DNA from: Escherichia phage MirsaeidiM_Esher4
Strand: one strand, 5' to 3'
Sequence record: PQ579973.1
Length of the DNA: 44,409 bases
Positions 1 through 44,409 of the stretch are shown here, piece after piece. Under the pieces are notes generated by a model that was not told where the DNA came from, made no database searches, and saw only the letters and a program-made list of their open reading frames with translations. Position 1 is the stretch's first letter, and the number at the start of each line of letters is the position of its first letter. The position numbers and the translations under genes were made by a program.

Positions 1-55
1 AAAAACAAAAGGCCTGCGTACAGAGATGTAACTGTGTGGCATGGGTGGCAAAGGT
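1..55. repeat. Terminal direct repeat; identical to 44355..44409 (circular wrap or terminal redundancy)
   Basis: Bases 1-55 match bases 44355-44409 exactly on direct comparison; a reading frame continues across the junction. Confidence 0.9.
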
Positions 56-438
56 TTATGTCATTCCGTAAATGGTGGCTTTGTAATTATGTAGAGGGAT
101 GGGAACTAGATAAGGACATATTCTCCGGTATTAATAAGATATACAGTCCTACCACTTGCATTTTTATCCCGCAATGGTTGAATGTTTTTCTACAGGAAAA
201 GAAAAATAGTGGTTCACCCACCGGTGTTTTTTATGAAGAATCAAGAGGTAAATTTAAAGCATCAGTGAATTATGAGAAAAAAACTATTAATATAGGACGT
301 TTTGAAACTAAGGAAGAAGCGCTAGATGCCTACATTGCCGAAAAGATAAGGATAGCGGAATCAAGGAGATGTGAGATAGAGGCGATAAGAGAAGGTATGT
401 TCGACCGCGTTGTCGCCTTGATAAAAGAGGGGCGTTAG
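1..438 (+). CDS. AP2-domain protein, putative homing-endonuclease-like; C-terminal part of the gene that begins at 44142
   Basis: Frame is open from position 1 in phase with ATG 44142; AP2-like segment GVFYEESRGKFKASVNYEKKTINIGRFETKEEALDAYIAEK; no clear HNH motif seen; AT-richer than neighbours. Confidence 0.6.
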   Translation, partial: KNKRPAYRDVTVWHGWQRFMSFRKWWLCNYVEGWELDKDIFSGINKIYSPTTCIFIPQWLNVFLQEKKNSGSPTGVFYEESRGKFKASVNYEKKTINIGRFETKEEALDAYIAEKIRIAESRRCEIEAIREGMFDRVVALIKEGR

Positions 439-492
439 CTCGGAGGATGTAGGATGGCGTAAATATGGCCCGAAAGGGCCATATCTTTGTTA

Positions 493-2490
493 TCACTTAA
501 AGCCAGGTGCATTTCGCGTAGACTTGCGGGCCTTGCTAATCCGACTGTTGCTGTTCATTAGCTCAGAAGCCACCTGCTCAGAGATAATGATGCGCAGACG
601 CCCTTCATCATCCTGTTCAGTAGATACGTTGCCGATTTGTGCACTAGTGTTGTTAATGATGCTGATGTTAGCCGGGCCGCTGTTACCACTGCCTGACAGC
701 TCAGCCCGCGTCTGGCTTGCATTACTTGCACGACCGGCACCACCCATCTTAATAATCTCTGGACCACGTTCCCCGACAAGATAGCTACCGCCTGCGTTCA
801 TCTGCCCGCCCTGCTCACGCGCACCGCTAATCTTGGCGATGTTAGCCACACCTGCGGCAACTGCCAGACCGGCGGCAACCGGGGCTAGCGCCGGGCCAAC
901 AATCGGGATAGCTGCCGTGGACTTGTACGCCTCTATAGCTGCGGTGTAGGTGGCGATGGTCGCCTGGGTGATTGCGAACGCTTTATACGCGGCGGACGTT
1001 TCACCCAATGCGGATTTAGCATCGGCAGCCATGCTTCCGAACGCGTTGGCTGTAGCGTTAGCCTGCGCAATGTTGCTTTGCTCATTCAGCGCGGTAACTG
1101 CGTTGGCGTACTGTTCTTCGCTAATCAGCTTCTGTTTCAGGAAGTCATCCAGTTGCTTGAGTTTGGCGTCATTCTGCCGTTGGATTTCCTCGTACTCAGT
1201 GCCGCCAAGCGCTTGTAACTTCTGTAAATACACATCGGCGTTGTTGTAGAGGGCGTCCCGCTGTGCCTGAAACTCAGCCATGATGTCGCTTTTCGACTGC
1301 TCATACTCAGCGTCGCTTACCAGTTGCTTGTCATGGTATTCCTGCAACTTAGCTAGCTTCTGCTTCTCTTTAGCATCGATTTTGTCTAACTCGGTACCTG
1401 TGTTGGTATCGAGTTGCGCGATGAACTGGTCAGCGGCTTTCTGTGCGCTCTCCTGCGCTTTAGCCTCTGCTCGTGCCTGCGCGGACGCACGTTTCACGGC
1501 GGCAGCACTGATTCGATTCTGGCGGTCGATTTCCTTCTGCGCCCGGTCCGCTTTGTCCTTCTCGTATGTCTTCTCAGCCTGTTCTACGCCCTTACGTTCA
1601 GCGGCGCGTGTCTTCTCCTCTACGCCTAGGTAGTTCAGTTCATTACGCAGCTTGTTAAGCTCGATTTGCGCTTCCGGCGTCTTAGCTTTGATGCCGTCGA
1701 GGTACGCAATCAGTCCTTCACGAGCGCCCGGAACTCCAGCGGCGATAGCTTTCTGTGCGACCTCAATACTACGCATCTCTTTTGCGGTAAGTCCAGCGGC
1801 CTCTGCTGCTGCTTCGTACTGGAACGCCACCGCCCCAGCAGCATTACCGCCCTGCGCTATCTGCGACGCGGCAAGGTTGGTCGTAAGCTTCTGGAAGATG
1901 GACTGCGCCTTAGTCACCTTGTCGATTGCTTCTACAATCTTGTCAGCGGTAGCGTTGGCTTGCACGGCAGTAGCTTCCAGTGCCTTGTTGAGAAATGCCA
2001 TCTTCTCCGCCGTGGTAGCACCGATAGCGTCGAGCTTCTCCAGTGCGTCGTTCATTTCATACACGCCCGGCGTTGCTTCGTTCAGTGCATCATCGAGGAA
2101 CTTGGTCGCGTCTTCCAGTTCCTTTGCGGTGTCCTTCGCGTCGGACATCGAAGCGTATAGCGCGCCGCCGATAACCGTAGCCAGCGTCAACACAGTACCT
2201 GCAATCGGGTTAAACGCTGATACTAACTGGCTACCCTGCTGGGTGAACGCGGTGAGGGCCGATTGCCCGCCCTGAATCTGTACGATGAAGTCCTGTACCT
2301 GATATCCAGCGTTGCCGATGGACGCTTTGAGCGCGTTCATCTTCGGTGCCGCTGCCGATGTGGTGTCAGTCATCTTCTTGGTACTGGTATCCGCCTTACC
2401 CGCGGAACTGCTCAGGCTATCAAGCTGCTTGGCGGCCTGCTCTGCCCCGGTAGCCTGTACCTTTACGATTAAACTTGCGGTATCTGCCAT
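493..2490 (-). CDS. Tail tape measure protein
   Basis: Long Ala/Gln/Lys-rich coiled-coil-like protein with hydrophobic Gly/Ala C-terminal segment, downstream of tail chaperone ORFs. Start moved to ATG 2490 (MADTAS..., GAGGA RBS) from track start 2529. Confidence 0.85.
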   Translation of the reverse strand: MADTASLIVKVQATGAEQAAKQLDSLSSSAGKADTSTKKMTDTTSAAAPKMNALKASIGNAGYQVQDFIVQIQGGQSALTAFTQQGSQLVSAFNPIAGTVLTLATVIGGALYASMSDAKDTAKELEDATKFLDDALNEATPGVYEMNDALEKLDAIGATTAEKMAFLNKALEATAVQANATADKIVEAIDKVTKAQSIFQKLTTNLAASQIAQGGNAAGAVAFQYEAAAEAAGLTAKEMRSIEVAQKAIAAGVPGAREGLIAYLDGIKAKTPEAQIELNKLRNELNYLGVEEKTRAAERKGVEQAEKTYEKDKADRAQKEIDRQNRISAAAVKRASAQARAEAKAQESAQKAADQFIAQLDTNTGTELDKIDAKEKQKLAKLQEYHDKQLVSDAEYEQSKSDIMAEFQAQRDALYNNADVYLQKLQALGGTEYEEIQRQNDAKLKQLDDFLKQKLISEEQYANAVTALNEQSNIAQANATANAFGSMAADAKSALGETSAAYKAFAITQATIATYTAAIEAYKSTAAIPIVGPALAPVAAGLAVAAGVANIAKISGAREQGGQMNAGGSYLVGERGPEIIKMGGAGRASNASQTRAELSGSGNSGPANISIINNTSAQIGNVSTEQDDEGRLRIIISEQVASELMNSNSRISKARKSTRNAPGFK

Positions 2491-2491
2491 T

Positions 2492-2809
2492 CTATTCATC
2501 CTCGTTACGGCCTTCGAACAATGCGTCAAGGCCCATGATTAAATCCACCTCCAATAGCGTGAACGGTTGCTTGTGTAGTTCAGCATATGCTGTCAGGTGA
2601 TGGTATTGAAGCATCTCCCTCGGTATTAGTACGTTATTGCGACTTACAAACTTCAATGCGTAGTATTTGTCCATGATTCGCATCATATCAGCCGGGCATT
2701 CTGGAGGGTCTTCTTCCGGCTCTGGCGGGACTGGTAATCCCATCGCCGTCAAAGCCGCTTTGTGACCGTCCGCGATGGAGTCGAACTCCCGGCGCTTCTG
2801 ACGTATCAC
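2492..2809 (-). CDS. Putative tail assembly chaperone frameshift extension (GT-like)
   Basis: ORF in -1 frame relative to upstream chaperone ORF, open upstream across its stop, immediately before the tape measure gene. No slippery heptamer identified. Confidence 0.35.
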   Translation of the reverse strand: MIRQKRREFDSIADGHKAALTAMGLPVPPEPEEDPPECPADMMRIMDKYYALKFVSRNNVLIPREMLQYHHLTAYAELHKQPFTLLEVDLIMGLDALFEGRNEDE

Positions 2810-2841
2810 CCAGCGATACCGCGCATATTCGTAGAGCGCCT

Positions 2842-3258
2842 CTACTTTACCGACAGCGCTTTGCGGCTCTCTGCGTGATGCTGGGCCACTGCACCACCTA
2901 AGCCTTTGTATTCCTTGAGTAGTTTAACAAGCGCCTTCTTAGTGAACTTCTCGTCGAAGGACCAGCCTATCACTACAACGGCGGCAAGCGCATCATTCAG
3001 CTTCGCCAGTTCACTGTTCAACTCAGTGTTATATCTAGCCCAGTCGCCTTTCTCGCGGCACTCAGCGTCAAGCGGCTTCAGGTTGTCCAGGATGTCGCGA
3101 TAAGCAGAGATGAAGTCTTTAGCAGCTGCGATGGAGTCGTCGCAATCTGGCCCCATGACCTGTAGCCATTCGCCGGAATCGCTGCCGTCTGGCAACAGAA
3201 TCGGCATCTTGGTTCCTGCTGCGTGTTTGGACGCAAAGTAGAAGTCTGACAGTTTCAT
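2842..3258 (-). CDS. Tail assembly chaperone (G-like)
   Basis: 138-aa acidic protein directly upstream of tape measure gene; ATG 3258 with AAGGA RBS; assignment by position. Confidence 0.55.
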   Translation of the reverse strand: MKLSDFYFASKHAAGTKMPILLPDGSDSGEWLQVMGPDCDDSIAAAKDFISAYRDILDNLKPLDAECREKGDWARYNTELNSELAKLNDALAAVVVIGWSFDEKFTKKALVKLLKEYKGLGGAVAQHHAESRKALSVK

Positions 3259-3366
3259 TCTTTAATCCTTTGGTTAAGAGGTTGTTGGTTTGGCTTAAAT
3301 GCACCAGGCGGTAACCATCCGCTTTTCGTGCGCGACACTAGGTGCAAAATTATTCTAACACACTAC

Positions 3367-3399
3367 TTGCGCACCCAAATATAATAGGGTACTATTCAC
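3367..3399 (+). promoter_or_regulatory. Sigma70-like promoter (TTGCGC-N17-TACTAT) with overlapping operator ATAATAGGGTACTATTCAC
   Basis: Hexamers with 17-nt spacer upstream of ORF 3438; operator sequence recurs at 23525, 24825 and 28355-28420. Confidence 0.5.
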
Positions 3400-3437
3400 T
3401 TACACCAACAATGTTATCTCAAATAAGGAATTAACAA

Positions 3438-3764
3438 ATGCGTACATTAATCTTAGCTTTAGGTTTCATATCTTTTACTGCGGTAGGTTCCACTTGTGAG
3501 CAGATTTATTCTGAAACCCCATTAATAACTGCGGGTTTAATAGAAAGCGCCCCTGTAGCCGCGCAAAAAATGTTTAAAAATGCGGTTATTAAAGAATGTG
3601 AGGCCGCGTATTCAGCAGGAGCAGCAGGGGTTAGCTTCGACCTTGTAACAGGCCTTGTCATGAGTTCTGTGGACATGAAATCACCAGGCTACAGCAGCGC
3701 ATTGGTGGCTACTCGCTTACAAATCGTCTCTCTAGCTTGGGCGGCGGGAGTGGAAAGTAAATAG
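3438..3764 (+). CDS. Small secreted protein of unknown function
   Basis: N-terminal signal-peptide-like segment MRTLILALGFISFTAVGSTC; two Cys in mature part; AT-rich codon usage; own operator-controlled promoter; opposite strand to surrounding tail genes. Confidence 0.6.
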   Translation: MRTLILALGFISFTAVGSTCEQIYSETPLITAGLIESAPVAAQKMFKNAVIKECEAAYSAGAAGVSFDLVTGLVMSSVDMKSPGYSSALVATRLQIVSLAWAAGVESK

Positions 3765-3808
3765 CTATTGTAGTTAAATAAGACAAATCCTAAACACGAG
3801 GAATAAGC

Positions 3809-4939
3809 ATGGCCAGGAAGAAAATAACCGACGAACAGTTACAGGAAGAATTGAACGCCGGTATGAAGAATATCGACATCGCCCGTAAATACGGCATCTC
3901 CGACCGCGTTATTCGTATCCGTAAAGCGAAGCTGGCTAAGAAAGGTGTAGGCCACGGGCGTGACGTTAGTTACCTTGTACCGGACGGCTACAAGATTAAA
4001 GGAACGTCATCACTGGTGGATGAGTTTGGCAACACCAAGTTGCAATGGGTTAAGACCGACACCGATGCCGAACGTCAGGTTGAATTGATGAAAGCCGTAA
4101 TCGAAGGCATGAAGTCGGAGATTACACCAGTTGCACCTGTTAAAGCCGTTCGCGCCAAACGAGACGACAAGCTACTCAACCTTTACACTGTGTCTGATTT
4201 CCATCTCGGTATGCTGGCCTGGGCTGACGAGAGCGGCGACGACTGGGACATGAAGATTGCGGAAGACCTGTTCTCCCGCTGGTTCGACGCAGCGTTCCAG
4301 AAAGCACCGGATGCCGGAACAGGAGTTATTAATCTGCTGGGCGACCTTGCGCATTTCGATAGTCTGGACGCCGTTACACCTGCCAGTGGTCATGTTCTTG
4401 ACGCTGACACCCGCTATCAGAAACTTGTACGCTACATGATTCGTATGGTCCGCCGTGTCATTGATATGGCTCTCGTTAAACATAAAAATGTTCGCTTGCT
4501 TATCGTGCAAGGTAACCACGACGAAAGCGGAATGATTTGGTTAGCTGAGATGTTTAGTACGCTGTACGACAATGAGCCGCGTGTGTTCGTCGATACGTCG
4601 CCGGATGTTTACAAGATGGTGCAACACGGCAAAACGACGCTGTTCTTCCATCATGGGCATAAAGCACGATTCGACGCTATCGAACCGGTTATGATCGCCA
4701 AGTTCCGCAAAGCGTTCGGCGAGAGTGTTTACAGCTACGCCCACGTGGGTCACCTGCACCACCAAAAGATTATAGAAAGCCGTAACATGATTGTTGAGCA
4801 ACACCGCACTCTCGCGGCTAAAGATGCATATGCCTCCCGCGGTGGGTGGATGTCGGGCCGCAGTGCAAACGTAATTACTTATAGCGCCGAATATGGCGAG
4901 GTCGCACGTTTAACTATTTCACCGGAGATGCTTGGATGA
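3809..4939 (+). CDS. HTH-domain calcineurin-like metallophosphoesterase (possible nuclease or phosphatase)
   Basis: N-terminal HTH-like region IDIARKYGISDRVIRIRKAKL; metallophosphoesterase motifs VSDFH, LLGDLAH, VQGNHDE, FFHHGH, VGHLHH. Confidence 0.75.
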   Translation: MARKKITDEQLQEELNAGMKNIDIARKYGISDRVIRIRKAKLAKKGVGHGRDVSYLVPDGYKIKGTSSLVDEFGNTKLQWVKTDTDAERQVELMKAVIEGMKSEITPVAPVKAVRAKRDDKLLNLYTVSDFHLGMLAWADESGDDWDMKIAEDLFSRWFDAAFQKAPDAGTGVINLLGDLAHFDSLDAVTPASGHVLDADTRYQKLVRYMIRMVRRVIDMALVKHKNVRLLIVQGNHDESGMIWLAEMFSTLYDNEPRVFVDTSPDVYKMVQHGKTTLFFHHGHKARFDAIEPVMIAKFRKAFGESVYSYAHVGHLHHQKIIESRNMIVEQHRTLAAKDAYASRGGWMSGRSANVITYSAEYGEVARLTISPEMLG

Positions 4940-5421
4940 AAGATATTGTGATTTTCGATTTAGACGGGACATTGGCAGATGGTACTCATCGTTTACACCT
5001 GCTGCCGAAAGATAACTACGGCGAAACCTGGGCGTGGAAACCATTTAACATGGCGTGCAAAGACGATGCACCCATTAAAGATAACATCGAACTGTGTAAC
5101 GCCCTTAATCGTCGCTATGCCGTTATTATCTTAACAGGCCGTAGTGATGACGCGGAAAAAGAAACCAGAATGTGGTTGCAGCGCCACCGCGTCGAATTTT
5201 ATCAGTTAATCATGCGCAAAAAACACGACAACAGAAAAGACATCGTAATTAAAGAAGAGGTGTTGCGTGCTATTGGGCCGGAGAGAATCTTGTGTGCATT
5301 CGACGACTCTCCAGCGGTAATAAAGCATTTCCGCGAACTCGGCATAACCACTCACGCAGTTACTGAATACGACTGTAACGGGAACTCTACACACTTAAAA
5401 CCACATGGGAGTGATAAATAA
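4936..5421 (+). CDS. HAD-superfamily phosphatase (nucleotidase or polynucleotide 3'-phosphatase-like)
   Basis: HAD motif I FDLDGTL near N-terminus, later ILTGR and FDDS segments; start overlaps upstream stop (ATGA). Confidence 0.7.
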   Translation: MKDIVIFDLDGTLADGTHRLHLLPKDNYGETWAWKPFNMACKDDAPIKDNIELCNALNRRYAVIILTGRSDDAEKETRMWLQRHRVEFYQLIMRKKHDNRKDIVIKEEVLRAIGPERILCAFDDSPAVIKHFRELGITTHAVTEYDCNGNSTHLKPHGSDK

Positions 5422-5975
5422 TGGCTAAGGTAATTATTCTTAATGGTCCTGCGGGCTGCGGGAAAGACACACTTGCTAGGGCGCTGGTAGAAATGGGCTT
5501 TGCGAAGGGTGTCGCCAGTTTCAAGAATCCGATGTTCAATATTGCTATGGCCGCGTTAGGCCGGGATGCTTACCGCGAGTTTCTCGACGGCTACGACGAC
5601 CGGGCGCGGAAAGAAAAGCCAGAGGGTTTCCTTAACGGGTTGTCTCGGCGTCAGTTCATGATTGCCATTTCCGAGCAATTCATTAAACCGGTATTCGGTG
5701 ATGATTATTTCGGTAAGTATCTTGCCGGAAACTTGCCCGACGGCGACGAAGTTTTTGTGGTGTCTGATGGCGGGTTCGCCAGCGAAGTAACCCCTATCGT
5801 TGCCGCGGGGCATGATGTGAGAATCGTCCGCTTGCACAGAGACGGCCATACGTTTGAAGGGGACAGCCGCGGTTACCTGTACGATATTGATGGTGTAAAA
5901 GATTATGACACCTACATCATACCGGGTTACGTTAAATCGAACGCTATAGGCATTGCTTTAAGATTAGGTTTGTAA
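5421..5975 (+). CDS. P-loop kinase, dNMP kinase-like
   Basis: Walker A GPAGCGKDT with GKDT signature and overall resemblance to phage deoxynucleoside monophosphate kinases; start overlaps upstream stop. Confidence 0.6.
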   Translation: MAKVIILNGPAGCGKDTLARALVEMGFAKGVASFKNPMFNIAMAALGRDAYREFLDGYDDRARKEKPEGFLNGLSRRQFMIAISEQFIKPVFGDDYFGKYLAGNLPDGDEVFVVSDGGFASEVTPIVAAGHDVRIVRLHRDGHTFEGDSRGYLYDIDGVKDYDTYIIPGYVKSNAIGIALRLGL

Positions 5976-5977
5976 GA

Positions 5978-6003
5978 AAAAGGCCCCAAACGGGGCCTTA
6001 GTT
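5978..6003. terminator. Bidirectional intrinsic terminator hairpin
   Basis: GGCCCC-AAAC-GGGGCC stem-loop with T/A-rich runs on both sides, between convergent genes. Confidence 0.6.
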
Positions 6004-7170
6004 TTATGCGTATGTGATGCGCTGAATAACAATAGACGACTGGTACTGGTTGCCGGTAGCCTGGCCTTCAATAGACTGAGTGATTGACTCAGGTCCTCCA
6101 ATCTCAGGTGTAACCGCCGTAAGTTCTGCACGTTTCAAACTGAAAGACATAGCCCCGTTTACCCCAGCCAGAATAGAGTTAATCTCCACCTGCTGCTCGT
6201 TGATAAACTTCTGAATCATCGCCATGTCGTACAGCTTACCGGAGATGGAGAAGGTGTTAGCTGCTCGGCTACGCTCCACAAACGCTACGTTAGTGTTGCC
6301 GAGTTCGAACTGTGCGGACGCGCTGTTGTCGTTGGTGATAGTAAGGCTATCACAACGCAACGGCGTAGAGCCATCGAACACGGAAACGTCAACCGAAGAG
6401 AACGGCTCATCACCAAAAGTAACAGATGAGAAGTTGGAACCGGTCGGCGGCGTAGTGAGAATCTCCTGACTGCGACCGATGAATGGGAAGCTGCCAGTTA
6501 CCATCGCGTTAACAGCCTGTTCGATGGTAAAACCAGAAACTTCCACGCCTTTGGTTAACGTGTACGCGTCAGTACCGCCGCACTGGCCTTTGTACCAGGT
6601 AAGGATAGAGAACGTCTTACACGTGTTACCGGTTTCCAGCGTGTCGCCGGTTTTAGCCTTACTAGTTTTTGTCTCGGTGGTCAGGGTGTGTTGGATGCCC
6701 GCACCGGTAACAACCGTAGCCGTTACTGCAGTAACAATAAATGGTTTTGCGTTATCGCCTGTTAAATCGGTAAATGCAATCAGGTCGCCTACCCCAACTC
6801 CGTCAGTGATAAAACTGCCGGTAGCGCGTGTGAACGTCTTGCCCGCGGGCAAGACGGTAATCGACAGACTGGACAGGGAAACACCGGATTGCCACGTAGA
6901 GCCTAAAGCACCAGCCAGCCAGTCATCCTGGCTTTTCGAGCTAAGCTCGATCGCGTATTCACCGCTAACCTGTTTGTTACCGGTGCGGATGGATGTAGTT
7001 TCACGGCTGCCGTCCAGTTCGTTGGAGGTCAGCGTGTCGCGGGTAATGGCAGGAACACCGCCAGTGTTACGCAACGGTGACCAGACCGGGTTAGTCGGTG
7101 TTACGCCCGGGGTGACTTCCGCCACATAGAATTGCGCGGTATTCGCGCCCTTAAAAGGAGTTGTAGCCAT
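6004..7170 (-). CDS. Major tail protein
   Basis: Thr/Ser/Gly-rich beta-type protein upstream of chaperone and tape measure genes; start moved to ATG 7170 (AAGAGG RBS). Confidence 0.7.
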   Translation of the reverse strand: MATTPFKGANTAQFYVAEVTPGVTPTNPVWSPLRNTGGVPAITRDTLTSNELDGSRETTSIRTGNKQVSGEYAIELSSKSQDDWLAGALGSTWQSGVSLSSLSITVLPAGKTFTRATGSFITDGVGVGDLIAFTDLTGDNAKPFIVTAVTATVVTGAGIQHTLTTETKTSKAKTGDTLETGNTCKTFSILTWYKGQCGGTDAYTLTKGVEVSGFTIEQAVNAMVTGSFPFIGRSQEILTTPPTGSNFSSVTFGDEPFSSVDVSVFDGSTPLRCDSLTITNDNSASAQFELGNTNVAFVERSRAANTFSISGKLYDMAMIQKFINEQQVEINSILAGVNGAMSFSLKRAELTAVTPEIGGPESITQSIEGQATGNQYQSSIVIQRITYA

Positions 7171-7172
7171 AT

Positions 7173-7589
7173 TCACAGCCTCTTGGTGAATGCAATAAAG
7201 TTAATTGACAATGGTCGTTTGGCCCATCCGTTTTCTACAATCAGCGGCCCCAGGCTAACCGATTGAACCTCGGCGCAGATGTCGTTACGTGAAAATGACT
7301 TACCTGCTTTAAACGCCGTGTTAAGTAAGTCTGCCATTTTATTGATTGGCGCGCTACCTTTCACCGATGCGTAGTTAATGTCTACCTGATAAACACCGGC
7401 GCGTTGTTCCGTGAAGAACAAATCCGCCTGTTCCGTATCCGCAAGTAACATGTAACTTGCCAGATATGGCGTATCGGTTGACGTCGGCGCGTCGATGTTT
7501 TCAAGCGCGACCTTGATGCCGTTGGCGGTTCCGAAGGCTACCAGCGGCACATCAAACGCTTTTGTTAAGTCCTCAAAGTAGCCCATCAT
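7173..7589 (-). CDS. Tail completion or terminator-like protein
   Basis: Small protein directly upstream of major tail gene, ATGA-coupled to neighbours; assignment by position. Confidence 0.45.
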   Translation of the reverse strand: MMGYFEDLTKAFDVPLVAFGTANGIKVALENIDAPTSTDTPYLASYMLLADTEQADLFFTEQRAGVYQVDINYASVKGSAPINKMADLLNTAFKAGKSFSRNDICAEVQSVSLGPLIVENGWAKRPLSINFIAFTKRL

Positions 7590-7981
7590 TTCACCTTGTT
7601 GGCTTCTTCGTTAATGAGTTGCTGGAAGCGAGACACATTAGTCCTGACAACCCCGGCTGGCGCCTGTTGCGACCAACCATACTCCAGCCGTTGCGCATAC
7701 GGCAGATTATTTGTCAGCGTGAACTCATGCCAGTCAGCGGCTTTCAGCACGAAACTCGTAGCGTTTCCGGTTGCTGTGTTTCCTGATTTATCCGTAGCGT
7801 CCGTAATCCCGGAAGCAGGAGTACCGCCAGATGCCATCCAGTTCATACGAAAGCGGCCCGTGTCTACCGGACTCGCCTTTATAATAGCGGAAAACAGCTT
7901 GATAGACACCTGACGCATCACCTTCTCAGGGTTCTTCTTCGCCTTTTCCACGAACTTAGAGACATCGAGCGCGAAACTCAT
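7586..7981 (-). CDS. Neck or head-tail joining protein
   Basis: Position in head-tail joining block; translationally coupled; weak resemblance to HK97 gp10-type proteins. Confidence 0.45.
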   Translation of the reverse strand: MSFALDVSKFVEKAKKNPEKVMRQVSIKLFSAIIKASPVDTGRFRMNWMASGGTPASGITDATDKSGNTATGNATSFVLKAADWHEFTLTNNLPYAQRLEYGWSQQAPAGVVRTNVSRFQQLINEEANKVK

Positions 7982-8337
7982 TTTCTCACCTGAATAAAGT
8001 ACGCCACGACGTCATCGTTAACCATCTTCTTCTCAATAGCTACGATGGACCATTGCTCGCCGCCGAATTGCACCTTGTCTTCCATCTTCGGAACGACGCT
8101 GTAATCGGCTTTAACAATCATGTCGCCAGCCTGAATCGTCGTACCGTTTACCAGTCCCGCGTTTACCGGAACCGGAACGGCCTTCAACTGCAACACTTCA
8201 TCCGCAGACCAGACGTACTCACCGAGAACTTCATCCCATACTTTTGAACCAGCGCGAATCAGAGATACCGTGCTACCGAATTTGGTTAGCAGGCGCGTAC
8301 CCACGCCTTGCATACGTTTACTGAAAGCGGTGCTCAT
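7978..8337 (-). CDS. Head closure or head-tail joining protein
   Basis: Start moved to ATG 8337 (AAGAGGTG RBS) from track start 8418, which lacks an RBS; assignment by position. Confidence 0.4.
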   Translation of the reverse strand: MSTAFSKRMQGVGTRLLTKFGSTVSLIRAGSKVWDEVLGEYVWSADEVLQLKAVPVPVNAGLVNGTTIQAGDMIVKADYSVVPKMEDKVQFGGEQWSIVAIEKKMVNDDVVAYFIQVRK

Positions 8338-8431
8338 TTTAGCACCTCTTGCAGCGTCAAAAGAACACCGTAACTGTGCAAGACTACCGCGGTAAGAAAA
8401 CCAAAAACTACACCACATGTGAACTTATTCA

Positions 8432-9046
8432 TCAAGCGGCCTCCAGTCTCGAAATAACCAGTAGCGCGGACGGTGCTGTGTCCCATGCTGTTACGGTAGC
8501 GGCTTGTGGGTACACGCCGCCGAAGTTGCTTCCGGCACCATCCCGCATAATCTGAACGGCAAACGTCCGGCCTGCTGCGGGGTTAATAACGACGCGGGAT
8601 TCAATCGGGATTGTAGTATCAGCACTTACCAGTTTAGTAGCTGCTGGCGAGCCGTACTGTGCGCCGTTAAGAAGAATGCGCGATAACAGGACGGACGTCC
8701 CGCTCGCTCCAGTGCGCCCCGCCTGTAACTTGATGCGAACGGTGTAGTTGCCCGCAGTGTTGAACGTAACCAGACCCGCTGCATTAATCATTACCGGGTC
8801 AGATGCGCTACCCTGCGCGGGACCGAAAGTTAACTGCAATGCTGTGGCCACTGCGGATGGTGCTTGTATTACAGTGGACGCGGCACGGAGAACTTCAACC
8901 TCTTTCACCCCGGGAGTGGCATAGATAGGCGAATCTGCCATCTGCGTCATTACCTCGCGCAATGCGGCTGGGGTGATAAGACCGGTAGTGTTATCGGGAA
9001 GATTTGCACCGATTAGCGTGAATATCTCTGATTTAGTCTTCGCCAT
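8432..9046 (-). CDS. Virion structural protein, function unassigned
   Basis: 204-aa Ala/Thr/Gly-rich protein within the connector block. Confidence 0.4.
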   Translation of the reverse strand: MAKTKSEIFTLIGANLPDNTTGLITPAALREVMTQMADSPIYATPGVKEVEVLRAASTVIQAPSAVATALQLTFGPAQGSASDPVMINAAGLVTFNTAGNYTVRIKLQAGRTGASGTSVLLSRILLNGAQYGSPAATKLVSADTTIPIESRVVINPAAGRTFAVQIMRDGAGSNFGGVYPQAATVTAWDTAPSALLVISRLEAA

Positions 9047-9048
9047 TT

Positions 9049-9561
9049 TTAACCCCGGTACACGTTAAACGAGAAACCATTGTTAAGACCACCACACAGT
9101 AACGGGCGTAATGCGTCGTCCGCAGCGGTAATAGCGGTTGTGGCGCCACTGTTGCCGTTGTTGAAGTAGGTCACTGTTACCGCACCCTCAACACGCTCAG
9201 TCTGCACGGAACGCCCATCTGAGTTAGCCCGCACCTCAGTACCCGCGCCATAGGTAACAGCAGCGATTACCTGCGCAAGAATCACCTGTTTCGGAATGGC
9301 GTTGTTGGCCACCGGGAACCCGTTTAACGTAACGCCGGTGCGGGGGTATGCAAGAGACTGTTCGGCGGATACTCGACGACCGCACATCTGCGGTTCTGCA
9401 AGCCCTACATAAGTAGCACCGTTGCGTAAGGCCACCTCTGCTGCGGTATCGTCTTCCGGCAACACAAGACCGTAATTAGCCGCTAACGCGCGGGCGTCGA
9501 CCAGTGAGATGTACGAATCGGCCCCTTCTATAATTTGACCTGTTTCTACGGTTAAGGACAC
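9049..9561 (-). CDS. Head-tail connector (gp6-like adaptor)
   Basis: N-terminal ISLVDARALAANYGL-type segment typical of gp6-like connector proteins; GTG start with AAGGGG RBS. Confidence 0.5.
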   Translation of the reverse strand: MSLTVETGQIIEGADSYISLVDARALAANYGLVLPEDDTAAEVALRNGATYVGLAEPQMCGRRVSAEQSLAYPRTGVTLNGFPVANNAIPKQVILAQVIAAVTYGAGTEVRANSDGRSVQTERVEGAVTVTYFNNGNSGATTAITAADDALRPLLCGGLNNGFSFNVYRG

Positions 9562-9564
9562 TTT

Positions 9565-10314
9565 TCACCCCTTCTTACAGTTATCAAAGTGCCACCTCTT
9601 TAGAAGAGATAGCGCCCCTTCGGTTCCGCAATGTGGGCATACCCCGCGCGGGCGTTTCATTCCAGTAAGTTTATCTGAAATTTTCTTGACAGTCTCGCCC
9701 TTTAACGTATGGCCCTTCTTAAAACTTCCGGAGTTAGGTTTTCTATTAACCTTGCCAACGATTCTATTTGGGTCCGCGAACTGGCATTTCTTGCAGCAAT
9801 ATTTACGCGCTCGTGATTTAAAACGGTAGGGGATCGGCTGGTCGCATGTTACACATCGTTGTGGGTTTGCCATGTAATGCTCTATTCTGGCTTTTCTACT
9901 TGCAGTTTCCCCAGTAGCAATTCCTTTATTCCACGCCTTTTGCCCTAGATGTGCTTGTCTGAGATTTTCTATACGTTTATCAGAAAATTTAACACCAGTA
10001 TTCAACCTGGACATCTCTATAGCCCAAGCCTCTTTCGCCAACTTAAAGGAATGTGAGTTAACTTTTGACCTTTGATTGTTTTTAGGGTTAATACACATAA
10101 CCCTCCAGGCGAAAGCTAGTTCTTTAGTCCCGTGTATCTTATAGAGAAGCCAATGCGCAATAAAATGCTGTCTAGCGCTCAAAGATACAATATTGTCAAA
10201 AGTATCTCCACCACCCATGCATTTCGGGACTATGTGATGTTTTTCGGTATACCCACTAAACGGATTGATTTTTGCGTTCGATATTAACTGTTCATAGATT
10301 TTGGCGTAGTTCAT
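9565..10314 (-). CDS. HNH homing endonuclease
   Basis: HNH motif EKHHIVPKCMGGGDTFDNIVSLSARQHFIAH; basic Cys-rich C-terminal repeats; AT-rich; inserted between connector and capsid-decoration genes; 270-bp non-coding gap follows. Confidence 0.85.
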   Translation of the reverse strand: MNYAKIYEQLISNAKINPFSGYTEKHHIVPKCMGGGDTFDNIVSLSARQHFIAHWLLYKIHGTKELAFAWRVMCINPKNNQRSKVNSHSFKLAKEAWAIEMSRLNTGVKFSDKRIENLRQAHLGQKAWNKGIATGETASRKARIEHYMANPQRCVTCDQPIPYRFKSRARKYCCKKCQFADPNRIVGKVNRKPNSGSFKKGHTLKGETVKKISDKLTGMKRPRGVCPHCGTEGALSLLKRWHFDNCKKG

Positions 10315-10585
10315 GATTCACCCTTTTCAATGGAGGATGGATTCATTATACCAACTACGCCAGATATTACTATTCCTCAGACTTACGGCGACGACGCTTA
10401 GCGCCACCGCCGTTGTTGTGCGCTTCTTCGTTGTCCGGTTGGGTCGCAACCAGTTCATCCGCTTCTACAACACCGCGAACCGGCATAACCTGCCCATCAA
10501 CAACATCAACGTGGGTGTACTTTTCGCGGATTACGTAATTATCTGCCATGACCTTTCCTTATTACGGCCCCGAAGGGCCGCCGTA

Positions 10586-10927
10586 TTAAGACACAGTTGC
10601 TACGGTGCTGCTGGAGATAATATTACCATACACATCGTGAACAACCACTTTATACGTACCGGAATCGGTAGTCGCGAGTGAAGTTTTCTCGTAGGTGGCG
10701 GCGTTAGCGCCAGGAATAGCGTTGTTATTCTTATACCACTGGTAAGAGTACGGCTCGAGTCCACCAGCTACAACTACGGTCAGAGTCATCGTCTGCCCAG
10801 TAGACTTGGTAGTGGTAGCGTCAAGCGCAGTAGAAAAAGACGCAGGTGCGATATTTGCCATATCGATTTTAGCACCTACGGTATCGGCGGACACACCGGT
10901 AACACGACGTTTGATTACATCAACCAT
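10586..10927 (-). CDS. Ig-like domain structural protein (capsid-associated)
   Basis: Ig-like signature YQWYKNNNAIPGANAATYEKTSLATTDSGTYKVVVHD; GAGGAG RBS. Confidence 0.55.
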   Translation of the reverse strand: MVDVIKRRVTGVSADTVGAKIDMANIAPASFSTALDATTTKSTGQTMTLTVVVAGGLEPYSYQWYKNNNAIPGANAATYEKTSLATTDSGTYKVVVHDVYGNIISSSTVATVS

Positions 10928-10938
10928 TTTTAATCTCC

Positions 10939-11310
10939 TCAGGATGCGATGATTTTAGCGGCACGAAGCTGCGCCAGAAGTTCGTTTAGTTTAGTGCCTA
11001 CCGCGTTAACCGCGGTCTGTGCGGACGTAGCGACCGCGGTGGACTCTTCACCGGTAACGGTCTGTGAGCCGACGTCTGTAACCGCAGTGCCCTGAACGAA
11101 CTTATTCCCGGCCATCGCGGTAGTCGAAGTTGTTCCGATCACAAGGCTTGACGTACCCGCACCAATAGCGGTACGTGCCGCCTCTTGGGTCGCCCCCGAG
11201 GCGATTACCGCGGGTTTGCCTGTTACTTCTTCCCATCCTACGCTGATATCCAGGTCGCCGAAGTCGACATTCTGAAGGCTGCGAGGCAAGCCTTTTCCGG
11301 TCTTAGCCAT
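10939..11310 (-). CDS. Putative head decoration or fibre protein
   Basis: Small Ala/Thr/Gly-rich protein directly downstream of major capsid gene; AAGAGGTAA RBS. Confidence 0.4.
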   Translation of the reverse strand: MAKTGKGLPRSLQNVDFGDLDISVGWEEVTGKPAVIASGATQEAARTAIGAGTSSLVIGTTSTTAMAGNKFVQGTAVTDVGSQTVTGEESTAVATSAQTAVNAVGTKLNELLAQLRAAKIIAS

Positions 11311-11369
11311 AATTTACCTCTTAGTAAATGAAAAGAGGGACCGAAGTCCCTCTCGATTATATCTTAACC

Positions 11370-12419
11370 TTAAGCCCCGACACCAGTTACCAGGAAGGCA
11401 ATCGGTACATGCTTACGGTCAACCACACGGTTCCAGTTGGAGGCGTTCGCCAGGTCCTGCCAGGAAGCGGAGCGGGCGACAGTCTCGGTGCCGTTGCCGG
11501 TGATTACCGCGCTGGTGAAGCTGTAGCCCAGTGGGTGCAGCAACCAGGTCTTACGGGTCCACAGGGTTTCAACGCCGCCACCATTGCCGCGGGACGCTTC
11601 ACGTTCGTATTCCAGCGGGTTGGACGGGTTGCCTTCACCATAACCGATGGCACCGTTGCCAAAGATGATGGAGATGAACTTACGGCTTGAGCCAATACCA
11701 ACTACAGTCATGCTGTCGTCAACAATCACACGGTAGCCCTGGTAGCTAGCAAACATGGTGTTGTTGTCAGCGTCGCGAATGAAGTCGATAAGCTGCTGCT
11801 TACGCGCCTGTGCATAAACGAAGCTGTGCATCGCGATAGCGCCCAGCACCTCACCACCGTTACCCATCAGAGCATCGCCCATAGTCTGAGTGGCGTCGAT
11901 GAACGCACCTGCGTCGAAGCCCAGAGTAGCGGACACGTCGATAACCATATCGTTCTGCGTATGGTAAGCATCGGTAGCAGCTACGTTGTCGTTGTACAGA
12001 CCGAGCGCGGTAGCAATCAGACGGCGTTGTGCCTGACGCTGCCAGAAGTTATCCAGACGGGACGCTACGGATTGCAGAGGGTTCTGGCTGGTCAGTTCGA
12101 CAGTCAGGTCCGCCTGACCGAAACCTTCGTTCAGGTACGCAACGCGGGCCATCATCTCGCCAGTCTGCACATTACGCGGGGTAGCGATGTCCTGATAAAC
12201 ATCGTTCGAGTAGTTAGGCTCGATAGAAGTATCAATCGCTTTCCAGAAAGGAATGTTGGCGACGTTGGACGGACCGCGAGCAATCTCGGCAGCGTACGGA
12301 GTCGGGGTCAGAATACCAGACTGGAAGAACGCGGTTTTTTCTACCGGGTCCTCGGTCATATAAGACGCCAGGACCGGGATGTTGCCAGTTACGATATCGC
12401 CGATAGTGGTAATTGCCAT
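11370..12419 (-). CDS. Major capsid protein
   Basis: 349-aa protein following scaffold gene; composition and position typical of HK97-fold major capsid proteins; GAGGAAA RBS. Confidence 0.8.
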   Translation of the reverse strand: MAITTIGDIVTGNIPVLASYMTEDPVEKTAFFQSGILTPTPYAAEIARGPSNVANIPFWKAIDTSIEPNYSNDVYQDIATPRNVQTGEMMARVAYLNEGFGQADLTVELTSQNPLQSVASRLDNFWQRQAQRRLIATALGLYNDNVAATDAYHTQNDMVIDVSATLGFDAGAFIDATQTMGDALMGNGGEVLGAIAMHSFVYAQARKQQLIDFIRDADNNTMFASYQGYRVIVDDSMTVVGIGSSRKFISIIFGNGAIGYGEGNPSNPLEYEREASRGNGGGVETLWTRKTWLLHPLGYSFTSAVITGNGTETVARSASWQDLANASNWNRVVDRKHVPIAFLVTGVGA

Positions 12420-12421
12420 TA

Positions 12422-13123
12422 TTATTTCCTCAGGGCTTTAAGTTGCCGTTCAAATTCGGCAGGGTTCGATTTATACAGGGCTAAACGCTCTGCTTCACTC
12501 ATGTCTTTAAACGCTGGTGCGGCCCCGCCGCCTTTGCTACCGGAAGCCCCGCCGCCGGAAGCTGCATTTGCTTTAATCAAATGCGAAAACGCTTTATGTT
12601 CGCGCAGGTATTTGCGGAACTGTTCCGGGTCAGTTGTGACTACGTTGCCATCCGCGCCGACAAACTTAGTAACCACATCATCACCTTCAAACTCAGTCTT
12701 AACGAACGGCGCGAGAATGTCTACTGCTTCCGGGGTAATGAAGTCACCAGCGAAAGAACCTAACACCGCTTTGCGTTCGCTGCCGAGGATGCGCTCTGCC
12801 ATTCTGGAGATGCGACCATCTTTCTCGGCTAACACCGGGTCATACTGGCTACGAATCGTCTTTTCGAACTCGTCCATCTTACCGGCGGCTTTCAGGGCCT
12901 CCTGGTGTGCACGCTGCCGCTCTTCTTCGGCCTCTTTTGCTTTACGAGCGGCTTCTTTCTTCTCGTTCAGCAATGCTTCCTGGTTAGCCTTAAGCCCGGC
13001 GACTTCTTTCTCAATCAGCGCCTGCACTTCTTCAGCTGTGTACATTTTAGGTGCGTCACCGCCGCCTGATTTATCTTCTGCTCCAGCTTCTTCCTGGAAC
13101 GGATAACGTAAAAAACGATTCAT
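12422..13123 (-). CDS. Scaffolding protein
   Basis: Highly charged coiled-coil protein (KEAARKAKEAEEERQRAHQEALKAAGK) upstream of capsid gene; start moved to ATG 13123. Confidence 0.65.
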   Translation of the reverse strand: MNRFLRYPFQEEAGAEDKSGGGDAPKMYTAEEVQALIEKEVAGLKANQEALLNEKKEAARKAKEAEEERQRAHQEALKAAGKMDEFEKTIRSQYDPVLAEKDGRISRMAERILGSERKAVLGSFAGDFITPEAVDILAPFVKTEFEGDDVVTKFVGADGNVVTTDPEQFRKYLREHKAFSHLIKANAASGGGASGSKGGGAAPAFKDMSEAERLALYKSNPAEFERQLKALRK

Positions 13124-13205
13124 AGTCAGTATGTCCCCTGGACGTTGGAACCCGGGCCACCCGGATTTACATGTCAAGAATAAATTATTCCAACATACAA
13201 GGCAA

Positions 13206-13469
13206 CTATTCCAGAATATTCCTCACGTAATCCTGCAACATGAACACTTTAAGTCTCAGTTGCCGTACACATTCTGCGTTCTGGACGTCAATAGCTAAAT
13301 CCTCGTCCGCGTCGCTACTTGGCGCCGCCAGTTTGCACGGCGGCTGCATCATCGTCGTATCCGGGGATGGAATTGGCGTTGGCGACGGCACGTGACTTGA
13401 GCTGCACGCGCTCAGGGTCAAAAGTGCACACGCTGCGACCAGGCGTTTTAATGTACTTAACGACTTCAC
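13206..13469 (-). CDS. Outer-membrane lipoprotein spanin (Rz1-like)
   Basis: Lipobox LTLSAC after short signal peptide; proline-rich mature region; overlaps 3' part of Rz-like gene in another frame; GTG start with AGAGGTAA RBS. Confidence 0.55.
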   Translation of the reverse strand: MKSLSTLKRLVAACALLTLSACSSSHVPSPTPIPSPDTTMMQPPCKLAAPSSDADEDLAIDVQNAECVRQLRLKVFMLQDYVRNILE

Positions 13470-13701
13470 GGGTGATTACCTCTGATTTCGTCTTGCCTTC
13501 GTTGTCAGCGGCGGCGGCCTTTGATTCGTCCTGCTGCTGCCGTTGTGTTTTCTTCGCTAACTCAGCCTGTGCTTTCTGCCGTTGCTGCGAAACGAGATTC
13601 GCCTGGCCTTCGTTCCAGCCGCTGCGATACTGGTAGATTCCGTAGCCGTATGTCAGGAGGATGAAACATGCCCCCGCTACGACAGTTGCTTTAAGATTCA
13701 T
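13315..13701 (-). CDS. Inner-membrane spanin (Rz-like)
   Basis: N-terminal transmembrane helix VVAGACFILLTYGYGIY followed by Gln/Ala/Lys-rich coiled coil; AAAGGGGAA RBS. Confidence 0.65.
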   Translation of the reverse strand: MNLKATVVAGACFILLTYGYGIYQYRSGWNEGQANLVSQQRQKAQAELAKKTQRQQQDESKAAAADNEGKTKSEVITREVVKYIKTPGRSVCTFDPERVQLKSRAVANANSIPGYDDDAAAVQTGGAK

Positions 13702-13724
13702 GTTTCCCCTTTCTCGATAAGTAA

Positions 13725-13748
13725 AGCCCCGCCTTAAAGCGGGGCGCT
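13725..13748 (-). terminator. Terminator-like hairpin at 3' end of module A
   Basis: GCCCCGC-CTTAAA-GCGGGGC stem-loop followed on minus strand by UUUACUUAUC. Confidence 0.4.
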
Positions 13749-13779
13749 AGTCCTTATCATTTAAACATAGAAACGGCGT

Positions 13780-13955
13780 AATCTCAGTAAACCAGTTACT
13801 TTTTACACAAGCAATAGAGTATGGCCCTTCCGAACGCGTCAGCGTAACTACACTCAGGACTTACGTCCCGCTCCGTTACCTGCCCGCGCCGCGGTCGCTT
13901 GTTCATACTTCACAAGCTCAGGTGGAGCTTAGCACATTTTTGGTGAAAAGTCAAC
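13780..13955 (-). promoter_or_regulatory. Paralogous non-coding module, copy A (promoter TTGACT-N17-TAAGCT plus conserved hairpins; candidate small RNA or antitermination element)
   Basis: About 80 percent identical to 24977..25151 apart from a variable hairpin; no conserved ORF in any frame; 16-bp perfect palindrome AACTATTCGAATAGTT (13953-13968) overlaps the -35. Confidence 0.5.
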
Positions 13956-14020
13956 TATTCGAATAGTTTATTCCAACATTTACAATTGAGTGGAATAACT
14001 GGAATAGTCACAGGCACTAA

Positions 14021-14040
14021 AAAGCCCCTTTCGGGGCTTC
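14021..14040 (-). terminator. Intrinsic terminator after decoration gene
   Basis: AGCCCC-TTTC-GGGGCT hairpin followed on minus strand by TTTTTAG. Confidence 0.55.
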
Positions 14041-14043
14041 AGT

Positions 14044-14505
14044 TTATTCTGGCTTAGTAACCTTCGCTGCTTTACTTACGGCCTCTATACCGTCGGCATC
14101 AGTGACTTTAACGAAGTATTCACCAACTGCGTTAACCGTCAGAGACAGAGCCTCTTCCGGGGCGTTTACCACTTCCTTCCCGTCTTTGTACCAGGTCAGC
14201 GCATATGGTGCTTTGCCCGCCTTAACTTCGACAGCGATATTTGCGCTGCCGTCTGCCAGTTCAGCGTCCTGCGGTTGTACGGAGAAATACACATCACCGG
14301 CATCCGCCAGGTACTGAATCTCATAAAGCATACCTGCCGCTGGCAGCGCAATACCGGTCTTGTCCGCAAACGGCATATCGTCCACTGGTGTTCCGAGTAC
14401 ACTTTCGTCTTCAATAAACACCACGTTCTCGCCAGAGCCAGACACGCGGGCGTACTGGACTACGCGACGTGACGGTACATCAGTTACTTTGAAAAAGCCC
14501 ATCAT
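14044..14505 (-). CDS. Ig-like domain protein (putative capsid decoration)
   Basis: Ig-like segment YALTWYKDGKEVVNAPEEALSLTVNAVGEYFVKVTDADG. Confidence 0.5.
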   Translation of the reverse strand: MMGFFKVTDVPSRRVVQYARVSGSGENVVFIEDESVLGTPVDDMPFADKTGIALPAAGMLYEIQYLADAGDVYFSVQPQDAELADGSANIAVEVKAGKAPYALTWYKDGKEVVNAPEEALSLTVNAVGEYFVKVTDADGIEAVSKAAKVTKPE

Positions 14506-15581
14506 TAATCCCCTTTCAGATAATCAGCAACACGTTTATCGAGTTCCGCCATCTGCTTAAGCGTGAGCGGATTCCCGAAACCATCTACAGATATTACGCG
14601 AAACTCTTCCGGCGATATACCGCTGTTACGGAAAATCTTACCTCGCACCGGGCCGAGCGCCTGGTCCTGAAACCACGCCGGTTGTTGTTTAAGGAACTCG
14701 TAGTAAGTGGTGTCTACGCTTACTTGCGTTCCGCCATCAGCACCTTTGGCAGCACGTTTTGCGCCTGCATCAAGGAAGTCGAACTCTGAGCTAATTACAG
14801 GTGCTGTGGTACTTCGACAATTCGGATGGGCCGGCGGCGTAGGGCCTTTACCGATTTCCCATGTCATGCCATCTCTGGCCTTGCATATCGTGCTGGTACG
14901 GCTGTCCAGTGTTGACACCCATTCGTATTTCTCGATGATGTCGCTGTTCTGCCGATAAGTCTCGTTGCGGGCTTCGTTAGATACGTGTGAAAGTGCGGTG
15001 CGGATTACGGTAGCGGCATTGCGCTCTGAGATGTCCGCCAGCCCGCCGGAGCCAACAACGCTCTTGATAATCTGCCGTGTTGTCTGGCCCTGTACAAACC
15101 CCATCTTAACGCCAGTTACTAGGCGCGACACTTCTGTTTCACCCCAGCCTTCCATAAGTTTCGTGAAATCTGCTGGCTTGTCGCTTAAAGCCAGCGGTTG
15201 GAACACAGCGGCGGACCACACCTGCTCAGCGGTAGGGGTAACAAATTCCGTGTTAACGTTAGCCGCGAGTGTCTTCACATTCCACTCGGCCTCGTACGCC
15301 GCCAGTTCCTTAAGGTCTTCTGTCAGCTTCGTTTGCCAGTCACCGGTTAACCCGGTCAGTGCTTCTTCTAGGTCGCGTAACAATTTATTCAGACGTGCTG
15401 TGCTTCGCCCGTCGTCGCCGAATAGCAGCACCTGCCGTTTGATTTCGTCCCGCATCTCCTTAATGAACGGCGCGAGGTCTTTCACCTCACCGGATGCGGT
15501 GCGTTGCAGCCATATCTGGTGGCTGATTAGCGATGTAAGTAAGCTCATAGATAAACCCTGTGGCGCTAAAGTTAATAGCAT
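14505..15581 (-). CDS. Head morphogenesis protein (minor head protein)
   Basis: Position directly downstream of portal gene; C-terminal Cys/His-containing region TSTICKARDGMTWEIGKGPTPPAHPNCRST typical of this family. Start may be ATG 15548 instead. Confidence 0.7.
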   Translation of the reverse strand: MLLTLAPQGLSMSLLTSLISHQIWLQRTASGEVKDLAPFIKEMRDEIKRQVLLFGDDGRSTARLNKLLRDLEEALTGLTGDWQTKLTEDLKELAAYEAEWNVKTLAANVNTEFVTPTAEQVWSAAVFQPLALSDKPADFTKLMEGWGETEVSRLVTGVKMGFVQGQTTRQIIKSVVGSGGLADISERNAATVIRTALSHVSNEARNETYRQNSDIIEKYEWVSTLDSRTSTICKARDGMTWEIGKGPTPPAHPNCRSTTAPVISSEFDFLDAGAKRAAKGADGGTQVSVDTTYYEFLKQQPAWFQDQALGPVRGKIFRNSGISPEEFRVISVDGFGNPLTLKQMAELDKRVADYLKGD

Positions 15582-15617
15582 ACTATAAGAAAGCCCCTTT
15601 CGGGGCTATATGCGGAC

Positions 15618-17099
15618 TTACTGCTGAGCGGCGTCTTGTTGCTGCGCCGACTGCGGAATCTCTCCTGCCACCTGAGCAACAGCACCTAACGGTAGGGGTG
15701 CGTCCTCGATGGCGTTCTGAATGTCCTCATCGGTCCAGTCTGTCACACCCGCCTTACGCAAAGCCGCGTAGTAAGCAGTGGCTGGTAGCAAACCGGCATT
15801 AATGTCCGCCATCCACTGCGCACGGTCTTGCGCGGTCATAGGCTGCAGGAAGAACTCCATATTCAGCTTGAACTCAATCTCTGTGCCTTCTCGCAACCCA
15901 AGCATCGCAGCCACCCAGCGCAACGCATCTGTATACGCCATGCTTACATTACGAGCGATTGTTGCCATAACTGACGTATCAGCGCCGCGTTGCAGGCGTG
16001 CCGATTCCGCGGTGATTTGCTGCGTCGGGGTAATAAGCTGTGCACCAATCCGGATGGCCTGATTCTCTTTATCCAACATATTCTGTTTGGCGAGGTTGTT
16101 CTCCCCCGCCTGAACCAGAAACGCATTGCCGCCGTAGCCGATGTTGTGGCCTGAACGCGACCCCATGCGCACTCCGTGAGGGTTAGCTTCTTTCCACTGA
16201 GCCATGCTCATGTTCTCACCTGGCGCAATGAACAAGGTTGGCTGGCCCACAACGAAGCTGGACTCCTCATTGTCTGCGCTGTTGCGGAAATGCCCTATAT
16301 TTAGCTCAGCCAACGGCAGCAAAGGTGCATCGTCAATGGTTGCATCGTTGTTGCTCGCCCCAATGAACGTGAACGGGATTTTACCGCGTAACTGTTCTCC
16401 AAGTTCCGGGAAGATTTCGATTACTTCGTCCTGCGCGCCACCTTCAGCATCAAAGCGGTAAATGCGCTGACGGTAACGGCCTTCGATCAGGTCAAGAACA
16501 CGGTATTGTTCACCGAACTTGGTTTCGAACTCTGCACCAGGTTCCGAGTATTCCCACACCTCACGCAATACAACCATCGTCACGCGGTTAACTGAACCAA
16601 TGCGGGTCAGTCGCCAGTTGATGATGTTCTCTGCAGTGTAGAATGCGATAACAGGGTTTAATAATCCTGCGTTCTGTTCTGCCGCCGTTGCCGCGGCTGT
16701 CTCCGGGGCGTCCACCAGCAAGCCCCCTCGACCCACCGAGTCAATCTCCATCAGCGTGTCCTGCGCGTGCTGCCACAGCCCGACACCGGAACCGTCCGCG
16801 TTACGTAACAGGTACTCCAGTTCAGGCGGGATAATCTGTTCAGGGTCTTTGCGCATCACGGACCCGACCATACCCGACAGGGTACGCTTGGTGAAATTGT
16901 AGCAGATAGCGCCGTTCTCGTATTCTTCCTGGCGCTGGGCTGCATAAGTTGGGTCCGGCTCGTTCTTCCCGACGTTTCGCAGATAGCGGATAAGGTCACC
17001 CTCCAGTGCGTGGCGCACCTTCTGCCATTTATCGAAGTGATGCAGCCATTCCCGGTGTTTTGTCTTAACACCCTGATTCTGACCGTTCATAGTTAACAT
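15618..17099 (-). CDS. Portal protein
   Basis: 493-aa protein directly downstream of large terminase; AAGAGGA RBS. Confidence 0.85.
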   Translation of the reverse strand: MLTMNGQNQGVKTKHREWLHHFDKWQKVRHALEGDLIRYLRNVGKNEPDPTYAAQRQEEYENGAICYNFTKRTLSGMVGSVMRKDPEQIIPPELEYLLRNADGSGVGLWQHAQDTLMEIDSVGRGGLLVDAPETAAATAAEQNAGLLNPVIAFYTAENIINWRLTRIGSVNRVTMVVLREVWEYSEPGAEFETKFGEQYRVLDLIEGRYRQRIYRFDAEGGAQDEVIEIFPELGEQLRGKIPFTFIGASNNDATIDDAPLLPLAELNIGHFRNSADNEESSFVVGQPTLFIAPGENMSMAQWKEANPHGVRMGSRSGHNIGYGGNAFLVQAGENNLAKQNMLDKENQAIRIGAQLITPTQQITAESARLQRGADTSVMATIARNVSMAYTDALRWVAAMLGLREGTEIEFKLNMEFFLQPMTAQDRAQWMADINAGLLPATAYYAALRKAGVTDWTDEDIQNAIEDAPLPLGAVAQVAGEIPQSAQQQDAAQQ

Positions 17100-17111
17100 T
17101 GAATAATCCTC

Positions 17112-18362
17112 TTAAAGTGCGAAAGTCACCGGGATGTTGATTACTGGTTTAACCACCGGCATCTCGTAAACTACAGGATAGCCGAGAGCATCCGCCATAT
17201 GGTCAATGATGCCGTCTTTAGCTGGCTCTCCGTTATCATCGTATGCCTGCTGCTCCAGCGTCTTCGCTATCTCGGGGCATAAGTGGTCATTAACCCACAG
17301 CTTACCTTTTTCCAGTGCGGTATTCACGGCTAAAACACGGTCTTTAACCGGAGGGTTGGCGGATTTAGCGCGAACATCGAAACCGGCCTGCTGGAGTAAC
17401 GCAATATCTGAGATTGACGCCGAGTTGGTCTTGCGGTTCTTGCCGCTGGCGTCCGGGTAAACGACTATGCGGTGGCCCTGCGACTTCCACTTCTCAGTAA
17501 TTACACGCACGGTGTCCGGCGTATCAAACAGACCTTTCAGTTCTGCCACCGCGTGCCAGCCGTCTTTACGTTGCACATACACGGCGCTGGCGTTCTTCGT
17601 AACGTTGAAGTCCTGCCCGATGTACAGTGTATCGCCCGGTTGAATTGTCTCTTTGCTGCGGTGCTTGCGACGGTCATACGCATAATACACGCTGCCGGAT
17701 GTCAGGTTAACGAACTCACCGTTCAGGTACGCGTTAATCAGTTGCGCGGGGTAAGTCTCGGTCAGTGAGCTAATGTAGTCAGGCGGCAGGAATCGCGCGT
17801 TCTCGTGTGTAGAAGCCTGCACCATCGAGTAACTCGGCGTCGGGTTCTCTTTGAACTTGGCGTAGACGAACTTGAACCCTTCCGGTGTCGTGGTGACAGA
17901 GATGTGGTTAATTACGCCAGGAATAACAAGACGCATACGGGCCACAATTTTGTTCCACGCCAGTTCAGCTTTCTCGCGGCTCAATACATCAAGCTCATCC
18001 ACGACCGCAGCAGCGATTTTGAAGCCGACTATCGAGCCTGGGTTATCCATAGAACGGCAGATAACTGTACCGAGCACCGTCTTACCGCGAGTAACCACGA
18101 CTTCTTTGTCGCCAGATTTAACCAGCACATCGAGGCCGAGCAGGTTAGCGGCTTCCTCAAATGTCGGGTAGAAGATGTCACGGATAGCCGGGTATGTCGG
18201 GCCGAAGTAACCCAGGCGCGTACCTGGATGCTTGAGCATAAACGTAAGCAGGTCAAGGCAGCCAACAAATGTCTTTCCGCTGCCGAAGCCGCCGACATAG
18301 GCTTTGTATTTGTTATCGCAATTAAGGAACAGTGCCTGCGGTGCGGATAGCTGAATACTCAT
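17112..18362 (-). CDS. Terminase large subunit
   Basis: N-terminal Walker A-like KAYVGGFGSGKTF; size and position before portal gene. Confidence 0.9.
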   Translation of the reverse strand: MSIQLSAPQALFLNCDNKYKAYVGGFGSGKTFVGCLDLLTFMLKHPGTRLGYFGPTYPAIRDIFYPTFEEAANLLGLDVLVKSGDKEVVVTRGKTVLGTVICRSMDNPGSIVGFKIAAAVVDELDVLSREKAELAWNKIVARMRLVIPGVINHISVTTTPEGFKFVYAKFKENPTPSYSMVQASTHENARFLPPDYISSLTETYPAQLINAYLNGEFVNLTSGSVYYAYDRRKHRSKETIQPGDTLYIGQDFNVTKNASAVYVQRKDGWHAVAELKGLFDTPDTVRVITEKWKSQGHRIVVYPDASGKNRKTNSASISDIALLQQAGFDVRAKSANPPVKDRVLAVNTALEKGKLWVNDHLCPEIAKTLEQQAYDDNGEPAKDGIIDHMADALGYPVVYEMPVVKPVINIPVTFAL

Positions 18363-18907
18363 TCCTCTACCTCACCCATATTCGTTGTTACAATTTTACC
18401 TACAGGCTCTGCAACACTAAAAATAATCTCAGTCGGTGCCGTTTCTTCGGTGGATTCGACTGGTTTCTCTTTACCGAGGCCCAGTTTAGCTGCGGCGAAC
18501 GTAGCAGAGATGCCCGCGGCCCCTGTCTCAGTGAAATATGCCTCTTCCAGCGCCTGTGCTGTTTCATAGGCTTCTGCAAATGCGGGAATCTCACGCAGCC
18601 ACAGCTTAATAATCGGGATAGTTACACCGATGTGTAAGGCGAAGCGAGCCAGTGATGGCGGTTTATCCGCAATGACTGCTTTGTAGTCTCCGTGCGCTCC
18701 TGTCGGCATAGCCTCCCATGACGTGCGGTCGAAGAACTCTATTAACGCGTCGCAATAGTCCGGGTCCCACAACGCGGCGGAATTACGGGACGATTGATAA
18801 AGGCTCTGTTTCCCACGCGGTCGTTTACGTCGGCGGTTTGCGCTAACAGCTTCTTCATGTGCAGCTTGCACCACCTCTGGCGATGGCTGCTTGAGTTTCA
18901 GCTTCAT
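18359..18907 (-). CDS. Terminase small subunit (putative)
   Basis: Overlaps start of large terminase; basic DNA-binding-like N-terminus; start moved to ATG 18907 (AAGGGGA RBS). Confidence 0.5.
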   Translation of the reverse strand: MKLKLKQPSPEVVQAAHEEAVSANRRRKRPRGKQSLYQSSRNSAALWDPDYCDALIEFFDRTSWEAMPTGAHGDYKAVIADKPPSLARFALHIGVTIPIIKLWLREIPAFAEAYETAQALEEAYFTETGAAGISATFAAAKLGLGKEKPVESTEETAPTEIIFSVAEPVGKIVTTNMGEVEE

Positions 18908-19000
18908 ATAATCCCCTTGCATATGCGTCTGACCATCAGAGCGCACCAGACGCGCCCTACGCGTCTAAATGGATTATATAAGGTGATTGGGCGGGATGTA

Positions 19001-19026
19001 CAGAAAAGCCCTCGGTAGAGGGCTTG
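19001..19026 (-). terminator. Intrinsic terminator separating early-like minus-strand genes from terminase
   Basis: AGCCCTC-TACC-GAGGGCT hairpin followed on minus strand by UUUUCU. Confidence 0.5.
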
Positions 19027-19028
19027 TA

Positions 19029-19130
19029 TCAGTTGTATAGGCCGTGGCGTGGTGCTCTTTTACCATCGCCGCCGTAATGGTCGTTAGCTACGGGAATGGC
19101 CCAGGCGTTAGGGATGATTAGTAGTCTCAT
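19029..19130 (-). CDS. Small hypothetical protein (33 aa, below ORF-track cutoff)
   Basis: ATG with AAGGATGG RBS; ATGA-coupled to upstream ORF. Confidence 0.25.
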   Translation of the reverse strand: MRLLIIPNAWAIPVANDHYGGDGKRAPRHGLYN

Positions 19131-19285
19131 TTGAAGAAACCATCCTTGACAAGCTGACGGTATAGTTTAGCTGCGTAACGCTCCGCCTGGCCTTTGCGCC
19201 GAAATATTTTCCCATTAACTGAATACTTATTTAACTCTGGCTCGTACCAAACTTGGTTGTCGATGAACTCCAGAATACTAATCAT
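19127..19285 (-). CDS. Small hypothetical protein (52 aa, below ORF-track cutoff)
   Basis: ATG 19285 with GAGGAGAG RBS; ATGA overlaps on both ends. Confidence 0.3.
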   Translation of the reverse strand: MISILEFIDNQVWYEPELNKYSVNGKIFRRKGQAERYAAKLYRQLVKDGFFK

Positions 19286-19542
19286 TCCCCACTCTCCTCT
19301 TTAGCAATACGTTGCTCCGTTTTAGTGATACCCCGGCGCGTGAATAACACCGGGCTTGTCTTAACGTGCGTCATCAGACGGTTGTTATAAATTACATGGC
19401 GCTCGCAGTTAACGTCTTTGCTGTACTTGGCAATCGTCATTTCGTTGATGCCGGTTTGTCGGCATGTCTCAGCCATCGTGCCGTATTCTTTAATCAGGTT
19501 TGGAATGCTGGTAATCATCCTAAGAAATTCCTCGTTGTCCAC
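19282..19542 (-). CDS. Hypothetical protein with HTH-like segment
   Basis: Track ORF; alternative ATG at 19518; segment TMAETCRQTGINEMTIAKY is HTH-like. Confidence 0.4.
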   Translation of the reverse strand: MDNEEFLRMITSIPNLIKEYGTMAETCRQTGINEMTIAKYSKDVNCERHVIYNNRLMTHVKTSPVLFTRRGITKTEQRIAKEESGE

Positions 19543-19709
19543 ATCGCATTCGGATATTTGTTATCGCGGTCCTGTACCACAGCAATCATGTTTCCGCGTT
19601 GCACCAGGCAGAAGTGCCGTTGCTGCTCACCATTGTACCGGCGCCAGATTGCTTCTTCGATTGCCGCATTAATGTCACTGAACACTGTCTCTACCCCACA
19701 TAAACCCAA
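19515..19709 (-). CDS. Hypothetical protein
   Basis: Track ORF in chain of translationally coupled small genes. Confidence 0.35.
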   Translation of the reverse strand: MGLCGVETVFSDINAAIEEAIWRRYNGEQQRHFCLVQRGNMIAVVQDRDNKYPNAMWTTRNFLG

Positions 19710-19767
19710 TCAATACGCCGATAAAATAACCTGCTGCGACAAGGCCAATAACCACCTCAAGACTCAT
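19675..19767 (-). CDS. Small membrane protein (30 aa)
   Basis: ATG 19767 with GGAGGG RBS; single hydrophobic helix VVIGLVAAGYFIGVLIGFMW. Confidence 0.3.
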   Translation of the reverse strand: MSLEVVIGLVAAGYFIGVLIGFMWGRDSVQ

Positions 19768-19769
19768 AC

Positions 19770-20000
19770 TCAACCCTCCATACTTAATAGCACGTACCCT
19801 GGTAGGTAAGCCCCTACGTCCGCAACATGAATGATGCGGCGGTAAACGATACGGCCTGTGTACCCACCGTTTTCGTATTCTCGCAGGCACAGAGTGTCAT
19901 ATTCCTTAAAGTCGCGGTCGTTTAATCGAAGTTCCGCCAGCTTGATTCCCTCCATAACAGGCTCAAAATGATCAGGTAATATCTTCAGTTCGTGAAACAT
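19770..20000 (-). CDS. Hypothetical protein
   Basis: Track ORF, translationally coupled. Confidence 0.4.
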   Translation of the reverse strand: MFHELKILPDHFEPVMEGIKLAELRLNDRDFKEYDTLCLREYENGGYTGRIVYRRIIHVADVGAYLPGYVLLSMEG

Positions 20001-20004
20001 ACTC

Positions 20005-20187
20005 TCACCCCACTATCTCATCACCGAGCCACGCCGTTTCTCGTATATCGTCGACCACACAAGCGGCGTGCTCACGGCTAATTGCAAAAATGTAGAAGCT
20101 GAACTTCTTCCCGTCGGCGTCGATGTGGTTAACCGAGTATGGTTTCCACAGGACGCCATCGATAACTACGGGTTCAGGCGCTTTCAT
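20005..20187 (-). CDS. Hypothetical protein
   Basis: Track ORF. Confidence 0.35.
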   Translation of the reverse strand: MKAPEPVVIDGVLWKPYSVNHIDADGKKFSFYIFAISREHAACVVDDIRETAWLGDEIVG

Positions 20188-20431
20188 ACGCTTTACCGCA
20201 TTTTAAGCATGTGACTCGATGCCCCCCATCAACTAAATGCAGGCGGTAATCATGCTCGCAGGCGTTCATCTTTTCCTCTTCTCCTCTCAACAACATGAGA
20301 AGAACCTTAAATGCGGCTAACTGGTACTCACCGTTAATCGACAGTTGCCCGCCTAGCGTCTGTTTCTCCGACTCAAGCACCAGAATACGGCGCTCGAGCG
20401 ATGCGATTGTGATTTTAGGCATTGGTATCAC
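20174..20431 (-). CDS. Hypothetical protein with C-terminal zinc-ribbon-like Cys/His cluster
   Basis: CEHD...CLKCG segment. Confidence 0.4.
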   Translation of the reverse strand: MIPMPKITIASLERRILVLESEKQTLGGQLSINGEYQLAAFKVLLMLLRGEEEKMNACEHDYRLHLVDGGHRVTCLKCGKAYESA

Positions 20432-20600
20432 CCTTGTTCAGGTTGAAGCGGTTAATCAGTTCACGGCGTGTCTCGTAAAGCGACTCAACCATCTGCTCAG
20501 CTACTGCGATTTTAGTATTCAGGACGTGCATCACGTGTCCGATGTCTACGCCGCCGTTAACAGCCTCTACCATCATCTTTTCGTATTCACGGTCAGTCAT
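20415..20600 (-). CDS. Hypothetical protein
   Basis: Track ORF. Confidence 0.35.
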   Translation of the reverse strand: MTDREYEKMMVEAVNGGVDIGHVMHVLNTKIAVAEQMVESLYETRRELINRFNLNKGDTNA

Positions 20601-20755
20601 TCTTTACGCTCTCCCCACATGCGATTTAGATACTTGTTCTTGTCCGGCCCCAGGAAACTGTTGCGTTTCATCAGTTCCTCGCGTGTCGGGAACGGGGTGT
20701 GATTGACTTTACGGCCTACTCGTAATGGTTGGCTTACTTGACCTTGTTCGCTCAT
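20597..20755 (-). CDS. Small hypothetical protein (52 aa, below cutoff)
   Basis: ATGA-coupled on both ends, fills gap between track ORFs. Confidence 0.3.
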   Translation of the reverse strand: MSEQGQVSQPLRVGRKVNHTPFPTREELMKRNSFLGPDKNKYLNRMWGERKE

Positions 20756-20946
20756 TTCTTCTCTCCCGCAAGTTCAATATTGAACACGATACGAACATCT
20801 TCCAGCGGCGTAGTACCTACTAGCTTCGCGGCGTAAGCCCCTGCATCCTCAGATTGCTGGAACTGGCCGCAATCAACGTACTCGTCTCCGTCGAAATAAG
20901 AAACAACGAAACAACCTTCACCAACTTCCGGGATTATATTTTTCAT
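20752..20946 (-). CDS. Hypothetical protein
   Basis: Track ORF. Confidence 0.4.
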   Translation of the reverse strand: MKNIIPEVGEGCFVVSYFDGDEYVDCGQFQQSEDAGAYAAKLVGTTPLEDVRIVFNIELAGEKK

Positions 20947-21092
20947 TTCTTCTCTCCTGCATAAGCTGCTTTAAGTGTCTGCATCGCAGCGAACCAGAAC
21001 GCGTCCGCTGGAATGCTGTTGCTCAGGTTACTAACGGCGATGCGTGCCATCAGTTGCGCGTCTTTAAATGCTTCGGTATCTGTTATTTTCAT
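20943..21092 (-). CDS. Small hypothetical protein (49 aa, below cutoff)
   Basis: ATG 21092 with GGAG RBS; first gene after promoter at 21126-21154. Confidence 0.3.
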   Translation of the reverse strand: MKITDTEAFKDAQLMARIAVSNLSNSIPADAFWFAAMQTLKAAYAGEKK

Positions 21093-21125
21093 CTTCGCTA
21101 CTCCGTTCTCGTTGTCGATGGAGTA

Positions 21126-21154
21126 AATATAATAGGGTCTAAGGTAATAGTCAA
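21126..21154 (-). promoter_or_regulatory. Sigma70-like promoter (TTGACT-N17-TATATT) with operator half-site CCCTATTATATT
   Basis: Hexamers with 17-nt spacer read on minus strand; shares AATATAATAGGGT with site at 3379-3392. Confidence 0.4.
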
Positions 21155-21171
21155 CTAGTCATTACAGAAAA

Positions 21172-21205
21172 CAGATAAAAAAATCCCGGCTGGGTCAGTG
21201 CCGGG
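21172..21205 (-). terminator. Intrinsic terminator after endolysin
   Basis: CCCGGC...GCCGGG hairpin followed on minus strand by AUUUUUUUA. Confidence 0.6.
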
Positions 21206-21271
21206 ATAAAACTGGAGAGCAGAGGGATGGAACAGGAGGTGATTTAAGTATCGTCGGATTAGTCTTAGGTG

Positions 21272-21760
21272 TCAACCTTTCACCGCACGCCCGATTGCCT
21301 CAGCCTCCTGCCACGGTTTACCGTCGAACAATGCCAGACGTCCTGCGGTACGGCGACGCAGGCCAAGTAACGGTTTGCCGTTCTGGTTGATGAACAGCGC
21401 CAGCTTAGCCCGCAGCGTCGTAATATCACCCGAACGCAGCGCCTTACCGGTTCCGGTAGTAGCTGCTATCACACCAGCACCTGCGTTATAGACCAGGTCG
21501 CACACAGCGTCGAACTGTGCCTGTGTCAGTGAATGGTGTGCTGCTGCATCGACCGCAGCTACGGCCTTAGCCATATCGCGATTCAGTAACAGGAGGCCCT
21601 GACCCGGAGTGATGGTCTTTCCGGGCGTTACGTCCGGTCCGTAGTGCCCGTAGCCAATAGTCAGGTACTTCTCGTTCGACGTAGCACGATACGCAGTTCC
21701 ACGGAACCCCTCGAACGCGGCGGTAAAATGCAATCCATTATCTGAAATGTTTCGAGACAC
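21272..21760 (-). CDS. Endolysin, phage lysozyme (GH24-like)
   Basis: Motifs AAFEGFRGTAY...TIGYGH and GLRRRTAGRLALF typical of phage lysozymes; start moved to GTG 21760 (GGAGGG RBS) from TTG track start 21811. Confidence 0.8.
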   Translation of the reverse strand: MSRNISDNGLHFTAAFEGFRGTAYRATSNEKYLTIGYGHYGPDVTPGKTITPGQGLLLLNRDMAKAVAAVDAAAHHSLTQAQFDAVCDLVYNAGAGVIAATTGTGKALRSGDITTLRAKLALFINQNGKPLLGLRRRTAGRLALFDGKPWQEAEAIGRAVKG

Positions 21761-22010
21761 GCTTATGCCCTCCGTATGACAGCCACGCCTGGCGAATCTG
21801 GCGCAGCGCAACTAATGTGATTAACGTCTCAGGCAGCGTAGGCGACATGCTGCCCTGTAACAGGTGGATACACCCGGCGGCGCAGACGATAGCGGTCAGG
21901 ATATAGAGCACCCTACCAAATAGCCCGTCATCCACGCTCGGATGGTATACATTAAACAGCGATGTGCCGCCGATTGCCAGCATACCGCCGAACCAGAATA
22001 ACTCATTCAT
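21738..22010 (-). CDS. Holin-like or antiholin-like membrane protein
   Basis: About 90 aa with two hydrophobic helices; ATG 22010 with GAGGAGG RBS; between holin and endolysin. Confidence 0.5.
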   Translation of the reverse strand: MNELFWFGGMLAIGGTSLFNVYHPSVDDGLFGRVLYILTAIVCAAGCIHLLQGSMSPTLPETLITLVALRQIRQAWLSYGGHKRVSKHFR

Positions 22011-22311
22011 CTGTGCCTCCTCGACGTGCGATGTATTCTCCGGCGACGATACCGGAGAGACGGGAATAGATAGGCATCCAGAGAATAGCGATGATGAAGC
22101 CAAGGCCAGCGATTTCACGGTCGCCCGTGATACCGAACCATTGAGCCGCGAGAGGTGCGCCAAATACAGCGCAGGCGAAACCAGTAGCAATAAAGCAGAA
22201 TCCGTCGATAGGGCCAGAAATAACGGACTTATGTTGTCGTAGTCCGATGACCCCTCCGGCGAGTGCGGCAGCGAGAAGCCAGCCTGTCACTGTTTCAGTA
22301 AATTTATCCAA
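22003..22311 (-). CDS. Holin (putative, multi-TMD)
   Basis: 102 aa with about three hydrophobic helices and charged C-terminus, upstream of endolysin. Confidence 0.55.
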   Translation of the reverse strand: MDKFTETVTGWLLAAALAGGVIGLRQHKSVISGPIDGFCFIATGFACAVFGAPLAAQWFGITGDREIAGLGFIIAILWMPIYSRLSGIVAGEYIARRGGTDE

Positions 22312-22386
22312 GATGAATCCTCCAGGTGCGTATTAAGTATGCAGTAACTGGAGGATACCACGGTTAGGAATTATCCTAATAACGGT

Positions 22387-22680
22387 TTATTTATGACGCC
22401 AGATGTATTGTCGTCTCTGTGGTTTCGTCGGAATATCATCGTATCCCAACGATTTCCAGTAATTAAATAGCCGGTTAGCGATTGCTGCTCGTTCCTGTGT
22501 TTTAAACTCACCGAGATTCACAGCCTTCCCGTTCTGGAATCCACAGGCGCGGACCGCTTTGCGTCTGGCCTGAATCTCGGGGTACAATGCATTACGGCGG
22601 CGCTTGTGTATACGCGTATTCGCTCTCGGCGACAGCGGCGCAAGGCCGCTTCGTTTCAGGATGTCAGTTGCTAACGACAT
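22387..22680 (-). CDS. Hypothetical basic protein
   Basis: Track ORF. Confidence 0.35.
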   Translation of the reverse strand: MSLATDILKRSGLAPLSPRANTRIHKRRRNALYPEIQARRKAVRACGFQNGKAVNLGEFKTQERAAIANRLFNYWKSLGYDDIPTKPQRRQYIWRHK

Positions 22681-22883
22681 TATTTCTCCTGTTTACCAAG
22701 TCGCTTAGGTGAGCAGATAGCGCGTACCTCCGAATCGTTGGGCTTGTCGCCCTGAAACAGGAAGTGCGCGTTCTCTGCGGCGCGTGCCGCTGACTGGCAC
22801 GCCTCCATCGAATAAAACGTTTCCGATGCCGCTAGTTGCATCTGGCCCGCCGACAGTACCCAGATAAATAAGATGCTGGTCAT
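22680..22883 (-). CDS. Hypothetical protein with N-terminal hydrophobic segment
   Basis: Track ORF. Confidence 0.35.
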   Translation of the reverse strand: MTSILFIWVLSAGQMQLAASETFYSMEACQSAARAAENAHFLFQGDKPNDSEVRAICSPKRLGKQEK

Positions 22884-23308
22884 TTCAGTTTAGCCCCGCA
22901 ATCAAGACACTTTTTAGTAAAACCCGGCGCAAAGCCTTTGCGCAAACCGACGGTATTAGCGTGTTGGCAATCGCTCAATTCCGATTCTTGCTTACCGCAT
23001 TTAGCGCAAATGAAGTAGTCCCCTTTTTCATCTAGCGCCCAATCATGCTCGCATTCCTGAACGTCTTCCTTACGGCAACCAGATTGCTCGCCCTTGCGGA
23101 TAAGTTTATACGCCTCCACGTCACCCGTAGCTTGGGCCAGAGCCAGATGCAACTCCTTAATCTGCGCCGAAGCATCACGTAACTGGTTCTTGAGTGACAA
23201 CACCTCGTGCGCCAGGTCTTCGCACTGTTGCTTGTGCGCCTTACGTTCGTCCAGTGTTAGGTGCATTGCCGCTACCAAGTACTCGAATACTGCGTCGTTG
23301 TTATTCAT
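22880..23308 (-). CDS. Hypothetical protein, coiled-coil N-terminus and Cys-rich C-terminus
   Basis: Two CxxC pairs in C-terminal region. Confidence 0.4.
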   Translation of the reverse strand: MNNNDAVFEYLVAAMHLTLDERKAHKQQCEDLAHEVLSLKNQLRDASAQIKELHLALAQATGDVEAYKLIRKGEQSGCRKEDVQECEHDWALDEKGDYFICAKCGKQESELSDCQHANTVGLRKGFAPGFTKKCLDCGAKLK

Positions 23309-23493
23309 TTCGTATCTCCTACAAATCCAACCTTCATTATTCCGCGTTCGCCTTTCTTTCCGGCGCTAACCCAACCGCGGGCAACTTCATAATTGGCAAA
23401 TACAAGTTTAGGTACGTGCTTTCCGTCGTGCGCCAACTGATACCCGGCCCAACACGGGGTAACCTTAATCAAATGCTCGTTTGAATTAAACAT
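23305..23493 (-). CDS. Hypothetical protein
   Basis: Track ORF; first gene after promoter at 23525-23553. Confidence 0.35.
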   Translation of the reverse strand: MFNSNEHLIKVTPCWAGYQLAHDGKHVPKLVFANYEVARGWVSAGKKGERGIMKVGFVGDTK

Positions 23494-23524
23494 CTTCCGT
23501 CTCTCCTCTCGTTTGTGTAAATGA

Positions 23525-23553
23525 ATAGTAGCCTATTCTATCTTAGTGTGCAA
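23525..23553 (-). promoter_or_regulatory. Sigma70-like promoter (TTGCAC-N17-TACTAT) with overlapping operator
   Basis: Same architecture as 24825-24853; operator contains palindrome AATAG-N4-CTATT. Confidence 0.5.
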
Positions 23554-23868
23554 GTAAATTTTATTGGTGTGTTATAGAGTCGATGAACGCCAGTAACCCC
23601 CTTTCCGCTTCTGCCTCTCTTTCTTCAAGCGACCAGGTAGCGGATTCCTCTGTTGCCGTTGCTAAATCGGTTTTAGCATCAACCATCGTGTCGATTAACG
23701 TGATTAGTCGTTCAGCCTGTTCTTTAGTAATCATTGTTGCATCTCCTGCAATAGTCGCTTCGATTGTTGCGTTTGATGAAAGTGTCGCCTTTTGACGACA
23801 CTAAGTTAAAGTTGTACGCTGCTGTGTAGCAGCGTAAGTCACTCAGTAAAATCCCAAACTATTGAACA

Positions 23869-24069
23869 TCACACTTCTGGCGGCTCTGGTAACGGCCTCC
23901 AGTGTGTCACGTACTTATCATAGTGATTCCAGAACGGCTTTCTCCCGTCATCAGGAACTATGTAATAATCGTGCTGAACTGCGTTATTTAACGTTTCATA
24001 CACCAGGAACTCTTTATCCGTATACCCATTACCCGGCAGCATCTCACTACACTTAATCCACTCACCCAT
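23869..24069 (-). CDS. Hypothetical protein
   Basis: Track ORF. Confidence 0.35.
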   Translation of the reverse strand: MGEWIKCSEMLPGNGYTDKEFLVYETLNNAVQHDYYIVPDDGRKPFWNHYDKYVTHWRPLPEPPEV

Positions 24070-24217
24070 ACCTCACACCTCTTTCAATCAAGGATTGCAC
24101 ACCAGCTTTCCACGCCCGCCACGCGAGACGCGTCTTAACGTTCAGGTACTCTTTCTTTGAACCCTTGTTAACCGGCAGACCCTCGACCACAGCCCACCGT
24201 TCAAATGCTTCTCTCAT
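24062..24217 (-). CDS. Small hypothetical protein (51 aa, below cutoff)
   Basis: ATGA-coupled at both ends. Confidence 0.3.
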   Translation of the reverse strand: MREAFERWAVVEGLPVNKGSKKEYLNVKTRLAWRAWKAGVQSLIERGVRYG

Positions 24218-24402
24218 ACCAGAACCTCACATTCATCCCGATACACGAACAATAACGACCCTTTGTACTCAATCATAAAACCATAATGGTTGATGCTGAA
24301 CGCCGGAAAAACATCACCTACCGAGATACCGAAATCTATAAGCCTGCGGTCAGTTATACGGACAAGCCTGCGGTCAGTTATACGGATTCGCATTAACGGC
24401 AA
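24214..24402 (-). CDS. Hypothetical protein containing 24-bp tandem duplication
   Basis: Track ORF; tandem repeat encodes RITDRRLV twice. Confidence 0.3.
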   Translation of the reverse strand: MPLMRIRITDRRLVRITDRRLIDFGISVGDVFPAFSINHYGFMIEYKGSLLFVYRDECEVLV

Positions 24403-24596
24403 CCTCCCTCAGCGTCGTCGGCACAAGCATCATGATTCGATGCCGTTCGTATTGCTCGTAAGCTATTTAACATTCGCTCGCTGGTAGATGTAATAACCGT
24501 TATACCGTCCGCCAGATGCACCTCGTAGCGTTCAGCTACGAAATATATTTCCTCGAAATCATGATGTTTCAGTTCTTCAAATAATTCTTCCATCAC
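24393..24596 (-). CDS. Hypothetical acidic protein
   Basis: Track ORF. Confidence 0.35.
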   Translation of the reverse strand: MMEELFEELKHHDFEEIYFVAERYEVHLADGITVITSTSERMLNSLRAIRTASNHDACADDAEGGCR

Positions 24597-24799
24597 TTCA
24601 CCCTCCCCCCTTTAAATTTAAAATTGTTGCCGATGAGTTTTAAGTTCTCCTCCGCTACGTATATTTGTGAATTTACTCCTCTCACATTTTGCACGGTAAC
24701 TACGTACTTTCCTGGAAATAAAGCAGATTTTAATTCAATTATGCCGTGTTTATCGTCGGAGTATTTAACCAACTGACCGCGTTTAAACATAACCCTCAC
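24593..24799 (-). CDS. Hypothetical protein (first gene of minus-strand early-like operon)
   Basis: ATG 24799 with GAGGAG RBS downstream of operator-controlled promoter. Confidence 0.4.
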   Translation of the reverse strand: MRVMFKRGQLVKYSDDKHGIIELKSALFPGKYVVTVQNVRGVNSQIYVAEENLKLIGNNFKFKGGRVK

Positions 24800-24824
24800 T
24801 CCTCTGTCTCGTTTCGATAAGTGA

Positions 24825-24853
24825 ATAGTATCCTATTATGTTGGGGTGTGCAA
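24825..24853 (-). promoter_or_regulatory. Sigma70-like promoter (TTGCAC-N17-TACTAT) with overlapping operator
   Basis: Operator GTGAATAGTATCCTATTATG overlaps the -10; about 35 nt upstream of ATG 24799. Confidence 0.5.
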
Positions 24854-24976
24854 GAGAATAGTTACGTTGCCGTTGTGACTCTTTCGTTTAATGGGATAGC
24901 GAGCGAAACGAAACGAACGTGGTGCCGAAGGCACCAAGAGTGAGTGAGTGAGCTTGCGGTTCTAACCTACGGCAAA

Positions 24977-25151
24977 TCAGTAACTTAGATAATTAGACAG
25001 GAATTACAATAGACTATGGCCCTTCCGAATGCGCCAGCGAGACTCACTCCACACGTCGAGACGTGCTCGTTTCGCCTGCCGCGCACCGCGGTCGCTTGTT
25101 CATACTTCACAAGCTCAGGCTGAGCTTACCATATTTCTTAGTAAAAGTCAA
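24977..25151 (-). promoter_or_regulatory. Paralogous non-coding module, copy B (promoter TTGACT-N17-TAAGCT plus conserved hairpins; candidate small RNA or antitermination element)
   Basis: Paralog of 13780..13955; -35 and -10 at identical relative positions; followed on minus strand by hairpin GGTGCCGAAGGCACC (24921-24935) and U-rich tract. Confidence 0.5.
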
Positions 25152-25256
25152 TACTAGTAGCATCTTTTGTATTTTAGTAACTTTGTGTGGTGTTTTGGTT
25201 GCTTTTACAAAGTTACCGCCTTATACTTCGGTATATCTTACATAGGAGAACGTGAA

Positions 25257-25427
25257 ATGACTATCAATGAAGTTGCAGAATTAATCGGTGTCACCCGCCA
25301 GACAATTAATAACTGGATTAAGAGTGGAAAGTTTCCAGATTGCGGCGTTAAAGTAATGGGCCGCCGGATGCCGGGAACATTCGACCGTAATAAAGTTGAA
25401 GCGTGGATTAAGGAGAACGTGAAATGA
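25257..25427 (+). CDS. AlpA/excisionase-family HTH DNA-binding protein
   Basis: MTINEVAELIGVTRQTINNWIKSGKFP signature; ATG 25257 with AGGAGAA RBS. Confidence 0.6.
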   Translation: MTINEVAELIGVTRQTINNWIKSGKFPDCGVKVMGRRMPGTFDRNKVEAWIKENVK

Positions 25428-25657
25428 TTGGGCGTATGGGTTGTAGCTTCCGCGAAGACGGCAGCATTAAATATTATTTCAAGATTGCGTCAAATATAAC
25501 CGACGATGGGTGTTATGTAGAACTTTTCCCTTATAACTTTTGTGGACCCACTAAAATAGTTAAATTTTCTATAGAGGATATCCTTGATTGCAGTTTTTAC
25601 CGTAGCGAAGGAGAGTGGGTTAATGCGGTGCGTAGACAAAAGAAACCCCAACGCTAG
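25424..25657 (+). CDS. Hypothetical protein
   Basis: ATG overlapping upstream stop. Confidence 0.4.
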   Translation: MIGRMGCSFREDGSIKYYFKIASNITDDGCYVELFPYNFCGPTKIVKFSIEDILDCSFYRSEGEWVNAVRRQKKPQR

Positions 25658-25707
25658 AACGTCGGGGCCGAAGCATAAATCATCAAAGTAAGCACAAGGA
25701 TTATACA

Positions 25708-25836
25708 ATGACGAAGTTAATAGTTCCACAGCTACGCCGCCAGAAACACGGCGCTGATTTCTTCGCACCGGTAAAGATGAACCGCGCAATGCGCCGTATG
25801 CAGGAAGCCTTAGAACGTGCGGAGAAAAAGAAATGA
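25708..25836 (+). CDS. Small basic hypothetical protein (42 aa, below cutoff)
   Basis: ATG 25708; stop overlaps primase start (ATGA). Confidence 0.3.
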   Translation: MTKLIVPQLRRQKHGADFFAPVKMNRAMRRMQEALERAEKKK

Positions 25837-28094
25837 ATATTGTTTTTGCAACGCTGCGTAACACATTCGATAAAAACCCTGTAGCGCGTGAAATGCCGCT
25901 GGAGCAGTTCGTAGAGTATGTCTGTGATACATCGAAGCGTTTATCCGTGGACCCGTCGTGGACTAAGGAAGAGTACGACGCCGCCAAGATTAAACAGAAA
26001 GCTATCGCACCCGTTGGTGGTCGCCGTAAGAACGCGATTCTGGAAGACAGTGTGGTTAAGTTCGACTTTGACCATCTCAACCGTACTCAGTACCGCAACC
26101 TGACACGCAAATTTAAGAATGCGCCGTTCTTCAACATTCTGCATACAACGGCGTCACACCGGCACGCGTGCAAAAACGGGGATTACGCCTTCCGCGTTCT
26201 GGTTCCGGCTCGCACGCCGTTTAACTCTAACGATGCGTGGATGGTGCAACGTGCTATTTGTGCCGAGTTAGAAATAGACGAAGCATTGCGCGACCACTGC
26301 ACGGAAGACGGCAATCGCCTTATCTACCTGCCGCATAAAGAGTCAAAGATAACGGTTACAGAAGGGCGGGTTATCCGTGCTGAGCGGTACATCAAGAAAG
26401 CCGAAGAGATGGGATTGCGTAAGCGTGAAGCTAAGACGCTTGCTGCCGATGAGCACGGGCTTAACGCAGATATAGCCCATTTCTGCGAAGCTGAGTTAGG
26501 TCTTGACGCTCTATCTTCCGGCCGCGGGTACGAAGTACCATGTCCGAACGAACACCTGCACACCGGAAAAGGTTCCACCAGCATTATGCTTGACGGTAAA
26601 GAAGTGCGCTTCGTGTGCCAGCACACAAACAACGGCGCTTGCACTGAACTTAACCGTCGACAACATTTGGCCTTGCGTATGTGCGGGCTGCCAGACGAGC
26701 TTAACGTAGACAAGCAACCTATCAGTATTAACAGCATTCGTGCGGCTTTGCCGGATTTACCGGACGAAGAGATTGAGGAATTGCACCGCACAGAGAACGA
26801 AGAGCCTGTAACTTGCACTCTGGAAGACCTTGAAGACGAGCCGGAAGTAGAAAAAGAACCTGCTTACTCCGTCGTAGACGGCCTTATGCAGACTAATGAA
26901 TCCTTCTACATTTGCGCAAAGTCCCACACTGGTAAGTCAACATTTAGTATGGCGATTGACGCCGCTATTGCCGCTGAAAAAAGATATGCGTTCGGCGGGG
27001 CTGAGGTCGCAGAAGGACATGCGTTCATTTTTGCGGGTGAAGGTGCGCAGTCGTTCGAGCGACATAAAAAGTCTTTGCAGATTGCCCTCGGGGATAGCCT
27101 GGACCGCTTGCACATTATCGATTGTGTCGCCGATGGGTGTAATTTACTTGATGAGGCGTGGCGCCGCCAGGCGGTGAGAATGATGCGCCGTGTTGCCGGT
27201 GAAGAGAAAATTGTAAAGGTTACGTTTGATACCCTACAAACTTGCATACCGGGCTTCGACGAAAACGATAACAGGTCGATGAAAGAAGCGGCGCAGGCGC
27301 TTAACGAAATAGCGGCAACGCTTAACGCTGCGGTCGGCGCTATGGTGCACCCGACTAAAAACATCGACGAAACTGTGCCGTCTGAAAACGGCATGATGCC
27401 GAAGGGTGGAAGTGATTTTCACAACTCCATCGATAACGGGATGTTCCTGCATAAACCAGACAACGACAATAACTTAGAGATAAACCTGTATCACATAAAG
27501 AACCGAAATGGAGAACGGCAGAAAGCCAGAGGATTCGTAATACAGAAGATTAAGATAGCGGAGCCGCCGGAAAAGAAAGAACCAACTCACAACTTCATGG
27601 GGCTTCCGGAAGGGTATAGCAGTGATGATGTGCGCGATTTTGACGCGGGAAATCCGCATATTGATGTCTTTGTCAACTTCAACGCCTTCTCTGTCTTTGT
27701 GAAGAAAGTAGAAGGTATGACTGACGAACAGAAGGAAGCCGTTAAAGAAAAGGTAGGCCAGTTCGAGAAACTGGATTCCAAAGAGGCTACGGTTATTTAC
27801 GCATTAGGTAAATTGCAGGAGCAAGGCGACGACAAGCGAGGGTTCTCTATGTCAGCTATCGTCAAAGCGGCGAAAGAAGATAGTTACGGCGTACCGATTA
27901 ACGCTAATAACGACCTTCGAAAGAAACTGGAAGAGATGCACGAGGCGGGGGTTATCGTCTCTGGGCTGGATAACAACAACAGGCCCATCCCTAAGCAATA
28001 CAGGTTGCCGTGGGGTATAAACGACAACAAAATTCCTAAGACAATATACGAACCGAATGAAATGCTGACAGTGACAGAGGAGGATTTGGAATAG
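25833..28094 (+). CDS. Primase/helicase-like replication protein (zinc-binding region plus RecA/DnaB-like P-loop ATPase)
   Basis: Cys/His cluster CPNEHLHTGKG...CQHTNNGAC; Walker A SHTGKSTFSMAIDAA; 753 aa. Confidence 0.65.
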   Translation: MNIVFATLRNTFDKNPVAREMPLEQFVEYVCDTSKRLSVDPSWTKEEYDAAKIKQKAIAPVGGRRKNAILEDSVVKFDFDHLNRTQYRNLTRKFKNAPFFNILHTTASHRHACKNGDYAFRVLVPARTPFNSNDAWMVQRAICAELEIDEALRDHCTEDGNRLIYLPHKESKITVTEGRVIRAERYIKKAEEMGLRKREAKTLAADEHGLNADIAHFCEAELGLDALSSGRGYEVPCPNEHLHTGKGSTSIMLDGKEVRFVCQHTNNGACTELNRRQHLALRMCGLPDELNVDKQPISINSIRAALPDLPDEEIEELHRTENEEPVTCTLEDLEDEPEVEKEPAYSVVDGLMQTNESFYICAKSHTGKSTFSMAIDAAIAAEKRYAFGGAEVAEGHAFIFAGEGAQSFERHKKSLQIALGDSLDRLHIIDCVADGCNLLDEAWRRQAVRMMRRVAGEEKIVKVTFDTLQTCIPGFDENDNRSMKEAAQALNEIAATLNAAVGAMVHPTKNIDETVPSENGMMPKGGSDFHNSIDNGMFLHKPDNDNNLEINLYHIKNRNGERQKARGFVIQKIKIAEPPEKKEPTHNFMGLPEGYSSDDVRDFDAGNPHIDVFVNFNAFSVFVKKVEGMTDEQKEAVKEKVGQFEKLDSKEATVIYALGKLQEQGDDKRGFSMSAIVKAAKEDSYGVPINANNDLRKKLEEMHEAGVIVSGLDNNNRPIPKQYRLPWGINDNKIPKTIYEPNEMLTVTEEDLE

Positions 28095-28103
28095 GTAAAA
28101 ATA

Positions 28104-28122
28104 AAGGGGCGTTAAGCCCCTT
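28104..28122. terminator. Bidirectional terminator hairpin
   Basis: AGGGGC-GTTAA-GCCCCT between convergent primase and repressor genes. Confidence 0.5.
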
Positions 28123-28327
28123 CACCGAACGCCAGCCACTTGGCGTCTACTTCAAGCACTTCCGCCAGTTTAAACAGCGTCGCCGGGCGGACGTCCTGAG
28201 TTACACCGAGTGCAAGCTGGTTAATTGCGCCTTGGGAAACACCGGCCAGGACAGCCAGATGGCGCTGGGAGATACCGAGTTCTTTACGGCGTTGCTCTAC
28301 ACGGATACCTAGTTCAGATGGTTGCAT
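28112..28327 (-). CDS. XRE-family HTH transcriptional regulator (Cro/CI-like)
   Basis: Signature ISQRHLAVLAGVSQGAINQLALG; divergent from operator-containing promoters. Confidence 0.75.
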   Translation of the reverse strand: MQPSELGIRVEQRRKELGISQRHLAVLAGVSQGAINQLALGVTQDVRPATLFKLAEVLEVDAKWLAFGEGA

Positions 28328-28354
28328 GCCAATTACTCCTTAGTCAGTTGATAT

Positions 28355-28420
28355 GTGAATAGTACCATATTAATTATTTTAGAAAAGCCCATTGACAAGT
28401 GAATAGTTCGCTATTATAGT
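28355..28420. promoter_or_regulatory. Divergent promoter region with two operator copies (TTGACA-N17-TATAGT rightward; leftward regulator promoter)
   Basis: Operators GTGAATAGTACCATATTAAT (28355-28374) and GTGAATAGTTCGCTATTATAG (28399-28419); TTGACA at 28392-28397. Confidence 0.55.
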
Positions 28421-28451
28421 TAGCCCATACCAAACGAGAGGAGAGAAACAA

Positions 28452-28973
28452 ATGTTAGAGAAATTCTTGGTATTACTGGAACGTTTCGTAGTCGCCCACG
28501 AACTGATTGCTGCAAACAGTGTGAAACAACCGACTAGCAAATCTGTAGGTGAATTGACTGTTGACGTCGCGGTAACTGGGGTAGAGACAGTTAAAAAAGA
28601 ACTGGCTAAAGCACTTGAAGAAGTCGAGAAGGCGAAAGAAATCCCGGTTGAAGGTGAAGACATCGTCGACACTAAACCAGCAGAAGAAGAGAAGCCGAAG
28701 CGCAAGCCGCGTAAGGACAAAGTAGAGGAACCAACGCCAGAGCCGGAAGAAGAGAAAGAAGAAGTCGATTACCAGTCTCTGCGCGACCAGATTCAGGCTA
28801 TCGACGATGCGATTAACGAAGGCCCAAGCGATGCCGCGTGCGACGATTCTGACGAACTGCTGGAAGAGTTTACCGGTAAGAAGATGAAGATTGCAGCGAT
28901 TAAAGACGAAGACCTGGCTGAGTATCTGGAGCGCCTGACAGCAATCAAGAACAAGTATTTCGAAGAAGAATAA
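28452..28973 (+). CDS. Highly acidic early protein of unknown function
   Basis: Strong RBS AGAGGAGAGAAACAA; Glu/Asp/Lys-rich sequence; first gene from operator-controlled promoter. Confidence 0.5.
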   Translation: MLEKFLVLLERFVVAHELIAANSVKQPTSKSVGELTVDVAVTGVETVKKELAKALEEVEKAKEIPVEGEDIVDTKPAEEEKPKRKPRKDKVEEPTPEPEEEKEEVDYQSLRDQIQAIDDAINEGPSDAACDDSDELLEEFTGKKMKIAAIKDEDLAEYLERLTAIKNKYFEEE

Positions 28974-28978
28974 CTATC

Positions 28979-29000
28979 CCGCGGCCTTCGGGCCGCTTTA
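28979..29000 (+). terminator. Terminator-like hairpin
   Basis: GCGGCC-TTCG-GGCCGC followed by TTTAACT. Confidence 0.4.
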
Positions 29001-29016
29001 ACTGAGGGTCGGGATT

Positions 29017-29289
29017 ATGATTTACCAACTATACCGCGCCGTTGACCGGCGGGATACCACAGAGGCGCTATGGTTATTGCGTGCGCCGTCCGGTGCACAC
29101 CAGATGGAAGAGATGGCGTACTTAGGCAAAGTACCGCTGTCTAAAGATATAGGCCGTCACGTGTCGCAGATTAAGCGCACGACATTCGCCAAGCCTGACT
29201 TTTATGTCTTTGAGTCGATGTACAGCTGGGCTATGCACTGCGACCATAAGACACGACATTTAATTGACCAGTGGGAGATCAGGGTATGA
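29017..29289 (+). CDS. Hypothetical protein
   Basis: Track ORF; ATGA-coupled to next gene. Confidence 0.4.
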   Translation: MIYQLYRAVDRRDTTEALWLLRAPSGAHQMEEMAYLGKVPLSKDIGRHVSQIKRTTFAKPDFYVFESMYSWAMHCDHKTRHLIDQWEIRV

Positions 29290-30536
29290 TTTTAAAGGAA
29301 CGCGGCGGCAATAACGATGTGCACGCCTTACTGTCGCCGTCTGGCGCTAAAAAGTGGCTGGCGTGCAGTGCATCACTGGCCTGTGAGAAAGATATTCCCA
29401 ACACGTCTGGTAAAGCCGCCGTTACAGGGACTGCATGCCACACCATAGCGGAGATGCACCTTAACCAGTACATCAAAGGCACTGCTCTGCCATTAGAGCG
29501 TGAAGTTGGCGCTTATGTGCTGGATGAAGGTAAAGGCCAGATTAAGGCGCTAATCAGCCCAATGAAAGGCGCGGTACTGATTACGGCGGACATGATTGAG
29601 CAGGTGCGCAAGTACACCGACTACTGCAAAGCGATTATCGACGTAGCGACTTACGCTAAGCTGGAAATGCGCGTCAATCTTACTGAGGTGTTGCACCCAG
29701 GCTACGAAGGCGTTGAAACGTTCGGAACTGCTGACCTTGTTGCCGTACAGGAACTGGCAAACACCGACGAGCACATGCTCATTATTGGTGACCTGAAAAC
29801 AGGACGGCATCGCGTCGAAGCGAAAGAAAACAAGCAGCTTATGCTTTACGCTCTCGGTGTTTATCGCCGACTCAAGAGACGTTATAACATCACAGTAGCG
29901 CGCCTGGTCATCTTCCAGCCGTACGCGGGGGGTGCGTCGGAGTGGGATATCTCGGTCGAAGGTCTGGAACTGTTCGCTAAGTTCGCACAGAAACGGGCAC
30001 TGTTAGCGCTTGATGCTTATTTCCGTGGAAAGAAGAACCTGAAAGCGTCGGACTTTAAACCGTCGGTCGATGGTTGCCAGTGGTGCCGGTTCTCTGAACA
30101 GTGTGCCGCGCGTACAAAGACGGTTAATTCTGTACTGGCGGAAGAACTTGAAGACGACTTTGTGCTGGAACTGACGACGGAGCAACTCGTAGTTGAGTAT
30201 GAGAAGTTGCCGCTGTTACGCCAGCACATCGACAAGGTTGAGAAAGCGATGACCGCCGCATTGCATTCCGGTAAGAAAGTGCCGGGTTACAAGCTGGTTG
30301 AAGGCCGCCAGGGTAATCGTGCGTGGAAAGATGCCGATGCGATTGAAGTGTCACACGGCGACATTCTCAAAAAAGAGGTATTGATGACCCCTACGGAGGC
30401 AGCAAAAGTTCTTTCGGCGGATGAGATGGCAGCGCTTGAGCCGTTTATTACCCGTAAGCCAGGCGCACCATGTGTCGCAACGGCAGACGACAAACGTCCT
30501 GAGTGGAATCAGGTATCAGAGGAGGATTTGGAATGA
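29286..30536 (+). CDS. PD-(D/E)xK nuclease, Cas4/RecB-like (DUF2800-type)
   Basis: Motifs IGDLKTG, EAKENKQLMLYALG (ExK, QxxxY), C-terminal CQWCRFSEQC plus N-terminal Cys; start ATG 29286 with GGGAGA RBS. Confidence 0.7.
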   Translation: MILKERGGNNDVHALLSPSGAKKWLACSASLACEKDIPNTSGKAAVTGTACHTIAEMHLNQYIKGTALPLEREVGAYVLDEGKGQIKALISPMKGAVLITADMIEQVRKYTDYCKAIIDVATYAKLEMRVNLTEVLHPGYEGVETFGTADLVAVQELANTDEHMLIIGDLKTGRHRVEAKENKQLMLYALGVYRRLKRRYNITVARLVIFQPYAGGASEWDISVEGLELFAKFAQKRALLALDAYFRGKKNLKASDFKPSVDGCQWCRFSEQCAARTKTVNSVLAEELEDDFVLELTTEQLVVEYEKLPLLRQHIDKVEKAMTAALHSGKKVPGYKLVEGRQGNRAWKDADAIEVSHGDILKKEVLMTPTEAAKVLSADEMAALEPFITRKPGAPCVATADDKRPEWNQVSEEDLE

Positions 30537-31033
30537 GTTTAGTTCGGGAGCGTTTCATTTATGAAAACGGGAAACTAATCTATCGCCACAATACAAAAAG
30601 AATGTTAGCTGGTCAGGAGGCGGGAAGCCTCCACCATTCAGGGTATGTGCAGATATACATTAATTGTAAGTCCTACCAAAGAAGCCGTTTAATATGGGGG
30701 TACCACAACGGCCCTATACCTGAAGGGTTTGAGGTGGACCATATAAATGCGATAAGAAATGATGACAGGATAGAGAATCTCCAGTTAATCGCTCATAGCG
30801 ATAATGTGGCTAAAGGCGGCATTCAAACCGGAAGAAGTCATAACAAAAGCGGGTACACTGGCGTGTTCTGGCGCAAAAGCCACGGTAAATGGCAGGCTGG
30901 GATTACCGTAAACGGGCGATATCGTTACCTTGGACTATTCGAAACTCCTGAACAGGCTAACGTGGCAAGAAAGAATTTTGAAAGTAATTTGCTAAAAGAA
31001 GTTGACTACCGAATAGCGAACTATTATAGTTAA
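30533..31033 (+). CDS. HNH homing endonuclease with AP2 DNA-binding domain
   Basis: HNH motif GYHNGPIPEGFEVDHINAIRNDDRIENLQLIAHSDN; AP2-like SGYTGVFWRKSHGKWQAGITVNGRYRYLGLFETPEQA; AT-rich; start moved to ATG 30533. Confidence 0.8.
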   Translation: MSLVRERFIYENGKLIYRHNTKRMLAGQEAGSLHHSGYVQIYINCKSYQRSRLIWGYHNGPIPEGFEVDHINAIRNDDRIENLQLIAHSDNVAKGGIQTGRSHNKSGYTGVFWRKSHGKWQAGITVNGRYRYLGLFETPEQANVARKNFESNLLKEVDYRIANYYS

Positions 31034-31092
31034 ATCACTGGCCGGGCAGTTCCCGGAGTAACTTAAAATCTAAACTTAATGAGGGCTGAACT

Positions 31093-31719
31093 GTGGGACT
31101 GAAATTAAATCTGCGTAAAGTAAACACTGCATGGGTTAACGTATTCGAACGCGAAAAAGACCGTGAAAACGATGATGGCTCAATCACTAAAGGCCAGTAC
31201 AGCGCGACTATCATCCTGCCGTCTGACCACGCACAAATCGACGCGCTCTACGACACCGTTTACGCTGTGGTTGAAGAAGCGTTGGGCGCAGCTGCCGCTG
31301 AGAAGTGGATGAAGTCCAACTACGGCGAAGGTAAGCACATGGATAAATGTGCGATTAAAGACATTGCCGAGCGCGACAATCCGTTTGAAGACTTCCCGGA
31401 AGGCTTCTACTTCAAGGCGAAGGCACAGAAACAGCCACTGATTGTAACCTCTAAAAAAGGCGAGACTCAGGTAGAACAGGACTTCAATGTAGACGGCGAA
31501 CAGATTGAAGGTGAACAGGTTTACAGCGGCTGCGTCGCTAACGTAAGCGTTGAAATCTGGTTCAGCCAGAAATACAAAGTCCTCGGCGTTAACCTGCTGG
31601 CTATTAAATACGTTGGTGAAGGTAAAGCGTTTGGCGGTTCTAAAGTAGCCGCAAGCGTCGATGACCTTGAAGACGATGAAGAGGATGAAGCACCGCGCCG
31701 CGAACGTCGTCGCCGTTAA
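31093..31719 (+). CDS. DUF2815-like putative single-strand DNA-binding protein
   Basis: GTG start with GAGGG RBS; acidic stretch DDLEDDEEDE then basic tail; follows Cas4-like nuclease, a common pairing. Confidence 0.5.
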   Translation: MGLKLNLRKVNTAWVNVFEREKDRENDDGSITKGQYSATIILPSDHAQIDALYDTVYAVVEEALGAAAAEKWMKSNYGEGKHMDKCAIKDIAERDNPFEDFPEGFYFKAKAQKQPLIVTSKKGETQVEQDFNVDGEQIEGEQVYSGCVANVSVEIWFSQKYKVLGVNLLAIKYVGEGKAFGGSKVAASVDDLEDDEEDEAPRRERRRR

Positions 31720-31738
31720 TATCTGAATCAATTTAACT

Positions 31739-31764
31739 AAGGCCCTTCATTGGGCCTTTTTACT
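31739..31764 (+). terminator. Intrinsic terminator
   Basis: AGGCCC-TTCATT-GGGCCT followed by TTTTTAC. Confidence 0.6.
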
Positions 31765-31778
31765 AAGGGTCGAAAATA

Positions 31779-33959
31779 ATGAGTTACCTGTTCTTAGACT
31801 TTGAAACATTCTCCGAAGCCGATTTGAAGAAAGTCGGCTCCTACGCTTACGCCGAACATCCAACCACCGAAGTTCTAATCTGCACATATGCTTTTGACGA
31901 CGAGCCTGTGCAGGTATGGGATTGCACCAACGGCAGCGACATGCCGGGCGATTTGCACCGCGCGTTACGCCGTCTGGTGAAACCAAACAGCCGTATTAAG
32001 ATGGTGTGGCACAACGGCTCAATGTTCGACAGGCCCATCATGAAGCACTGCTGGGGTTTTGATATTCCCGTAAGCAACACCATTGATACGATGATTTGGG
32101 CGTTTCGTCACGCGCTGCCGGGTTCACTCGACGCATTGTGCGAAGTGCTTGGCGTGTCTGCAGACAACGCGAAAGACAAACGGGGCAAAGCGCTTATTCA
32201 GCGTTTCTCTAAACCGACGCCGAAGAACTACAAAATTCGCCGCTACACTGCTGAAACGCACCCGGATGAGTGGGCGCTGTTCATCAAGTACGCCGTTAGC
32301 GACATCACCGCGATGCGTGAAGTGTTCCATAAGTTGCCGCGTTGGGGTAACTCCGAGTTCGAAGACCGTGTACTGGAACTGGACCAGTTAATTAACGACC
32401 GCGGGTTTAGGGTCGACGTTGCGCTGGCGGAAGCCGCAATTGAAGCTGTGGAGAAACACAAGGCACAGTTACAGGAAGAAGCCCAACGTAAATACGGCGG
32501 CTCGCTTACCGGAAAGGACTTCCTTCCTATTCTGCGTGAACTCGCACCGGCGCACCGTATTCACAACGCACAGAAGTCTACGCTTAACGACCTGCTTGCT
32601 GACGATGATTTACCGGACGACGCCCGCACGATTATAGAAATGCGCCTCGGGGCGGCATCCACTGCGTCAACGAAATATAACCCGCTGCTGTTAGGTCGCT
32701 CGTCTGACGACCGCCGTCGCGGTTGCATCCAGTATGGTGGAGCTAAACGTACGTTACGATTTGCGGGTAAAGGCTTCCAGCCGCAGAACCTGGCGCGTGG
32801 GTACTATCACGATGATGAGCTGGATAAAGGTATTTCAGCATTACTTAAGGGCCGAGCACATCGCCGTTTTGATGTAGCCAAGCTAACGGCATCTACGGTT
32901 CGCAGCTGCATTATCCCGGAAGCCGGACATAAGTTTGTCGTTGCCGACTACTCGAACGTTGAAGGCCGCGGTTTGGCGTGGCTGGCTGGCGAAGAAACCG
33001 CGCTTGATACGTTCCGTGCCGGGCTGGATATTTACTGCGTAACCGCAGGCAAGATGTTCGGCATGGAGCCGGATTACATTAAGAAAGAACGTAAAGACTT
33101 ACGCCAGATTGGTAAGGCATGCGAACTTGGACTTGGCTACGCGGGTGGTGTCGGCGCATTCGTACAGTTCGCCAAGAACCTCGGCCTTGACCTTGTTGAT
33201 ATGACAAAAACAATGGACGGGACTTTCCCCGACCACATCTGGGCTGCTACCGCACGTGGATATGAGTGGGCGCGTATTCAGGAAGCCAAGCGACCACCAC
33301 GTCCAGGTGAAAATGATGACCGACCATCTTATATTCTTGATAAGAAAGTGTGGCGTACCTGCGACGCTATCAAGCGTATGTGGCGTGAGTCACACCCGGA
33401 AACAGTAGCTTTCTGGCGGGATATTGAAGACGCAGCTATGGCAGCTATCCGCAATCCGGGCAAAGAGTTCACCGCAGGTCCGCGCGGCGTTAAGTTTTCG
33501 CGTAACGTAGAAACAGACAACAACGGCAACAAAGTCGCTGGTTGGTGGTTGCGCATGACGCTGCCGTCAGGTCGCGTTATGTCTTATCCGGGTGTTGGGC
33601 TAAGCGTGTCGAAAGAGACAGACGAAGACGGGAAGGTGTCTACCAACGTGCGCATCAAGTACCAGGGCGAAAACCAGTTAACCCGTCAGTGGGGCTTCCA
33701 GTACACCTACTCTGGTAAACTGGTGGAAAACTGCACTCAGGCGCTGTGCCGTGATTTGTTGGCTAATGCACTGCTGAACGTCGAAGCAAACGGCTACCCG
33801 ATTGTGCTCCATGTTCACGATGAGATTATCTGCGAGACACCAGATTTACCAGAATACAATGTCGCAGAACTGGAACGATTGATGTGCGAATTACCAGAGT
33901 GGGCCGAGGGGTTCCCTCTTGTAGCAGAAGGCGCGGAGATGAAGCGTTATGCCAAGTAA
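31779..33959 (+). CDS. DNA polymerase, family A (3'-5' exonuclease plus polymerase domains)
   Basis: Exo motif FLDFETFS at N-terminus; polymerase motif HVHDEIICE near C-terminus; 726 aa. Confidence 0.9.
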   Translation: MSYLFLDFETFSEADLKKVGSYAYAEHPTTEVLICTYAFDDEPVQVWDCTNGSDMPGDLHRALRRLVKPNSRIKMVWHNGSMFDRPIMKHCWGFDIPVSNTIDTMIWAFRHALPGSLDALCEVLGVSADNAKDKRGKALIQRFSKPTPKNYKIRRYTAETHPDEWALFIKYAVSDITAMREVFHKLPRWGNSEFEDRVLELDQLINDRGFRVDVALAEAAIEAVEKHKAQLQEEAQRKYGGSLTGKDFLPILRELAPAHRIHNAQKSTLNDLLADDDLPDDARTIIEMRLGAASTASTKYNPLLLGRSSDDRRRGCIQYGGAKRTLRFAGKGFQPQNLARGYYHDDELDKGISALLKGRAHRRFDVAKLTASTVRSCIIPEAGHKFVVADYSNVEGRGLAWLAGEETALDTFRAGLDIYCVTAGKMFGMEPDYIKKERKDLRQIGKACELGLGYAGGVGAFVQFAKNLGLDLVDMTKTMDGTFPDHIWAATARGYEWARIQEAKRPPRPGENDDRPSYILDKKVWRTCDAIKRMWRESHPETVAFWRDIEDAAMAAIRNPGKEFTAGPRGVKFSRNVETDNNGNKVAGWWLRMTLPSGRVMSYPGVGLSVSKETDEDGKVSTNVRIKYQGENQLTRQWGFQYTYSGKLVENCTQALCRDLLANALLNVEANGYPIVLHVHDEIICETPDLPEYNVAELERLMCELPEWAEGFPLVAEGAEMKRYAK

Positions 33960-34080
33960 ACTGATTATCGCGGTACTGGCGGGATTTGCTGCCGGTGTCT
34001 ACTGTCACGAGGGTCAATACGGCATGATGGTTGCCATATTGGGCATGTTCATCGCAATTTATCTGTGGGTGCTGGAATGA
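33949..34080 (+). CDS. Small membrane protein (43 aa, below cutoff)
   Basis: ATG overlapping polymerase stop; two hydrophobic segments. Confidence 0.3.
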   Translation: MPSKLIIAVLAGFAAGVYCHEGQYGMMVAILGMFIAIYLWVLE

Positions 34081-34166
34081 AAATTTACTGGTTTTATGAA
34101 GAAGACTGTCGAATCTGCCCGCGCTGTGGTATTGAACATACGAAACGTGAGGGGTGCGTATTATGA
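34077..34166 (+). CDS. Small zinc-ribbon-like protein (29 aa, below cutoff)
   Basis: CRICPRCG plus C-terminal Cys; ATGA-coupled. Confidence 0.25.
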   Translation: MKIYWFYEEDCRICPRCGIEHTKREGCVL

Positions 34167-34315
34167 CAATGTTTGTATTTTGGACGATAGTAACCATGCT
34201 CGCGCTGTTACTCGGTGCGGGGATAGCCGCGATGTTCTGTTACGGCCTGTTCTTTAAGTTTGTCGGTGTCGCCGTTCTAGGAGGGGCTTTCCTTACTTGG
34301 GTTCTACGCTCATGA
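34163..34315 (+). CDS. Small membrane protein (50 aa, below cutoff)
   Basis: Two hydrophobic helices; ATGA-coupled at both ends. Confidence 0.3.
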   Translation: MTMFVFWTIVTMLALLLGAGIAAMFCYGLFFKFVGVAVLGGAFLTWVLRS

Positions 34316-34596
34316 CTAAAGAGGGCCGCGTACAGAAATACGCAAAAGACCGATTCGAGGCCCTTGGCGGCCTCGTTCGCAAACTCTCCTACGAGGGGCG
34401 TTCCGGCGCCCCAGACCTGCTGGTAATTCTCCCCGGCGGCATAGTCTGGTTCGTCGAGGTTAAGAAAGACGAGAACACGAAGCCAGACCCGCACCAGCTA
34501 CGGGAACATGAGCGGATGCGTAAACGTGGTGCGAATGTTTTTGTCGTTGGTTCGTTTAAACAGGTTGACGACCTAATAGCTAGCTATTATAGTTAG
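34312..34596 (+). CDS. VRR-NUC domain nuclease
   Basis: Segment GAPDLLVILPGGIVWFVEVKK matches the D...E.K core of VRR-NUC; start moved to ATG 34312. Confidence 0.55.
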   Translation: MTKEGRVQKYAKDRFEALGGLVRKLSYEGRSGAPDLLVILPGGIVWFVEVKKDENTKPDPHQLREHERMRKRGANVFVVGSFKQVDDLIASYYS

Positions 34597-34626
34597 TCCT
34601 ACACCAACAATATAAGGAATTGAGAA

Positions 34627-34818
34627 ATGAAACACGAATATGACCGCAAACCAGCACGTGACATCGTACCGGGTGACATGATTTTCAACGTTAAGACACG
34701 TCAACCTGTTGCCGTTGATACGGTGTACGTCGAGTCAAACGGTAAACTGGTTATCGAAGATGTAACCGGTAACGTTACGGCGTTCGGGCGTAAAGAGTTA
34801 GTTCTGGTGGCGAAATGA
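34627..34818 (+). CDS. Hypothetical protein
   Basis: Track ORF; ATGA-coupled to methyltransferase gene. Confidence 0.35.
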   Translation: MKHEYDRKPARDIVPGDMIFNVKTRQPVAVDTVYVESNGKLVIEDVTGNVTAFGRKELVLVAK

Positions 34819-35639
34819 ACTATTACAATGAATGGGATAAAGGCGCAGCCGCGTGGCTGCGTGAGTTGATAAAACAGGGTAACATACCTTTTGGAGTTGT
34901 AGATGAAAGAAGCATTACCGAAGTTAAGCCAGAAGACCTTGACGGGTTCACCCAGTGTCATTTTTTCGCGGGTATCGGCGGCTGGCCTCTCGCGCTCAGA
35001 CTTGCGGGAGTTCCGGAAGATGCGCCTCTCTGGACGGGAAGCCCGCCTTGCCAACCGTTTAGCGCGGCGGGAAAGCAACTCGGACAGTTCGACCCGAGAC
35101 ACCTCGCGCCGGTCTTCCTCGACATCATCAGCGAGTGCCGCCCTCCAGTCATCTTTGGGGAGCAGGTTGCGCCAGCAATTGCAAAATCGTGGATGTGCGA
35201 TTTACAAGCTCACCTGGAAGGAGAAGACTACGCCGTCGGGTTTGCTGTACTCCCAGCTTGTAGCGTCGGCGCACCGCACAAAAGAGAACGACTCTTCTTT
35301 GGCGCGCACGAACTGGCCTACACCGACAGCGAACGACTTCAGAGGGAGCGGAGAGACAGTGATTCGCACGGACGGGAGGGACAGAACATTCGACAGGCTG
35401 GACTACTCAACAGAGCAGGGATTGAAAGCGAGTCAACCAACCCGCACCACGGCTTCTGGTCAGATGCTGACTGGCTCGGATGCCGTGATGGAAAGTTCCG
35501 GCCGGTTGAACCCGGCGCATTCCCGCTGGCTAATGGGGTACCCGCAAGAGTGGGACGATTGCGCGGTTACGGCAATGCCATCGTCCCGCAAGTAGCCGCC
35601 GAATTTATAAAGGCGTTTATGGGGGCGGTAAATGAGTAA
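34815..35639 (+). CDS. DNA cytosine-5 methyltransferase (frame may be disrupted; see findings)
   Basis: Motif I FAGIGG, motif IV PPCQPFS, ENV-like GEQV, motif [14 protein letters not shown], motif [15 protein letters not shown]; motif IX-like [10 protein letters not shown] lies in overlapping +1 frame. Confidence 0.65.
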
Positions 35640-37056
35640 GTTTCAAAGGCGCGAATACCAGAAGCTCATGACTTCGTTCATGCTGCGGCACCATCGCTGC
35701 AATATCTGGGCGAGCATGGGCAGCGGTAAGTCGGGGTCAACGTTGTGGGTTCTCAATCGACTGTTCCGTAATGGGCAACTTAATGACGACGACCGAGTGT
35801 TAATTCTGGCTCCTTTACGTGTTGCGTCAGGTACGTGGCCCGCGGAACAGGCACGTTGGAGCTTCCCCTGTCTGAGTGTCGTAGACGCAACCGGTTCAGA
35901 GAAGCGCCGTATCGCGGCGCTGGAGTCAGATGCTAACGTGGTGTGCACAAACTACGAAGTTATCGAGTGGCTGATTGACTACTACGGCAAAGACGACTGG
36001 CCTTTTACGGTTATCGTTGCTGATGAGAGCACGAAGCTGAAATCTTTCCGTAGCCGTTCTGGAGGAAGCAAACGGGCTAAGGCGCTAAGCAAAGTGGCGT
36101 TCGGAAAGGTTAAGCGTTTCATTAACCTGACAGGCACACCGTCGCCGAACGGCCTCAAGGACTTGTGGGGGCAGAACTGGTTTATCGACGCTGGCGAGCG
36201 CCTTGGTTCTTCGTACACGGCATTCACAGACCGCTGGTTTAACTCGGTACAGAAAGGGAAATCCGCGATGGCGCGGGAGTATCACGCACGACCGGGTGCG
36301 GATAATGAGATTCATCAGAAGATGAAAGACATTAGTCTCACTATTGACGCCGCTGAGTGGTTCGGGTGTGAAGCGCCGATTATTGTTACGGTTGAAATCG
36401 ACCTGCCGAAGAAAGCACGTCAGGCGTACATCGATATGGAGGAGAAGTTATTCGCGGAACTTGAGAGCGGGGAAGTGGAAGCTGCTAACGCTGCGGCGAA
36501 GACGTCGAAGTGCTTGCAAATTGCGTCCGGTGCCGTATATGTATCTGGGCCAGACGGCGAAGCAACCAAAGACTGGGAGAAAGTACACGACACGAAACTG
36601 GATGCGCTGGAGTCCATTGCCGAGGAGTTGCAGGGTGCGCCGTTACTAGTCGCCTATCAGTTCAAGCACGAACTGGAGCGCATCCTCAAGCGCTTCCCGC
36701 AGGCGCAGGCTTTTGCAAAAGGCGCGAAGGGCAATAAGCAGATGGAAGCGTGGAACCGTGGCGAAATCGAAATCCTATGCGTGCACCCCGCGTCAGCCGG
36801 CCATGGCTTGAATTTACAGGACGGCGGACATCATCTGGCGTTTATTTCGCAAGGCTGGAACCTTGAGCACTATTTGCAGGTTGTCGAGCGTATAGGCCCG
36901 GTGCGCCAGAAGCAGGCGGGCCACGAGCGACCAGTGTTCATCTATCACATCGTTGCTAAAGACACGCTGGACGAGGTTGTTGCCTCGCGTACTGACGAGA
37001 AGAAATCGGTCCAGGAAGAGTTGCTTAATTACATGAAGAGACGAGGTAAGAAATGA
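35632..37056 (+). CDS. SNF2/DEAD-like superfamily 2 helicase
   Basis: Walker A SMGSGKSGST, DExx-like VIVADESTKL, NLTGTPSPN motif. Confidence 0.75.
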   Translation: MSKFQRREYQKLMTSFMLRHHRCNIWASMGSGKSGSTLWVLNRLFRNGQLNDDDRVLILAPLRVASGTWPAEQARWSFPCLSVVDATGSEKRRIAALESDANVVCTNYEVIEWLIDYYGKDDWPFTVIVADESTKLKSFRSRSGGSKRAKALSKVAFGKVKRFINLTGTPSPNGLKDLWGQNWFIDAGERLGSSYTAFTDRWFNSVQKGKSAMAREYHARPGADNEIHQKMKDISLTIDAAEWFGCEAPIIVTVEIDLPKKARQAYIDMEEKLFAELESGEVEAANAAAKTSKCLQIASGAVYVSGPDGEATKDWEKVHDTKLDALESIAEELQGAPLLVAYQFKHELERILKRFPQAQAFAKGAKGNKQMEAWNRGEIEILCVHPASAGHGLNLQDGGHHLAFISQGWNLEHYLQVVERIGPVRQKQAGHERPVFIYHIVAKDTLDEVVASRTDEKKSVQEELLNYMKRRGKK

Positions 37057-37190
37057 ACATCATGTCCCCGACTCCGGCATTGCAAAAACGTATCAAGGAA
37101 CTTGAGGAGGAGGTTCTACGACTACGGCAGCAAAGAGACGCCGCTAATGCACAACTGGCGTTCATACTGGAGAAGTTATCTGAAGGGTAG
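37053..37190 (+). CDS. Small coiled-coil protein (45 aa, below cutoff)
   Basis: ATG overlapping helicase stop; heptad-like sequence. Confidence 0.3.
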   Translation: MNIMSPTPALQKRIKELEEEVLRLRQQRDAANAQLAFILEKLSEG

Positions 37191-37195
37191 AGAAA

Positions 37196-37215
37196 AGGCC
37201 CCGTTTGGGGCCTTA
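37196..37215. terminator. Bidirectional intrinsic terminator where the two transcription arms converge
   Basis: AGGCCCC-GTTT-GGGGCCT hairpin flanked by A-run and T-run. Confidence 0.65.
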
Positions 37216-37218
37216 GTT

Positions 37219-40173
37219 TTATTTATCTTCTAGTGCTGCCAGCCTCTTCTCGAACTCGCGCATCTTCTTACGCTGATAGGCAATCTCTATGAAGAACATC
37301 TGGTCCGCCCTAACCCCCCATCTGCCGCCGGGAGGGGATACTTGTACAGTCTGGCCATCTTCATCAATATCATACGCAGCTTCAATTGGGTCGTAGCACA
37401 AGAAAGCATATTTACAATCGGTAGAATCTTTCTCCATAAGCCCATGGTTGACCAAGATGTCTCGCACATCTTGGGCTATCACACCGAAGTGTATCCTTGC
37501 AGTGTCACCCTTGATTGCTAGGCTTTCAAGCCACTTAAAAGATATTACATGTATATCTTCCCATGCGGTAAGGAGTTGTCCCTCAATTTCCTCTTTATTC
37601 GTCTTAAGTGTACCATCAGACGTGTTTATCGTACCGGTGGTCGCGTACACCGTAGTCCACCTATTACCTGCCGAACCTAAAGACACTTGCGAGTCTAAGT
37701 AAGGAAGGAAATTGTTGTATGAGTAGAAGCCTCCTGACGCATACATAATAGCCCTGTTAGGCGTTGCATGGTTTACCCCGTACAGTTGCAGCAACGCACC
37801 ATCGGAACTGGATGCACCATCACCACCGCTAACTATCAGTCTTTGACCCGATGGGGTTTTAGTGGGGACTGTTTTTGAAATCAGCCCGTAATCACCATCA
37901 AACCGTGCACGCACGGCAGACTGTTGTGTACCATCGTATTCCAGCCCCGTTACATGCAGGGAGTACACGCTTACATCATTGTCAAACGTTAAAGGTGCTT
38001 CTACATGGCGTACACCATCTACCCCCATGGCGACAGGTATTGTACGGTTAGGAGTTGCCCCGTATTTGAAATCACGTGATACGTACGGGTGGTCTTCAAT
38101 CTTTATCCGGTAGCTATATAAGTCAGCCGGATGCCCATCATGTTTGTACCATAACTTCGCACTGTTATCCCCTATGCTCCAGGGAGAGAAGAAGTCTTCC
38201 CCACCAAAGATATAGTACAACCAGCCATCTTTAACACAGACCGAGCCGACGCCGACAGCAGAGTTAACGATATGACCCTGGTATATTTGGTCGGTAATAT
38301 TAAACCACTGAACATCATCTAAAGATGAAGGCCAGGACGACACATTAACTTTGCACATAAAGGTCCTCGGATACGAACCTTCATAGCGGCTGTCCTGCTC
38401 ACCACCTTCCCACTCACCAAAGGCACGTTCTGTACCAAAGATGTAGAGATAGTCACCTACTTTAGCGAACGGAAGATTGGAGTGATGTACATTGTTCGGA
38501 AATCGCAAGTAGCTCCAGTTTTGCCCAGAATCGGTGCTCATCGCCAGTGTAGAGCCAGGGGAAGTAGGTAATGTGCCGCGTGTGGTAAGGTATAACACAC
38601 CACCATAACTTTTCACGCACGGCTCAGAAGCGTTATCAGCGTATGCCTGAGCGACAGTGCGACGAACGAATACGCCTGGATTATCATACACGTTACTAAA
38701 ATACAAGACACCGAGACGCCGAGGGGACACATCGCCGTTGTGATAGCCGACAGCGATAGTGTAGTTAACATCATCTATAACCGCAAAACTATGTGTCTCC
38801 GTGACACACAAATCAGCGTTAGTGGAGTATGCTACCCCAGGCAATTCGGTAATTTCCCACGGGCTGTCCCAGAATCTCGTTGCGAAGTTCCAGGTAACAC
38901 CTGCATTGTTTATGGTGGAACTCGCCGGGCTTGAGAGCGTAACAGTGATCGTATTTCGGTTAATTATAGACGAAACCGTCATATTACCCGATACGCCAGT
39001 TGCCGATGTATTAGAGAAGTTAACCGCATCTCCTGCTTTTAGGCCATGATTTTCTATGACAATGGTAGCAGTAGTGGAGCCAGAACTAATAGTTATTCCG
39101 CCGGTTGGGTGTCTAAAATACGGCATTGGGCGTGACCAAAGTTCTGCCTTCTTCATCCGCATATTAGATAAGTAGCGGGTTTCTATAACTGCATATAATC
39201 GGTTGCCGCACGTACCCATGCTCATGCAGTGGTAGTTAACTCTGTCCGTAGAAACACTAGCATTATAGTCAGCATGGATTGGAGTCAACCACTCAGGCAT
39301 TGACCAAGTCTGCCCGTCGTCTCCAGAGCGAACCCAAGCTACATGTAAGTTTTGAACGCCATGTCGTTCGCCTGCCATAAACGGAGCGTAAATAACATTG
39401 TCGTAGACGAAAGTTTTATCCTGCGTCCATGCGTTGTAGAACGGGGTATCCGTCACCTTAGTTAGTGAGCTGTTAAAGAAGCCATCAGCTACATAAGTAA
39501 GCGGTTGCCCGGCTACGCGCTCGTAAACGAATGCAGCATTCTTAAATTTACTAATGTCGGGTAATTGGGAAACTTTATAAGTCAAGCCCCTGCAGTCTAT
39601 AATCCAATTGTTGGGTGAAGCGGCTAATACATTAAAAATAGATTGGGTATCATCAGTTACGCCGTCGCCCACGGCGCCCCATGCGCGCGGGTCGTATTCG
39701 TCCTTCCATCGCGCCACATGTAAATCTGGGTACAGAATTGCGCCGTTCGCATTAGATATTTGCTGCCTCAGTACGACCGACCCGGCGCGTTGCCATGCCC
39801 CTTCGGACACGCCTCCTGTAGACTGCGGAGAAGATGACGCCGGGATAGTTTTTGGCAGAGCGCCCAACCAATAGTACCAATCCCCGTCACCGCCAGAGGA
39901 CGACGGCCACAAAACTGCGGTGTTTCGGTCGTTAGCGGATAGTGTACCGCCTGACGTGAAATCAAAATCTGCCAGTTTAAAACCAGCATCACGCAACACT
40001 GCAGGTAACGTCTTCTGGGTCTGTCCAGTAACCTTATTTGTCGCGTAATCAATATCGGCACCACCGGCGACACCGCCGGATTTGCCAGTGATAACCTCGG
40101 CTTCAAAAATTTGGTGTTTCTTGGCGGTCTGTAAATCCGCCAGGCTTAAAACGTCACCGCATCCGCTTGACAT
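37219..40173 (-). CDS. Tailspike or tail fibre protein with C-terminal intramolecular chaperone (peptidase S74-like) domain
   Basis: 984 aa; C-terminal region (DGTLKTNKEEIEGQ...HFGVIAQDV...) resembles auto-cleaving chaperone domains of endosialidase-type tailspikes; AAGAGGA RBS. Confidence 0.75.
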   Translation of the reverse strand: MSSGCGDVLSLADLQTAKKHQIFEAEVITGKSGGVAGGADIDYATNKVTGQTQKTLPAVLRDAGFKLADFDFTSGGTLSANDRNTAVLWPSSSGGDGDWYYWLGALPKTIPASSSPQSTGGVSEGAWQRAGSVVLRQQISNANGAILYPDLHVARWKDEYDPRAWGAVGDGVTDDTQSIFNVLAASPNNWIIDCRGLTYKVSQLPDISKFKNAAFVYERVAGQPLTYVADGFFNSSLTKVTDTPFYNAWTQDKTFVYDNVIYAPFMAGERHGVQNLHVAWVRSGDDGQTWSMPEWLTPIHADYNASVSTDRVNYHCMSMGTCGNRLYAVIETRYLSNMRMKKAELWSRPMPYFRHPTGGITISSGSTTATIVIENHGLKAGDAVNFSNTSATGVSGNMTVSSIINRNTITVTLSSPASSTINNAGVTWNFATRFWDSPWEITELPGVAYSTNADLCVTETHSFAVIDDVNYTIAVGYHNGDVSPRRLGVLYFSNVYDNPGVFVRRTVAQAYADNASEPCVKSYGGVLYLTTRGTLPTSPGSTLAMSTDSGQNWSYLRFPNNVHHSNLPFAKVGDYLYIFGTERAFGEWEGGEQDSRYEGSYPRTFMCKVNVSSWPSSLDDVQWFNITDQIYQGHIVNSAVGVGSVCVKDGWLYYIFGGEDFFSPWSIGDNSAKLWYKHDGHPADLYSYRIKIEDHPYVSRDFKYGATPNRTIPVAMGVDGVRHVEAPLTFDNDVSVYSLHVTGLEYDGTQQSAVRARFDGDYGLISKTVPTKTPSGQRLIVSGGDGASSSDGALLQLYGVNHATPNRAIMYASGGFYSYNNFLPYLDSQVSLGSAGNRWTTVYATTGTINTSDGTLKTNKEEIEGQLLTAWEDIHVISFKWLESLAIKGDTARIHFGVIAQDVRDILVNHGLMEKDSTDCKYAFLCYDPIEAAYDIDEDGQTVQVSPPGGRWGVRADQMFFIEIAYQRKKMREFEKRLAALEDK

Positions 40174-40185
40174 ATAGAGTCCTCT

Positions 40186-42741
40186 TTAATTAAAACCATT
40201 GCTGAATCCGTCGGAGAAACCGCTGCCGTATGGCGCGACGCCGTCGTATTTGTAGAATCCGTCGTCATAGTTGTAGCCAGTAATCTTGACCGTGCGGTCG
40301 TCGCCAGGGTCGATTGAAGAAACAACTATCTTCTGAGCATTATGCCTTGCTTCGTTGCCGAATGAAAACTCAGTTTTTAGTGCGCTATTCCCCGTGTAGA
40401 TTGCTTCTTCCGGCGCGGAGAGCATAATCACTTCGCGGTCGTGTCTTCCTTTGATGACAGAGATACTCTGCACTGAGCCATCGCGCTTCTTAAGAATGAT
40501 GGAGTGGTCGTCGCCAGGAGTAAACGTAACAGGCTGGGATAGCGTAAGTGTAAGCCCGTTAACGGCAACAACATAGCCGTCCTGTGGCGCGATACGTGAA
40601 CCTTTAACTACGCTGATTACCCCACCGGGCGTAGCGAGCGCACCTTCTTCCGTAGCTTCGAACTCTACAACAACTTTACTTAACGCATTGCGCTGATAGC
40701 GACGCCACGCCAGCCAATATGCCTGTTGGTAGTTACGCACGCCCTTTGATTCGTATTCCTCCGTATTTGCACCCAGTTCTTCCGGGATGTAAATCGTTTC
40801 CTGTACGTTAGTATCCGGGTCGATGTATGAGAACGACAGGCTATCGTAGGTTGTCGAATCGTTGAACGTGCGGGTCCATTTCTCGGTACCGGTAGTTTTG
40901 CTGCGGTGGGTGAACACCATTTCAGGCCCCGCGACAGGACGGTCGAATCGCAGCATAATATCCGCACCTTTACGGTACGCAGTACAGAAAACGGCTTCCG
41001 CTATGGTCTGGACGATGTCCTGCATGGTTGTGTCATAGTCGTCGAACGTGTAGCAGAATTGCCCTGCTAATTCACTTCCGAAATAGGACTCAATTTCTTC
41101 CTGCACAGCAAGTAACTTGTCCATGTTTGCCGTTGTAAGTTCCAGATTGCCTACTGCGGGGTCGCGCGCCAGTCGAATTAGAGATTGTACGGCTTGCGTG
41201 TTCGGTGTCATTACTGTATCGAATACCCCATTGCCGAGGTATTTGTAACACATCTCGGTTGCAATCATGCGCAGTTCCGGGTTGTCTATGCTGGCGGCAC
41301 GCGGCGTCTGTTTACGGGCGCAATGTACGGTAGTTCTGTTGCCGTAGTGTGGAGTGGTGTCCAGAGACTGCCCATACAGGTTAATGAATGTTATCTCGTC
41401 GCTTACTGTACCGTTGTAGTCCTTATCAAAATTCGTTATACGGCGCATACGGGCGCGGAAACGCGATGCAGTAGGCAATTGCCCGTAGATAGACGTACCG
41501 ACGTAATCCGTGCTATTACCGGTAATTGTAGCCTGTACTGTGTAAATATCGCTCAATGGGTTGCGCCGAGAGTCAATCATCTGGTACTGGAGTTCTACGG
41601 TTACGCTGGTGCGGTTGTAGCCGCCGTCGTATTTGTAGAGGCCGTTCTGCCCGACAACGTTAGCAAGTACCCGGTCAACCTCTCCGCGCACCATGTAATA
41701 CCAGTCCGTAAGAGATACGTCATAGGTGTTGCTCGGGCCGATAAACGTATCTGAACGCTCTGTTAGGGCGTACGTTTGCCCGCTGGTCAACGCTGCCCAG
41801 TTAGACGCGCCGTTTACGGCTAATCTCACTTCGAAGTCGTCAACGTATAAAACCTCAAACGAACCATTCAGGTTAGTCACATCGGCAACGTCGAAGTTGC
41901 TCAGAACCGCGACATCCCCGACGCTAAGAAACTCAGAAAAAGCAGAGTCCCCTGACGGGTCATAAATGTAGCCGGTGTTTGAAATACGTTTAGCTGTGCC
42001 GTCGGCGCTTGGGTTAGCTCCAATGTCGTTTGGCGCTTTCAGTACAATACCGTCAACGTCGTCGTTAGAGTACGTCACATAGAGTTTCTGGTCGATGACG
42101 TCGCCGATTTGTAGTTGCGGCGATGTGGTGTTGTTCGGTGACGTATACGGCGCGTATACGGCAACAGAGGAACCTGTGATGTCGCTTATCAGGGTGTCGC
42201 CCTCTGTGACGCCATCAGCCTCAATATGCAGATGTCCGCGCCCTGCGTCATAGTACGAATACTCCAGCAAAGCACCAGTGGAGTTGAACGCCTTATACGT
42301 CTGCATCAGGTCGTTAGGGATTGTCTGCACAGTCCCGCAGATGTCATAGGAGCGCTCGTAAGGGCGTGGTTTGTTTGAGCGGTCTGTGAGGCTGTTATTT
42401 GGTGATGTTGTCTGGTTGTTAGTCGCCGTATAGTTGGCGTTTGCGGACATGTTCAGACCAAACAACTTAGCGATTGGCTTAAGGATAAAACCGAACACCT
42501 TACTAACGGCACCAAGCGCCCCGCTACCAGCACCCTCTATAATGTGGTACACGGCGTCTTCGTCTTTGAGTGCGTCGAAGTCGTCAGTTACGTCGGTATC
42601 ATCACCAATTTCGCCGAGGTAGACGCGCACCGGCACGCCGTCCGGGATACGGTTAACGACAAACTCCATCGGCATCCCGACGTGTTTTGTACGGTCGAAA
42701 GCGCCATCAGCGTTTCGCGTGTAGTGCAGGATTATCGCCAA
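40186..42741 (-). CDS. Tail tip or central fibre protein (J-like host specificity protein)
   Basis: 851 aa following K-like and L-like tail genes; N-terminal roughly 100 aa resemble tail assembly protein I; start codon uncertain. Confidence 0.65.
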   Translation of the reverse strand: MAIILHYTRNADGAFDRTKHVGMPMEFVVNRIPDGVPVRVYLGEIGDDTDVTDDFDALKDEDAVYHIIEGAGSGALGAVSKVFGFILKPIAKLFGLNMSANANYTATNNQTTSPNNSLTDRSNKPRPYERSYDICGTVQTIPNDLMQTYKAFNSTGALLEYSYYDAGRGHLHIEADGVTEGDTLISDITGSSVAVYAPYTSPNNTTSPQLQIGDVIDQKLYVTYSNDDVDGIVLKAPNDIGANPSADGTAKRISNTGYIYDPSGDSAFSEFLSVGDVAVLSNFDVADVTNLNGSFEVLYVDDFEVRLAVNGASNWAALTSGQTYALTERSDTFIGPSNTYDVSLTDWYYMVRGEVDRVLANVVGQNGLYKYDGGYNRTSVTVELQYQMIDSRRNPLSDIYTVQATITGNSTDYVGTSIYGQLPTASRFRARMRRITNFDKDYNGTVSDEITFINLYGQSLDTTPHYGNRTTVHCARKQTPRAASIDNPELRMIATEMCYKYLGNGVFDTVMTPNTQAVQSLIRLARDPAVGNLELTTANMDKLLAVQEEIESYFGSELAGQFCYTFDDYDTTMQDIVQTIAEAVFCTAYRKGADIMLRFDRPVAGPEMVFTHRSKTTGTEKWTRTFNDSTTYDSLSFSYIDPDTNVQETIYIPEELGANTEEYESKGVRNYQQAYWLAWRRYQRNALSKVVVEFEATEEGALATPGGVISVVKGSRIAPQDGYVVAVNGLTLTLSQPVTFTPGDDHSIILKKRDGSVQSISVIKGRHDREVIMLSAPEEAIYTGNSALKTEFSFGNEARHNAQKIVVSSIDPGDDRTVKITGYNYDDGFYKYDGVAPYGSGFSDGFSNGFN

Positions 42742-43097
42742 AATTCAATCTCCGTGTACGTGTCTCTGAGGTCCGCCAGCCTGTCAAGCCGTACCTGACG
42801 AGAAGCAAGCTCGCAATGGCTAACCATCCCGTCGAAGTATACTCCTGCGTGCCACACGATACGACCACCACGGCGATAACCCATAAGCACCGCGCAGAAG
42901 TTTTCAGGCTTATCAATTTTTGTAAGCCCCTTCGTGTCACGGTGGCCTTCGTCAAACGCTTCGTTAATTGCCGTAGGGCTTGTAACGTCGAACGCAGGGG
43001 TTTCTAACCCTGCATCCGCGCGGACAATGCGCACGTGATGCCAGCAATTGCGTTTGCGAAAGTCGTAAGGTATGCCCGTGTAGTCGTTAATATTCAT
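42732..43097 (-). CDS. Tail assembly protein (K-like, NlpC/P60-type Cys-His)
   Basis: Segment NCWHHVRIV and later His residues suggest papain-like Cys/His fold; position in distal tail cluster. Confidence 0.45.
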   Translation of the reverse strand: MNINDYTGIPYDFRKRNCWHHVRIVRADAGLETPAFDVTSPTAINEAFDEGHRDTKGLTKIDKPENFCAVLMGYRRGGRIVWHAGVYFDGMVSHCELASRQVRLDRLADLRDTYTEIEFWR

Positions 43098-43609
43098 GTG
43101 GTCAACAGGCCGCGTAATAACGGTATCTCTTTAGGTGTCATCAGTATACCAGTGCTTCGTTGGTTCAGCATAGGTGTACCGACATCTGCGGAGAACTCGC
43201 CTTTCTCCTGGTTGATAGCCTGTAACTCGTACACGACCGGGCCGTCCGCCGGATAAGACAGGTCGGTACTGACATAACGGCGGAAGACGAATTTCGGCAA
43301 CTCGGTGTTACTCATCGGGATTTTATCCATCTCATCGTCCAGTTGATTGAGAATATCCGGTAGAGTAAACGTCGTCGTCTGGTCCATATCACTGTTGTTA
43401 GCAGCCCCCGACGCTTCCATCGGGGTGGGTTCAAATGTGATAGTTTCGCCGGTTTCCAGTGTCGCCGTAAGTTCCTGCAGCCCGCGCACAAGATAGTACG
43501 TCTTCGACAGCAACGGGTGGCTGATTTGCAACGTTACGTAGTCCATCTCGCCGTCTGGATTTGATGCCAACTTACGGCGATAGGCAGCTTCTACTGATTC
43601 CTGGCTCAT
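43094..43609 (-). CDS. Minor tail protein (L-like by position)
   Basis: Start moved to ATG 43609 (ATGA-coupled) from TTG track start 43624. Confidence 0.45.
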   Translation of the reverse strand: MSQESVEAAYRRKLASNPDGEMDYVTLQISHPLLSKTYYLVRGLQELTATLETGETITFEPTPMEASGAANNSDMDQTTTFTLPDILNQLDDEMDKIPMSNTELPKFVFRRYVSTDLSYPADGPVVYELQAINQEKGEFSADVGTPMLNQRSTGILMTPKEIPLLRGLLTT

Positions 43610-44106
43610 TGCATCGGGTCCCAAATTCGTGGAAACGTTGATTGTGCAGTTCCGTAGGCTTTAAGGAAACACCCCAGCCCGTCACCATAGCAACCGTACA
43701 AATCCGGCAGATTGTTAATCAGGCACTGGTTCTCGAGGTCCTGGAACGGTGATTTCTCAGCGGTTGCCGTGAAGGTAATTGTCCAGTTAATCCCGTCTTC
43801 GGTAGACTCGGCGATGGTTGACGTGATTGTTACCTGATAATCTTCGATGCCCATGCCGAAGTCGTGCGCCATCCAGAAACTTGACGCACCGCCGTCTACT
43901 TTTTCGAGGAACGACAGAAACGCCTGTCGCCCCATTGCGGATGTAATCAGGGTTACGCTAACAGGGAACACGTCGTAATACGTGTCACGGCCCTGACGCA
44001 CCCCGCCACCGGCTAAATCTACACTCCAGACGTTGTTACGTCTGGTCATCGAATAGCCTTTCGACACCACCGGCTTTAAACTTGCTGGAAATTTCAAGGA
44101 AGACAT
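43606..44106 (-). CDS. Minor tail protein (gpM-like)
   Basis: Resembles lambda M-type minor tail proteins (SVTL...FLE..GG..SF.W pattern); AGGAG RBS. Confidence 0.5.
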   Translation of the reverse strand: MSSLKFPASLKPVVSKGYSMTRRNNVWSVDLAGGGVRQGRDTYYDVFPVSVTLITSAMGRQAFLSFLEKVDGGASSFWMAHDFGMGIEDYQVTITSTIAESTEDGINWTITFTATAEKSPFQDLENQCLINNLPDLYGCYGDGLGCFLKAYGTAQSTFPRIWDPMQ

Positions 44107-44141
44107 AGTAAGATACTCCTATTATTTTAGGAGATACTAAC

Positions 44142-44409
44142 ATGATACCCACCGAAAAAGTAGCTAAGAGTATGTGGCTGCGTGCGAATTATCCCGCGAA
44201 CAAAAGCAGCAAAACTAGGCGCGCAACTATATGCGATTTTGGCATAAATGACGCCGATTATGTAGTTAGTCCTAAGATAAACGGCAACCGTGAGCCGTGT
44301 CCGGCGTACGCTACATGGCGAGGGATGATCCAACGTTGTACAGACACCGAGTATAAAAACAAAAGGCCTGCGTACAGAGATGTAACTGTGTGGCATGGGT
44401 GGCAAAGGT
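44142..44409 (+). CDS. AP2-domain putative homing-endonuclease-like protein, N-terminal part (continues at 1..438)
   Basis: ATG 44142 with TAGGAG RBS; frame runs into the terminal repeat in phase with ORF 34..438; combined product about 216 aa. Confidence 0.6.
   Translation, partial: MIPTEKVAKSMWLRANYPANKSSKTRRATICDFGINDADYVVSPKINGNREPCPAYATWRGMIQRCTDTEYKNKRPAYRDVTVWHGWQR
44355..44409. repeat. Terminal direct repeat (copy of 1..55)
   Basis: Exact 55-bp identity with window start. Confidence 0.9.

What the first reader, a model, noticed from the sequence alone, without database searches (positions are those of the whole stretch)
28074..28091. Identical 18-nt 3' ends and shared EEDLE C-termini on the primase/helicase and the Cas4-like nuclease
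CAGAGGAGGATTTGGAAT occurs at 28074-28091 and again at 30517-30534, so both proteins end in the same acidic tail (TEEDLE and SEEDLE). The repeat contains a GAGGAGGA Shine-Dalgarno-like sequence: at 30517 it drives the overlapping HNH gene start, while at 28074 it is followed by a terminator. The shared tail could be a docking motif for a common partner such as the SSB-like protein or polymerase, or the repeat could be a recombination scar marking module boundaries.
Basis: seen in the sequence. Interest (0 to 1): 0.4.

Follow-up and report, generated by a model that had tools for sequence, protein, structure and literature searches.

The report
Shared docking tail on replication proteins
Three DNA-replication proteins of this E. 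coli phage carry the same short acidic peptide in their C-terminal tails (at the very end of two, near the end of the third); it is conserved and co-evolving and most likely plugs them into one common partner, while the identical 18-base DNA repeat is only a by-product of that peptide plus a ribosome-binding site.

Summary
It encodes the last residues of the primase-helicase (..VTEEDLE) and of the DUF2800/Cas4-like nuclease (..VSEEDLE).

The meaningful unit is the peptide, not the DNA. In 74 related loci and six distant annotated phages, both proteins keep a clade-specific acidic, hydrophobic-anchored C-terminal motif. Examples are TEEDLE/SEEDLE, TEGDLE/TEDDLE, SDEDLNS/SDEDLS, TDDDLKD/TDEDLSNE and ..DDDL/..EDDL. 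It is written with different codons, and the gp2.5-type SSB carries the same motif in its tail (here SVDDLED). Same-phage tails match better than different-phage tails (permutation p<0.001 and p=0.003). This parallels the T7 gp4 and gp2.5 tails, with a nuclease added.

The exact nucleotide identity is sporadic: at least 18 nt in 4 of 48 Guernseyvirinae-like loci. In the nuclease gene, GAGGAGGA..GAATGA appears only where a downstream ORF starts at that ATG (26/26 versus 0/26). Here that ORF is an HNH endonuclease.

The recombination-scar and duplicated-flank ideas are not supported. The receptor (DNA polymerase, or the SSB's ssDNA groove) is inferred, not shown. I rate this a new variant of a known kind, of moderate interest.

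The parts
25833..28094 (+). Replicative primase-helicase gene (753 aa)
   Evidence: ORF. Pfam AAA_25 at residues 334-510. PHROG 3228 'replicative helicase-primase', E=3e-297.
28059..28091 (+). Codons for the primase-helicase C-terminal tail EMLTVTEEDLE (core TEEDLE = 28074-28091)
   Evidence: The tail is kept in every clade. It is kept at the nucleotide level across Kagunavirus primase alleles that are only 32-61% identical overall.
28075..28092 (+). 18-mer copy 1, CAGAGGAGGATTTGGAAT; ends in the T of the TAG stop
28103..28122 (.). G+C-rich hairpin between the convergent primase-helicase and HTH-repressor genes. It scores as a terminator only for the minus strand.
   Evidence: sequence.
29286..30536 (+). 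DUF2800 / PD-(D/E)XK Cas4-like nuclease gene (416 aa from ATG 29286; a GTG at 29271 is an alternative start)
   Evidence: Pfam DUF2800 E=9e-68 and PDDEXK_1. PHROG 69 'exonuclease'. Conserved Cys C27, C264, C267, C273. AF2 model with mean pLDDT 93, whose fold matches AdnAB/AddAB nuclease domains, MGME1, Dna2, Exo5 and Cas4.
30501..30533 (+). Codons for the nuclease C-terminal tail EWNQVSEEDLE (core SEEDLE = 30516-30533). It lies beyond the end of the Pfam DUF2800 profile.
   Evidence: the profile is matched 1-368/368 and ends at residue 410 of 421. Conservation shown.
30517..30534 (+). 18-mer copy 2. It contains GGAGG (30521-30525) 7 nt before the HNH ATG (30533-35), which overlaps the nuclease TGA (30534-36).
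30533..31033 (+). Free-standing HNH endonuclease gene (166 aa, HNH_3 + AP2), inserted between the nuclease stop and the SSB promoter. Its last codons read through the promoter.
   Evidence: No DNA match in the phage collection. The best protein match is 66% identical, at the same site in FSL SP-031.
31002..31030 (+). Sigma-70-like promoter (TTGACT-17-TATAGT) of the SSB gene; a member of a 3-copy 45-nt element
   Evidence: In HNH-free relatives it directly follows the nuclease TAA.
31093..31719 (+). gp2.5-type (DUF2815/Enc34-type) ssDNA-binding protein gene (208 aa)
   Evidence: Pfam PF10991 E=7e-16. PHROG 112 'Gp2.5-like ssDNA binding and annealing protein'. PDB 4JG2 match.
31654..31674 (+). 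Third copy of the peptide motif, S-V-D-D-L-E-D, just after the SSB OB core. It is followed by DEEDE and a basic PRRERRRR end.
   Evidence: D191, L192, D194, D195 invariant across seven diverse SSBs. The codons differ from the other two copies.
31779..33959 (+). Family-A DNA polymerase gene (726 aa): the conserved module member that never carries the tail, hence a candidate receptor (inferred)
   Evidence: The C-terminus ..GFPLVAEGAEMKRYAK is conserved and without the motif in all clades.

Best explanation
The shared sequence is a short C-terminal peptide motif: an [ST], then two mostly acidic residues, then D-L, then 0-3 residues to the C-terminus. Here it reads [ST]EEDLE. The primase-helicase and the Cas4-like DUF2800 nuclease both carry it, and it copies a motif in the tail of the phage's own gp2.5-type SSB (SVDDLED).

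Most likely it is a docking peptide, an SSB-tail mimic. It would let all three proteins bind, and compete for, one phage-encoded receptor at the replication fork, as the acidic C-tails of T7 gp4 and gp2.5 do. The best receptor candidates are basic surfaces on the family-A DNA polymerase, or the ssDNA-binding groove of the SSB itself.

The 18-nt DNA identity is secondary. The peptide can be written as GAG GAG GAT TTG GAA TGA, which at the same time supplies a strong Shine-Dalgarno sequence and an ATG for a translationally coupled downstream gene. The nuclease gene uses that spelling whenever an accessory ORF (here the HNH endonuclease) is attached. The primase gene mostly uses it anyway.

Shown: the repeat, the conservation and co-variation of the peptide in three proteins, the codon divergence, and the SD/ORF association. 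Inferred: that the motif binds a partner, and which partner.
For: (1) Conservation. In 74 IMG/VR loci (nuclease 99-42% identical), both proteins end in the motif in every clade, and it changes in step:
- Kagunavirus: VTEEDLE / V[ST]EEDLE
- Jersey-like: TTEGDLE / VTEDDLE(A)
- Klebsiella VLCpiS11a-like: ASDEDLNS / ASDEDLS
- Dhillonvirus: ATDDDLKD / ATDEDLSNE, with the primase gene on the opposite strand
- L074: ATDDDLAD / ATDEDLE
. Cornellvirus has SEEDDLEN / ATDSDLDD.

(2) The SSB has the motif in the same clade-specific form: ASVDDLED, ANDDDLDD, CSDEDLGD, ATDDDLGD.

(3) The pattern extends to very distant duf2800-gp2.5-polA modules:
- Staphylococcus SMSAP5: nuclease AEDDFDKL / SSB AEDDFDEL
- Bordetella BPP-1: DDFADV..EDLV / DEFDDI..ADLV
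- Pseudomonas SS2019XI: primase ..EDDDL / nuclease DDVFDDL..EDDL / SSB EDVWDEL..DDDL
- Klebsiella Seifer: primase EWDDEV / nuclease DDDDDV / SSB AWDDDE..EDDDV / helicase LWDDEDD
- Bacteroides BF486P2: SSB FYDDLA / primase IYEDDLM
.

(4) Same-phage tails are more similar than different-phage tails: nuclease-SSB permutation p<0.001, nuclease-primase p=0.003, primase-SSB p=0.045.

(5) The motifs are spelled with different synonymous codons. Exact nucleotide identity between the two 3' ends ranges from 4 to 21 nt, and is at least 18 nt in only 4 of 48 Guernseyvirinae-like loci. Selection therefore acts on the peptide.

(6) Kagunavirus primase-helicase alleles are only 32-61% identical overall, yet all keep the last ~20 residues.

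(7) Among 126 full-length 50%-cluster representatives of DUF2800 with the DxR anchor, 108 have an acidic last 12 residues and 93 an acidic-hydrophobic motif there.

(8) The motif differs between phages of the same host: T7 ..DF, Kagunavirus EDLE and Dhillonvirus DDLKD on E. coli; Seifer WDDEV versus VLCpiS11a-like DEDLS on Klebsiella. This argues for a phage-encoded receptor.

(9) Precedent. T7 gp2.5 ends ..SWDEDD..DGDF and gp4 ends ..DWSNDTDF. The gp4 C-tails bind positive patches on T7 DNA polymerase (PMC8472574). The gp2.5 tail anchors to the polymerase front basic patch, and a DTDF peptide is seen bound in PDB 6P7E (PMC12339929). [quoted passage not shown]

(10) SD role. At the nuclease 3' end an SD-like core is present in 26/26 loci with an overlapping downstream ORF and in 0/26 without one. 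The downstream ORFs fall into roughly seven groups with dissimilar N-termini.
Against: No interaction has been measured or modelled.

The AF2 model of the nuclease gives the tail high confidence (residues 411-416 mean pLDDT 88, a short helix at 412-415). In the isolated protein it may therefore pack back onto the nuclease instead of being a free, disordered peptide.

In this clade the motif ends in Leu-Glu, not in the terminal aromatic residue that both T7 tails end in and that, from my memory of the T7 literature, is critical there. In the SSB it is internal and followed by a basic tail.

The T7 front basic patch cannot be mapped onto this polymerase; BLASTP finds no usable alignment.

Natural variants exist. 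K1H has SEEDSE, with Leu changed to Ser. K1ind1 lacks the nuclease C-end and the whole SSB gene. These are either tolerated losses or sequence errors.

Some distant modules share the motif only weakly (Streptococcus Javan458) or not on the primase (BPP-1). The clades in the permutation test are not phylogenetically independent.
Confidence: 0.6

Rival explanations
1. The tails act only in cis. Each is an autoinhibitory DNA mimic, or a structural element folding back onto its own protein's basic DNA-binding surface. They look alike because any such tail must be acidic with a hydrophobic anchor, not because they share a receptor.
For: The AF2 model of the nuclease places the last residues with pLDDT about 88 as a short helix, not as a disordered tail. 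All three carriers are DNA-binding proteins. The tails of T7 gp2.5 and DUF2815 proteins do occupy DNA-binding grooves (PMC5686142; PMC12339929 notes that the AF2-predicted gp2.5 has its tail in the positive groove).
Against: Generic acidity does not predict residue-level, clade-specific co-variation between proteins with unrelated folds, for example AEDDFDKL/AEDDFDEL, IYEDDLM/FYDDLA, EWDDEV/..EDDDV, ATDDDLKD/ATDEDLSNE. Very different primase-helicase alleles keep the same tail, although their own surfaces differ. Cis binding and trans docking are not exclusive; T7 gp2.5 does both.
Confidence: 0.2
2. The repeat is a DNA-level element: a recombination scar, a duplicated flank left by insertion of the HNH gene, a homing-endonuclease target, or a boundary sequence that promotes module exchange.
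For: Both copies sit at the junctions of variable cassettes. At least five unrelated ORFs follow the primase 3' end and roughly seven dissimilar groups follow the nuclease 3' end in relatives. A mosaic joint lies about 60 nt before the primase stop. Identical codons for the same peptide are unlikely by chance (about 0.014). Four relatives have 18-21 nt identity.
Against: The two copies do not flank the HNH gene; it lies downstream of the second copy. HNH-free relatives keep SEEDLE as AGT GAA GAA GAT TTG GAA. The 66% HNH homologue occupies the same site behind a different sequence. Distant clades keep the peptide with only 4-9 nt of identity and with the primase gene on the other strand. The SSB copy uses entirely different codons.
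Confidence: 0.07
3. The motif docks onto a host protein (for example host SSB partners, the clamp or RNA polymerase), or serves as a C-terminal degradation or localisation tag, and not as a link to a phage-encoded partner.
For: Short C-terminal acidic-hydrophobic peptides are the currency of the bacterial SSB interactome (E. coli SSB-Ct; PMC7913777). Nothing here measures binding, so a host receptor is not excluded.
Against: Phages of one host use different motifs: T7 ..DF, Kagunavirus ..EDLE and Dhillonvirus ..DDLKD on E. coli; Seifer ..WDDEV versus VLCpiS11a-like ..DEDLS on Klebsiella. The motif tracks the phage's own SSB tail. It lacks the C-terminal Pro-Phe that ends the E. coli SSB tail (from my own knowledge).
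Confidence: 0.08
4. Pure coincidence: two unrelated acidic C-termini that happen to match.
For: The motif is short (six residues), and acidic tails are common in DNA-binding proteins.
Against: Shuffles expect 0.03 matches and 3 of 200 simulations give any 18-mer repeat. A six-frame scan of the window for [STVA][DE][DEG]DL finds only four hits, two of them these C-termini. Conservation holds across all clades.
Confidence: 0.02

Closest known systems
Acidic C-terminal tails of bacteriophage T7 gp4 (helicase-primase) and gp2.5 (SSB) that dock on T7 DNA polymerase/thioredoxin
   Same: The cast is the same: a hexameric-type primase-helicase, a gp2.5-type SSB and a family-A polymerase. Both the helicase-primase and the SSB end in similar acidic peptides with a hydrophobic anchor (T7..SWDEDD..DGDF and ..DWSNDTDF). 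The tails bind basic patches on the polymerase (PMC8472574, PMC12339929), and the SSB tail also binds an SSB groove (PMC5686142).
   Different: Here the anchor is Asp-Leu(-Glu) and not a terminal Phe. The SSB copy is internal and followed by a basic RRERRRR end. A third enzyme, the Cas4-like DUF2800 nuclease, carries the tail, whereas the T7 exonuclease gp6 ends ..KEIYLWRP with no such tail. The polymerase is too diverged from T7 gp5 to map the patches. Binding is untested.
Bacterial SSB C-terminal tip (SSB-Ct, ..DDDIPF) as a hub peptide
   Same: A short acidic-hydrophobic C-terminal peptide is used as a common handle in DNA replication and repair.
   Different: In bacteria, one protein (SSB) carries the peptide and many partners read it (PMC7913777). 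Here several different enzymes carry copies of the SSB's peptide, which implies competition for one reader.
duf2800-gp2.5-polA gene module of phages (Steczkiewicz et al. 2021, PMC8093625)
   Same: The window has exactly this module: nuclease 29286-30536, SSB 31093-31719, polymerase 31779-33959.
   Different: That paper describes gene context only. A shared, co-varying C-terminal motif linking the module's proteins was not found in the literature searched.
Exonuclease-annealase pairs (lambda Exo-Red beta, RecE-RecT)
   Same: A PD-(D/E)XK exonuclease sits next to an ssDNA-binding/annealing protein with which it is expected to interact specifically. gp2.5-family proteins are classed as annealases (PMC8093625, PMC11611040).
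   Different: In lambda, the annealase's folded C-terminal domain binds Exo (PMC6393309). Here the candidate link is a linear tail on the nuclease that mimics the SSB's own tail.
Translational coupling through ATGA overlaps with the SD inside the upstream ORF, and free-standing HNH homing endonucleases in phage intergenic gaps
   Same: The nuclease tail codons supply GGAGG and the ATG for the HNH gene. The HNH gene fills the gap between the nuclease stop and the SSB promoter.
   Different: The same dual-use spelling also occurs at the primase-helicase end, where this genome has no downstream gene. The HNH gene has no close DNA relative in the phage collection.

Membership tests
T7-type acidic C-terminal docking tails of replisome proteins | Acidic peptide at the extreme C-terminus of the replicative helicase-primase | tested here: met
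   ..EMLTVTEEDLE-stop. It is kept in all clades whose primase-helicase is homologous to this one and in SS2019XI, Seifer and BF486P2, but is absent from the BPP-1 and Javan458 primases.
T7-type acidic C-terminal docking tails of replisome proteins | The same motif is present in the tail of a gp2.5-type SSB of the same phage | tested here: met
   The SSB is Pfam PF10991 / PHROG 112. SVDDLED lies at residues 188-194, and the clade-specific forms match those of the primase and nuclease.
T7-type acidic C-terminal docking tails of replisome proteins | C-terminal aromatic residue (Phe in T7 gp4 and gp2.5) as the anchor | tested here: not met
   This clade ends Asp-Leu-Glu. The anchor is Leu, and in other clades it is Phe, Trp, Val or Leu (versus T7).
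T7-type acidic C-terminal docking tails of replisome proteins | The tail is flexible or disordered, outside the folded domain | tested here: inconclusive
   The nuclease tail lies beyond the Pfam DUF2800 profile, but AF2 gives it pLDDT about 88 with a short helix. The primase and SSB tails were not modelled.
T7-type acidic C-terminal docking tails of replisome proteins | The tail binds basic patches of the cognate DNA polymerase | not testable with these tools
The T7 patch cannot be mapped by BLASTP.
duf2800-gp2.5-polA phage replication/recombination module | Adjacent genes for a DUF2800 nuclease, a DUF2815/gp2.5-like SSB and a family-A polymerase | tested here: met
   Gene order 29286-30536, 31093-31719, 31779-33959. 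The module is described in PMC8093625.
Cas4/RecB-like PD-(D/E)XK nucleases with a four-cysteine cluster | PD-(D/E)XK core plus conserved Cys (one N-terminal, three C-terminal), and a fold like AddB/Cas4 | tested here: met
   Pfam PDDEXK_1 and DUF2800. C27, C267 and C273 are invariant and C264 is at least 90% conserved. Foldseek hits to AdnAB, AddAB, MGME1, Dna2, Exo5 and Cas4 at E about 1e-5 to 1e-3. Metal-cluster binding itself is not testable here.
Duplicated flank / target-site duplication of an inserted mobile gene | The two repeat copies bracket the inserted element, and homologous insertions carry the same flanks | tested here: not met
   The HNH gene lies downstream of the second copy, not between the copies. 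The homologue in FSL SP-031 sits at the same site with a different flank sequence. HNH-free genomes keep the peptide.
Translationally coupled overlapping gene pair | An SD within the 3' end of the upstream ORF at 5-9 nt from a start codon that overlaps the stop (ATGA) | tested here: met
   At the second copy, GGAGG 30521-30525, ATG 30533 and TGA 30534, with the 26/26 versus 0/26 association. It is not met at the first copy in this genome (TAG, no ORF), but is met there in 14 relatives.

The most novel reading that the evidence does not exclude
Across the very widespread duf2800-gp2.5-polA replication module (phages of Enterobacteria, Pseudomonas, Bordetella, Staphylococcus and Bacteroides), the SSB's tail peptide works as a lineage-specific 'address code'. 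The primase-helicase, the Cas4-like nuclease and sometimes the SNF2-type helicase copy it, so that all compete for one receptor on the polymerase or the SSB.

This would make the Cas4-like nuclease a physical component of the replisome. It would explain how phages can swap in primase-helicase alleles that are only about 30% identical, provided the last ~20 residues are kept. It would also set a compatibility barrier between modules. In Guernseyvirinae, the same codons additionally act as a ready-made RBS and start 'landing pad' that captures accessory genes.
Probability: 0.45. Interest if true: 0.65.

Novelty: new variant of a known kind. Interest (0 to 1): 0.5.

Why it matters
If the tails are docking peptides, they give a simple, testable wiring diagram for a replisome type found in well over a thousand sequenced phages (1,486 records in the phage collection carry a DUF2800 homologue), about which almost nothing biochemical is known.

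The model predicts that a Cas4-like nuclease of unknown role travels with the fork. It offers an explanation for how replication genes can be exchanged between phages without breaking the machine. It also gives short peptides that could be used to pull down partners or to inhibit replication.

For annotation, it shows that the 18-nt repeat is not a mobile-element scar. It is a case of dual coding: protein tail plus RBS and start codon.

Tried and rejected
- The first homologue search for the nuclease returned only proteins at least 96% identical, so it was useless for diversity. It was replaced by the IMG/VR loci and the 50%-cluster representatives.
- The search for related loci with the 62-sequence alignment failed because no stretch was conserved enough.
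- The look-up of encoding contigs on a distant representative gave only a 2.6-kb contig. Annotated phage genomes were used instead.
- The HNH gene has no DNA match in the phage collection, so its origin could not be traced by DNA. A protein search found the 66% homologue at the same site.
- Mapping the T7 polymerase basic patch onto this polymerase by BLASTP gave no usable alignment.
- Two T7 papers (PMC6162179, PMC2538852) are not held.

Rejected on the evidence: chance, target-site duplication or HNH flank, and homing site.

Considered but not tested: a degron or localisation tag, and the 173-aa acidic protein (phrog_3127) as receptor. The latter is unlikely because it was not found in the annotated regions of the distant modules that still share the motif.
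Full report
**What the window is.** It is a complete Kagunavirus genome (Guernseyvirinae, K1G-like E. coli siphophage). The region 27400-31800 matches 445 phage records, the best at about 95% identity, and the two ends of the window are an identical 55-mer. The finding lies in the replication module:
- primase-helicase, 25833..28094 (Pfam AAA_25, PHROG 'replicative helicase-primase')
- a convergent HTH repressor gene
- two small ORFs
- a DUF2800/PD-(D/E)XK nuclease, 29286..30536
- an HNH endonuclease, 30533..31033
- a gp2.5-type (DUF2815) SSB, 31093..31719
- a family-A DNA polymerase, 31779..33959
.

**Observation.** CAGAGGAGGATTTGGAAT occurs exactly twice, at 28075-28092 and 30517-30534. No further copy exists at up to 3 mismatches, and shuffles expect 0.03. 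Only 3 of 200 Markov simulations of the window contain any exact 18-mer direct repeat. The two proteins end ..EMLTVTEEDLE and ..EWNQVSEEDLE. The HNH ATG (30533) overlaps the nuclease TGA as ATGA, with GGAGG 7 nt upstream. The hairpin after the first copy (28103-28122) has its T-run only on the minus strand, so it is primarily the terminator of the HTH gene.

**Peptide or DNA?** I fetched 74 IMG/VR loci encoding relatives of the nuclease (99% to 42% identity), located both genes by tblastn and read through to each stop. Every clade keeps an acidic motif ending in Asp-Leu plus 0-3 residues on both proteins, and the two tails change together:
- Kagunavirus: VTEEDLE / V[ST]EEDLE
- Jersey-like Salmonella phages: TTEGDLE / VTEDDLE(A)
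- Klebsiella VLCpiS11a-like phages: ASDEDLNS / ASDEDLS
- Dhillonvirus: ATDDDLKD / ATDEDLSNE, with the primase gene on the other strand
- L074: ATDDDLAD / ATDEDLE
(clade identities). Cornellvirus FSL SP-031 has ..TSEEDDLEN / ..ATDSDLDD.

The nucleotide spelling differs. The longest exact match between the two 3' ends is 4-9 nt in the distant clades and 5-21 nt within Guernseyvirinae, with at least 18 nt in only 4 of 48 loci. The conserved object is therefore the peptide. The exact 18-mer is an occasional outcome.

**Why identical codons here.** Given the same EEDLE, identical codons would be expected about 1.4% of the time, so something more is involved. At the nuclease 3' end two haplotypes exist:
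- ..AGT GAA GAA GAT TTR GAA TAA, followed directly by the SSB promoter
- ..ACA GAG GAG GAT TTR GAA TGA, followed by an ORF that starts at the ATG of GAATGA

The SD-like core is present in 26 of 26 loci with such an ORF and in 0 of 26 without. These loci are not phylogenetically independent, but the attached ORFs fall into roughly seven groups with dissimilar N-termini. The window carries the second haplotype with ACA changed to TCA, and its attached ORF is the HNH gene. The primase end mostly uses GAGGAGGATTTGGAA whether or not an ORF follows: 14 loci have one of five unrelated ORFs attached via GAATGA, and the rest have TAG or TAA. So the tail codons double as RBS and start codon, and both gene ends are hot spots for accessory genes.

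**HNH and 'scar' hypotheses.** The HNH gene has no DNA relative in the phage collection. Its nearest protein relative (66%) sits at the same place in FSL SP-031, between the nuclease stop and the SSB promoter, which it also reads into. The nuclease tail there is encoded by a different sequence. The two 18-mers do not bracket the HNH gene. A duplicated flank or insertion scar is therefore not supported.

What is true is that both copies lie at module edges. Kagunavirus primase-helicase alleles are 100, 61, 48 or 32% identical to the window's, yet they share the last ~20 codons, the hairpin and the HTH gene at the nucleotide level.

**A third carrier.** The SSB has the motif right after its OB core (..FGGSKVAASVDDLEDDEEDEAPRRERRRR). 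In each clade the motif takes that clade's form: ANDDDLDD, CSDEDLGD, ATDDDLGD. D191, L192, D194 and D195 are invariant in seven diverse SSBs. The polymerase never carries it. A six-frame scan of the window for [STVA][DE][DEG]DL gives only four hits, two of which are the C-termini in question.

**Generality.**
- All representatives of DUF2800 (50%-identity clusters) that are at least 42% identical end ..DxRPxW/Y..x-acidic-x-D-L-x(0-3).
- More distant ones end in DDFEVL-, DFEDL- or EDLI-type tails.
- Of 126 full-length representatives with the DxR anchor, 108 have an acidic last 12 residues and 93 an acidic-hydrophobic motif there.

In annotated phages with the same module the tails again match within each genome:
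- Staphylococcus SMSAP5: nuclease AEDDFDKL / SSB AEDDFDEL
- Bordetella BPP-1: DDFADV..EDLV / DEFDDI..ADLV
- Pseudomonas SS2019XI: primase ..EDDDL / nuclease DDVFDDL..EDDL / SSB EDVWDEL..DDDL
- Klebsiella Seifer: primase EWDDEV / nuclease DDDDDV / SSB AWDDDE..EDDDV / helicase LWDDEDD
- Bacteroides BF486P2: SSB FYDDLA / primase IYEDDLM

These use different synonymous codons. In Streptococcus Javan458 the resemblance is weak, and the BPP-1 and Javan458 primases lack the motif. A permutation test on 10-11 clades shows that same-phage tails are more alike than different-phage tails: nuclease-SSB p<0.001, nuclease-primase p=0.003, primase-SSB p=0.045.

**Mechanism.** The closest precedent is T7. gp2.5 ends ..SWDEDDEESEEADEDGDF and gp4 ends ..STDWSNDTDF. 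The gp4 tails bind positively charged patches on the polymerase (PMC8472574). The gp2.5 tail anchors to the polymerase front basic patch, and a DTDF peptide is seen on gp5 in PDB 6P7E (PMC12339929). [quoted passage not shown] The duf2800-gp2.5-polA module is described in PMC8093625.

By analogy, I infer that the motif is an SSB-tail-like docking peptide through which the primase-helicase and the nuclease reach a common phage-encoded receptor. The two candidates are the polymerase (the one conserved module member without the tail) and the SSB groove. A phage-encoded receptor is favoured because phages of the same host use different motifs. The T7 exonuclease gp6 has no such tail, so the tail on the Cas4-like nuclease is the new element.

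**Caveats.**
- The AF2 model of the nuclease (mean pLDDT 93) gives the tail high confidence (about 88, a short helix at 412-415). It may therefore fold back on the protein, and I could not inspect the coordinates.
- The fold matches AdnAB/AddAB/MGME1/Dna2/Cas4-type nucleases, and the four conserved Cys fit a Cas4-like cluster.
- The T7 basic patch cannot be mapped onto this polymerase.
- Natural variants exist: K1H has SEEDSE, and K1ind1 has a deletion joining nuclease residue 358 to polymerase residue 37.

**Verdict.** The DNA repeat itself is ordinary dual coding. The peptide is a conserved, co-evolving feature shared by three replication proteins, and I found no description of it for this module in the literature searched. 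It is a new variant of the T7-type acidic-tail principle.

Noticed in passing
window 1-55 and 44355-44409: The two ends of the window are an identical 55-mer. This is either terminal redundancy or the overlap of a circular assembly of a complete ~44.35-kb genome.
   Followed up: no
window 28378-28422, 30988-31032, 34551-34595: Three copies of a 45-nt promoter-like element (TTGAC-N17-TATAGT, 67-100% alike). They head the 173-aa acidic ORF, the SSB gene and a third unit, and probably form a co-regulated promoter set.
   Followed up: partly
window 13812-13954 and 25007-25151: A two-part direct repeat, 86-87% identical, that includes an exact 34-mer (13889 / 25086), 11.2 kb apart. Its function is unknown.
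   Followed up: no
window 24340-24386: An exact 23-nt tandem duplication separated by one base, inside a small minus-strand ORF (24214..24402). It gives the repeated peptide RITDRRLV/RITDRRLI.
   Followed up: no
window 30533-31033; L077 4501-4974: The HNH_3 + AP2 endonuclease ORF borrows the nuclease tail as RBS and start, and its last codons run through the SSB promoter (-35 TTGACT). A 66% homologue does the same in Cornellvirus FSL SP-031. No DNA-level relative exists in the phage collection.
   Followed up: partly
window 25833-28094 versus L003, L005, L015, L039: Kagunavirus genomes carry primase-helicase alleles that are 100, 61, 48 or 32% identical. In the 48% and 32% alleles only the helicase half (residues 347-753) aligns. 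All are joined about 60 nt before the stop to the same 3' end, hairpin and HTH gene, which is a sharp mosaic boundary.
   Followed up: partly
L040 (Escherichia phage K1ind1, GU196279) 5574-5576: Nuclease residue 358 is joined directly to polymerase residue 37. The nuclease C-end, the whole SSB gene and the polymerase N-terminus (including the first exonuclease motif) are missing. This is either a viable deletion mutant or an assembly error.
   Followed up: partly
window 31675-31716; L052, L060, L074 SSB genes: The SSB tails end in an acidic block followed by a basic PRRERRRR run. Dhillonvirus and VLCpiS11a-like SSBs carry two or three tandem acidic/basic modules, an unusual zwitterionic tail for an SSB.
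   Followed up: no
L003 (Escherichia phage K1H) nuclease 3' end: The otherwise invariant Leu of the tail is Ser (SEEDSE, TTG changed to TCG) in this isolate. Other relatives tolerate Gly, Ala or Arg at the second and third motif positions, or lack the final Glu.
   Followed up: no
window 26823-26839, 30141-30157, 31156-31172, 31660-31676, 31669-31685: A loose 17-nt family, GAAGACCTTGAAGACGA (E-D-L-E-D-like codons), recurs five times: once inside the primase-helicase, once inside the nuclease and three times inside the SSB gene. One copy lies in the primase-helicase interdomain linker (TLEDLEDEPE). These may be further weak copies of the motif.
   Followed up: no

What the first reader, a model, noticed from the sequence alone, without database searches (positions are those of the whole stretch)
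28355..28420. Repeated roughly 20-bp operator defines a regulon, probably controlled by the XRE-type regulator
A conserved sequence (consensus approximately ATAATAGG-N-TACTATTCAC, containing the inverted repeat AATAG-N4-CTATT) occurs at 3381-3399, 23520-23541, 24821-24840, 28355-28374 and 28399-28419, with half-site-like copies at 21126-21138 and near 44117. In each full site it overlaps the -10 or spacer of a sigma70-like promoter with a 17-nt spacer. Two copies lie in the divergent region between the 71-aa XRE regulator gene and the acidic early gene, the classic layout of an autoregulated repressor. A phage with no integrase thus has a repressor-operator circuit controlling several early units, including the accessory island in the tail cluster.
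Basis: seen in the sequence. Interest (0 to 1): 0.6.

Follow-up and report, generated by a model that had tools for sequence, protein, structure and literature searches.

The report
Cro-type operator at seven phage promoters
A 14-bp palindrome (AATAG-N4-CTATT) sits on the core of seven promoters of this lytic E. coli phage and is most likely the binding site through which the phage's small 434-Cro-like protein turns down its own transcription; this is an ordinary kind of circuit, and earlier genome papers mislabelled the same sequence as "phage promoters".

Summary
The window is a Kagunavirus, a lytic E. coli siphovirus. AATAG-N4-CTATT occurs exactly 6 times (0.03 expected), and a seventh copy with one mismatch lies at the regulator's own promoter.

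Every site overlaps a sigma70-type core promoter, in two registers that differ by 6 bp. That fits repression by occlusion, not activation and not a promoter element. In 50 Kagunavirus and Jerseyvirus loci the arms never change, while the central 4 bp vary.

The 71-aa XRE protein is 41% identical to phage 434 Cro, whose operators are also 14 bp. It is the only recognisable DNA-binding protein found in all motif-bearing genomes examined. The other candidate, an HTH_17 protein, is absent from two genomes that keep the motif.

Caveats:
- The Jerseyvirus orthologue has a different recognition helix but the same operator arms.
- Cornellvirus has the regulator but not the motif.
- One coarse RNA-seq study does not show the expected shut-off.

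The repeat was already published as seven "PHIRE phage promoters", so the new part is the operator reading. Verdict: a new member of a known kind, of moderate interest. Binding itself is untested.

The parts
28112..28327 (-). xre: a 71-aa single-domain HTH_3 protein like 434 Cro; the proposed repressor
   Evidence: Pfam HTH_3 E=2e-11. 434 Cro (PDB 1zug) E=5.5e-7, 41% identity, same length. AlphaFold2 model pLDDT 76; Foldseek finds HipB, 434 Cro, P22 c2, SinR and C-proteins. Present in all Kagunavirus and Jerseyvirus loci that reach the position.
28103..28122 (-). intrinsic terminator that ends the monocistronic xre unit, facing the end of the convergent helicase-primase gene
28358..28371 (-). 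S4: operator at xre's own promoter, with one mismatched arm (AATAT-GGTA-CTATT on the - strand). It overlaps the TACTAT -10 at 28359-28364.
   Evidence: The mismatch is the same in all 35 Kagunavirus copies of this region.
28402..28415 (+). S5: operator in the spacer of the strongest promoter, TTGACA (28392-28397)-17-TATAGT (28415-28420). This promoter drives the 173-aa acidic gene, the 90-aa gene and the DUF2800/PD-(D/E)XK nuclease unit.
31012..31025 (+).
34575..34588 (+). S7: operator in the spacer of TTGACG (34565-34570)-17-TATAGT (34588-34593), which drives the 63-aa gene, the C5-methylase and the SNF2 helicase unit.
3383..3396 (+). S1: operator whose right arm lies within the -10 of TTGCGC (3367-3372)-17-TACTAT (3390-3395). 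This promoter drives the accessory island inside the tail cluster.
23524..23537 (-). S2: operator over the -10 of TTGCAC (23548-23553)-17-TACTAT (23525-23530), on the - strand. The unit holds small genes and then the holin and endolysin genes.
24824..24837 (-). S3: operator over the -10 of TTGCAC (24848-24853)-17-TACTAT (24825-24830), on the - strand. The unit holds six small genes (24799 down to 23561).
21146..21159 (-). Weak, conserved one-mismatch site (ACTAG-TTGA-CTATT) over the -35 of the late-operon promoter TTGACT (21149-21154)-17-TATATT (21126-21131)
   Evidence: Kagunavirus keeps ACTAG-TTGA-CTATT and Jerseyvirus keeps AATAG-TTGA-CTAGT.
25199..25227 (+). Comparison promoter without an operator: TTGCTT-17-TATACT, ahead of the HTH_17 and helicase-primase operon
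   Evidence: equivalent promoters in Ent1 and VSiP
25257..25427 (+). HTH_17 (excisionase/MerR-like) protein of 56 aa: the rival candidate binder, not favoured
   Evidence: Pfam HTH_17 E=2.4e-10; phrog_66. Absent from the motif-bearing loci L021 and L031.

Best explanation
The palindrome K-AATAG-N4-CTATT-M (a 14-bp core) is an operator. A dimer of the phage's 71-aa 434-Cro-like protein (28112-28327, - strand) binds it and blocks host RNA polymerase. Seven sigma70-type promoters carry it. In class A (28392, 31002, 34565) it fills the spacer from about -25 to -12. In class B (3367, 23553, 24853 and xre's own promoter) its right arm lies within the TACTAT -10 hexamer, covering about -19 to -6. As the protein accumulates it turns down the replication units, the small-gene units, the unit that runs into the lysis genes, the RNA-repair-like island and, through the weaker site S4, its own gene. 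The late-operon promoter has only a conserved one-mismatch site and the HTH_17/primase promoter has none, so they should respond less or not at all. This is the lambda/434 Cro role (turn-down of early transcription during lytic growth) without a cI partner, spread over the whole genome. Shown: the sites, their statistics, their positions, their conservation and the protein family. Inferred: binding, dimerisation, repression and timing.
For: (1) The motif is far above chance: 6 exact sites against 0.03 expected. All seven sites lie 25-68 nt upstream of a start codon.
(2) Two registers. The operator starts 4 nt (class A) or 10 nt (class B) after the -35. The conserved leader elements, however, keep a constant distance from the assigned -10 in both classes: ACGAG at 12-13 nt and ACACCAACAAT at 6-7 nt. 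So the -10 assignments hold and the site moves by half a helical turn. Occlusion tolerates that; an activator or a promoter element would not.
(3) Footprint. In orthologous alignments that were not anchored on the motif, arm identity is 0.97-1.00, centre identity 0.67-0.95 and the spacer before the arm 0.77-0.96. The arms are invariant in 37 Kagunavirus and 13 Jerseyvirus loci.
(4) Protein family. HTH_3 and 434 Cro at E=5.5e-7. A 44%-identical homologue in Klebsiella phage RothD sits in the Cro position, next to 14-bp ACAA-N6-TTGT operators. The family therefore binds 14-bp palindromes of this geometry.
(5) Layout. Two sites lie in the xre/divergent-promoter region, and the xre-proximal one keeps the same weakening mismatch in 35 of 35 genomes.
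(6) Phyletic test. XRE is present in every motif-bearing locus and is 94-99% identical within Kagunavirus (78% in L038). The other HTH protein is missing in L031 (6 exact sites) and L021 (3 sites), and varies from 64 to 100%.
(7) From my own recall of the 434 repressor-operator structures, not checked here: the Gln that reads A1 and the Gln that reads base pair 4 align with Q32 and Q37 of this protein. The operator keeps A at positions 1 and 4 and differs at positions 2-3, where 434's Gln29 is replaced by Gly (alignment).
Against: No binding data exist. The Jerseyvirus orthologue is 51% identical and has helix SQSLITH instead of SQGAINQ, yet the same AATAG arms. Its half-site does differ at the flank: T only, against G or T in Kagunavirus. 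Cornellvirus has the orthologue (41-43% identity) but no motif, and I found no alternative palindrome there. In Jerseyvirus the two xre-proximal sites are the poorest matches, with 1 and 2 mismatches. The one published time-course RNA-seq of a Kagunavirus (PMC12645636) classes the XRE orthologue as 'middle', and classes genes of the S1, S6 and S7 units as 'late'. That is not the early-peak-then-decline pattern the model predicts. The experiment was poorly synchronised, though: phage reads were at most 8.9% of the total, and sampling ran to 120 min against a 30-min latent period. Transcription start sites are not mapped.
Confidence: 0.6

Rival explanations
1. The palindrome is a repressive operator, but a different protein binds it: the HTH_17 protein (25257-25427), an unrecognised small phage protein, or a host factor.
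For: At genus level HTH_17 tracks the motif: it is present in Kagunavirus and Jerseyvirus and undetectable in Cornellvirus. It is 80% identical between the two genera, where XRE is only 51% identical. XRE's recognition helix changes between the genera while the arms do not. The 63-aa ORF 34627-34818 is also universal in both genera and absent from Cornellvirus. In the published RNA-seq HTH_17 is an early gene, made from a promoter without an operator.
Against: L031 covers the full 20 kb, has XRE at 96% identity and 6 exact sites, and lacks HTH_17. L021 lacks it too. In both, a 47-aa zinc-ribbon ORF and a 149-aa ORF take its place. Within Kagunavirus the HTH_17 alleles drop to 64% identity with a changed recognition helix (VSPMTLNRWLRSG against VTRQTINNWIKSG), yet the arms stay the same. 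From general knowledge, HTH_17/excisionase-type proteins usually bind direct repeats, not 14-bp inverted repeats. The 63-aa ORF looks all-beta and has no Pfam DNA-binding match. Three genera amount to a single evolutionary contrast.
Confidence: 0.2
2. The repeat is a phage-specific promoter element, as published from PHIRE scans. It would be recognised by a phage RNA polymerase, or by host polymerase with a phage activator, rather than being a repressor site.
For: [quoted passage not shown] Golestan: seven PHIRE promoters (PMC7203180). SGP-C: TAATAGTACCCTATTATGTT (PMC8790156). Class B promoters match the sigma70 consensus poorly (7 of 12), so they might need help. The RNA-seq classes several motif-bearing units as late.
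Against: No RNA polymerase gene is present. The large ORFs are tailspike, J, helicase-primase, PolA, tape measure, terminase and portal. The core is a true palindrome, and its asymmetric flanks flip orientation between class A and class B relative to the direction of transcription. The site occupies two registers 6 bp apart relative to the -10 and the leader. It lies on the spacer or the -10 itself, where an activator cannot sit together with sigma. Class A promoters are near-consensus sigma70 promoters without any help (10-11 of 12).
Confidence: 0.1
3. The similarity is only shared ancestry of duplicated promoter-leader cassettes, and no factor reads the palindrome.
For: Leaders are clearly paralogous between units: ACACCAACAAT...ATAAGGAATT at S1 and S7, and AAACGAGAGGAGAG at S2, S3, S5 and the late promoter. 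Part of each arm overlaps sequence that a -10 needs anyway.
Against: The left arm AATAG has no promoter role, yet it is as invariant as the -10, while neighbouring spacer bases and the 4-bp centre vary. The palindrome is kept in two registers and in two genera. Promoters with paralogous leaders but no left arm exist (the late promoter). So the palindrome does not simply travel with the cassette.
Confidence: 0.05

Closest known systems
Phage 434 Cro (and lambda Cro) acting at the OR/OL operators
   Same: The protein family is the same: 41% identity to 434 Cro, E=5.5e-7, 71 aa, a single HTH_3 domain. The operators are 14-bp palindromes lying on core promoters. The regulator is transcribed divergently from a strong early promoter, with operators in between. 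The expected role is turn-down of early transcription during lytic growth plus autoregulation through a weaker site.
   Different: There is no cI partner, no integrase and no OR1-2-3 triplet. The operator sequence is AATAG-N4-CTATT, not ACAA-N6-TTGT. At least seven operators are scattered over 31 kb at separate promoters, instead of two clusters. The host phage is virulent. Binding is untested.
PHIRE-predicted 'phage-specific promoters' of Kagunavirus and Jerseyvirus (fBC-Eco01, Golestan, SGP-C)
   Same: It is the same sequence element, with the same copy number of seven (PMC9825357, PMC7203180, PMC8790156).
   Different: Those papers read it as a promoter, and one assigns it to a phage-encoded RNA polymerase that these genomes do not encode. 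Here it is read as an operator superimposed on sigma70 promoters and linked to the Cro-like gene.
Controller (C) proteins of restriction-modification systems (C.AhdI, C.BclI, C.Esp1396I) and their C-boxes
   Same: They are small XRE-fold dimers found among the structural neighbours. They bind palindromes at their own promoter with graded affinities to time expression after entry into a new cell.
   Different: C proteins act on one or two local promoters and first activate, then repress. Here there are many dispersed sites, all in repressing positions. No sequence-level membership was tested.
Loading sites for Q/AlpA-type antiterminators, located between the -35 and the -10
   Same: In class A the site lies between the -35 and the -10. 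The phage also encodes a small protein whose weaker Pfam matches include Phage_AlpA (E=0.02).
   Different: Class B sites overlap the -10. No conserved pause-inducing -10-like element was seen downstream. Genomes without the HTH_17 protein keep the motif.

Membership tests
434/lambda Cro-type repressor-operator pair (XRE/HTH_3 family) | The protein has the Cro/C1-type HTH_3 fold | tested here: met
   Pfam HTH_3 E=2e-11, above the gathering score. The AlphaFold2 model matches HipB, 434 Cro, P22 c2 and SinR with TM about 0.65-0.70.
434/lambda Cro-type repressor-operator pair (XRE/HTH_3 family) | Sequence homology to a characterised Cro | tested here: met
   434 Cro (1zug/2cro/3cro) E=5.5e-7; 434 repressor DNA-binding domain E=1.3e-5. 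RothD Cro, between cI and cII, 44% identity.
434/lambda Cro-type repressor-operator pair (XRE/HTH_3 family) | Operator is a short inverted repeat (about 14-17 bp) with conserved arms and a variable centre | tested here: met
   AATAG-N4-CTATT: 6 exact copies against 0.03 expected. Arm identity 0.97-1.00 against 0.67-0.95 for the centre.
434/lambda Cro-type repressor-operator pair (XRE/HTH_3 family) | Operators overlap the core promoters they control, including the regulator's own promoter | tested here: met
   Shown by sequence only. The sites span the spacer or the -10 of seven TTGNNN-17-TANNNT promoters, and the leader register supports the -10 assignments. Start sites are not mapped.
434/lambda Cro-type repressor-operator pair (XRE/HTH_3 family) | The protein binds these operators specifically, as a dimer | not testable with these tools
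   There is no protein-DNA modelling or experiment here. Comparative evidence is mixed.
434/lambda Cro-type repressor-operator pair (XRE/HTH_3 family) | Regulator specificity and operator co-vary between lineages | tested here: inconclusive
   Kagunavirus and Jerseyvirus have different helices but the same arms; only the flanking base differs (G/T against T). Cornellvirus has a third helix variant and no detectable motif.
Lambdoid immunity region (cI-cro switch of a temperate phage) | A cI-type repressor with a C-terminal dimerisation/cleavage domain, plus an integrase | tested here: not met
   No integrase or recombinase among the large ORFs or in the annotated relative. XRE is a single 71-aa domain. 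The genus is described as strictly lytic (PMC12919940).
Phage-RNA-polymerase promoters (the PHIRE interpretation in the literature) | The phage encodes its own RNA polymerase | tested here: not met
   No such gene. All ORFs over 400 aa are assigned to other functions.
Phage-RNA-polymerase promoters (the PHIRE interpretation in the literature) | The element has a fixed orientation and distance relative to the transcribed gene | tested here: not met
   The core is palindromic. The asymmetric flanks flip between the classes, and there are two registers 6 bp apart.
Q/AlpA-type antiterminator loading site | Site between the -35 and the -10, and the cognate small protein always present | tested here: not met
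   Class B sites overlap the -10. HTH_17 is absent from L021 and L031, which keep the motif.

The most novel reading that the evidence does not exclude
Nearly every strong promoter of these 'strictly lytic' therapeutic phages carries the operator of one Cro-like repressor, while the primase operon does not. The circuit could therefore let Kagunavirus and Jerseyvirus genomes sit in a repressed, episomal carrier state with superinfection immunity. That would explain the lysogen-like immune clones reported for the Jerseyvirus-like phage SGP-C (PMC8790156).
Probability: 0.1. Interest if true: 0.7.

Novelty: new member of a known kind. Interest (0 to 1): 0.4.

Why it matters
Kagunavirus and Jerseyvirus phages are widely isolated for therapy and biocontrol, and Kagunavirus is attractive as a small engineering chassis (PMC11990801). 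Their genome papers either list this element as 'phage promoters' or state that no repressor is present (PMC12919940).

If the operator reading is right, one 71-aa protein sets the level of seven transcription units. That has three consequences:
- It gives a simple handle for engineering payload expression.
- It predicts cross-regulation between co-infecting relatives that share the operator.
- It flags a repressor circuit that safety assessments now overlook.

It would also be a clean natural example of a Cro-only network in a virulent phage, with graded-affinity sites: perfect at the target promoters, one mismatch at the protein's own promoter and at the late promoter.

Tried and rejected
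(1) Cornellvirus motif. I looked for a different operator that would co-vary with its XRE helix. I used exhaustive counts of 5-mer palindromes with gaps 0-8, the repeat finder, promoter alignment by register and reading of the intergenic regions. Nothing turned up.

(2) Motif-to-regulator scan of IMG/VR with ATAATAGNNNNCTATTAT, followed by tblastn for XRE in the 120 loci. This gave only chance hits in AT-rich contigs plus Jerseyviruses, so there is no independent lineage.

(3) The large protein search with XRE returned only relatives of 77% identity or more on phage contigs of about 40-45 kb. It was of no use for distant co-variation.

(4) A profile search for distant HTH_17 relatives found the same phages and one 42% hit on a 4.5-kb contig.

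(5) A literature search for the 434 contact residues found nothing usable. Those contacts are quoted from memory and marked as such.

(6) A text search for the motif sequence itself was uninformative.

(7) Host-factor idea. I could recall no E. coli regulator with this consensus; an ArgR box does not fit by inspection. I could not scan host genomes, because the pattern has fewer than 14 specified bases.

(8) An alternative -10 reading for class B (TATAAT/CATAAT in the left arm) was rejected. It has no -35 at 16-18 nt, and it breaks the constant distance from the -10 to the leader elements.

(9) Rfam over the whole window gave no hits.

Full report
**Identity of the window.** The region 27000-31000 matches Escherichia phages of the genus Kagunavirus (Guernseyvirinae) at 90-96% identity, and Salmonella Jerseyviruses at 80-90%. 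Gene order follows the annotated relative Schulenburg. The structural and lysis genes lie on the - strand. A rightward replication block runs from 28.4 to 37 kb, and an accessory island (3438-5975, + strand) is inserted in the tail cluster. Pfam scans of the large ORFs found terminase, portal-associated, Mu-F-like, nuclease, methylase and SNF2 domains. They found no integrase and no RNA polymerase.

**The observation.** The informative core is the palindrome AATAG-N4-CTATT. It has 6 exact copies against 0.03 expected, and none of 100 shuffles reaches 6. A seventh copy with one mismatch (28358-28371) lies in front of the XRE gene. Among the other one-mismatch hits, 21146-21159 overlaps the -35 of the late-operon promoter, and 13946-13959 overlaps the -35 of a small non-coding unit. 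The hits at 15574 and 41082 have no obvious promoter context.

**Anatomy: two promoter classes.**
- Class A is TTGACN, 4 nt, AATAG-N4-CTAT, then TATAGT (28392, 31002, 34565). These are the three best sigma70 matches on the + strand.
- Class B is TTGCRC, 10 nt, AATAG-N4-CTATT, where TACTAT is the -10 (3367 on the + strand; 23553 and 24853 on the - strand). The xre promoter has the same -10 but a poor -35.

All spacers are 17 nt.

An internal check supports the -10 assignments. Paralogous leader elements lie at a constant distance from the assigned -10 in both classes. ACGAG is at 12-13 nt in S2, S3, S5 and the late promoter. ACACCAACAAT is at 6-7 nt in S1 and S7. The operator, by contrast, starts 4 or 10 nt after the -35. 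So the same palindrome sits in two registers 6 bp apart, and both are on the core promoter. Steric repression tolerates that. An activator, an antiterminator loading site or an oriented promoter element would not.

Some promoters lack a full site. These are 25199-25227 (HTH_17 and primase operon), 21275-21247, the late promoter and the two non-coding units. The palindrome is therefore not simply part of every promoter.

**Conservation.** The arms are unchanged in 37 Kagunavirus loci from IMG/VR (XRE 94-99% identical, one at 78%) and in 13 Jerseyvirus loci. The 4-bp centre varies; at S5, for example, it reads CGAA, CTAA, TGAA, CAAA, CGAG or CTAG. In BLAST-anchored alignments of orthologous promoter regions, arm identity is 0.97-1.00, centre identity 0.67-0.95, and the spacer before the arm 0.77-0.96. 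The one-mismatch arm of S4 is identical in all 35 Kagunavirus copies. The late-promoter site also keeps one mismatch, in opposite arms in the two genera. This looks like graded affinity. The half-site matrix shows G or T before AATAG in Kagunavirus and only T in Jerseyvirus. Cornellvirus loci have no copy, and I found no substitute palindrome there.

**Who binds it?** The 71-aa product of 28112-28327 is an HTH_3 protein. It is 41% identical to 434 Cro (E=5.5e-7) and has the same length. The structure prediction agrees. More distant homologues are Cro or cI proteins of lambdoid phages. In Klebsiella phage RothD the homologue lies between cI and cII, next to 14-bp ACAA-N6-TTGT operators. The family's operator geometry therefore matches the 5-4-5 palindrome here.

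A second DNA-binding protein, HTH_17 (25257-25427), had to be taken seriously. It is present in Kagunavirus and Jerseyvirus at 80% identity and absent from Cornellvirus, which parallels the motif. XRE, by contrast, is only 51% identical between the two genera and has a changed recognition helix.

Natural variation within Kagunavirus argues against HTH_17:
- L031 has XRE at 96% identity and six exact sites but no HTH_17. L021 lacks it as well. In both, unrelated ORFs replace it.
- Other Kagunaviruses carry HTH_17 alleles of only 64% identity with a different recognition helix, yet their arms are unchanged.
- XRE is the only recognisable HTH protein present in all loci within 10 kb.

The changed helix in Jerseyvirus is a real caveat but not disqualifying. 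From general knowledge, 434 Cro and 434 repressor, and lambda Cro and cI, read the same operators with different helices. I put XRE as the binder at about 0.6.

[quoted passage not shown] Golestan lists seven PHIRE promoters (PMC7203180). The Jerseyvirus-like SGP-C reports TAATAGTACCCTATTATGTT, and also lysogen-like immune clones (PMC8790156). None of the papers I read links the element to the Cro-like gene, and these phages have no RNA polymerase gene.

One RNA-seq time course of a Kagunavirus exists (PMC12645636). Its gene 004 is the XRE orthologue and is classed 'middle'. Gene 008 is HTH_17 and is classed 'early'. Genes of the S1, S6 and S7 units are classed 'late'. This does not show the predicted shut-off. 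However, phage reads never exceeded 8.9%, and sampling ran to 120 min against a 30-min latent period. I treat it as weak evidence against the timing model, not against the operator.

**Verdict.** The repeat is real and highly non-random. It has the signature of a repressor operator superimposed on sigma70 promoters. It is a new member of a well-known kind (a Cro-type circuit) in a virulent phage group. Its value lies mainly in correcting the published 'phage promoter' annotation and as an engineering and safety handle.

Noticed in passing
window 13715-13954 and 24908-25151 (- strand): Two paralogous non-coding units, about 80% identical over some 190 nt. Each has its own TTGACT-17-TAAGCT promoter (-35 at 13949-13954 and at 25146-25151) and an intrinsic terminator (13726-13745 and 24920-24936). 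They would give RNAs of about 200 nt. There is no Rfam match. The 25-kb copy is conserved in other Kagunaviruses. They are candidate phage small RNAs.
   Followed up: partly
window 13953-13968: A perfect 16-bp palindrome, AACTATTCGAATAGTT, made of the operator arms in the reverse order (CTATT-CG-AATAG). It abuts the -35 of the 13.9-kb non-coding unit. That -35 is itself part of a one-mismatch site, AATAG-TTGA-CTTTT.
   Followed up: no
window 21176-21275 (- strand): A strong promoter-like site, TTGACA-17-GATACT (21275-21247), lies at the end of the endolysin gene. About 40 nt downstream comes a hairpin (21183-21207) followed by a T7 run, and then the late promoter. The arrangement is conserved in Jerseyvirus Ent1 and recalls lambda PR'-tR' with its short transcript.
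   Followed up: no
window 3438-5975 (+): The island inside the tail cluster encodes a 108-aa protein annotated in a relative as Imm-like, a metallophosphoesterase, a PNKP-type HAD phosphatase domain, and a P-loop protein with a weak, sub-threshold AAA_18 match. The set looks like RNA end-healing or repair.
   Followed up: partly
L001 29363-29692 (phage Schulenburg, gene 026): The annotated start of this gene lies upstream of the promoter and operator, so the ORF reads through them. The likely true start is the ATG at L001 29502, which follows a GGAG.
   Followed up: partly
L031 12559-13144 and L021 3624-4209: In these two Kagunavirus contigs the HTH_17 gene and its neighbour are replaced by a 47-aa CxxC...CxxC zinc-ribbon ORF and a 149-aa ORF with no Pfam match.
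   Followed up: partly
L052 about 9958-10177 (Salmonella phage SS3e): The XRE orthologue is split by a one-base frameshift near codon 17. This may be a sequencing error in an old record.
   Followed up: partly
window 15574-15587: A one-mismatch palindrome (AATAGCATACTATA) lies directly after a terminator (15592-15607) and overlaps the annotated ATG of the Mu-F-like gene 14505-15581. It has no promoter context and is unexplained.
   Followed up: no
L040 11992-14643 (Cornellvirus VSiP): The helicase-primase gene is co-directional with XRE, not convergent as in Kagunavirus and Jerseyvirus. A TTGACT-18-TATACT promoter points back toward the shared terminator.
   Followed up: no
window 34627-34818 (+): A 63-aa ORF, the first gene after S7, is 92-95% conserved across Kagunavirus and Jerseyvirus and absent from Cornellvirus. 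It looks all-beta and has no informative family match.
   Followed up: partly

Follow-up and report, generated by a model that had tools for sequence, protein, structure and literature searches.

The stretch at positions 34815–35639 of the analyzed window—the 44,409-nt sequence of Escherichia phage MirsaeidiM_Esher4 (PQ579973.1)—probably consists of two genuine same-strand nested genes that jointly specify one heterodimeric C5-cytosine methyltransferase of the M.EcoHK31I type, a reading drawn from sequence comparison. The frame 0 open reading frame (ORF), here termed α (34815–35639, 274 aa), is the predicted catalytic large subunit. The ORF termed β (34903–35595, 230 aa, 693 nt including the stop codon) lies wholly within α, in its +1 frame, and is the proposed small subunit, with modules resembling a target-recognition domain (TRD) and a motif IX-like element. 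All features described below are on the same (plus) strand. The initial annotation gave both ORFs at exactly these positions, as a methyltransferase with its motifs split between two frames, and ascribed the split to sequencing indels, a recently inactivated gene, or, as a less likely possibility, programmed recoding; its structural insight holds, whereas the causes that it proposed are disfavored by the evidence below.

The window is a K1H-like Kagunavirus. The α ATG overlaps the stop codon of the upstream ORF (ATGA), and the next ORF, for an SNF2-type helicase, begins at 35632 and so shares the final 8 nt of α. The neighbors of α/β comprise a DNA polymerase, a VRR-NUC or Holliday junction resolvase, a small ORF, and the SNF2-type helicase; no cognate restriction endonuclease was found in this neighborhood, indicative of an orphan phage enzyme pair rather than a restriction-modification pair. 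A scan for promoters and terminators gave nothing exceeding shuffle expectation. Both ORFs are already annotated in GenBank, and CDSs for α and β are present in phage K1H, with β labeled "Mte8-like protein" or "DNA methyltransferase" there; the literature on "Mte8" and nested phage methyltransferases contained annotation-level mentions only.

The α protein matches phrog_363 over its full length (E = 5.9e-88), and hhalign comparison with Dcm and phage C5-methyltransferases gave probabilities of 98–99%. Motifs I, IV, VI, and VIII and a probable motif X are carried by this frame, as originally reported. The AdoMet-binding loop of motif I, FFAGIGG (34962–34982, aa 50–56), aligns with Dcm residues 87–107 (hhalign, E = 0.0018) and weakly with residues 2–33 of M.HhaI. 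Residues 74–168 of M.HhaI align with α at E = 1e-10, with PCQ, EQV (the ENV counterpart), and RER pairing up—that is, motif IV with its catalytic cysteine, PPCQPFS (35043–35063, aa 77–83), pairs with GFPCQAFS of M.HhaI and also with Dcm; the ENV variant of motif VI, FGEQV (35154–35168, aa 114–118), pairs with FMENV; and the QxRxR variant of motif VIII (35277–35306, aa 155–164) pairs with QKRERIYM. A motif II-like segment (aa 3–15) and a motif III-like VDERSI (aa 29–34) were located by hhalign within 34821–34916: α residues 3–44 align with Dcm 112–151 (motifs II–III), and residues 45–65 align separately with Dcm 87–107 (motif I). Motifs II–III are hence upstream of motif I, and the motif order is permuted from the canonical I-II-III-IV. 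In the TIGR00675 profile, α residues 3–166 align with positions 25–161.

The C-terminal half of a canonical enzyme is not matched in frame 0. The Pfam profile DNA_methylase (PF00145) matches α residues 71–168 only (E = 2.9e-17), over profile positions 63–164 of 324, so that the portion containing the TRD and motifs IX–X is left unmatched. Between motifs VIII and X lies a linker (35307–35450, aa 165–212) that is R/E/S-rich, variable in length, always open, and unconserved, with a mean residue conservation of 0.22. A complete motif IX and TRD were sought in the 274-aa frame by profile alignment, and on the evidence of the PF00145 match and the linker conservation neither was found between motifs VIII and X. 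The α C-terminus is conserved again (35451–35606), with 35451–35537 overprinted on the β C-terminus and 35556–35606 forming the motif X region. Motif X itself, of the GNxVxxxV type (aa 248–264), aligns only weakly on its own (α 250–266 with Dcm 432–448; hhalign, E = 0.39), and is collinear with the canonical motif X in the composite alignment described below.

The likely β start spans 34893–34905 and comprises a Shine–Dalgarno-like GGAG (34893–34896), 6 nt of spacer, among them a TAG stop codon of the +1 frame (34900–34902), and the ATG (34903–34905), the last formed from the α codons GAT-GAA within the conserved VDERSI. A +1-frame ATG is found in α codons 25–45 in 76 of 81 homologues, and the Asp codon at α position 36 is GAT in 84% of cases, compared with 42% at other Asp sites. 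An alternative internal start (35007–35022), with GGAG at 35007–35010 and the ATG of Met40 at 35020–35022, would give a 191-aa product.

The β protein matches phrog_1008 (E = 1.3e-55), and at E ≤ 1e-3 its homologues number at least 13,430 representative clusters (50% identity); tblastn with β gave 35–50% amino-acid identity across distant phage groups. Its variable region (35314–35445) contains a single WPTP-type module (35314–35346, aa 138–148) followed by variable sequence, with up to about five W-P-T-P modules occurring in relatives. Indels between close relatives are multiples of three, inserting WPTP modules in β and junk in α. The motif IX-like element (35503–35565, aa 201–221) has the pattern LNPxHSRWLMGxPxEW. 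The TRD-like segment and the motif IX-like element missing from frame 0 are located in the +1 frame, as first proposed. Searched alone, β gave no Pfam family, with 0 of 75 diverse β proteins matching PF00145 and tail constructs likewise unmatched; no match to PDB sequences was obtained with either profile or with a β/α tail chimera; and hhalign of β alone with nine canonical C5-methyltransferases gave no significant motif IX alignment, yielding instead a spurious match near motif IV. The motif IX assignment is therefore based on the composite alignment, the resemblance in pattern, and the M.EcoHK31I precedent. AlphaFold2 models were poor for both β (alignment A1; pLDDT 48.7) and α (alignment A2; pLDDT 43.5), probably because the alignments contained close relatives only. 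Some β homologues are fused to unrelated domains, namely Endonuclease VII, Dam, and DUF2800 with PD-(D/E)XK; the long relatives retrieved in protein searches were either these fusions or extra-module variants, with no natural in-frame α–β fusion among them.

When α residues 1–166, β residues 136–224, and α residues 248–274 were joined and compared by hhalign with monomeric phage C5-methyltransferases, the composite was collinear with these enzymes from end to end. In canonical enzymes an "fP" element follows motif VIII, and WPTP is aligned with it; the β segment LNP..WLMG.P lands on motif IX, and the α segment GNAIVP lands on motif X. The composite scored 137.8; α alone reached 124.5, and column-permuted controls 127.0 ± 1.5. 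For the β tail plus α tail composite against canonical motifs IX–X, P was 0.004, with 1 of 60 permuted controls reaching that score.

Both frames are under purifying selection. Across 81 homologous genes, α codons 76–248 contain no +1 stop at all, where synonymous-codon reshuffling would predict 1.46 per gene in codons 103–164, 0.99 in codons 165–212, and 0.50 in codons 213–248; the +2 frame, by contrast, is stop-rich throughout. Frame 0 itself is stop-free across the linker in all 81 genes, against an expectation of 6.7, with the third frame there containing 3.7 stops per gene. The entropy at α four-fold sites falls from 1.72–1.84 bits over aa 3–102 to 0.91–0.97 bits over aa 103–164, and is 0.66 bits over the more downstream of two dual-coding stretches. 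The upstream stretch (35119–35313, β aa 73–137) is overprinted on α motifs VI–VIII and has the β consensus LQ.SL.SRL...L...GSTLY.LTWK...TPSGR....LRAS..RTS, and the downstream stretch (35446–35592) is the conserved β C-terminus, including the motif IX-like element. The α four-fold sites are constrained exactly where β is conserved, indicating that both frames are coding in these stretches. The first 72 residues of β show no residue-level selection, their apparent conservation being explained by hitch-hiking on α.

The nested layout is the same in phage K1H (99.4% identity), and the architecture is identical in the independently sequenced phages K1H, K1G, and K1ind1-3 and in hundreds of Kagunavirus/Jerseyvirus records. 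Among more diverse sequences, β was nested in the +1 frame of α at 80 of 80 viral loci (α identity 45–81%) and at 80 of 80 bacterial-genome loci, two of the latter visibly decayed. Both frames are thus intact at 158 of the 160 loci, a sample picked by similarity to α or β and one that may favor intact copies. The decayed copies, from Erwinia tracheiphila (locus L113) and Photorhabdus kayaii (locus L165), carry extra frame breaks; these two mixed-frame bacterial loci were considered as α–β fusions and rejected on that ground. In a separate observation, an intact E. coli prophage copy has been labeled by PGAP as two pseudogene fragments.

In the proposed mechanism, α would act as the catalytic subunit, contributing the AdoMet loop, the PCQ cysteine, the ENV and QxRxR variants, and motif X, with the spacer between its motifs VIII and X occupying the place where monomeric enzymes have the TRD and motif IX. 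Translation of β would be independent, using the GGAG and ATG that lie within α, and would yield 230 aa, or 191 aa from Met40. This protein would supply the missing parts of the small domain, namely the variable WPTP-type modules (the likely TRD) and the motif IX-like element. The conserved N-terminal segment of β, overprinted on α motifs VI–VIII, plausibly docks β to α, such that the two polypeptides would assemble into one heterodimeric enzyme, which may methylate phage DNA and presumably thereby evade host restriction; for M.EcoHK31I, an assembly of this kind has been demonstrated by experiment. The arrangement likely arose from a monomeric ancestor in which the segment containing the TRD and motif IX came to lie in a different frame from motifs I–VIII and X. 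It is conceivable, although we regard it with more doubt than confidence, that the pair is the type example of a very large and essentially unrecognized class of heterodimeric phage C5-methyltransferases of frame-split origin, with β as the specificity subunit, a +1-frame cassette of interchangeable WPTP recognition modules, and α permuted in the order II-III-I-IV. If so, the α spacer would exist only for overprinting, and specificity could evolve by in-frame gain and loss of modules while leaving catalysis untouched.

Other explanations of the locus were weighed against this heterodimer. An appreciable but small probability attaches to β being real and translated without being a methyltransferase subunit. 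In that case α would be a complete minimal methyltransferase, its C-terminal segment GFW.DADWL.CRDGKWRPVEPGTFPLA serving as a reduced TRD plus motif IX, and β would have a separate role, for example in DNA binding, regulation, or anti-defense. The absence of significant similarity between β alone and Pfam, PDB, or canonical methyltransferase profiles is in keeping with such a role, as are the joining of certain homologues to Endonuclease VII, Dam, or DUF2800 with PD-(D/E)XK and the strong conservation of the α C-terminus, which aligns weakly (E = 0.17) over the canonical motif IX–X region. However, the β segment in its native order lifts the collinear alignment well above permuted controls, β is strictly linked to α (160 of 160 loci), the α spacer is too unconserved for a TRD role, and the precedent, M.EcoHK31I, requires both of its chains. 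It is far less probable that the +1 ORF is untranslated and owes its openness and conservation to nucleotide-level constraint in α, for instance through RNA structure or biased codon use. Hitch-hiking on α does explain the conservation of the first 72 β codons, but elsewhere the β protein is conserved (in the WPTP modules and the C-terminus) in places where α shows no conservation and the nucleotide sequences share little identity; moreover, stops are missing from the +1 frame specifically and not from +2, and the pattern of constraint tracks the β codon phase.

The causes suggested in the initial annotation fare no better. Programmed recoding, with a +1 shift after motif VIII and a −1 shift before motif X, would produce a single contiguous canonical enzyme, and the collinearity of the three-segment composite with monomers and the canonical spacing from GYP to GNA are what such a product would show. 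Nonetheless, this double shift is very improbable. Conservation and dual coding of β set in at about nt 35119, some 190 nt ahead of the +1 shift site that was proposed; the β frame is kept open from about α codon 46, and β possesses an ATG and GGAG of its own. The α linker, which recoding would bypass, is nevertheless open in every one of the 81 genes, well beyond the number expected. In the window, neither proposed junction has a slippery site; at the return junction (β 212–230), none of the 81 loci carries a −1 slippery heptamer of the form X XXY YYZ, and α has neither a zero-frame stop nor another known +1 signal at the first junction. To our knowledge, no gene requiring two such shifts has been described. 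The idea of sequencing indels or a recently pseudogenized monomeric methyltransferase is effectively refuted by the comparative data: truly decayed copies do occur in Erwinia and Photorhabdus, and PGAP does call an intact prophage copy broken, yet the same architecture recurs in K1H, its K1 relatives, and many Kagunavirus/Jerseyvirus records, both frames are intact and constrained across nearly all of the diverse loci, and homopolymers are absent from the vicinity of the proposed junctions.

What looked like a gene defect is a nested pair of same-strand genes that ranks among the longest and best supported in phages with double-stranded DNA. The overlap is about 690 nt, dual coding is measurable over roughly half of that length, and the layout is kept across Proteobacterial phages and prophages. 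The M.EcoHK31I architecture, an exception among C5-methyltransferases in the cited literature, may be widespread in phages. Gene callers normally retain only one of the two ORFs, β has no Pfam model, and the NCBI pipeline can flag intact α genes as defective. The methylation capacity of phages is therefore probably under-annotated, and with it the ability of therapeutic K1-type coliphages to evade restriction. If β carries specificity modules, the pair would also be a natural basis for methyltransferases that are split and can be retargeted.

The closest known system, compared here by its published description, is M.EcoHK31I from E. coli HK31, which recognizes YGGCCR. It is a C5-cytosine methyltransferase of two polypeptides, both needed for activity, in which β is encoded entirely inside α in another frame; its β requires the N-terminal part to associate with α, and translation can also start at internal Met codons (PMC2836561; PMC3404938). 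The phage pair shares with it the small-subunit gene lying wholly inside the large-subunit gene in a different frame and a large subunit having motifs I–VIII and a probable motif X without motif IX, and the α proteins are broadly similar in size (309 aa in M.EcoHK31I and 274 aa here, with up to about 390 aa in intact relatives). It differs in being an orphan in the replication module of a lytic phage, without a restriction enzyme partner, in its larger β (230 versus 176 aa), and in having the putative TRD, represented by the variable modules, in β, whereas the literature places the TRD of M.EcoHK31I in α. M.AquI is likewise split into two polypeptides in the variable region, with both required (PMC3404938). 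Its subunits, however, are consecutive, the larger containing motifs I–VIII and the smaller motifs IX–X, whereas in the phage pair the probable motif X is still part of α, and β is a nested gene in another frame.

Relative to monomeric enzymes such as M.HhaI, Dcm, and other members of PF00145, the catalytic motifs IV–VIII align with high confidence, and the collinearity of the composite extends across the position of the TRD as well as motifs IX and X. The differences are that the enzyme here would not be one polypeptide, that α motifs II–III precede motif I, and that the β segment is too divergent for recognition by PF00145. The multispecific C5-methyltransferases of the Bacillus phages SPbeta, phi3T, and rho11s are monomeric orphans in which the region between motifs VIII and IX holds several variable modules in tandem. 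This arrangement resembles the way in which the WPTP modules, the putative TRD, vary in number in β.

The window represents a K1H-like coliphage (Kagunavirus, Guernseyvirinae), nt 34500-36000 being 99.4% identical to Escherichia phage K1H. Its ORF list contains both frames named in the initial annotation—that is, alpha (34815..35639; frame 0; 274 aa), the proposed catalytic large subunit of a C5-cytosine methyltransferase, and beta (34903..35595; +1 frame; 230 aa), lying entirely within alpha—and all of the peptide motifs quoted there were found where they had been placed. The Pfam DNA_methylase profile covers only alpha residues 71-168 (profile positions 63-164 of 324), and M.HhaI residues 74-168 (motifs IV-VIII) align with alpha; since these alignments span only those parts, alpha is without a recognisable target-recognition domain or motif IX. 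In PHROGs, alpha was assigned at full length to phrog_363 (E 5.9e-88) and beta to a separate family, phrog_1008 (E 1.3e-55). Both ORFs are already annotated in the K1H GenBank record, as "putative C-specific methylase" and "putative Mte8-like protein", and both are labelled "DNA methyltransferase" in RefSeq. The alpha ATG shares ATGA (34815-34818) with the stop of an upstream 63-aa ORF, and a downstream SNF2-type helicase ORF begins 8 nt ahead of the alpha stop (35632-35639); as read from the sequence, these overlaps at both alpha ends suggest translational coupling along the replication module. A promoter and terminator scan gave no signal above shuffle expectation.

Both frames are under selection. 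Over the comparative set of 81 genes, stops in the +1 frame numbered 169 in alpha codons 1-30, 15 in codons 31-45, 4 in codons 46-75, and 0 in codons 76-240, and were present again after codon 249, with the +2 frame showing stops along the entire length of alpha. Synonymous reshuffling of alpha gave expectations of 1.46, 0.99, and 0.50 +1 stops per gene for codons 103-164, 165-212, and 213-248, respectively, compared with an observed 0 in each. Entropy at the four-fold-degenerate sites of alpha was 1.72-1.84 bits for residues 3-102, 0.91-0.97 bits for residues 103-164, 0.66 bits for residues 213-240, and 1.97 bits for residues 263-270. The low-entropy stretches coincide exactly with protein-level conservation of beta, the consensus of which reads LQ.SL.SRL...GSTLY.LTWK...TPSGR....LRAS..RTS...GWPTP.A.D in the first constrained stretch and runs to 29 letters in the second. 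The alpha linker (residues 165-212) is unconserved (mean 0.22) and varies from 30 to 129 codons; through it the alpha frame is free of stops in 81/81 genes, versus 6.7/81 expected from synonymous reshuffling of beta, and the remaining frame has 3.7 stops per gene.

The nested arrangement is no accident but a conserved feature. Searches by tblastn with beta returned matches of 35-50% identity in distant phages of Klebsiella, Edwardsiella, Rhodobacter, Erwinia, Salmonella, Burkholderia, and other hosts, and manual inspection of seven phage records placed beta +1 to alpha in all of them. The annotated methyltransferase is alpha in six of these seven; in Burkholderia phage phiBtTUL1a, it is beta that carries the CDS annotation, and alpha occupies the overlapping frame. 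The beta profile matched the +1 frame in 80/80 diverse IMG/VR loci (alpha identity 45-81%), and the overlap has the same relative frame in 80/80 bacterial loci, mostly from Proteobacteria and collected by a genome scan seeded with the beta pattern, these counts, like the selection results above, coming from loci selected by similarity, with a possible bias toward intact copies. Two of the bacterial loci, from Erwinia tracheiphila (L113) and Photorhabdus kayaii (L165), are truly decayed, with additional frame breaks, and illustrate the appearance of a real pseudogene of this system. Among 1.84 billion representative proteins, HMMER recovered 13,430 beta-like clusters at E<=1e-3, 9,642 at E<=1e-10, and 4,061 at E<=1e-30.

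Annotation of such loci is uneven. In the prophage of E. coli ECCTRSRTH03 (NZ_CP041110.1; locus L177, 2363-3532), an intact 389-aa alpha ORF with no internal stop was split by PGAP into two 'incomplete' pseudogene fragments, and the nested +1-frame beta was left unannotated; in other E. coli genomes, alpha alone is annotated. A second methyltransferase gene often adjoins the pair in related loci, examples being an upstream MT-A70 family gene in the E. coli prophage (L177:1710-2366) and a 'DNA methyltransferase' downstream in Edwardsiella phage eiAU (L003:2107-2652).

Beta is probably expressed from its own internal ATG (34903), to judge from an upstream GGAG (34893-34896) separated from it by six nucleotides that include a +1-frame TAG. 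A second GGAG and ATG pair at 35007-35022 corresponds to beta Met40. Among the homologues, 76/81 have a +1-frame ATG inside alpha codons 25-45, mostly formed by the codons of a conserved Asp-Glu or Asp-Val in VDERSI.DV. GAT encodes the Asp at alpha position 36 in 84% of genes, versus 42% at other Asp sites; the ATG falls at this position in 43/81 genes, 36 of which also have an SD-like element. No residue-level selection is seen over beta residues 1-72, which leaves the exact start uncertain.

The initial annotation had described methyltransferase motifs split across two frames and suggested as causes sequencing indels, a recent pseudogene, or, less likely, programmed recoding; the split is real, and the proposed causes are disfavoured by the conservation, the dual-frame selection, and a scan of the junctions. 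Three observed features would be superfluous to a programmed shift after motif VIII (about 35300-35330): the beta frame is already conserved and dual-coded over about 190 nt before the shift site, the +1 frame is kept open starting near alpha codon 46, and the alpha frame stays open through the bypassed linker. No -1 slippery heptamer was found at the proposed return junction (about 35560-35590) in any of 81 loci. As to indels, homopolymers of >=5 nt occur in the gene only at 34961 and 35621, far from both junctions. Indels between close relatives are multiples of three, adding WPTP modules in beta and junk in the alpha linker, with alpha lengths of 274, 309, 314, and up to 359 aa and beta lengths of 230, 265, 270, and up to 342 aa.

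Beta alone is not recognisable as a methyltransferase fragment: it had no Pfam or PDB match and no significant hhalign alignment with canonical enzymes, and its AlphaFold2 model, like that of alpha, had low confidence. Of 75 diverse betas, none matched Pfam DNA_methylase, and no Pfam family was common to them; one has an Endonuclease_7 domain downstream of the beta part. A composite profile (alpha 1-166, beta 136-224, and alpha 248-274) was run against an alignment comprising E. coli Dcm plus eight monomeric phage C5-methyltransferases, and aligned end to end (query 1-276, template 24-359; E 2.6e-19). It scored 137.8, versus 124.5 for alpha alone and 127.0 +/- 1.5 (maximum 130.3; 30 trials) with the beta columns permuted. 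In this alignment, WPTP falls on the "fP" element that comes after motif VIII, a beta segment on RrlTPrEC.RLQGFP (motif IX), and an 11-letter segment on YKQaGNSV (motif X). A tail-only comparison gave P 0.004, with 1/60 permuted controls reaching the same score. Because the composite aligns with monomeric enzymes above permuted controls, the composite envisaged in the initial annotation holds in an evolutionary sense, with the parts that alpha is without apparently residing in the +1 frame.

W-P-T-P modules number one in the window and about five in phiBtTUL1a, and vary even among Kagunavirus relatives (the close relatives P0062, P0068, P0089, P0112, P0231, and P0197, and the locus L007, were compared). 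They look, from these sequences, to be gained and lost cassette-style; the alpha linker length changes in step with their number. Some beta homologues run in frame into other domains, namely Dam N6-adenine methyltransferase (P0253), DUF2800 with a PD-(D/E)XK nuclease (P0252), and Endonuclease VII (one member of alignment A3), with long open frames of this type at L013:1268-2614 and L049:1250-2686; these may be genuine fusions or may reflect a frame that reads on into the adjoining gene.

The motif order of alpha is non-canonical, with motif II-like YYNEWD..AA and motif III-like VDERSI ahead of motif I FFAGIGG (34821-34982; aa 3-56). By hhalign, alpha 3-44 aligns with Dcm 112-151 and alpha 45-65 separately with Dcm 87-107, and strands and helices alternate at the N-terminal end of the AF2 model, which has moderate confidence there (pLDDT about 75); the alpha N-terminus may be a permuted Rossmann fold. 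An alpha relative of 479 aa, P0195, has an insertion of about 130 aa after ...FRPVE in its otherwise conserved C-terminal segment, in the region overlapping the beta C-terminus.

Overall, a two-subunit C5-methyltransferase from nested, dual-coding genes is the best explanation, and we consider it likely to be correct. In a literature search, no paper was found that presents this phage family as heterodimeric and nested. The arrangement is striking and very widespread, and its annotation is poor, yet a precedent—reportedly dating from 1995—is known, and GenBank already contains both ORFs. That precedent is M.EcoHK31I, in which beta is encoded wholly inside alpha in a different frame, both polypeptides are required for activity, association is through the beta N-terminus, and internal Met codons are used as starts (PMC2836561; PMC3404938). 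The phage pair shares the nested architecture, the comparison being one of gene layout and motif distribution. Unlike M.EcoHK31I, however, the phage pair is an orphan with DNA polymerase, resolvase, and helicase genes as neighbours, its variable modules are apparently in beta, and its alpha has motifs II-III before motif I.
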